Origin: Chthonomonadales bacterium
Lineage (GTDB): Bacteria; Armatimonadota; Chthonomonadetes; Chthonomonadales; Chthonomonadaceae
Assembly: GCA_038217285.1 (NCBI GenBank)
Contig: JBBQPO010000026.1
Location: forward strand, 1-33,070
Direction of reading: 5' to 3'
Length of the DNA stretch: 33,070 nt
Shown: positions 1-33,070 of the stretch, one piece after another
Position numbering within the stretch: position 1 is the first letter of the stretch
Layout: each line of letters opens with the position of its first letter
Program-made: the position numbers and the translations under genes
Notes under the pieces: generated by a model
The model's input: only the letters and a program-made list of their open reading frames with translations
What the model was told of the DNA's origin: nothing
The model's database searches: none

Positions 1-48
1 CCGTCCGTACAGCCATAATATATCACCCGCGTAGCTTCGCTCCAGACC

Positions 49-140
49 GTTCAGATTGAAACGGAATCAGTGTTCATTTTGAACGCGATTCAGTGTTCAT
101 TTTGAAACGGAATCAGTGTTCAAATTCGCCGGAATGTACA
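49..140. mobile_element. Terminal end of an IS21-family insertion sequence (probably right end), four tandem 23-bp transposase-binding-like repeats
   Basis: Units GTTCAGATTGAAACGGAATCAGT (49-71), GTTCATTTTGAACGCGATTCAGT (72-94), GTTCATTTTGAAACGGAATCAGT (95-117), GTTCAAATTCGCCGGAATGTACA (118-140). Reverse complement begins TGTACATTCCGGCGAATTTGAACAC: a TG terminus with multiple internal repeats, as in IS21-family ends. The transposase lies outside the window. Confidence 0.8.
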
Positions 141-147
141 CACGAAC

Positions 148-1062
148 ATGTCAGAACATGGTTTCTCAAGACTGAGTTGGCATAGCCACATCGAGGCAGA
201 GGCACTTCATCCGTGGCGCTTGTCTCGGACGCATCTCACAGAGAACTTGCAGCCGATTCTCGCCGCTAACGCCTTGCTTGCTCCAGAGGGTCCATTGCGC
301 CGTGAGACATTATGGTGCATGGCATTGCAGGCAATCAGCGCTGGCAACGTAAGAACAGACCCAATTCCCTTGAGCCAACTGGAAGATATCTTGGGAAAGT
401 TGCCGAGCGGGGTTCCCATCCAATTCGGAAGTACAAACCATACATACACACCGACGCTAATTGACGCTCTGCGGCTTGAGATCCAGAAACTACGGCAAGA
501 TGGAGAATCCTCAATGCCGTTTCCCCACCTTGCCCCCGACGTTACACCGCCCTTTGTCGAGTTCAGATACAGCAGTTGGGAGTCGTATTCAGACGAACAA
601 ATGATCGAGTTAATTCGCCAAGTGTATGCAGACGCCCTCGAAGGCTATGCGCAACTTGTAGACACTTACTTTCCGAAGTTTGCAATCGCGTTGCCTACCT
701 ATACACTTCTGCCGGTCAAACTCACAGGGTTTTTCTGCGCTCCGAAGCGAGATCAACCCCGATGGAGTGATAGTGGCCCATGGCTGGGACGTTTCATGGA
801 CGTGTTGGCACCAGGCAGCAAAAATGGTGTTGAAATCATCAATGGTGATTTTCAAATGCTCGAAGATGCCCAAGATAAATCTTATAACCGCCGTCAATTG
901 TTACGTCCGACTCGCATTGAGAATCAGAGGATGAGTATGATTATGGGAGGGCCGCCAGTGTTCGGACCCGACCCAGCAACACGACTGGCATACTCGTGGC
1001 TAAGGAGCGATTTAAACGATGTTGGATGGTTGTCCAGATCACACGATTCAGGTTTTGCCTAA
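148..1062 (+). pseudogene. Hypothetical protein, probably the C-terminal remnant of a larger gene interrupted by the IS
   Basis: 304-aa ORF. The frame is open back into the IS end, the ATG lies just downstream of the IS terminus at 140 and has no RBS, and codon usage is lower-GC. Confidence 0.5.
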
Positions 1063-1408
1063 ACGTCGGTTAGGTATTCGATTCAACGCCCAAGCAAAAT
1101 AAATGCCTATGGAGTGTGAACGAGCGAGCCGTCCGATAGAGTAGAATGATTCTGGTTAGCTCCCTCTCTTGGTTTCGGTAACCGAAAGAATACCTCATGA
1201 CCGCCCGCTTTCTCTTAGCGATCTGATCTAATTCTCCAGAAAGACGTGTACACTACCTGCAAATTTGCCGAAGTAGTCCGGTGATCACAGAACATTGAAT
1301 ATTACATGGATCGACCAGCCCCCAGACACAGAAGTTAGGACGGATATCTGTAAAAACTAAACCCATCTTATGGCTGGACGGGGTAGGATGCAGACCTGTT
1401 GAAGACGC

Positions 1409-1615
1409 TTATTTGGCGGGGATGAGACGATTTGCCGAGACGGGTTTTTGCGGTAATTGACCGTTGGTGAACATACCGGTCATATCGGTTTCCTCTACGC
1501 CCGGTGTTCGGTAGGCAAGAAATGCCAGTGCTTCTTCCGGCGTCATCTGCCGTATCGTCTCAACTATGGCAGCGATCACTTTCGGATCGCCTGGATTTCC
1601 TCTTTTGAGTTTCAT
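1409..1615 (-). CDS. Small hypothetical protein (68 aa), possible antitoxin partner of the upstream ART-like gene
   Basis: GGAGGT RBS before ATG at 1615; co-oriented 47 nt downstream of 1663..2262. Confidence 0.6.
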   Translation of the reverse strand: MKLKRGNPGDPKVIAAIVETIRQMTPEEALAFLAYRTPGVEETDMTGMFTNGQLPQKPVSANRLIPAK

Positions 1616-1662
1616 AGATACCTCCGATCTCTCCTTTTTTGAGAAAAGAAAAACGTCCGCTT

Positions 1663-2262
1663 TCAGGGAAATTGTACCAGAGATGCCCGCAAGATGCAAG
1701 CAGTATCGCGCACGGCAATCTGAGTATGCGCCTTCTGCAGGATCTTGGATCCGGGATAGATTGGAGCGCCTTCGGCAAAGCTGCCCCGTACCGTTTGCAG
1801 TGGGGTGGCGACGTCCTGAGCGAAGACGCGGCAGTAAGCATCGATAATCTCACGATCCAGGAAGTGCGCTCCCCGCTCGGTGTTTCGTGGCATCCGCTCG
1901 GCTCCAGCCATCTCCGCAAACGATTTGTACGTCTCACTCAAATCAGGAATATGCTTGATGTCCAAGAGGTTCAGGCAACGTCCCAGTTTGATGGTCGCCC
2001 GTATGACGGTAGGGTTTCCGCCTTCCTGATTGCACTTCTGTTCTGCCCAATCGAAGGCGCGGTAGGGTGCGTATTCCCAGAAGTAGAAGCCTTCGCCAAG
2101 CCAGTCATAGGCGCGTGTGGAGGGGAGAAACCGCTGTTCCGCAAAGATATGGTCAGCAGTTTCCTGTGAGCAGCCATGATAGCCGATGATGGTGCGTGGC
2201 GCGGTTTGAAGTGCAAGTATCGAGCCAGTAAATTCTGTCAAACCAACTTGTCCTCCAGACAT
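1663..2262 (-). CDS. ADP-ribosyltransferase-fold-like protein (DUF3990-like), putative toxin; start uncertain
   Basis: Motifs GYHG, DWLGEGFYFWE, RAFDWA and a C-terminal HTQIAVRD. Alternative TTG start at 2241 after GGAGGA. Confidence 0.6.
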   Translation of the reverse strand: MSGGQVGLTEFTGSILALQTAPRTIIGYHGCSQETADHIFAEQRFLPSTRAYDWLGEGFYFWEYAPYRAFDWAEQKCNQEGGNPTVIRATIKLGRCLNLLDIKHIPDLSETYKSFAEMAGAERMPRNTERGAHFLDREIIDAYCRVFAQDVATPLQTVRGSFAEGAPIYPGSKILQKAHTQIAVRDTACILRASLVQFP

Positions 2263-2625
2263 AGACAGGTAGGCAGGTTCAAAGCATAGAACCTGCCCGC
2301 TCGGAAGCATGTTCGCGCCAAAGTACGCCTTCTCCTGCTTTTGTGCCAGGTCTCAGCGACGGAAGCTCCAGGCATGTCGGCCAACGATATTCGGGCAGGC
2401 GCTGAATCGAGGGGCAGTAGCACTGTTTTCCCGTTCGGCCGAAAGAACTTCGATCACCCTCACGAGAATGGTTGCGGATCGCGAATGCCCTGGGCCTCCA
2501 CATGGACAAATATTGCGTCAACTGTTGCAATGATCGAAATCATCGAAACAGGAGAGTCGAGTGAACACCATTCGCCAACCAAAGGTTATTAATATAAACC
2601 AAAATAGAAGATGTATAGGACAGGT

Positions 2626-2667
2626 TTGTCAAAACAGTTCGGGCTATGGTATCTTCATTGTAGAAAC
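2626..2667 (+). promoter_or_regulatory. mazEF promoter with overlapping palindromic operator
   Basis: TTGTCA (2626-2631), 18-nt spacer, TGG-TATCTT (-10 at 2650-2655); imperfect palindrome GTATCTTCATTGTAGAAAC (2649-2667); AAGGAG RBS at 2676-2681. Confidence 0.6.
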
Positions 2668-2687
2668 ATTCAATCAAGGAGTAAGCT

Positions 2688-2927
2688 ATGCTGGCACACG
2701 TTCACAAGTGGGGCAATAGCCTGGCGATACGTATTCCCAAGTCTTTCGCGACGGAAGCGCACTTAGAGCAAAATACTCCTATCAAGGTGTCCCTGCGCGA
2801 CGGTGAACTGATTATCGCGCCGATCAAGCCTGGTTATACGTTGGAGGCTTTGCTGGCGCAAGTCACCGAACAGAATATGCATCAGGAGCAGGAAATCGGA
2901 TCAGCAGTCGGACGCGAGGAGTGGTAA
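2688..2927 (+). CDS. mazE: AbrB/MazE family antitoxin
   Basis: KWGNSLAIRIP N-terminal motif, YTLEALLAQVT, C-terminal VGREEW; 3 nt upstream of mazF. Confidence 0.93.
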   Translation: MLAHVHKWGNSLAIRIPKSFATEAHLEQNTPIKVSLRDGELIIAPIKPGYTLEALLAQVTEQNMHQEQEIGSAVGREEW

Positions 2928-2930
2928 GAG

Positions 2931-3263
2931 ATGGCCTACACTCCCAAACGGGGCGATGTCGTCTGGATACAGATGACGCCACAGGCCGGTCATGAACAGG
3001 CAGGTCGCCGTCCCTCGCTGGTTCTCTCTCCGCAAACCTATAACGCTACGGTCGGTTTGGCTCTCTTCTGCCCGATCACGAACCAAATAAAGGGCTATCC
3101 TTTTGAAGTCCAGATACCTTCTGGTTCGGGTGTCTCTGGGGTGATCCTGGCGGATTAGGTGCGCAGTCTGGACTGGCGGGCGCGGCAGGCGGAGTTTATC
3201 TGTCAAGCTTCGGAAACCGTTCTATTGGAAGTAATGCAGAAGATCGACACCTTGTTACGCTGA
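2931..3263 (+). pseudogene. mazF: MazF/PemK endoribonuclease toxin interrupted by an in-frame TAG at 3156-3158
   Basis: RGDVVW, GHEQAGRRP, PITNQIKGYPFEV, then ILAD*VRSLDWRAR continuing in frame to TGA at 3261-3263 (110 codons). The family consensus has Gln at the stop position (ADQVKSLDWRAR). Confidence 0.92.
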
Positions 3264-3331
3264 AGACCCTGATCCTGGCCCGGACCCGTGTGCTGAACGC
3301 TGAAACGGCGAGAAAAGAACCAGGCAGGCTC

Positions 3332-4519
3332 TCACCGCAGTGAAAGAGCCTGAGCCAGGTCGTGGATCCTGGGGTCGATCTCCCCCGGCACAACGATCCG
3401 GGACGCGGAGCCGTAGTTCATAAACTTTCTCAGCGAACGCTCCAGTTCGGTGAAGAACCTCGGGCCTGGGTCTCCAGGCTCGAAGTGCCACCGCCGCAGT
3501 TCGAGTACACCCTCCCGACACCAGAACTCGGCGCGGGCCACCAGGGCATCGCCGAACAAGACAGGCAGAACATAGTATCCCCACCGCCGCTTGGCCTCCG
3601 GCACATAGACTTCCCACACGTAGTCGAAGCCAAAGAGGTGCGCGATCATTTTGCGGTCCCACATAAACTGATCGAGAGGCGCAAGGAACACCACTCCAGG
3701 CTCCAACGGCGGTTGATCGAGGAGGGAAAGAAAATCGGGCGTCGCGTGCGCTTTGACGCCTTCCACCTCCACCGGTACGATCTCGCCTCTTTGAACCAAC
3801 TCCGCCAGCGCCTCCCTTTTATCGTAGGCCAACACCTGCATCGACCACACTTCGGGCGGAGCGTTCGGCCTGACGAGGCCCATCGCGCGATGGCGCTCCA
3901 GAACGAGTTCGCGAACGGCGTCCTTTGCTTCCAAAAGTGGCTGGTTGAGCAGGCGGCTCGGAACCACGCGCTCGGTCAGATCATAAATATGCTGCCCGTT
4001 CTTGCGTCCGGCGGTCATGATCAAGCCGGAGTGCCATAGGGCGCGCAGCACCTGTTTGGTGACGCTTGGGCCGAACCAGGACTGCTTCCACTCCTCCCTC
4101 CGCTGTTGAAACTCGCACTCCTTCGGCATGAGGGGACCGCGATCGGCGATCTCTTGCAGGATCAGTTTTACGGCCTCTTTGTGATCCTCGAAGATCTTCT
4201 GCTCAAACCAGCGACGGTGGACCGTATAGATATGCCGCCGCAAGGGCCATCCTTCGAACGGCACCAACGAGGCCATCTTGTCCCAGCCGTCGTAGACCTG
4301 GCGATCCTCATAGGCGATCTTGCGCCAGTCCCCCACTTTATAGCCGGGTACCCGCGCCTGAAGCACCAGGTCGTGATTGCACCCAACGGGCGCGAGCGGA
4401 TCGAACTGCACACTGCGCAGTCGCTCGAACGCCGCTGCCTGTCCTGCGCAAGGCGCAAAATGATGCCGCACCAACGCTCGGCGGACATCGGGTTTGGTCA
4501 ATTTTAGCGTACCGGTCAT
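3332..4519 (-). CDS. ycaQ: YcaQ/AlkZ-family (HTH_42) winged-helix DNA crosslink glycosylase
   Basis: QFDP (QxD) motif, HDLVLQARV, YDLTERV, LAPLDQFMWDR, FGFDYVWEVYVPEAKRRWGYYVLPVL. Confidence 0.88.
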   Translation of the reverse strand: MTGTLKLTKPDVRRALVRHHFAPCAGQAAAFERLRSVQFDPLAPVGCNHDLVLQARVPGYKVGDWRKIAYEDRQVYDGWDKMASLVPFEGWPLRRHIYTVHRRWFEQKIFEDHKEAVKLILQEIADRGPLMPKECEFQQRREEWKQSWFGPSVTKQVLRALWHSGLIMTAGRKNGQHIYDLTERVVPSRLLNQPLLEAKDAVRELVLERHRAMGLVRPNAPPEVWSMQVLAYDKREALAELVQRGEIVPVEVEGVKAHATPDFLSLLDQPPLEPGVVFLAPLDQFMWDRKMIAHLFGFDYVWEVYVPEAKRRWGYYVLPVLFGDALVARAEFWCREGVLELRRWHFEPGDPGPRFFTELERSLRKFMNYGSASRIVVPGEIDPRIHDLAQALSLR

Positions 4520-4721
4520 AGTCTGTAAAACCTTCTATGGCTCGATTGCATGCGAACTGTTTGTACCACCAGATTGGCGTCCAGGCGATAGAGCAAGCCA
4601 TCTCTAGTGGCCCCATGTTCCTCACCCGGATCGGCAACTCCTGCGGCTGGCATGGCGGCGACGGGTTAAAATCATTCGCGTGACAACACGCTACGGGTTT
4701 GTCCTACTTTTCTCGCCGACG

Positions 4722-4751
4722 TGTTACCCGCGAAGGCAATCGAATGCGTCC
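4722..4751 (+). promoter_or_regulatory. Possible ECF-type autoregulatory promoter
   Basis: TGTTACCC-N17-CGTCC upstream of the ECF sigma gene; loose motif match only. Confidence 0.25.
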
Positions 4752-4794
4752 TTATAATAAGGGGCGGCGAGGCCGTATAATTCAGGACGGAAAT

Positions 4795-5976
4795 ATGTCG
4801 GATACAGAACGGTTTGTCAGAGAAGCGCTTTCCGCACAGAGTTCGGACGCCGAGAAGCATCTCGCGTTCGGCGAGCTGGTGGCTCGGTTCCAGGACATGG
4901 CATTCGGTTATGCCTATTCCCTCGCCGGCGACATCACGATCGCCGAGGAGGCGGCGCAAGAGGCCTTCGTCAGCGCCTGGCAGCGCCTTCACCAGTTGCG
5001 GGAACCGGCCGCGTTCCCGGCATGGTTCAAGCGGATCGTCTTCACACAGTGCTGCAGTTTGATCCGGCGAAAGCCGATAGCGACCGTGTCTTTAGAGGAG
5101 TACGCGTCCACGGACCGTCAGAATGTGTTGCAGGCGAATGCGAATAACCTGTGGGAAGAGGCCGAGAGGCGCGCAGAGGTGCAAATGGCCGTCAGTCAGC
5201 TTCCGGAAGGCGAGCGCGTTGTCACCGTACTCTTCTACATCAATGAGTACTCCAGGGCCGAGATCGCCGGATTTCTGGGCGTCACCGAGGAAGCGGTCAA
5301 GAAGCGCCTTGCCTCCGCACGAAGGCGAATGAAGAAAGGAATGATTTCCATGGTTCAAGAAGATTTGCATGCGCGTCGCCCCTCTCAGGATCCGGTGTTC
5401 CAACAGAAGGTGATCGCGTTCTGCCTGCAGTTCGGGGAGTTGCTGCGCGGTGGCACTCCGATACTCAAGACGCTCGAAATGTGTGCTGCGGCGCACGCCG
5501 ACGATGCGCGGTTCCAGCAGGCGGTCGTCGAGATGCGTCAAACGGTGATGCGTGGTGAACCTCTCTCCGCGGTCCTGTCTCGTTATGAGGATCTTTTCCC
5601 GGCTCCGGTAGCTCGCGCAATCGACATCGGCGAGGAGAAAGGCACCCTCGACATCGTGCTGGATCGCCTTGCCCGAGGAGCGAGTTTTGCCGAAGTATCC
5701 ACGCTTGAGGCGCTGATAGTCGAGATGCAAGCGGTCGCCGATGCGCGACAGCATCTGCCCAACGTGATGGCGCACTTTCCCCATCTGTTTCGCGAAGAAG
5801 ATCTGATGGTGGTTCGAATGGGAGCGGATATTGGAGAGAAGAACGGATTTATCGATCTGGCCGTTCAGCGATTGGCCTGCGGTGAACGCTTTGATACCGA
5901 AGCAAAACAACAGGCCTTTCGAGAAAGATTGCTGGCTCTTCGAGAACGTATAAAATCCGTGGAGGCCGCAAACTGA
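4795..5976 (+). CDS. ECF sigma-70 factor with a C-terminal PilC/GspF (T2SSF)-like domain
   Basis: Region 2 (AEEAAQEAFVSAWQRLHQLREPAAFPAWFKRI), region 4 HTH (SRAEIAGFLGVTEEAVKKRLASARRRM), then FCLQFGELLRGGTPILKTL...GEPLSAVL...FP...IGEEKGTLDIVLDRLA. Confidence 0.88.
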   Translation: MSDTERFVREALSAQSSDAEKHLAFGELVARFQDMAFGYAYSLAGDITIAEEAAQEAFVSAWQRLHQLREPAAFPAWFKRIVFTQCCSLIRRKPIATVSLEEYASTDRQNVLQANANNLWEEAERRAEVQMAVSQLPEGERVVTVLFYINEYSRAEIAGFLGVTEEAVKKRLASARRRMKKGMISMVQEDLHARRPSQDPVFQQKVIAFCLQFGELLRGGTPILKTLEMCAAAHADDARFQQAVVEMRQTVMRGEPLSAVLSRYEDLFPAPVARAIDIGEEKGTLDIVLDRLARGASFAEVSTLEALIVEMQAVADARQHLPNVMAHFPHLFREEDLMVVRMGADIGEKNGFIDLAVQRLACGERFDTEAKQQAFRERLLALRERIKSVEAAN

Positions 5977-5980
5977 AACG

Positions 5981-6024
5981 GAGCGATGCTACATAGCTCC
6001 TCCACAGTCACCTTCGCATCGCTC
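5981..6024. terminator. Inverted repeat after the sigma gene, possible terminator or stabilising hairpin
   Basis: GAGCGATGC (5981-5989) and GCATCGCTC (6016-6024); long loop, no U-tract. Confidence 0.3.
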
Positions 6025-6075
6025 ATAAGAAATCCAAACGGCAATAATTTTGCACTAAATATATGGCGCAGGCGC

Positions 6076-6104
6076 TTGACGTAGACTGTCCGCTTGTGTA
6101 TAAT
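6076..6104 (+). promoter_or_regulatory. Sigma-70 promoter of the Dyp/P450 operon
   Basis: TTGACG-N17-TATAAT. Confidence 0.8.
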
Positions 6105-6271
6105 GGTCTTGTTTCTTCCGGTTCAGGCGGAGCCAACTGCCAACCTGCCTGCTAACCGCGCCAGAGAGAGATGATGTTGGAAATGCTTCGCCCTGGCCTG
6201 CAACCGTCGGTCGCTGCCCCCTCCTTTCATGCCCATCGTTTTCGGGAAGCGAACTCCTGGAAGAGGACGCC

Positions 6272-7564
6272 ATGAGTCAAAACGCATTATCGGTTATTAC
6301 CCCCATCAATCCTGCCGATCGGAAGGCCCTTGAGGATCTCCTGGACGTCATTGGAAACGATATCAAGGGGAAAGGCGACAACCACTATATCCAGTTCACC
6401 GATCTCACCACCATCCATTTCGCCTGTTGGGTCGTTCTGAGAAGCGCTCCCGACACCGAGGCTCCCGCGCGGAGCTACCCCGACACCCTGGTGCTGGAAA
6501 CCAACTTCGACGGCGATCTCGATTCCCATCTGGACGAGCTGATCGCACGGGGTGGGACAGCTCTCAACGCCATCTACAGCGCCTGCGTAGGGTGGCCTGC
6601 GGGAGGGACCGCCGACCCTGCGGCGGCGAAACAGTATCTCAAAAGCCACGCCGTGCCCACGCCCGCTTTCTACATCGGCTGTCCCGGCCATACGCTCGGC
6701 AATATCCGCAATGCGATTGCGGTCCGCGAAGAGCTGGAGGCCTTTCTCGATTCCGAGCAGGAGAAGCAGCCGTTGACCGGCCTGTCGCCCGGACAGGTCC
6801 GACAGAAACTGCTGACCTACCTGCAGCAGCAGGCACAGGCCAAACCGGAGATCTCGTCGGAGACACTGGAGGCCCAGACCAAACGTTCCGGGCGCAACGT
6901 TATACTGGCCCTCCTGATCGCCGTGCCTATCCTGATCCTGACCCTGCCCCTGCTGGTGATCTGGTATATCGTCCTGCGGTGGCACGAAGTCAAAGATGCA
7001 GGCAAGCCGCTTCCGCCGCCGCGTCCGATCGACCCGCGTCTGTTCGGCAAAGAGGACTACTGCGTTCAGAACCACCTGACGACCCTCGTCGAGGTCAAGC
7101 CGGGCGCGTTTCGCCTCTACACGCTCAAAGGGATCCTCGCGGTTATCAATCTGCTGGCGAAAACCATCTTCATCACCGGCCAACTGGGCGGCATTCCGAC
7201 GATCCACTTCGCCCGCTGGCTCCTGATGGACAACGACCGGCGTCTGCTCTTCTTCAGCAACTACGATGGAAGCTGGGCCAGCTACCTCGGCGATTTCGTG
7301 GACAAAGCGAACTATGGCCTGACCGCCGTCTGGAGCAATACGGACCGTTTTCCTCCGGCCAACAACCTGGCCCGGGGTGGGGCGCAGCATATCGAAGCCT
7401 TCAAACAGTGGAGTCGAGAGCACAATATCTATGCGGCGGTCTGGTACAGCGCCTATCCCGATGAGACGCTGCGCAACCTCAAAAACGATATTCGGATTCG
7501 CGATCAGATTGCCGCCCTCAACCTTTCGGAAGCGGACGTCACGGCGCTCCTCCAGCTTCTGTAG
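6272..7564 (+). CDS. Uncharacterised membrane-anchored protein with two homologous domains, first gene of the Dyp operon
   Basis: GAGGA RBS; the motif set QNxL...IHFAxW...LxxxxN[FY]DG occurs twice around a central hydrophobic helix; high-GC codon usage. Confidence 0.85.
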   Translation: MSQNALSVITPINPADRKALEDLLDVIGNDIKGKGDNHYIQFTDLTTIHFACWVVLRSAPDTEAPARSYPDTLVLETNFDGDLDSHLDELIARGGTALNAIYSACVGWPAGGTADPAAAKQYLKSHAVPTPAFYIGCPGHTLGNIRNAIAVREELEAFLDSEQEKQPLTGLSPGQVRQKLLTYLQQQAQAKPEISSETLEAQTKRSGRNVILALLIAVPILILTLPLLVIWYIVLRWHEVKDAGKPLPPPRPIDPRLFGKEDYCVQNHLTTLVEVKPGAFRLYTLKGILAVINLLAKTIFITGQLGGIPTIHFARWLLMDNDRRLLFFSNYDGSWASYLGDFVDKANYGLTAVWSNTDRFPPANNLARGGAQHIEAFKQWSREHNIYAAVWYSAYPDETLRNLKNDIRIRDQIAALNLSEADVTALLQLL

Positions 7565-7660
7565 ACCGTCCGCGACACTGTCACCCAGAGGGAGACGCCA
7601 TCCTCCGGAGACGCTGTTTCACAAGTTTGCCGCTCTCTGTTGCTTCGACGGTGAGGTGCG

Positions 7661-8146
7661 GTGAAAGGAGATCCTGTGGCAATCTATCCGCTGGCTTTCA
7701 AAATCTTCAGTCTGCTGGTCGTTCCCTTCTGGCTGGCGATGATCTTTCTGCCGCGCTGGGACGTGACCCGCAAGGTCATGGGATCGCTCTGGACCGTCTT
7801 CTTCTTCGCGCTGCCCTATACGCTGCTGCAGATACCGTTCTATCTGTCGTCGCTGCCTCTGTTAGCGCGCCCGGAGATCGATAAGATTCAGCAGTTGCTC
7901 GGGTCGCAGCCTATGACGACCCAGGCGTGGCTGCACTTTATCGCGGTCGATCTCTTCGCAGGCCGCTGGATCTATCTGGACAGTCGGGCACGCGATGTCT
8001 CCCCCTGGATCGTGGGGCCTCTGTTGTTTATGACGACGATATTCGGCCCGACTGGCCTGGCGTTGTACCTGCTGTTCCGCCTGCTGCAACGCCCTGTGGA
8101 GACCTCCGCGTCCGCCGATCCGACCGGCGGAGGATCAACCGGTTGA
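7661..8146 (+). CDS. ABA4-like / DUF4281 family membrane protein
   Basis: Several hydrophobic segments; PFWLAMIFLPRW, AWLHFIAVDLFAGRWIYLD, FGPTGLALYL; GTG start after GAGGTG. Confidence 0.85.
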   Translation: MKGDPVAIYPLAFKIFSLLVVPFWLAMIFLPRWDVTRKVMGSLWTVFFFALPYTLLQIPFYLSSLPLLARPEIDKIQQLLGSQPMTTQAWLHFIAVDLFAGRWIYLDSRARDVSPWIVGPLLFMTTIFGPTGLALYLLFRLLQRPVETSASADPTGGGSTG

Positions 8147-8163
8147 TTTTTTATCGCCTCCTT

Positions 8164-8204
8164 GCGGCGCAGCCGCCGGGGTGAATCGCAGCGGCGCAGC
8201 CGCC
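8164..8204. repeat. Two copies of the palindromic 14-mer GCGGCGCAGCCGCC (REP-like)
   Basis: Copies at 8164-8177 and 8191-8204; each folds as GCGGC-GCA-GCCGC. Confidence 0.6.
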
Positions 8205-8251
8205 AGAGAGAATTGCAAGGAGAGGCGGAGACGTCTGGAAGGAGGAGAAAG

Positions 8252-9751
8252 ATGCTGGACCTGCCGGATATTCAAGGGATCGTCTTCACAGGCTACGGGC
8301 ATATGCCCCACTCTCGGTTTCTGTTTCTGGACATCACCGATCGGAAGGCGGCGCAGGCCTGGCTGACGCTCGTGCTGCCCTGTATCGTGACCGGGGAACG
8401 CCGGGAGAAAAACTCTCCCAAACCGCATACCAGCGCGCACATCGCCCTGAGCTCGCCAGGACTGCAGCAACTCGGCCTGACCCAGGACGCGCTCGATACC
8501 TTCCCGCGCGAATTTACCGAGGGCATGGCGTACGGCCAACGCCCGCGTGTGCTGGGGGACACCGGGGCGAGCGATCCGCAAAACTGGCAGTTCGGCGGAC
8601 CCACCCAGCCGGAGATCCACCTGCTGCTGGCCCTCTATGCGACCAGTGAGACCCACCTGGAGGCGCTCAAGCAGGAGGCCTGGTATCCGGACGGCGCCAA
8701 TCATGGCCTCGGGCTGATCCTCCAACAGGACTCCTTCCGGAAATGCGATAACGAACCGTTCGGCTTTCGAGACGGGATCGGCCAGCCTACTCTGGAAGGC
8801 AACCCTGTTCCGGCCGCTCCCGGTCAGGCCATCCTGAACCCCGGTGAGTTCCTGTTGGGCTACACGAACGGCTATGACAATCTCTCCCCGGTCCCGACCG
8901 TCTCCGCCGCGCTGGATACCGGTCGTCTGCTTCCTGCCGACAGCATTCTGCCTGATCGCAGGGCGTTCGGTCTGAACGGCAGTTTCCTGGTCTTTCGCAA
9001 ACTCAAACAGGATGTCGCGGGCTTCTGGAAGTACTTCGAGCAGAAGACGCTGAATCCGGATGGCACTCCGAACCTGGAGCAGAAGGTCTTGCTGGCCTCG
9101 AAGTGCGTCGGCCGCTGGCCCAGCGGCGCGGCGCTCACGCTCACTCCCGAGAGAGACGATCTGTCGCTTGCCGGGGACAACCCCCATATCGACGATTTCA
9201 AGTTTGCCGCCACGGACCTGTCCGGGTTCGCCTGTCCTATCGGATCGCATATCCGCCGCACCAATCCCCGCGATGCCCTGGAGCCGAATGCGTCGGAGAA
9301 GGCGCTGATCATTTCCAACCGTCACCGGATCATGCGGCGTGGCAGGCCGTACGAAACGCCGCTGCTGCCCGAGGCCAACTCTCCTCCCACCGCGCCCGGG
9401 GCTCCGCCTGCCTCGATAGACCGAGCGGCCGCAGCGGAGGCCCATGCGGAAGGAAATGGCGAGCCGAAGCCGACGGAACAGGGGATCTACTTCCTCTGCA
9501 TCAACGCCGATATCCAGCGCCAGTTCGAGTTCATCCAGCAGACCTGGGCTAACAACGCCAAGTTCAACGGCCTCTACGACAACAAAGATCCGATCATCGG
9601 AGACAACGACGGCACCGGTGTCATGGTGCTGCAGAATAGTCCGGTGCGTACCACGATACACGACCTGCCCCGCTTTGTCGAGATGCGGGGAGGCGGCTAC
9701 TTCTTTCTGCCGGGCCTGCGCGCCCTGCGCTTTCTCGCCGGACTACCGTGA
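8252..9751 (+). CDS. Dyp-type (dye-decolorizing) heme peroxidase
   Basis: DIQG N-terminus, GxxDG motif (FGFRDG), GRWPSGA, proximal His in GSHIRRTNPRD, RIMRRGRPY, QFEFIQQTWAN, GGGYFFLPG; AGGAGG RBS before ATG at 8252. Confidence 0.93.
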   Translation: MLDLPDIQGIVFTGYGHMPHSRFLFLDITDRKAAQAWLTLVLPCIVTGERREKNSPKPHTSAHIALSSPGLQQLGLTQDALDTFPREFTEGMAYGQRPRVLGDTGASDPQNWQFGGPTQPEIHLLLALYATSETHLEALKQEAWYPDGANHGLGLILQQDSFRKCDNEPFGFRDGIGQPTLEGNPVPAAPGQAILNPGEFLLGYTNGYDNLSPVPTVSAALDTGRLLPADSILPDRRAFGLNGSFLVFRKLKQDVAGFWKYFEQKTLNPDGTPNLEQKVLLASKCVGRWPSGAALTLTPERDDLSLAGDNPHIDDFKFAATDLSGFACPIGSHIRRTNPRDALEPNASEKALIISNRHRIMRRGRPYETPLLPEANSPPTAPGAPPASIDRAAAAEAHAEGNGEPKPTEQGIYFLCINADIQRQFEFIQQTWANNAKFNGLYDNKDPIIGDNDGTGVMVLQNSPVRTTIHDLPRFVEMRGGGYFFLPGLRALRFLAGLP

Positions 9752-9869
9752 CACGTCGGGTGGCAAAGGCTTGATTCCGAACCTCTCCGGAGTGTACAGA
9801 GAGGTTTTCCATTTTACGGAGGCGGCGCCTGTCCCGGTCGTTCCGGAAGCGCCGCAAGGAGCGTGAGAC

Positions 9870-11156
9870 ATGTCGATTTTACAAAATCTCTGGGCGTCCG
9901 TTCTGACGGAAGGACACAAGCTGGAGGCCGACCTTCGGAATCTGCGCGAGATGCTCGATAAGGATTTTGAGAACCTGATGGCGCGGCCGCACCTTGTTCG
10001 CCCGCTGTTCATCACGCTGCGCAATCACAAACCGATCCTGGTCCTGCCCCGCATCGCGGTCGTTTCGCTCTACGCGGACGTGGTGGAGGTGCTGAACAAC
10101 GAAGCCGCCTTCAGCGTCGTGCCGATCTACGCCCCGAAGATGGAGGCGACGACCGGTAACTTCGTCCTCGGAATGGACGACACCTCGCAGTATGAGCGGG
10201 AGATCGGCCTGATGCGCCAGGCCGTCCATCCCGAAGATCTGGAGCGGATTCGGGCCTTCGCCAATGAACAGGCGGCAGAGATGGTGGCAGCAGCGGGGGG
10301 ACGGCTGGATGTGGTCGCAGGGCTGACGCGCGTCGTGCCGACGCGCCTGCTGGGAAGCTACTTCGGCACACCAGGGCCGGACGAGGCGACGACGATGGTC
10401 TGGATGCGCGCGATCTTCCGCCATATCTTCCTGAATCTGGGCAACGATCCCAATATGGCGCAGAAGGCGCAGGACGCCGCGAAAGCGCTGAACGCCTCTC
10501 TCGACAGCCGGATCGCACAGCGCAAAGCGGAGATGGCCTCCGGGCAGGAGATTCCGGACGATTTCCTCTGCCGCCTCCTACAACTGCAGAAGACCGATCC
10601 CTTTGCAGACGAAGTGGTCCGCCGCATTCTAGGCGGCACCATCGTGGGCACGGTCGATACTAACTCCAAAGCCATCGCACAGGCATTGGACCAGTTACTC
10701 GACCGTCCTCTGACCCTCGCAGAGGCGCAAGAGGCCGCGCGCGCGGACAACGACGAGCTCGTCGCGAAGTATGTCTTCGAGGCGCTGCGCTTCTGTCCGC
10801 AGAACCCGATCCTGCTTCGCCGCTGCGAACAGTCCGTCACGATCGCGGCGGGAACAGACCGCGCCACCCTCATTCCGCAGGGCAGCCTGGTCGTCGTCGG
10901 AACCGAAGCGGCGATGTTCGATCCGGCCCGCTTCCCGGAGCCGGAAGCGTTCCGTATCGACCGCCCGCAGGAGGACTACATCCACTTCGGCTCCGGAATG
11001 CACACCTGTTTCGGCAGGCATATCGCCACGGTCCTGATCCCCACCGTCGCGAAGCAACTCCTCAAGCGCCAGGGCCTGCGCCGCGCCGAAGGAGCGGAGG
11101 GCACGCTGCGCTACGACGGCGCCTTCCCCAACCATATGCTCGTCTCCTATGACTAA
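9870..11156 (+). CDS. Cytochrome P450
   Basis: I-helix GTVDT, ExxR (EALR), FPEPEAFRIDR, heme-ligand motif FGSGMHTCFG; AAGGAG RBS. Confidence 0.95.
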   Translation: MSILQNLWASVLTEGHKLEADLRNLREMLDKDFENLMARPHLVRPLFITLRNHKPILVLPRIAVVSLYADVVEVLNNEAAFSVVPIYAPKMEATTGNFVLGMDDTSQYEREIGLMRQAVHPEDLERIRAFANEQAAEMVAAAGGRLDVVAGLTRVVPTRLLGSYFGTPGPDEATTMVWMRAIFRHIFLNLGNDPNMAQKAQDAAKALNASLDSRIAQRKAEMASGQEIPDDFLCRLLQLQKTDPFADEVVRRILGGTIVGTVDTNSKAIAQALDQLLDRPLTLAEAQEAARADNDELVAKYVFEALRFCPQNPILLRRCEQSVTIAAGTDRATLIPQGSLVVVGTEAAMFDPARFPEPEAFRIDRPQEDYIHFGSGMHTCFGRHIATVLIPTVAKQLLKRQGLRRAEGAEGTLRYDGAFPNHMLVSYD

Positions 11157-11323
11157 GGAAGCGGAGCCTGGTGACATGGCAAGCAACGACGGCGGGCTTT
11201 GAGAGGCGCTATCGGGTGGCGGAAACGCGTCTCTTGCGGAGAAGGCCAACGCCCGTCAGCAGGGCGGCAGCAAATCCGGCCACGCTGCCGGGCTCGGGAA
11301 CATCTGCAGACACCGCCAGAGCA

Positions 11324-13576
11324 TTATAAATTCTCTGTGATGAAGGTCGTTATCAGGGTGAAGACGTGGAGGGAGACGCCTTCGATGCCGTGGTGCTTGC
11401 CGGGATAGAACATGGTCTGGAAGGGCTTGTTGTGCCTCTGGAAGGCGGCGGCGAGACGGGCGGCGTTCTGGAAGTGGACGTTGTCATCGGCGGTGCCGTG
11501 CATGAGCAGGAATTTTCCCTTTAGTTTATCGGCCAGCGTCAGAGGAGAGCTGTTCGCGTAGCCCTCGGGATTGTCGATGGGGCGGCGCATATAGCGTTCG
11601 GTGTAGATGCTGTCGTAGAGGGTCCAGTGCGTGACGGGCGCGACGGCGACGGCAGCGCGAAAGACGTCCGCCCCGCGCAGGATGCAGAGGCTCGCCATAT
11701 AACCGCCATAACACCAGCCCCAGATGCCGATACGAGCCTCGTCCACGAACGGCAGTCCCGCCAGCCATTTTGCCCCTTCGATCTGATCGTTGACCTCGTA
11801 CTGACCCAGATTCAGGTAGGTGACTTTCTTGAAGTCCCGCCCGCGCATCCCCGAGCCGCGCCCATCCACGACCGCCAGGAGATAGCCCTGCTGCGCCAGC
11901 CACTGCTCCAACCCTCCGCCGCCGCCATAGGTGTCCTGCGCGACCTGCGAACCCGGCCCGCCGTAAGTAAACATCAGGACGGGATATTTGCGGGCAGGGT
12001 CGAAGTCGGCTGGATAGAGGAGCGCGGCGTTGAGCGTGACGCCATCGGAGGTGGCGAAGGTGGCAAAACTCCATTCGCCGATCTTATGGCCTTGGCGCTT
12101 CGGCAGCGGATTGGTTAGGATGGTCGCGACACTCTCTCCGGTTTTCCGGCGCAGAGTGACCTGCGGTGGGGAGTTGCGGTCGGAGGAAGTATCGAGGTAA
12201 TGTTCCGTGTCGGGAGCGAAGAGCGGAGCGTGTTGGCCCCGACCGGTCGAAACCTGCACGATGTCGCCGCCGTCCAGCGAGGTACGAAACTGGTGGCGCT
12301 CCAGGGCCGTCGGGCGAGCGGCCGTGAAATAGGCGAGGCGGCGCGTGGAGTCGATGGCCGCGAGACTCTCCACATCCCACGCCCCCTCCGTAACCGCAGC
12401 ATGCAGTTTCCCGGTCAGATCGTAAAGATAGAGATGCCGCCATCCGGAGCGGTCGGAGAGCCATAAAAACTGGTCCGTCTCTTTGACGAAGGTCACTTCC
12501 CCTGGCGTATCGACCCAGGCGGGATCCTCTTCGGTCAGTACCAGGGTGGTCGCACCGGTCTGAGGATCGGCCAGCAGGAGATCGAGGCGGTTTTGCAGGC
12601 GGGGAATACGCTGTAGGAGCAGACTGCCGTCGGGGGTCCACTGCATCCGCGCGATGTAGATATCGGTATCCGCGCCCAGGTCGATCCAGAGAGTCTGCGG
12701 CACGGAGACATTTTCGCCGAGAGAAGGCAGTTCCAGGACGCCGATCCTGACCAGGGGGTTCGGGTCTCCGGCCTTCGGGTAGCGCGTCTGCCGGGGCGTG
12801 AGGTGCAGATCGTCGTAGTTCGGGAGATCTATCTGCGGGACGTGCGTTTCGTCCTGCTGAAAATAGGCGATCCGGCGGCCGTCCGAGGACCATGCCCAGC
12901 CGTCGGCGAGCTCGATCTCTTCCTCGTAGACCCAGCCGAGGCGGCCGTTGTAGACCTGTGCCCGCGCCGTATCCGTCAGGCGGGTCTCGACGCCCGTCTC
13001 CAGATCGAGCCGATAGAGGTCGTCGTCCCGCACATAGCCCAGGGAACGGCTATCCGGCGACCATTTGACGTTGCGATACTCGTGCCGTTCCGGTGTCACG
13101 CGCCGGAGTGTCTGTTCGGCGAGGTCGTAGATGAACAGCGCGACATCCCCCTGCGAGGCCCGCCGCTGCGGCAAGTTGGCGATCAGAACACGCCTCTCGT
13201 CCGGCGACCACTGATACCCGGAGATAGGCAGGATACTCCGCTTACGATCCTGCTCCGCGTCCCCGGTTTCCGCTGCTTCCGGCTCGACTTCCCCCGGCAG
13301 AGCAAACGGCTTGATGCGATCTTCCGGAGCCCACTGTAGAATCGGTTCCGGAATAATGACGGAGCGCGCGCCTGTCGCGACTTCGTAGAGCCAGAGCGTA
13401 TTCGTCTCGCTGTCCGGGGCACGATCGACATAACTGAAACGGCGACTATCCTGCATCCAGTGCGGCTGCTGCAGGCGGGTCGCCTCGAAAATCTTGTCAG
13501 TGTAGATCGCTTCGAGCGTAAGAGCCAACGGAACCCTCGGATCCGCTGAATCACTATCGGGAGTTGTGTTTTCCAT
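11324..13576 (-). CDS. S9B dipeptidyl peptidase IV-like protein with Cys at the nucleophile position
   Basis: WVYEEE, YPKAGDPNP, YGGPGSQ, DGRGSG, GWCYGG (normally GWSYGG), DDNVH, catalytic His in KHHGI. Confidence 0.93.
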   Translation of the reverse strand: MENTTPDSDSADPRVPLALTLEAIYTDKIFEATRLQQPHWMQDSRRFSYVDRAPDSETNTLWLYEVATGARSVIIPEPILQWAPEDRIKPFALPGEVEPEAAETGDAEQDRKRSILPISGYQWSPDERRVLIANLPQRRASQGDVALFIYDLAEQTLRRVTPERHEYRNVKWSPDSRSLGYVRDDDLYRLDLETGVETRLTDTARAQVYNGRLGWVYEEEIELADGWAWSSDGRRIAYFQQDETHVPQIDLPNYDDLHLTPRQTRYPKAGDPNPLVRIGVLELPSLGENVSVPQTLWIDLGADTDIYIARMQWTPDGSLLLQRIPRLQNRLDLLLADPQTGATTLVLTEEDPAWVDTPGEVTFVKETDQFLWLSDRSGWRHLYLYDLTGKLHAAVTEGAWDVESLAAIDSTRRLAYFTAARPTALERHQFRTSLDGGDIVQVSTGRGQHAPLFAPDTEHYLDTSSDRNSPPQVTLRRKTGESVATILTNPLPKRQGHKIGEWSFATFATSDGVTLNAALLYPADFDPARKYPVLMFTYGGPGSQVAQDTYGGGGGLEQWLAQQGYLLAVVDGRGSGMRGRDFKKVTYLNLGQYEVNDQIEGAKWLAGLPFVDEARIGIWGWCYGGYMASLCILRGADVFRAAVAVAPVTHWTLYDSIYTERYMRRPIDNPEGYANSSPLTLADKLKGKFLLMHGTADDNVHFQNAARLAAAFQRHNKPFQTMFYPGKHHGIEGVSLHVFTLITTFITENL

Positions 13577-13715
13577 GCTGTCCCGATTCGCGCTCGCTCC
13601 CCCGACTTCCTGCTCTTGAACCGGGCGTCTAATGTTAAAATCCGGCTAGGAGGCGGTCTGTGTGCAGGGAACGGAGGGCGGGATGGGGAAGAGTCGGGGT
13701 GGAGGAAATACCCTA

Positions 13716-16316
13716 ATGCCAACCGTTCATTCGTTCCATGTCGTGCCTTCTCTGCCCGAATCGTTACGCGGGCTGCGTGATATCGCTTACAATCTGCGCT
13801 GGGCGTGGGATCCAGAGACTATCGCCCTGTTCTACAACCTCGATCCCGATCTTTGGGAACAGACCGGCCACAATCCCGTCCGTATGCTAGGCAGCATCGC
13901 CCAGGAGCGGCTGCAGGACGCAGCGCAGAATGAGGCTTTCCTGGCGCAGCTCGACCGCATCGTGCGGGGCCTCGACTCCTATCTGCAGTCGCGCAACACC
14001 TGGTACCAACGTCATCACCCGGATGAAACCGACGTGCGTATCGCCTATTTCAGCATGGAGTTCGGCCTCACGGAGTGCCTGCCGATCTACTCCGGCGGCC
14101 TCGGAGTTCTCTCCGGCGATCACCTCAAATCCTCCAGCGACCTTGGCCTACCGCTCGTCGCGGTCGGACTGCTCTACCAGCAGGGCTACTTTCGGCAGTC
14201 GCTCAACACGGATGGCTGGCAGCAGGAGCGCTATCCCGACAACGATTTCTACAATATGCCGCTACAGCCGGAGCTCAACGCGCACGGCGAGCCGCTCTGC
14301 GTCGCGCTCGACTTTCCGGGGCGTGTGGTCTGGGCACAGGTATGGCGGGTCCAGGTCGGGCGCATCCCGCTCTATCTGCTCGACACCAATGTCCCGGCCA
14401 ATAACCCGCAGGATCAGAACATCACCGATCAACTCTACGGGGGAGATGTCGAGATGCGGCTGATGCAGGAGATCGTGCTGGGAATTGGCGGCGTCCGCGC
14501 TCTCGCCGCGCTCGGTATCACTCCGACGGCGTGCCATATGAACGAAGGCCACTCGGCGTTTATGGCGCTGGAGCGCGCGCGTATGCAGATGGTCGCGCAC
14601 AATGTCGGTTATGCCGAGGCCCGCGAGGCGGCTGCGGCCGGAAACCTCTTTACCACGCATACGCCGGTTCCCGCCGGATTCGACTACTTCACCCCCGACC
14701 TGCTCAGCCGCTACCTCGGTGCCTATGTCGAACAGATGGGACTGCCTTTCGCGGAGTTCATGGAGTTGGGACGCCAGAATCGCAGCGATCAGGGCGAGAA
14801 GTTCAACATGGCGGTCTTTGCGCTGCGGCACGCGCACCATGTCAACGGCGTGAGCAAGCTGCACGGCCAGGTGTCGCGCCGTATGGTCCAGGCGGGCTAT
14901 CCGGGCTTCCCGGAGGCGGAGGTGCCTGTTGGCCATGTCACGAACGGCATCCATATCCGGTCGTTCATCTCCCGCGAGATGTCCGACCTGCTCGACCGGT
15001 ATCTGGGCGCGCGCTGGCAGTGGGATATGAGCGATCCGGCGATCTGGGCGAAGGTGGACAATATTCCGGACGAGGAGTTGTGGCGCGTCTGCGAGCGCCG
15101 ACGCGCCGCGCTCGTCGAGTTCGCTCGCGCCCGTCTCAAGGTGCAGTTCGAGCATCGCAATCGCAGCGAATACGAGATCCGCCAGACCCGCGAAGTCCTC
15201 TCCCCCAATGCGCTGACCATCGGCTTTGCCCGCCGATTCGCAACCTACAAGCGCGCCACGCTGCTGCTCTCGGACGCTGAGCGGCTGTTCCGTCTGCTGA
15301 ACGACCCCCACCGCCCCATGCAGATCGTGATGGCGGGCAAGGCGCATCCGAAAGACGACGGCGGAAAGGAGCTGATCCGGCAGGTCGTGCAGTTCGCGAA
15401 CCGCCCCGAGGCCCGCCTTCGCTTGGTCTTTCTGGAAGACTACGACCTGACGGTCGCGCGCGAACTGGTGCAGGGCGTCGACATCTGGCTCAACACGCCG
15501 CGCCGCCCAATGGAGGCGAGCGGCACGAGCGGCATGAAGGTGCTGGCGAACGGCGGCCTCAACGTCTCCATCCCAGACGGCTGGTGGGCCGAGGGCTACG
15601 AGCCCGGCGCGGGCTGGTCCATCGGACGCGGGGAAGAGTACAGCGACGAGGCGGAACAGGACCGTCTCGAAGCCAATGCCCTCTACGAGATCCTGGAAAA
15701 AGAGGTTGTGCCGATCTTCTACGACCGCAACACGGAGGGCATTCCCCGCGCCTGGCTCAGCCGCGTCCGCCACTCGATGCGTCAGCTCTGCCCGCGCTTC
15801 AACACACATCGCATGGTCGCGGAGTATGCCGACCGCTTCTATCTGCCCTCCTCCCGCCGCAGCACCATGCTGCTCGCCGACGATATGGCGCGGGCGAAGA
15901 CGCTGGTCGCCTGGAAGCAGCGAATGCGGGAGCAGTGGAGCGGAGTGAAGGTCGAAAAAGTGGAGATGGTGGCCCGGCCGAACGTCAAGGACGGCTGGCC
16001 CACGGAGAGCGAAGGCGGCGCGGTCAGTTACCATGTCGGTGACACGCTGCACTTCAGCGCGCTCGTCCGCCTCGGCAATCTGACTCCCAACGACGTGACG
16101 GTTCAGGCGGTGCACGGGGTTCTGGATACCAATCGCCAGGTCGTCCACGGCACTCCGACGCCGCTGACATGGAAAGGAGAGACGGACGGTCTGCACCACT
16201 ACGAGGGCGACATTCCGTGCGAACATAGCGGCCAGCAGGGTTTCTCCGTCCGCGTCCTGCCCACGCATCCCGACGCTGAACTGCCTATCGAACTGTCACT
16301 AATCACCTGGGAGTAG
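13716..16316 (+). CDS. glgP: Alpha-glucan (glycogen/maltodextrin) phosphorylase
   Basis: AYFSMEFG, YSGGLG, HMNEGH, FTTHTPVPAG, ARRFATYKR, PLP-lysine motif EASGTSGMK; GGAGG RBS before ATG at 13716. Confidence 0.96.
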   Translation: MPTVHSFHVVPSLPESLRGLRDIAYNLRWAWDPETIALFYNLDPDLWEQTGHNPVRMLGSIAQERLQDAAQNEAFLAQLDRIVRGLDSYLQSRNTWYQRHHPDETDVRIAYFSMEFGLTECLPIYSGGLGVLSGDHLKSSSDLGLPLVAVGLLYQQGYFRQSLNTDGWQQERYPDNDFYNMPLQPELNAHGEPLCVALDFPGRVVWAQVWRVQVGRIPLYLLDTNVPANNPQDQNITDQLYGGDVEMRLMQEIVLGIGGVRALAALGITPTACHMNEGHSAFMALERARMQMVAHNVGYAEAREAAAAGNLFTTHTPVPAGFDYFTPDLLSRYLGAYVEQMGLPFAEFMELGRQNRSDQGEKFNMAVFALRHAHHVNGVSKLHGQVSRRMVQAGYPGFPEAEVPVGHVTNGIHIRSFISREMSDLLDRYLGARWQWDMSDPAIWAKVDNIPDEELWRVCERRRAALVEFARARLKVQFEHRNRSEYEIRQTREVLSPNALTIGFARRFATYKRATLLLSDAERLFRLLNDPHRPMQIVMAGKAHPKDDGGKELIRQVVQFANRPEARLRLVFLEDYDLTVARELVQGVDIWLNTPRRPMEASGTSGMKVLANGGLNVSIPDGWWAEGYEPGAGWSIGRGEEYSDEAEQDRLEANALYEILEKEVVPIFYDRNTEGIPRAWLSRVRHSMRQLCPRFNTHRMVAEYADRFYLPSSRRSTMLLADDMARAKTLVAWKQRMREQWSGVKVEKVEMVARPNVKDGWPTESEGGAVSYHVGDTLHFSALVRLGNLTPNDVTVQAVHGVLDTNRQVVHGTPTPLTWKGETDGLHHYEGDIPCEHSGQQGFSVRVLPTHPDAELPIELSLITWE

Positions 16317-16343
16317 CGGCTCAGACACAGAGCAGAGAGGTTA

Positions 16344-17318
16344 ATGGCGGCTATGGAATCCAAGCACGACAGCCCGATTCAGTTTCCCAGTCCCTCTCTG
16401 CTTGCTGCGGAGATGCTGACGCAGATCACCCGACTCCAGACGGGGAACGACTGGGAGATTCGTGTCGCGACAGCGAAGGCGTTGGGACAGCGAGGGGATC
16501 TGCGAGCAGTCGAGCCCCTCTGCAGCGTCCTGACGGATAAGAACTGGCACGTACGTATCGCAGCGGTGGGAGCGCTTGGGCGCTTAAAGGATCTGCGGTC
16601 GGTTGGGGCGCTCTGTCAGAGGCTCGAGGACGAGGACTGGTATATTCGGATCGCAACGACAGTAGCATTGAGGCAGATAGGGGATACGCGGGCGGTCCCA
16701 TCCCTGTGCCTGGCACTCTTAGATACGGACGCGCCGGTTCGATCCGCCGCCGCCGAGGCGCTTGGACAACTCGGGGATGTCTGGGCCATCGAGGCGCTCT
16801 GCATCGCGCTCAAGGATAAGGATTCGGACGTTTGCCTCTCTGCCAGCCGAGCCCTGGATACGATGGGAACCGCCGACACGCTGCCTCTTCGGGTTCTCTC
16901 TGCAATGACCCTCACACCTGCAAGACTGTTGAGTACACTGCAAACCCTCGCCGACGCTTCGCCTCGTATCATGAACAGCGGCCCCGTTCCCCGCACCCGT
17001 AGACGACCGACTAGCTATAGAATTGGTAATGTGCAGACCTTCTGCGAAGATTTGAGCCGTCGAAGTGATGTCGAGGAGAGCATCAGACGCAACGCGGAAG
17101 CGGTGCTGGCGGAACTGCAAAATAGAGTGGACGCAAAAATATTGTTACGTCCCGGCATGCGCGAAGAGACGCGGGAGCAGGCTGAACTTCTGCGCGGTGC
17201 CTCCGGTACATCCGAGAGCACCCCTCCCGACCAACTGCTGCGTGCGGCGGAGAGCGCCGTCGAACCGCCTATTCCCGAGAGATCGGGCCTCCTGGCACGG
17301 ATTTTCAGGAAGAAGTAG
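16344..17318 (+). CDS. HEAT (PBS-lyase-like) repeat protein
   Basis: About five 31-aa repeats of the form VRxAAAxALGxLGDxRAVxxLCxxLxD. Confidence 0.88.
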   Translation: MAAMESKHDSPIQFPSPSLLAAEMLTQITRLQTGNDWEIRVATAKALGQRGDLRAVEPLCSVLTDKNWHVRIAAVGALGRLKDLRSVGALCQRLEDEDWYIRIATTVALRQIGDTRAVPSLCLALLDTDAPVRSAAAEALGQLGDVWAIEALCIALKDKDSDVCLSASRALDTMGTADTLPLRVLSAMTLTPARLLSTLQTLADASPRIMNSGPVPRTRRRPTSYRIGNVQTFCEDLSRRSDVEESIRRNAEAVLAELQNRVDAKILLRPGMREETREQAELLRGASGTSESTPPDQLLRAAESAVEPPIPERSGLLARIFRKK

Positions 17319-17413
17319 AGGCCCCTGTCGCCGCTCCACTAGCCCTACTAAAAGGCCGTTAGAGGGGCCGTAGGGACCATTCGACAACGAGCAGTCGTCT
17401 GCCGCTTGGAAAA

Positions 17414-17444
17414 TAGACGCAGGAGCGAGAGGCTCCTGCGTCTA
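17414..17444. terminator. Rho-independent terminator between convergent genes
   Basis: Perfect 13-bp stem TAGACGCAGGAGC / GCTCCTGCGTCTA with a 5-nt loop; TTTT follows directly on the minus strand and an A/T run follows on the plus strand. Confidence 0.8.
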
Positions 17445-17489
17445 CAATATTTTTGATCGATGCACATGTTGAAGTTGGCAGGCGAGGTG

Positions 17490-17981
17490 TTACATCTCTG
17501 GAATTCTGTGGATCGAGAGATACAGATGGCCTTGGTGTATAGGGTGATCAGAGAAGTCGAAGCTATAGTAGAGTTTAAGTCCCTGTTTGCTAGATATCAA
17601 CTCCACTCCTGCAATTGCGACAAGCTTTGACGTTTTAAGCGCAATGTCAAGGGCTTCTGACAGTAAAACATTCCCCTAGTCTTCGCCAGGCCTAGCCTGA
17701 TGCCGCGCCAAAGCATGGATCTCCAGCGTGGGGATAAAGTAGGGGAGGCCAGGACACTGGAAACCAGTAACGCGGACAGCAAAATAGCCTATTACAGCAT
17801 TTTGCTTATCCGCGTTTTCGTCGATGCACACGTATGTGCGAGTATGGTTGCTCTGCTGTTCTTTCAGAGCCTTGTTTTTGAGATAGTCTGTCAGTACCTG
17901 CAGTTCACATTCGAAGTTTGACACATCATGGTGTGTTGACAGGGCCTCAAAATGGTGAGGCGTGACAGTGGAATGAGCCAT
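17490..17981 (-). pseudogene. GNAT acetyltransferase toxin (TacT/AtaT-like) interrupted by an in-frame TAG at 17676-17678
   Basis: HDVSNFEC, LTDYLK, RTYV, VIGYF, IPTLEIHALAR, then GED*GNVLLSEAL...AIAGVEL...LKLYYSFDF...HLYL to TAA at 17490-17492 (163 codons). Confidence 0.85.
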
Positions 17982-18197
17982 CTATCTGTGGTAACGGCTA
18001 TTGGCTTGATTTAGCTTTCGCTGGGCGAATGCGGCAACGATGGCAGGGCTCGGCCCCTTATGACGCTCAACTTCGTTGTAGCAGTCAAAAGCTACGGCTT
18101 TTTCGGTGGTGACGGAAGTCACGCGATTTGGCCGTATGGTATAGTTTTCGGGCTCGTTATTTGACGTGTTTGTTGTTGGCTTGTCAGTGGAGATCAT
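17982..18197 (-). CDS. Putative antitoxin of the GNAT toxin
   Basis: Its stop abuts the toxin ATG (TAGATG); AGGGGG RBS; C-terminal GPSPAIVAAFAQR resembles DUF1778/TacA tails. Confidence 0.6.
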   Translation of the reverse strand: MISTDKPTTNTSNNEPENYTIRPNRVTSVTTEKAVAFDCYNEVERHKGPSPAIVAAFAQRKLNQANSRYHR

Positions 18198-18740
18198 GAT
18201 CTTATCCCCCTATGTTTCAGATTGGCGCACTCAACAGTAGATCGGATGCGCCCGTTTTTTGTTCGCTCAAATTCAGAGGGCATAGCAAAGCTGCCCATAT
18301 GAACAGAAGCTGTCCAATTATATTGTAACACATCTGTTGCAACATGTCCATAGCTGCGGGGAAATAGGTGCCGAATCAGCAAGAAGGATTTTTCCCTCTG
18401 TTGTGCCTTCGCCGTGCGGAAGGTCATAAAGGCTGAAGAGATCGCGAAGGAGGAGGGAAAGGCCGCGCGGCAGGTCTAGCTCGTTCAGCACAGAGATGTG
18501 CTGTAACACCAGAAGAGCGACGGGGCAGATACACACGATCAAGATTGTTGCGCGTTAAGAGCCGCTTGCTTAAGATCTAGCGCTAAGCGGCCGTTTGACG
18601 GGACGGTAACTTTTTCGGAGTAGACCAGCCGGAACCGGGTTCCTACATTATCATGGAGATTCTGCGCGTCACGAATCTCGAACACCTTCTCATCATGCAG
18701 TGCGTTCGAATGCAACCTGTGATCACGGCCAGCAGCGCTT

Positions 18741-20168
18741 TCACGACGTAACGACAGGCCGACGCAGATTGGGAAGCAGACCGAGGCTGTACAAGAGCGC
18801 CGCTACGAGGAGGCCGGGGAACATCGGCTGCCAGCCGAGGGGGAAATGCGGGTCGGCAATGCCACCGTGCCGCCAGCCCCAAAGCAGCCAGAATAGTGCG
18901 GTAGAAGCGCCGCCCAGCATGGAGAGGAAGGCGAAGTGCGGCGTGGCTTTCCAGCGGGGGGAGGGAGCATACGCGCCGAGCAGGGGAATCAGCATGCCAG
19001 GCACATAGACGTTGCCGAACGCGTACCACTGCTGCACCACCGAGGGAACAGTCAGCGCCACGCCCAGAGCGAACAGGGAGGCGGCGATGAGGCCGTAACG
19101 CGTGTAGTGAGGCACCTTCGATTCGTCGGGGTCGCTGCGGAGACGCCAGATGAGGTCGCGGCCGACCGTGGCGGCGGCGATGAAGGTGTAGGAGACGAGG
19201 CTCGCCATAATGGGTGCCAGCATTCCGACATAGAACAGCCCCTTCAGGCCCGCCGGGAGCACCCGCTCGGCGAGCGCTGGGAAGGCCATCGTCGTGTCGG
19301 CGAGACCGGGCACAAGCGCGCGGGCGAAGAGGCCGGTCGTGGTAGTCAGGCTGTCGAAGAGCATCCAGCAGAGCACCGCAATCAAGATGCCGACCGCAGC
19401 GGTACGCGGCGTTTTAGCCGCATAACAGCGCTGGTGAAAGCCGGGGTCGCTCAGGGTCTGGAGCGCAATGAAGAACCAGACAGCGGCCCAGGCCCTATCG
19501 TGCGTTCCCAGGAGCTTGAGATGCGTGGGCGGCAGGCTCGCCGTGTGCAGGAGGTAGGCGAATCCGCCGAACTTCGCCAGACAGATCCCCGTCACCATGA
19601 GAAATCCCGTAAACATCAGCACGAACTGCAGGGTGTTAACCCGCACATCCGACAGGAACCCTCCCCGAAACACATAGGCCACTGAGAAGAGAATCCCGAC
19701 GATCATGGCGAAGAGGCGAGGCCAGCCGAAAAGCAGTTGCAGCAGCGTGCCGGTCATCAGGACGTAGGCGGCGGGCGCGGCGTAGAAGAAGGCGAAACAG
19801 GCGGCAAGCACGGCGGTCTTGCGGTCGTAGGCCTGCGCGAACTTGTCGGGGATGGTGTAGAGATGGGCGGCTCCGCCCCGCACCCGCCGTGCCAGAAAGA
19901 GCGCGAACAGCACCGCGAAGACGTAGTAGGGCAGCCCGTTGGACACCCACGCCGCCACCCCATCGGTATAGACAAACTCCCCCGCCCCGAGGATGCCTCC
20001 GTACCAGGTCGCCACCAGCGTCGCCACGAACACCGGAATCGTCAGGCTGCGGTTGGCGATCATATAGCCTTCCGTGTCCTCTTTGCGCGGCCAGAACCCG
20101 ACCACCAGCAGAAAGAGAACATAGAGGCTGAGCGGCAGCCAGTCTAGCGGTTGAAAGACAGCGTGCAT
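18741..20168 (-). CDS. Sodium:solute symporter (SSS) family transporter, probably for thiamine or a precursor
   Basis: YMIANRSL, ATWYGG, QRCYAAK, LPAGLKGL, many TM helices; ATG at 20168 is 1 nt after the thiN stop. Confidence 0.9.
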   Translation of the reverse strand: MHAVFQPLDWLPLSLYVLFLLVVGFWPRKEDTEGYMIANRSLTIPVFVATLVATWYGGILGAGEFVYTDGVAAWVSNGLPYYVFAVLFALFLARRVRGGAAHLYTIPDKFAQAYDRKTAVLAACFAFFYAAPAAYVLMTGTLLQLLFGWPRLFAMIVGILFSVAYVFRGGFLSDVRVNTLQFVLMFTGFLMVTGICLAKFGGFAYLLHTASLPPTHLKLLGTHDRAWAAVWFFIALQTLSDPGFHQRCYAAKTPRTAAVGILIAVLCWMLFDSLTTTTGLFARALVPGLADTTMAFPALAERVLPAGLKGLFYVGMLAPIMASLVSYTFIAAATVGRDLIWRLRSDPDESKVPHYTRYGLIAASLFALGVALTVPSVVQQWYAFGNVYVPGMLIPLLGAYAPSPRWKATPHFAFLSMLGGASTALFWLLWGWRHGGIADPHFPLGWQPMFPGLLVAALLYSLGLLPNLRRPVVTS

Positions 20169-20169
20169 T

Positions 20170-20817
20170 TCAGATATCCCGGCGTTTGAGATGACAGACG
20201 AGAATGGCTCCGCCCTCGACGCGCACGCGCACCTGATCGGCCGCAGCGCGGTTGCTGACCCCGCGCGACGCGAACTGGAGGGTTTCGTTGTAAAGCGGCC
20301 AGCGCACCCCGGTGAGGGTGATGGAGGCCAGCCCATCGAAGGAGAGCAGGGAGATCGTATCGTCGGGTTCGGTAGACAGGAGGCACTCTCCCGGCGCATC
20401 TGCCGTTCCCGAAAGCGCCAGGACGGTCGTGTCGGCGGTTCGTAGCGTGATCGGCAGCGCAAGATGGTGCCGCAGGAGGATGGCGAACGCTGCCAGCGTA
20501 TGGTCGAGGCGGCTGCCGGTCGCGCCGATAATCGTCACGGCGGTCGCGCCCTGTTCCTTCGCCACGGTCAGCGCTTTTTCGAGATCGGCCTGCTCCTGAT
20601 CGGGGGTCGGCAGGAAGCGGGCGTTCGGAAGCGCTGTCTGCGCGACCTCCATGCGGATCGAATCGAAGTCGCCGCAGACGATGTCGGGCGTGAGGCCCAG
20701 GTCGGCGGCCTCATGGGCCGCGCCGTCCGTTGCGATGAGGAGGTCGTGTTCGGCGGTGATCCGCTGCGCCCACGCTGCGGCGGGCGGCTCTCCATTGGCA
20801 AGTATCAGTACGCGCAT
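20170..20817 (-). CDS. thiN: Thiamine pyrophosphokinase
   Basis: ILANG, ATDGAA, PDIVCGDFDS, DLEKAL, GATGSRLDHTL, GVRWPL, RGVSN. Confidence 0.93.
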   Translation of the reverse strand: MRVLILANGEPPAAAWAQRITAEHDLLIATDGAAHEAADLGLTPDIVCGDFDSIRMEVAQTALPNARFLPTPDQEQADLEKALTVAKEQGATAVTIIGATGSRLDHTLAAFAILLRHHLALPITLRTADTTVLALSGTADAPGECLLSTEPDDTISLLSFDGLASITLTGVRWPLYNETLQFASRGVSNRAAADQVRVRVEGGAILVCHLKRRDI

Positions 20818-20840
20818 AGCCTACAGGATACCCTATTGGG

Positions 20841-22022
20841 CTATTCGCGCAGCAGTTTGCCGCCGGGAAGCAGCCGGAAACGTTCGCCGCGCCAGACGAT
20901 TCGGCTGCCGCAGTAGCTGCCCATGTAGAGCGCAAAGCCGAGCAGATCGCTGAGAGGGAGGAGCGGCAGGAAGCGGGCGATGTTGGGATCGCGGGTGTAG
21001 CGATGCGCGACGAAGAGGGCCACGCCGAGGCGCAGCAGCAGCACCGCGCCGAAGGTCAGCCAGCCGTAGAGGGCGAAATGGGAGGCGAGAAGAAACAGCA
21101 GGGCCAGCGCGATGCCGTGCGTGATGACGGCGCCCGCGTAGCCTGCAGGCCGACACGAGCGTACTGTGCGCGCCCAGCGCAGACGGCGCGACCACATCGG
21201 GCCGAACCGCTCCGCGCCCAGCACATCGTCCACGATTACATCGGAGAGTACGACGGTATAGCCCGCCTGCGCCGCACCGTTGCCGAGACGAAAATCGTCC
21301 GCCAGCTCGTCGAACAGCGCTTCGAACCCGCCAAGCTCCGCGAGCACCGATTTCGGCAGGGCGATGGTCGATCCGAAGGCGAACGAGACGCCCTCCAGCG
21401 CCCGACTCACAAGCGCGCTCGGAATGAAGTCGGAGCCGATGCCCAGCGCCTCCAGGGCGGCGGGCAGGCTCTCCGGGGCGCAGCCGCGATAGGGACACGT
21501 CACCAGCCCGACACCGCGTCCCGTCGTCGCTTCCTCCGGTCGAAACGGCGTGACCAGACGGCGCAGGTAGTCCGGTTCCACGCGCATATCGCTGTCGCAC
21601 AGCACCAGCAGATCGTGTTTCGCCGTCGGCAGCATGGCAGCCAGGTTGCAGACCTTGCGGTTGGGCCCGCGCATGGCTTCGGGGCCGGGGCGCACGATTT
21701 CGATGTCGCGCTCCGGAAACTCCGCCTGCAACCGCTCGGCCAGTGCCAGTGCCGGATCGTCTGCGTCGAGGGCGCTGAACAGCAGTTGCACCCGGTCGGC
21801 AGGATAGTCCAGGCGGCAGAACGAGACGAAGTTCGCGTAGGCATGGGCATCGACGCCGCGCACCGGTTTCAAAATGGTGACGGGCGGCAGAAACTCTGGC
21901 GTCAGGGCCGTGCGAGAACGCGCCCACTTGCGCGCCGCCCAGATCGTCAGCCCGGAGTAGAAAACGAACGCCGCCAACATCAGATTTAACACGAAGTGCA
22001 CGATCAGCATCATGAGGGCCAT
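20841..22022 (-). CDS. hpnI: HpnI-like / ceramide glucosyltransferase-family GT2 (hopanoid-associated)
   Basis: PPVTILKPVRG, GPNRKVCNL, DSD, GLVTCPYRG, LADDFRLG, RRLRWART, WRGERF. Confidence 0.85.
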   Translation of the reverse strand: MALMMLIVHFVLNLMLAAFVFYSGLTIWAARKWARSRTALTPEFLPPVTILKPVRGVDAHAYANFVSFCRLDYPADRVQLLFSALDADDPALALAERLQAEFPERDIEIVRPGPEAMRGPNRKVCNLAAMLPTAKHDLLVLCDSDMRVEPDYLRRLVTPFRPEEATTGRGVGLVTCPYRGCAPESLPAALEALGIGSDFIPSALVSRALEGVSFAFGSTIALPKSVLAELGGFEALFDELADDFRLGNGAAQAGYTVVLSDVIVDDVLGAERFGPMWSRRLRWARTVRSCRPAGYAGAVITHGIALALLFLLASHFALYGWLTFGAVLLLRLGVALFVAHRYTRDPNIARFLPLLPLSDLLGFALYMGSYCGSRIVWRGERFRLLPGGKLLRE

Positions 22023-22023
22023 A

Positions 22024-22422
22024 TCAATGTGTCCCGCCACTGCCGCCGCGCTCGCCCCATCCTACGACGATCACGCCGAACGTGATGATCAGCACCCCGG
22101 CCCAGCGTGTCGGGGAGACGTGTTCGCCGAGATAGTACTTCGCCAGCAGCGCGCCGAGCAGATAGGAGACCGCTGTCAGCGGCAGCACGAAGCTGAGGTC
22201 GGCCCAGCGCAGCGCCAGCATATAGAGGCCGAAATAGGCGGTCATCAGGATCGTCCCGCAGATCACATAGCGGTTCAGCACGGCCCGCGCCTGCATCAGG
22301 CCCGAGGCTGTCGGCACATTGGTCAGCTTCATCCCCTTCGAGAGCAGCGCCTCCCCGAGCGATACCGCCAGCGTCGCCAGCAGCATTACCACGACTACCT
22401 TCCACTTCTCTGCCGTCAACAA
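22024..22422 (-). CDS. Small EamA/DMT-family membrane protein
   Basis: Four hydrophobic helices; ADLSFVLPLTA, LGEHVSPTRWAGV. Confidence 0.85.
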   Translation of the reverse strand: MLTAEKWKVVVVMLLATLAVSLGEALLSKGMKLTNVPTASGLMQARAVLNRYVICGTILMTAYFGLYMLALRWADLSFVLPLTAVSYLLGALLAKYYLGEHVSPTRWAGVLIITFGVIVVGWGERGGSGGTH

Positions 22423-22512
22423 ATCCCTCCCCCAGGCACACAGGCCGCCATTTCTCCCTATTCTACCTCACGGCACAGAGTCCCATCGCAGCCTGCCTCC
22501 TTCAAAAGACAA

Positions 22513-23328
22513 CTATCGGTCCTTTCCCGTCGTGGGCTTGTCGCCGATAGTCTTCAGAGGCGTGTAGCGGGTCAGTTCGTCGAGGAAGTCTTCGATCACC
22601 TCGTCCTCGGTTTCGGTCCAGTCGGTCTGAAGAAACGTGCGGCTGCCGATCTTGCTGACAGGATGCAGCACTTCGGTCGTCTCGTGCAGCACTTCCTTAC
22701 CGTCGGGCAGGATCAGCCAGAAGCCCATCTTACCGCGCACTTTCGGACTGTCGTAGCTCAAACCGGCCAGGGGGTCGAAAAGGTAGTTGCCGCCACTGCG
22801 ACGCGGCTCGTCCAGAGTGCAGAGCAGCACGGCATCGGCATGCAGACGTAGGGCGAGTGCGCGGACGGCAACGCTCTCCGGCGCTGCAAAGCCCTTGCCC
22901 TTCATCTTCCCTCCGTTTTGAAAGAGCATCTGCGGCGTCAGCTTCAGATCTTTCAGCGCAGCCGCGAACTCTTCCAGCGAAACGACCTCGAAGTTCGTGC
23001 GCGCCTTGATGCGCTGCGTCAGCCACTCCCGCGCGTGGGTTTCCAGAGTGCGAAGCTGGCCCGCATACTCGGCTAACTTCGCATCCGGTCTGTCTTTTTC
23101 CGGATGCGCCTTCTGTTCGTCCAGCTTGCTCAGGGTCTCCGTCCCAAAAAACGGTGGCACGACGACGACACGCTGCACCTTCGCCAGTTGAGCGCGGCGT
23201 CTCTCCCCTGTCGCATCCGCTCGTGCGCACAGAGACAGGAACAGACAGGAGCCGGAAAGCAGGAGAACTGCCATCATCCGAACAAAGAGAACAGGAAAGC
23301 GTTGCATAGGGTTTTCCTTTCTCGCCAT
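22513..23328 (-). CDS. Hypothetical exported protein (alternative start 23307)
   Basis: N-terminal signal-peptide-like hydrophobic stretch ending ARA; long ORF with coding-like usage. Confidence 0.75.
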   Translation of the reverse strand: MARKENPMQRFPVLFVRMMAVLLLSGSCLFLSLCARADATGERRRAQLAKVQRVVVVPPFFGTETLSKLDEQKAHPEKDRPDAKLAEYAGQLRTLETHAREWLTQRIKARTNFEVVSLEEFAAALKDLKLTPQMLFQNGGKMKGKGFAAPESVAVRALALRLHADAVLLCTLDEPRRSGGNYLFDPLAGLSYDSPKVRGKMGFWLILPDGKEVLHETTEVLHPVSKIGSRTFLQTDWTETEDEVIEDFLDELTRYTPLKTIGDKPTTGKDR

Positions 23329-23559
23329 CCTTGAAGCGATCTAACCTATAGTCGCGCTTCTCGAAATAGTACCTATGCCCTTATACGCAAACGCCGACGC
23401 ATTGTGCCACCATACTCCGAGAAGAGAACGTACCGATAGAGCCGACGGTCGATGAACTCGCTCCGATACTGAGGATGCCGTACTCTCAAGCAATTTTTCT
23501 CTCTCCGCTACGTCGTTTTGCATAGCCGTTATCGAGAACCGCTATGTTAGGAAGCCATT

Positions 23560-25599
23560 ATGAAACAGATATGTTCTCTGTTGTATCTCACTTCAATGTG
23601 TCTTATCGGAGGGGCGCACGCCTCTCAACCAGGATCTGTCAACGCGGCCAACGCGCGAACAGGCAATAAGGCGGTTGTTCTTGCGTCGCCTGACAGAAAC
23701 ATCCAGGTCGAGTTCGACGTATCTGCTCCCCCTGGAAGCGCCTCCCTTGCGCGTTACAGCGTCTCCTACAAACATAGATATTTGATCCGACAGGCGGCGT
23801 TGGGCCTCGACCTTGCGCCTGCCGGGTCATTGAACAACCTCCGCGTTCTTCGGGTGGCATTCCAACACCGGGACAAGGTCTATAGGGTTTTTCCCGGCAA
23901 GACCAGTCAAGTACGGGATCACTATGAGGAAGCCACCGTTTCGCTGGAAGAACAGTCCGAACCCCACCGCCGCATGGAACTGGTCTTTCGGGCGTATGAT
24001 GATGGCGTTGCTTTCCGCTACAGGTTTCCTCAACAGTCCGCTTTATCGAACCTGACGATTACGCAAGAGCATTCGACCTTCGCTTTCGTCGGGAATCCCA
24101 GGGCGTACACGCTGCCTCTCCCTTCGTTTACGACACCGTATGAGGCTTACTATCAGCCGGTTCCGTTGCAAACGGTCTCCTCCAAGTCGCTGCTCGCCCT
24201 TCCGCTCCTGCTGGAGTATCCAGACAATATCTGGGTCGGCATCACGGAAGCCGATCTGACCGATTACGCAGGTATGTATCTGATCGGCAGATCCGACGCA
24301 CCCGGCACACTTGAGAGTCGCCTCTCCCCCCATCCTGACAATCGGCAGATCGCGGTGCAGGCTGCTTTGCCGCACGTCTCTCCGTGGCGCGTGCTCATGA
24401 TTGCCGACCAACCCGGTAAGCTGATCGAGTCGAACTTGATTACCAACCTCAATCCGCCCTGCGCCCTCAAAGACACCTCCTGGATCAAGCCCGGCAAGAC
24501 GACCTTCCCCTGGTGGAACGGCTATGCGGTCGGCGATGCCGCCGGCTTTGCAGGGGGATTGAACACCCAGACGATGAAGCACTACATCGACTTCTGCGCG
24601 GAGCAGGGCATTGCCTATCACTCTCTGGACGGCATGGACAACGTCGCCTGGTACGGGGGTCCCATCGTTCCCTATCAGGGCGCGGACATCACGCATAGCC
24701 TGCCGGCCATCGATCTGCCCGGCGTCATCGCTTACGCCCACCAAAAGGGAGTTCGCTTGCGATTATGGATGAATGTGGGAGCCCCGCGGGCGCATATGCA
24801 GACCGCCTTTCCCCTCTATGAGAAGTGGGGAATCGAAGGCGTCATGGTGGATTTCGTGGAACGCGACGATCAGGAGATGATCAACTTCATCCATGACCTT
24901 GTCGCCCTTGCCGCAAAACATCACCTTACCGTCACCCTCCACAACATCTCCAAGCCTACCGGCCTCAGCCGTACGTACCCGAATTTGCTGACCTTGGAGT
25001 CCGTTTATAATTTGGAGTACGACAAGTGGGATCCGGTAGGCAGCACTCCGGAACACGAGTTGATCGTGCCGTTTACCCGTATGCTGGCAGGGCCTCTGGA
25101 CTACCATTCCGGTTCGTTCCGCAATGTCACGCAACAGCAGTTCAAACCTCAGAATGTCGCGCCCGTCACGATCGGCTCGCGGGCACGACAAATCGCGCGG
25201 TATGTCGTGTATGAGGACTATCTGCCGATGGTCGCCGATTATCCCGCCGCGTATCGCGGCCAGCCTGGATTGGAATTTATGACCCAGATACCAACGGTTT
25301 GGGACGAGACGAAGGTACTCAACGGAGAAGTGGGAAAATACATTACGATAGCGCGCCGCTACGGCAAGCAGTGGTACGTTGGCGCCATGACCGACAGCAG
25401 CGCGAGAAACCTGGCCATTCCCCTGCGTTTTCTAGGCTCCGGCCACTATACGGCGGAGATCTATGCAGACGATACCGTTCACGCCGATCAGCCAACGCAT
25501 CTGCTCCTTCGACGCCAAAACGTGACTGCGGCAGATACCGTTGCCGCCGCTTTGAATCCGGCAGGCGGTTATGTCCTGCGCTTAACGCCGACGCCGTAA
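23560..25599 (+). CDS. Glycoside hydrolase family 97, secreted
   Basis: Signal peptide, SPD, FRAYDDGVAFRY, SPWRV, SWIKPGK, YIDF, GVMVDF, PTGLSRTYPN, PFTRMLAGPLDY, IPTVWDET. Confidence 0.93.
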   Translation: MKQICSLLYLTSMCLIGGAHASQPGSVNAANARTGNKAVVLASPDRNIQVEFDVSAPPGSASLARYSVSYKHRYLIRQAALGLDLAPAGSLNNLRVLRVAFQHRDKVYRVFPGKTSQVRDHYEEATVSLEEQSEPHRRMELVFRAYDDGVAFRYRFPQQSALSNLTITQEHSTFAFVGNPRAYTLPLPSFTTPYEAYYQPVPLQTVSSKSLLALPLLLEYPDNIWVGITEADLTDYAGMYLIGRSDAPGTLESRLSPHPDNRQIAVQAALPHVSPWRVLMIADQPGKLIESNLITNLNPPCALKDTSWIKPGKTTFPWWNGYAVGDAAGFAGGLNTQTMKHYIDFCAEQGIAYHSLDGMDNVAWYGGPIVPYQGADITHSLPAIDLPGVIAYAHQKGVRLRLWMNVGAPRAHMQTAFPLYEKWGIEGVMVDFVERDDQEMINFIHDLVALAAKHHLTVTLHNISKPTGLSRTYPNLLTLESVYNLEYDKWDPVGSTPEHELIVPFTRMLAGPLDYHSGSFRNVTQQQFKPQNVAPVTIGSRARQIARYVVYEDYLPMVADYPAAYRGQPGLEFMTQIPTVWDETKVLNGEVGKYITIARRYGKQWYVGAMTDSSARNLAIPLRFLGSGHYTAEIYADDTVHADQPTHLLLRRQNVTAADTVAAALNPAGGYVLRLTPTP

Positions 25600-25674
25600 G
25601 TCTACTGAAGGAAGTCGTATCGCGATAGCCGCCAGCGCTCGTCCTTGTGTCTGAAGCAGCGTCGCGCCAGAACG

Positions 25675-26577
25675 CTAGCGCATGTGCAAGAGGACGCCGG
25701 TCAGCCAGACCCAGTGCATGGTGCTGAACATGGCGAAGTTCAGGCCGAGTGCGAAGAGGGTCAGGGCGTTGTTGGGATAGAGGCGGTTGCGGAAGAGAAC
25801 GGTCAGGTCGAACAAAATCCAGAGGGTTCCCAGCGCCATTGCGAGGCTGAAATAGGGGTTTTTGAACGCCCAGGTGACGAGAGCCGTCTCCCCTGCCAGC
25901 ATCGCGACCAGCAGGATCTTCGCGGGCACGATCCCGAGGCAGATCGCGGTCGTGCGTCGGCCCGCCTCCTTGTCGGGAACGATGTCCATGATCTGCCCGA
26001 ACAGGTGCGAGTGCATGGCGAACGTGGCGCTGAACAAGAACGTGGCCCAGGGCAGTTGCGGCACACCGTTCAGCCAACTGCTGAGCGGAAATACCAGCAG
26101 GTAGCCCGCCTGGTTCAGCATATCGAGCGGCGCATGGCTTTTGAAGGGAAACTGCGGACGATTGTAGAGCCAGTTCACCAGCAGGACGGCGGCGAACCAG
26201 ACCAGCGTTTTCCAGCCGAGCAGGAGCAGAAAGGCGAGGAGAAAAGGCGCCTGCACCAGCGCGATAAGGTGCGGCAGGCGCGCCAGTTGGGCGTCGGTTC
26301 CTCTCGCGCCAAAGATCAGACTGTCTTTGCGCGGATTGAGGCGATCCGTCACCCGGTCGGCGAGATCGTTCCAGCCGTAGAGCAGCAGTCCGAGCGGAAA
26401 GGTGCAGTAGACCAGGCCCAGCCAGAACGCGGGAGTGCCGAACATATTCCGTTGCCCCACAGGCAGCAGATAGAACCAGACCGCCGTTGACCAGAAACCA
26501 GGACGGGCCGCTTTGAGAATAAAGAGCAGTTCCGAGCGGAGAGAGGAAGCCGAGGTTGGGGACGACGCAAGCGACAA
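25675..26577 (-). CDS. UbiA-family prenyltransferase, lycopene elongase (CrtEb/LyeJ)-like
   Basis: ARPGFW, NDxxDxxxD (YGWNDLADRVTDRLNPRK), YNRPQFPFK, DIVPDKEAGRRTTA, multiple TM helices. Confidence 0.85.
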   Translation of the reverse strand: MSLASSPTSASSLRSELLFILKAARPGFWSTAVWFYLLPVGQRNMFGTPAFWLGLVYCTFPLGLLLYGWNDLADRVTDRLNPRKDSLIFGARGTDAQLARLPHLIALVQAPFLLAFLLLLGWKTLVWFAAVLLVNWLYNRPQFPFKSHAPLDMLNQAGYLLVFPLSSWLNGVPQLPWATFLFSATFAMHSHLFGQIMDIVPDKEAGRRTTAICLGIVPAKILLVAMLAGETALVTWAFKNPYFSLAMALGTLWILFDLTVLFRNRLYPNNALTLFALGLNFAMFSTMHWVWLTGVLLHMR

Positions 26578-26589
26578 AGCGGCCTCGTT

Positions 26590-26694
26590 TCAGCGCGGAG
26601 AGGGGGCTTCCGTCACGAGATCGCCAATGCTCCGAAAGTGGCGAACATTGAACGTGCAGAGCGTCAGAATGTCCGAGTCGAGAAGACGCTTCAT
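26590..26694 (-). pseudogene. VapC/PIN toxin remnant with an in-frame internal deletion (34 aa)
   Basis: Translates MKRLLDSDIL-TLCTFNVRHFRSIGDLVTEAPSPR*, i.e. a PIN N-terminal LLD[ST]D motif joined to a PIN C-terminal TFNxRHF motif. ATG overlaps the upstream stop (ATGA). Not in the ORF track. Confidence 0.78.
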
Positions 26695-27143
26695 GCTTCG
26701 CGTCGCCGCGTCTCTGCCTGACGCCGCAGACGGCGGGCGTAGTCGGCGCTGTCCTCTATATCCTTACGATCTGCCCATGCGCCAAACACTCCATCGCGCT
26801 CCAGCATCGCAACAACTTCTGCTCCCATTTTGGGCTTCTCCTCCGGCATTCTGGGCAGCAGAGCTTCCCATTCTTCCGGCGTTCCATCCCGCAGGATATG
26901 GTCAATGCTGGGCTGCATAGCGGATCGCAACGCCTCTTCCACTTCCGGTGGCAAGGGCTTTACGGATCGCGCGACCAGGAAGATGATCAAAATCCAACCG
27001 AAGAGTTCCGAGGGCGATAACGACGGTTCGCGCACCGCTTCCACGAGTCTGCGACCGGCATCTTCAGGAGACAGACCCGCTCTTCTTGCGCGCTCGTCCA
27101 GGCGCTCCTCAACGTCGAGCGGAAGATTCAATATCAAATCCAT
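26691..27143 (-). CDS. Putative VapB-like antitoxin
   Basis: RHH-like N-terminus (LILNLPLDVEERLDERARRAGLS), C-terminal FGAWADRKDIEDSADYARRLR; translationally coupled to the PIN remnant. Confidence 0.7.
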   Translation of the reverse strand: MDLILNLPLDVEERLDERARRAGLSPEDAGRRLVEAVREPSLSPSELFGWILIIFLVARSVKPLPPEVEEALRSAMQPSIDHILRDGTPEEWEALLPRMPEEKPKMGAEVVAMLERDGVFGAWADRKDIEDSADYARRLRRQAETRRREA

Positions 27144-27187
27144 AGTTTTGCCTTTCGATCTTCAAACGCAACGCGGATGCTGGAACT

Positions 27188-27511
27188 TCATCGCGGAATA
27201 ACGACTTCCTGATATGCCCCTGGAACTATCGCATCAACTGCATCTTGGATAGCGTCCAGATGCAATTGGATACGGGGCCATGAGGTGGACAGCAGAACCA
27301 GAGTCGCAAGTTGACGGCCTGCAAAATTTTGTTGATAACGGAGGTTCTGGTCTGTCGTAATGAGCAGGTCGTAATCATCTTGTTCTGCAACAGCAATTAG
27401 ATTTCCATTGGACAGTGCCGCCCATCCACGCTCATAGGCCGTATCAACCACGTGACCTGACAGGTGGCGGCGCAGTGGTACCGGCGTTCCCTGATCAAAC
27501 AAAATCTTCAT
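27188..27511 (-). CDS. DUF5615 / VapC45-like PIN toxin
   Basis: MKILFDQGTP, GWAALSNG, LITTDQNLRYQQN; ATGA overlap with the DUF433 gene. Confidence 0.85.
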   Translation of the reverse strand: MKILFDQGTPVPLRRHLSGHVVDTAYERGWAALSNGNLIAVAEQDDYDLLITTDQNLRYQQNFAGRQLATLVLLSTSWPRIQLHLDAIQDAVDAIVPGAYQEVVIPR

Positions 27512-27747
27512 GTCAATTTGATGTTCGTCAGGGACGTGAGTTCAAAGTCGAGCAATGCCTCGACCTGGGCGCGGGTCACTCCGGGAAACCACTCCAAAAA
27601 CTGGTCAATGGAAGCCCCATCTTTCAGATTCTCGAATAAGGCTGCTACAGGGACACGCGTTCCACGAAAAATCCATGCGCCACTCATCTTAGCGGGATCG
27701 CGCTCCATTATGGTAAGAAGTTGTGTGTTGTCCATAAAATGCTCCAC
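27508..27747 (-). CDS. DUF433 antitoxin (start may be 27735)
   Basis: RDPAKMSGAWIFRGTRVPV, LKDGASIDQFLEWFPGVT. Confidence 0.9.
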   Translation of the reverse strand: MEHFMDNTQLLTIMERDPAKMSGAWIFRGTRVPVAALFENLKDGASIDQFLEWFPGVTRAQVEALLDFELTSLTNIKLT

Positions 27748-27878
27748 CCTGATCCTACCCTCTCAGCGAGGCTGTTCCAGTATAACGAACACCAGGCGCA
27801 AGTCGCGTAGCGCTTCCTTCTATTATACACATGAGTCCAACGAGGCTGCAAACCAGCTTACGATAAGGCGGCCTCGTT

Positions 27879-29156
27879 TCAGCCAATGGTACGAATGTAG
27901 GTGTTACCGGGCAGGCGGCGCACCAGACCTTCCAGTTCCAGAAAGATCAGCTCGATACCGGCTTCGGTCGCGGGGATGCTGGCGCGTTGGGCGAGTTGGT
28001 CGAGATGCTGCGGCGTCTGGGTGAGGTTTTCCATCAACTGTCGTCTCAGCGGGGGCAGAGAGCGGAGTAAGGCGCTGATGTCGGATGCGGGAGCGGTAGC
28101 GACCACCGCTCGATTCGGAGCCTCTTCCATTCGGTCTGTTTTGAGGGCAGGGCGGCGTTCGCGCAGGTCGAGAACGCCCTGCGAGGCGGAAGGGGCGGCG
28201 AGGGGCAGCAGATTCACGGAGCGGAGGATATCGACCATCTCCGTCACCATTGTCGCGCCGTCTTTGATGAGGTCGTTGCAGCCTTCGCTGGAGAGTCGGT
28301 CGATGTTCCCTGGCACCGCCAGCACCGGTCTGCCCTGATCGGCGGCAAAACTCGCCGTGATCAGCGCGCCGCTCTTGCGGGGCGCCTCGATGACCAGCAC
28401 CGCCAGCGACATCGCGCTGATGAGGCGATTGCGGGCCGGGAACCGCCAGGCTTCCGGCTGCGCTCCAAGCGGGTTTTCGGAGATCATCGCGCCCTGCTGG
28501 ATAATCTGCTCGAAGAGGTGACGATTCTCGCGAGGATAGTCCACATCCAGCCCGCAGCCGAGAAAGGCCAGAGTCCGACCGCCCCCCGACAGAGCGCCGC
28601 GATGCGCCGACGCGTCTATCCCGACCGCGCCCCCGCTGACAGTGGCGATATTCTGCTCAGCCAGTTCACGGCTCATGCGCTCTGCGGTCGCTCGCCCGTA
28701 AGGCGTGGCATGGCGGGAGCCGACGATGCCGATGCTGTGGCTGTCGTCCGGCTGCAGCGTGCCGCGCACGAAGAGAATAGGCGGCGCATCCGGCAGGATC
28801 TCCAGAGGCTCCGGATATTCCGGGCGACCGCGCAACGCCAGCCAGACACCCTGTTTCTCGATCCAGGCGACCTGTCTCTCCGTCGGCAGAGTCAGGGGAT
28901 CCCGCAGACGCACCAGATGTCGCGCCTGAAACCCCGGCACCGGATCGAGTTCAGCGTCCGTGGCGGCAAAGATACGCAGGGGATCGTTGTCGAAATGGGC
29001 CAACAGTGTTGCCAGCAGACGAGGGGACAGGGAGACATTGGCGAGATGCAGCCAGGCGCGCAACGTGTCCCCATCCAGAGGTTGGGATGGGGACATCGCG
29101 CCGGCAGAAGGGGAGGCCGGAGAAACCATCGATAGGTTGGTATCGAGAGCAGCCAT
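27879..29156 (-). CDS. dprA: DNA-processing protein DprA (Smf)
   Basis: YPEPL, PPILFVRG, IVGSR, VSGGAVGID, FPARNRLIS, EAPRKSGALITA, VPGNID, C-terminal winged helix. Confidence 0.95.
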   Translation of the reverse strand: MAALDTNLSMVSPASPSAGAMSPSQPLDGDTLRAWLHLANVSLSPRLLATLLAHFDNDPLRIFAATDAELDPVPGFQARHLVRLRDPLTLPTERQVAWIEKQGVWLALRGRPEYPEPLEILPDAPPILFVRGTLQPDDSHSIGIVGSRHATPYGRATAERMSRELAEQNIATVSGGAVGIDASAHRGALSGGGRTLAFLGCGLDVDYPRENRHLFEQIIQQGAMISENPLGAQPEAWRFPARNRLISAMSLAVLVIEAPRKSGALITASFAADQGRPVLAVPGNIDRLSSEGCNDLIKDGATMVTEMVDILRSVNLLPLAAPSASQGVLDLRERRPALKTDRMEEAPNRAVVATAPASDISALLRSLPPLRRQLMENLTQTPQHLDQLAQRASIPATEAGIELIFLELEGLVRRLPGNTYIRTIG

Positions 29157-29164
29157 CGACAGGG

Positions 29165-30883
29165 CTACTCGCCGCCGCCGGGACCACTGGAACCGCCGCC
29201 GCCGGGACCGCTGCTGCCACCGCCCGATTTGCCGAGGCCGCCCGATTTGCCGCCTGCGCCGCCCGGTGTCGTACTGCGCTTGATGGCGCGGCGTGGAATC
29301 GTATCGTCCACCACGAATGTCCAGGTCTTGGATGCGGAGTTGCCCATCCAGTCTTTTACCGAGATGGTGACGCTGTGATGCCCGTCGGTCAGGTTGGAAC
29401 CTCTACCGGCATCACTGTCCTGCGTGAAGTAGTCCACCGTACCGTCGTTGGAGTCCCAGACAAATCCATCTTTCTCGCTGGATTCCGTTCCCACCGGACG
29501 GCGCGGAAGATCTTTGCCATCGAGTTGTACGCGCAGGCTGCTCACGTTGACGCCGGAACCCTCATCACTCACTTTGGCGCTGATGTGGAACGGCGGACGT
29601 CCGTTGAGATAGTCGCCCTGTACAGGGACGAGGCGCGTGATCGTCGGCGCCTGCGAATCGGGGGCGTCGTGCCGGAAGGCCGTCAGCGTCCCGTCGTCGG
29701 AAAGGACAAACAGGGTTCCGTCTGCCACGATCGGAGTCGAAGCGATATTGGTCACGAGGGGCAGATAGTTCGCATTGGTGCCGCCCGGCGTCAGGATATA
29801 GCTCCACTTGAGCTCGCCCGTGGCGAGATCGAAGGCATTGACTCCGCCGCGCGCGGTCGTGACGATCAGCAGGTTGTCGGCGACCTGCGGCGAGGCCAGA
29901 ACCTCTTCGTCGACCCGCACCGCTTTTTTCCAGAGGCTGCGGCCAAGCGGGCTGACGGCGTAGATGTAGCGGTCCACGGTGGCGACATAGGCGTTGCCGG
30001 CGGCGTCGGTCGTGGGCGGAGCCGCCGCATCACTGTAGAGGCGCAGGGGCCAGACGCGGATACCGTTGGTACGGTACTTCGACAGGGTGCTTCCGGTGGT
30101 CATATAGAATGTTTCGCCGGTGACGACGGGAAGCGCTGTACGGATATCGCCATCGATGCGGTTGGCGTAGCGCTGAGCTCCGCTGGTAAGATCGATGGCA
30201 TGCAGCACATTGTTGCCGGTGACATAGTAGAGGAAGCCGTTCGATACGCTCACACCGGAGGTGACGTCGCCGCCCAGGTCCACGCCCGTTTTGCCCTTCA
30301 TGCTCCAAATCCCGGGCAGAAAATCCCCGGTCTTTGTGTCGGCGGCATAGAGTCGATTGTTCTGACCGACCGCGTAGACCGTATTGTTAAAGACGGTGGG
30401 CGAGTAGGCGACGCCGCTCGGGATATTGACAAACCATTTCTTCACGCCGTCGGCGGTTCCAAAAGCGTACAGACCATCGAGCGCGCTCACGAAGACCGTG
30501 TCTCCGGCCACGGTCGGAGCCGTGATCACGGTAGCGGCGAGGGTGGAAGCGGAGTCGGAGGGAAATCGCCATTTCAGGGATCCCTGCTTCGCATCTACCG
30601 CATAGATCACCTTGCCGGAAGCGTAGTAGATCGTTCCATCGGCATAGACCGGGGCGGCGGGGTTGTTGCCATACCCGAGACTGGTATGCTTCCAAAGCAC
30701 AGCCATTGGCGCATCGACGGTGGTGCTTGCGGCCTGTGCGTCGGCGGAACGTGTCGGCAGCGCCGCACCCGCCGAGAGAAGCACAGCCAGAACGGCCACC
30801 GCGCCTCCGGCGCGACGCCGGACGGGCAGCACATTGTGGCGCGATTGCGCCCACGGAAGACGGACACGCAGAAGCGTCATCAT
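29165..30883 (-). CDS. Secreted PQQ-binding-like (BamB-like) beta-propeller protein with an Ig-like C-terminal domain and Gly-rich tail
   Basis: Signal peptide, repeated YAVDAKxGxLKW-type blades, DSQAPTI...DWMGNSASKTWTFVVD, tail GGKSGGLGKSGGGSSGPGGGGSSGPGGGE. Confidence 0.88.
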   Translation of the reverse strand: MMTLLRVRLPWAQSRHNVLPVRRRAGGAVAVLAVLLSAGAALPTRSADAQAASTTVDAPMAVLWKHTSLGYGNNPAAPVYADGTIYYASGKVIYAVDAKQGSLKWRFPSDSASTLAATVITAPTVAGDTVFVSALDGLYAFGTADGVKKWFVNIPSGVAYSPTVFNNTVYAVGQNNRLYAADTKTGDFLPGIWSMKGKTGVDLGGDVTSGVSVSNGFLYYVTGNNVLHAIDLTSGAQRYANRIDGDIRTALPVVTGETFYMTTGSTLSKYRTNGIRVWPLRLYSDAAAPPTTDAAGNAYVATVDRYIYAVSPLGRSLWKKAVRVDEEVLASPQVADNLLIVTTARGGVNAFDLATGELKWSYILTPGGTNANYLPLVTNIASTPIVADGTLFVLSDDGTLTAFRHDAPDSQAPTITRLVPVQGDYLNGRPPFHISAKVSDEGSGVNVSSLRVQLDGKDLPRRPVGTESSEKDGFVWDSNDGTVDYFTQDSDAGRGSNLTDGHHSVTISVKDWMGNSASKTWTFVVDDTIPRRAIKRSTTPGGAGGKSGGLGKSGGGSSGPGGGGSSGPGGGE

Positions 30884-30961
30884 CGGAACAAACCCCCTGT
30901 CTGGTGGTTAAAAAGATCGGTGAGGCGGGCGGAGGAGCGGCGCATGAATCAATCACTGCTA

Positions 30962-30989
30962 TAGACGCGTCGTCGAAGGCGAACGTTAC
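30962..30989 (-). promoter_or_regulatory. Possible ECF-type promoter of the beta-propeller-dprA operon
   Basis: Minus strand GTAAC-N17-CGTCTA. Confidence 0.35.
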
Positions 30990-31008
30990 GGCAATGAGCT
31001 CCCCCTCT

Positions 31009-31037
31009 ATTATAAGAAATCCGGGGAATACTGTCAA
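31009..31037 (-). promoter_or_regulatory. Consensus sigma-70 promoter of the beta-propeller-dprA operon
   Basis: Minus strand TTGACA-N17-TATAAT, perfect consensus. Confidence 0.85.
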
Positions 31038-31165
31038 GTGTTTGGCAGGAAATGACGGCGACGGAACGAAACTAACAGATAATTCAGGTTCCTAAAGGCC
31101 GGTATCGGCGGAACCCTGGGTCCGGACGCGTCGGCAGAGCCGCTTTCAAGGGGGAGAAACCAACC

Positions 31166-31978
31166 ATGTTGAGTGCAGAACAGATTCGCAGTTTTCGAGA
31201 ACAGGGATTTCTGAACGCGCAGCGTATAGGGAGTGATACCGACGCGGACCGGCTGCGCGAACGTATGTTCGCTGTCATCGAAGGGCAGTCGGCAGGCAAA
31301 GCCGAGGCGGTACGAAACATGGGCGGCGAGCAGAATGTCGTGATCCAGATCGTGAACATCTGGGAGGCCGACGACCTTTTTCGCCGCCACCTCTACCAGC
31401 CGGAGATCACGGCGATGATCGCACAGCTCATGGAGACCGATACCGTGCGGGTCTGGCACGATCAGGTGCAGTACAAGCCGCCGTACATCGGCGGGCCGAC
31501 CAACTGGCATCAGGACCATCCCTACTGGCCCATCATCCAGCCCGCCGATCTGGTCAGCGCCTGGATGGCGCTGGAAGACGCTACGATAGAGAACGGCTGT
31601 ATGTGGATGGTTCCGGGCAGCCATAAGTGGGGGGCGCACAAAGGCGGAACCATCGGCACGGACCCGACGGATTTCCGTCCCCTGCCCGATCTGGCCCAAC
31701 TGCCGCCGAACGTCTCTGTCGAACCCGTCCCGTGCGAAGTGAAGAAAGGCGATGTGATGTTTCACCACTGCCTGACCTGGCACGGCTCGCCGCCCAACCG
31801 ATCCGCGCACGGCCGTCCCGCCATCGCGGTACACTACATGCCCGGTTACACGCGCTACGAAAAAGACCCGGCCAAAACCCATCTGGTCGAACACAATGTC
31901 GAGGTCGCGCCTGGGGAGGTGCTGAAAGGCGCCCACTTCCCCACCGTCCGCGAGAACGGCGAACCCGTCGCTCCGTAG
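31166..31978 (+). CDS. Phytanoyl-CoA dioxygenase (PhyH) family Fe(II)/2-oxoglutarate dioxygenase
   Basis: WHQD (HxD), SAWMALEDATIENGCM, VPGSHKWG, WHGSPPNRS, R. Confidence 0.92.
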   Translation: MLSAEQIRSFREQGFLNAQRIGSDTDADRLRERMFAVIEGQSAGKAEAVRNMGGEQNVVIQIVNIWEADDLFRRHLYQPEITAMIAQLMETDTVRVWHDQVQYKPPYIGGPTNWHQDHPYWPIIQPADLVSAWMALEDATIENGCMWMVPGSHKWGAHKGGTIGTDPTDFRPLPDLAQLPPNVSVEPVPCEVKKGDVMFHHCLTWHGSPPNRSAHGRPAIAVHYMPGYTRYEKDPAKTHLVEHNVEVAPGEVLKGAHFPTVRENGEPVAP

Positions 31979-32007
31979 ACAACTATCGGATCGGAAAGGA
32001 ACGTAGT

Positions 32008-33003
32008 ATGCGACTGCTGATTCTGGGGGGAACGATCTTTCTGGGCAGGTCTCTGGTCGAAACGGCGCTGGAGCGAGGGCATACCGTCACGCTCTTCAAC
32101 CGCGGCAAGCACAGTCCGGAGCTGTTTCCCGAGGTCGAGAAGCTGATCGGGGATCGCAACGGCGATCTGGCTGCCTTACAAGGCCGCACATGGGACGCGG
32201 TGATCGATACCTGCGGCTATGTGCCCCGTGTCGTCGCCTCCTCCGCGCAGCGGCTCGCCGATGCGGTGGGACACTACACCTTTATCTCCTCCATCTCCGC
32301 CTATGCGAACTTCCGTCAGCCGAACATGAACGAGAGCGGCCCCATCGCCACGATGGAAGACGAGACGGTGGAGGAGGTGACTGGCGAGAGTTACGGGCCT
32401 CTAAAGGTGCTGTGCGAACAGGCGGCGGAGCGCGCCCTGCCCGGCCGCACGCTCAACATTCGCCCCGGCCTGATCGTCGGGCCCCACGACCCCTCCGATC
32501 GCTTCACCTACTGGCCCGTGCGTGTCGCCCGCGGCGGCCAACTGCTCTGCCCGCCCGGCGCGGACGCGACGCAGATCATCGACGTCCGCGATCTGGCCGA
32601 ATGGAATATCCGCATGGTCGAGGCAGGCAAAGTCGGCCTCTATAACGCGACCGGGCCGGACTATCGTCTGACCATGCAGGAGGTTCTGGAGACCAGCAAA
32701 TCGGTCAGCCGCAGCGACGCCTCCTTTACCTGGGTCGATAAGGAGTTCTTGCAGGAGCAGGAGATTCGCGGCTGGGTGGAGCTGCCGTGCTGGCTGCCGG
32801 AAGAGGGCGACGAGGCCGGTTTCAACAGCGTCAACTGCGCCCGCGCCATCGCCGACGGCCTGACTTTCCGCCCTTTTGCCGAGATCGCGCGCGATACACT
32901 GACCTGGGCCGCGGCCCGGCCCGCCGACTATGTACTCCGGGCCGGTCTCAAACCGGAACGCGAACAGGAAGCGCTCGCCGCATGGCATCAGCGAACACCG
33001 TAG
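32008..33003 (+). CDS. NAD-dependent epimerase/dehydratase (atypical SDR, isoflavone-reductase-like)
   Basis: LILGGTIFLG, FNRG, WDAVID, YGPLK (YxxxK), RPGLIVGP, IDVRDLA; AAGGA RBS before ATG at 32008. Confidence 0.92.
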   Translation: MRLLILGGTIFLGRSLVETALERGHTVTLFNRGKHSPELFPEVEKLIGDRNGDLAALQGRTWDAVIDTCGYVPRVVASSAQRLADAVGHYTFISSISAYANFRQPNMNESGPIATMEDETVEEVTGESYGPLKVLCEQAAERALPGRTLNIRPGLIVGPHDPSDRFTYWPVRVARGGQLLCPPGADATQIIDVRDLAEWNIRMVEAGKVGLYNATGPDYRLTMQEVLETSKSVSRSDASFTWVDKEFLQEQEIRGWVELPCWLPEEGDEAGFNSVNCARAIADGLTFRPFAEIARDTLTWAAARPADYVLRAGLKPEREQEALAAWHQRTP

Positions 33004-33070
33004 AGGTATTCTGCCCTTTTGCCGGGAACGTACCAGAGCGCAGGAACGTCGTCCGCAGTTGGGTTTAGTC

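Follow-up and report, generated by a model that had tools for sequence, protein, structure and literature searches.

Positions 4795 to 5976 (plus strand) of the 33,070-nucleotide stretch of DNA analysed here, which we call the window, hold a gene for a 393-residue protein, P0001, in which an ECF sigma factor is joined to a PilC/GspF-like C-terminal extension, as defined by the open reading frame, Pfam and the starts of homologues. P0001 is an ECF (group 4) sigma-70 factor with a complete sigma2-sigma4 core at residues 1–190, and the extension runs for about 200 residues (>50) past sigma4. The fusion of such a core to a T2SSF domain is a recurring design that has apparently gone undescribed so far. 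Among sigma factors, ECFs that carry a regulatory domain in the same chain are the counterpart of 'one-component systems'; to our knowledge only a few of their extension types (SnoaL, TPR and Cys-rich) have been studied. That the extension of P0001 regulates the sigma factor at all, in whatever manner, we consider quite probable.

The sigma core and its PilC-like extension

Translation starts at the ATG at 4795, which gives the same N-terminus as in P0002 and P0003 (81%-identical homologues). The N-terminal half of the protein matches the ECF superfamily model (NCBIfam sigma70-ECF TIGR02937, 79.3 bits against a cut-off of 42.9), and both sigma regions claimed in a preliminary description of this DNA are complete: region 2 covers residues 28–93 (4876–5073, plus strand; Pfam Sigma70_r2, E 1.1e-10) and region 4 residues 127–179 (5173–5331, plus strand; Pfam Sigma70_r4_2, E 2.9e-11). 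The linker between the two Pfam domains is short (about 33 residues), with no Sigma70_r3 or r1 match in Pfam at E up to 10. In a model superposition, residues 1–95 lie on sigmaE region 2 with a Z of 14.3 and an rmsd of 1.8 over 88 residues. One cysteine, C86, is nearly invariant in the 150-sequence alignment; ECF57, a group with variable or WD40-like extensions, has two conserved cysteines that link sigma2 and sigma4. Sigma4 is followed by a linker that carries the clade-wide motif L191..R195-P196-S197.D199..F202 (5359–5412, plus strand; conservation in alignments); its P196 is invariant in 39 fusion proteins and reaches 90% conservation or more among the 150 nearest representatives, whichever C-terminal domain they have.

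The helical bundle that comes next, a soluble T2SSF domain of the PilC/GspF cytoplasmic type, occupies residues 201–296 (5395–5682, plus strand; Pfam, VIA-align and conservation). A T2SSF match near residues 209–293 had been set beforehand as a test of the claim, and Pfam places PF00482 at residues 209–294 with an E-value of 5.8e-12 (46.1 bits, curated cut-off 25.2). The match takes in profile positions 1–86 of 125, i.e. the soluble part only, and an NCBIfam match of the HofC/PilC type spans residues 197–294. The fold could be compared in an AF2 model built on a 39-sequence alignment (mean pLDDT 84.9, pTM 0.57, poor only at residues 337–356). In VIA-align, residues 201–296 superpose on cytoplasmic domain I of OutF (5nbg_B; Z 15.7, rmsd 1.8 over 95 residues), the N-terminal domain of PilC (2whn_B; Z 15.6, rmsd 1.7 over 94) and EpsF cyto1 (2vmb_B and 3c1q_B; Z 15.3, rmsd 1.6 over 95), which form the top rows of the superposition list, and Foldseek also confirms the fold. 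Residues F268, G279 and E280 are invariant across the 39 aligned fusion proteins and belong to a G..GE..G.L signature that is present in the genome's own PilC-like domains as well. The family HMM scores cyto1 above cyto2 in all five membrane T2SSF proteins of the genome; in the PilC encoded on contig C3, for instance, the first cytoplasmic domain reaches 87.0 bits and the second 55.9. Residues 201–296 are a soluble copy of the PilC/GspF cytoplasmic bundle, closest to its first cytoplasmic domain.

A degenerate half copy of T2SSF follows at residues 308–363 (5716–5883, plus strand). This second half-copy, which had been suggested from the reading frame, is borne out by BLASTP, in which residues 244–295 and 308–363 are 32% identical (E 6e-6), and by the family HMM, which recovers it at residues 302–362 (iE 0.0011). 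A long helix at residues 369–392 (5899–5970, plus strand; DSSP on the AF2 model), present in P0001–P0005, closes the protein. In agreement with the preliminary description, P0001 has no TM helix: its highest Kyte-Doolittle mean over 19 residues is 1.23, compared with 1.9–3.2 in the five membrane T2SSF proteins of the genome, each of which has 2–3 such segments. Two full T2SSF repeats, each ending in TM helices, are accordingly not what P0001 contains. The earlier account of the reading frame was correct in every detail that was checked.

Recurrence of the fusion and its genomic setting

Contigs from two different studies (run X1, covering 4896–5488, and run X2, covering 5178–5567) span the sigma4-to-T2SSF junction without differences, which clears the gene of being an assembly chimera. 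Nor is the architecture a singleton, since it is common to 40 collected proteins. In a word-based search, PF00482 was precomputed for 11 of the best 120 matches (hand count), and an exhaustive search against representatives clustered at 50% identity gave 58,911 matches with E-values of 0.001 or below; of the best 150, many align through residue about 295. A 39-sequence set was chosen by precomputed PF00482 or by alignment through residue about 295. T2SSF was found in 38 of these 39 aligned fusion proteins at E up to 0.001, and TM helices are absent in all but 2. HMMs for the sigma core and for the T2SSF-like domain, both built from the alignment of this set, were jointly matched by 40 of 263 collected proteins, 31 of which are among the 150 representatives, and the architecture is retained down to 32% identity in at least 40 proteins. 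The C-terminal half of P0001 is 77% identical to those of P0002 and P0003 and 49% to that of P0005; for comparison, its sigma core reaches 86% identity at most. When residues 196–393 were compared with 3,888 word-sharing candidates, three fusion proteins and three ordinary T2SSF proteins of 404–405 residues were matched. A single-protein locus search found the full architecture in one of 20 loci, an Armatimonadota MAG locus (L012) with two tandem fusion copies of 418 residues, and the ESM Atlas yielded plain sigma-factor clusters only, all with a score of 0.85.

The gene shares an intergenic region (4520–4794; open reading frames and promoter scans) with a divergent AlkZ-like gene. On the other side lies a gene for a 430-residue protein without a family match, which has a sigma-70-like promoter match of its own. 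No anti-sigma family was found in the neighbouring open reading frames, and the claim that an adjacent anti-sigma gene is missing stands. A homologue of the 430-residue neighbour is encoded in the same-genus genome G004 by a 420-residue open reading frame; no sigma gene lies in the short stretch covered beside it, where the roughly 600 bases beyond it show short open reading frames only. Comparison of eight window neighbours with the open reading frames of L012 and a further locus, L015, gave no BLASTP match. PADLOC reported nothing for the sigma protein or its direct neighbours, and a weak match to PD-T4-9_A 2.5 kb away. There is no pilus, T2SS or ATPase gene within the 33-kb window; the genome's canonical type IV pilus operon is on contig C3 and comprises two T2SSE proteins (592 and 476 aa), a T2SSF protein (417 aa), an A24 prepilin peptidase and an N_methyl protein.

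The best matches of a neighbouring phosphorylase, at 67–68% identity, and the sources of homologues indicate Chthonomonadaceae (Armatimonadota) as the host family. The sigma-T2SSF gene is accessory and patchy. A search with residues 196–393 across 60 relatives, of which 4 belong to the same genus, 32 to the same family and 24 to the same order, gave nothing better than E 3.1e-9, and nearly all matches fell in open reading frames of at least 400 residues, as in platform proteins. At the DNA level, the AlkZ-like neighbour was matched at 85–87% identity in the four same-genus genomes and the sigma gene was not; in one of them, G003, a different gene adjoins AlkZ. Because the gene was not found in these 60 relatives, including the four of the same genus, it is dispensable. 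As a separate observation, in a roughly 95%-identical relative a contig of run X3 passes directly from position 4758 to 5659, so that 900 bases of the gene are absent.

Two candidate promoters that had been proposed at 4722–4751 and 30962–30989 found no support: the pattern they share, GTWACS-N14-17-GCGTC, occurs 53 times in the genome and 64 times after block shuffling, and is no commoner than expected by shuffling. The upstream regions of the two L012 copies, compared by eye, have no motif in common.

Further links between sigma factors and T2SSF domains are found in the same genome. On contig C245, a gene for a 220-residue ECF sigma factor, the nearest paralogue of the P0001 sigma core (E 1.3e-17), overlaps a downstream gene for a 281-residue soluble protein with two T2SSF domains that end at profile position 96. 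This gene pair also occurs in G010 and is broken by stop codons in G005; one short locus of G022 combines a sigma gene with a T2SSF match of 76% identity, and in G034 the sigma and T2SSF parts are fused in one 470-residue open reading frame. The C245-type pair, with its split and fused forms, is an independent lineage. On contig C9, two T2SSF membrane proteins without an adjoining ATPase are encoded after an ECF sigma gene and a gene for a zf-HC2 anti-sigma factor. The preliminary description covered neither these two sigma-T2SSF loci nor the other cassettes of the sigma clade.

Possible roles of the extension

Our leading explanation, to which we give about an even chance, is that P0001 is a one-component ECF sigma factor whose PilC-like extension serves as a regulatory module that binds a T2SSE-type ATPase or another machine component. 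The PilC-like copy, having no membrane helices, would be a built-in module in place of a separate anti-sigma factor, and would keep the binding function of its parent domain. Whether the sigma core can engage RNA polymerase would then depend on the module binding a PilB/GspE-type ATPase or other part of a pilus-type machine, and occupancy of the motor or platform would set sigma availability in the manner proposed for ECF42. A transcription factor may thereby sense the condition of a pilus-type motor.

The relatives of P0001 point to the kind of partner involved. Tails of at least 50 residues past T2SSF were counted in 29 of the 40 fusion proteins by a script that misplaces the domain end for a few of them, P0001 included. 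In P0001–P0005 the tail is the half T2SSF repeat, in 5 of 39 fusion proteins it is Clp_N, and in one it is a bifunctional-nuclease domain. One relative, P0149, consists of the sigma core, T2SSF and a complete PilB/GspE-type ATPase (E 1.3e-98 to PilB 5zfr), and the tails of P0008, P0009 and P0122 match the N2 region of the P0149 ATPase in sequence. A further tail type is common to nine proteins (P0011, P0134, P0135, P0137, P0142, P0143, P0147, P0175 and P0196) and resembles ATPase N2 weakly by hhalign (probability 36%, E 3.7e-4). In the one model made for these nine, that of P0011 (pLDDT 75.0), residues 311–431 superpose on the N2 domain of EpsE/GspE (1p9w_A, Z 11.7; 4ksr_A, Z 11.5; rmsd 2.9 over 99–101 residues) and on BfpD (Z 11.0), with DotB and PilT weaker; the other eight tails are assigned as N2-like by their alignment to P0011, at 40–73% identity. 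In all, 13 of 40 family members have a GspE/PilB N2-like domain directly after T2SSF, one of them with the whole ATPase. The partner of the P0001 extension is therefore probably a pilus-type ATPase, a link drawn through the family and not through P0001 itself because P0001–P0005 have the half T2SSF repeat instead of N2. The leading explanation is also favoured by the recurrence and constraint of the domain, by the sigma-T2SSF pair of the C245 lineage, by the lack of a neighbouring anti-sigma gene and, weakly, by the compact sigma2/sigma4 arrangement of the model described below. Against it count the absence of pilus, T2SS and ATPase genes from the window, the many unrelated C-terminal domains on the closest sigma cores, and the failure to find the gene in 60 relatives.

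The extension might instead act purely in cis, as a generic autoinhibitory clamp that has lost its link to the pilus and that cleavage at the RPSxD linker or binding of a small ligand would release. We regard this as unlikely, even though several observations agree with it. The linker motif after sigma4 is conserved throughout the clade whatever domain comes next, the soluble T2SSF protein on contig C245 occupies the classical position of an anti-sigma gene, and ECF groups activated by proteolysis of an extension exist (PMC8999054, Table 2). In the AF2 model, moreover, sigma2 and sigma4 are arranged compactly, as in the anti-sigma-bound complexes SigW-RsiW (Z 14.0, rmsd 5.0 over 156 residues) and CnrH-CnrY (Z 13.1, rmsd 3.8 over 149), and RNA polymerase-bound sigma forms differ from the modelled core by rmsd values of 22–28. 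The compact arrangement hints only weakly at a closed state, since models may be drawn towards crystal forms. A complex prediction of residues 1–195 with residues 196–393 (39-row alignments, no controls; score 0.00, mark 0.32) gives no verdict either way. Against a clamp of this kind, the T2SSF signature residues are retained and an N2 domain or whole T2SSE ATPase is present in those 13 relatives, an addition that loss of the pilus connection would not readily explain. Pfam also finds no anti-sigma family in P0001 at E up to 10, a scan that divergent anti-sigma domains often escape.

A different possibility arises from the clade to which the sigma core belongs. The core is 38–53% identical to hundreds of proteins that have RFQDMAxGYAYS and the linker L...RPS.D..F after sigma4, and the C-termini across this clade differ widely. 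Among the best 120 matches, the precomputed domains include about 25 cases of ankyrin repeats, 22 of PF01409 and 10 of PF00583 (hand count), and a Pfam scan of 12 chosen members found tRNA-synt_2d, Rho_RNA_bind, FliG_C, FliM and ATP-synt_ab (with its N and C domains), as well as Polbeta, HATPase_c, GNAT with DUF3471, GyrI-like, APH and BFN_dom. In a FastTree phylogeny built from 259 sigma cores, proteins with the T2SSF label group together, yet not in a single clade: the label requires 17 changes, at least 5 of which are forced by well-supported branches, compared with a mean of 36.7 for shuffled labels (0 of 500 shuffles were as low as 17). The T2SSF extension is therefore an exchangeable cassette, and specific contacts with the sigma core are in turn not required.

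Such exchange would suit a bait or decoy, in which a foreign factor (phage protein, toxin or antibiotic) or an unpaired partner subunit with affinity for the genuine machine would attach to the sigma factor as well and so trigger a response. We consider this quite improbable for P0001. In its favour, closely related sigma cores have swapped cassettes, the gene is accessory with a patchy distribution, and the nearest cores (38–53% identity) are fused to the PheRS core, Rho_RNA_bind, FliG_C, FliM, ATP-synt_ab and Clp_N, besides HATPase_c, APH, Polbeta, GyrI-like, GNAT and ankyrin. The same list, however, includes ordinary ligand-binding and repeat domains, so that 'machine fragments' may be a selective reading; PADLOC shows no defence-gene neighbourhood, and no effector operon was identified. 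Only a little more probable, and still doubtful, is the broader proposal that P0001 belongs to a large unrecognised ECF class, defined by a conserved core, the RPSxD linker and exchangeable 'machine-mimic' bait cassettes. These would comprise the PilC cytoplasmic domain with or without PilB N2, FliG_C, FliM, the F1-ATPase alpha/beta subunits, the PheRS alpha core, the Rho RNA-binding domain, Clp_N and the GHKL ATPase; whatever attaches to the machine itself, be it a partner subunit left unpaired, a protein of phage or competitor origin or an antibiotic directed against it, would bind the sigma factor too and switch transcription on. If true, the class would do in bacteria what integrated decoys do in plant immune receptors.

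Finally, it is very improbable that the fusion is an evolutionary accident, in which a duplicated sigma2-sigma4 landed in or beside a T2SSF gene and the tail was tolerated with no regulatory role. In its favour, flanking-sequence capture has been described for Planctomycetes ECFs as a source of diverse extensions (Pinto and da Fonseca 2020, PMC7671368), relatives do without the gene, and the run X3 contig lacks 900 bases of it. Against it, 40 or more proteins, some as low as 32% in identity, keep the architecture and its invariant signature residues, TM helices are cleanly lost in all but 2 of 39, and an independent lineage has both split and fused forms.

Returning to the extension as a regulatory module with a machine partner, its significance would lie in wiring RNA polymerase directly to the motor of a type IV pilus or type II secretion system. 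Surface sensing, in which the sensing of pilus activity is an open question, would gain a simple, testable protein pair. T2SSF domains would, more generally, also be soluble signalling modules, found in one genome fused to a sigma factor, adjacent to one, or beside a sigma/anti-sigma pair. The sigma clade, for its part, swaps cassettes copied from core cell machines, which, if general, would be a new design principle for bacterial sensing.

Comparison with known systems

A full-text search of main articles found, among the papers it listed, none that pairs T2SSF or PF00482 with ECF or sigma-domain names, in line with the preliminary description, which knew of no described ECF group with this extension. 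The main text of the ECF reclassification (PMC7826278) contains neither 'type II secretion' nor 'ankyrin' and deals with other extension types, and the extension groups set out in the review PMC8999054, including its Table 2, are none of the T2SSF kind. Extensions are assigned by ECF group in PMC7826278 as SnoaL, TPR or Cys-rich; P0001 shows neither the SnoaL type (ECF41/56/205/294/295) nor the TPR (ECF42) or Cys-rich type (ECF238/287/288), T2SSF being the only Pfam match after sigma4.

The closest parallel in organization is ECF42, a one-component factor with a protein-binding extension of roughly 200 residues and no anti-sigma gene (PMC8999054). ECF42, whose extension is TPR, is proposed to be 'activated by protein interaction' through an unknown protein partner (PMC8999054). 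In P0001, by contrast, the extension is a T2SSF helical bundle and the core comes from another clade, in which extensions vary. ECF41 and ECF56 likewise have a regulatory domain fused after sigma4, there SnoaL-like, and the sigma part of P0001 superposes on SigG1 (7qh5_A) with a Z of 11.5 and an rmsd of 4.8 over 142 residues; P0001 has no SnoaL match, however, and those groups have one extension per sigma group (PMC7826278), whereas here the extension is exchangeable. A conserved sigma2-sigma4 with swapped, unrelated extensions has also been described for an ECF clade of the Planctomycetes (PMC7671368), in a report whose main text has 0 occurrences of T2SSF or 'secretion'.

On the side of the machine, the cyto1 domains of GspF, EpsF and OutF and the N-terminal domain of PilC (3c1q, 2vmb, 5nbg and 2whn) have the same fold and the same G..GE..G.L signature as P0001. 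Unlike these platform proteins, P0001 has one full and one half domain, is free of TM helices, is fused to a sigma factor and is encoded outside any pilus or secretion operon. FlgM, which acts on sigma-28, is a separate anti-sigma factor and is exported; in P0001 the machine-derived domain is instead part of the sigma protein, with no sign of export. The likeness between the two would be in logic only, the state of an envelope-spanning machine being relayed to a sigma factor.

Fused and separate sigma–T2SSF genes

A sigma factor and soluble T2SSF sequence also occur as neighbouring genes elsewhere in the host genome. On contig C245 (locus L043), an ECF sigma gene (6344–7006, minus strand) is followed downstream by a gene for a soluble protein with two truncated T2SSF domains (5521–6366, minus strand), the two reading frames overlapping. 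This gene pair was found again in the related genome G010 and is present in G005, where stop codons interrupt it, and in G022 a single locus contains both a sigma gene and a T2SSF match of 76% identity. In G034 the two parts form one fused 470-aa ORF (L050, 631–2043).

A further fused arrangement was found in an Armatimonadota MAG, in which two tandem genes (locus L012, 6001–7257 and 7313–8569), each encoding a 418-aa product, join sigma, T2SSF and N2, a GspE/PilB ATPase domain; the ORFs flanking this tandem gave no Pfam match.

Further T2SSF genes lie on contigs C96 and C9 of the host genome. A second soluble protein with two T2SSF domains is encoded on contig C96 (8561–9460, plus strand; L044) and shares 41% identity with its C245 counterpart; no sigma gene adjoins it, and its neighbours are large unannotated ORFs on the opposite strand. 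[quoted passage not shown]

A possible deletion allele of the sigma gene, and its surroundings

In one contig of sequencing run X3, which derives from a relative of roughly 95% identity, position 4758 is joined to 5659. Exactly 900 bases are thereby absent, taking in the sigma gene (4795–5976) from its start codon to residue 288, and the junction may represent a deletion allele. A second X3 contig retains positions 5393–5590 intact.

Downstream of the sigma gene lie genes for a 430-aa membrane protein without a family match (6272–7564, plus strand) and a 529-aa protein containing DyP_N (8162–9751, plus strand); the pair flanks an ABA4-like membrane protein, a P450 comes next, and an adjacent, more distant pair (27% and 31% identity) is found on contig C146. 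Of all genes in the window only one, encoding DprA (27879–29156, minus strand), is related to competence or pili; it lies 22 kb from the sigma gene.

At the 5' end, GC content is ~50–52% over positions 1–3000 versus 57–67% across most of the remainder. An ORF with a weak PADLOC match to PD-T4-9_A (1663–2310, minus strand; E 8e-10) has a paralogue of 82% identity on contig C51. A 75-aa PemK/MazF-like toxin ORF (2931–3158, plus strand) looks truncated, because its match covers only profile positions 1–75 of 109.

Other C-terminal cassettes on the sigma core

Among the homologous proteins P0012–P0121, this sigma core with its RPSxD linker carries other C-terminal fusions: PheRS-alpha core, Rho RNA-binding, FliG_C, FliM, F1-ATPase alpha/beta, Clp_N, GHKL ATPase, APH, Polbeta, GyrI-like, GNAT+DUF3471 and ankyrin cassettes. 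Many of these partners are pieces of core cell machines.
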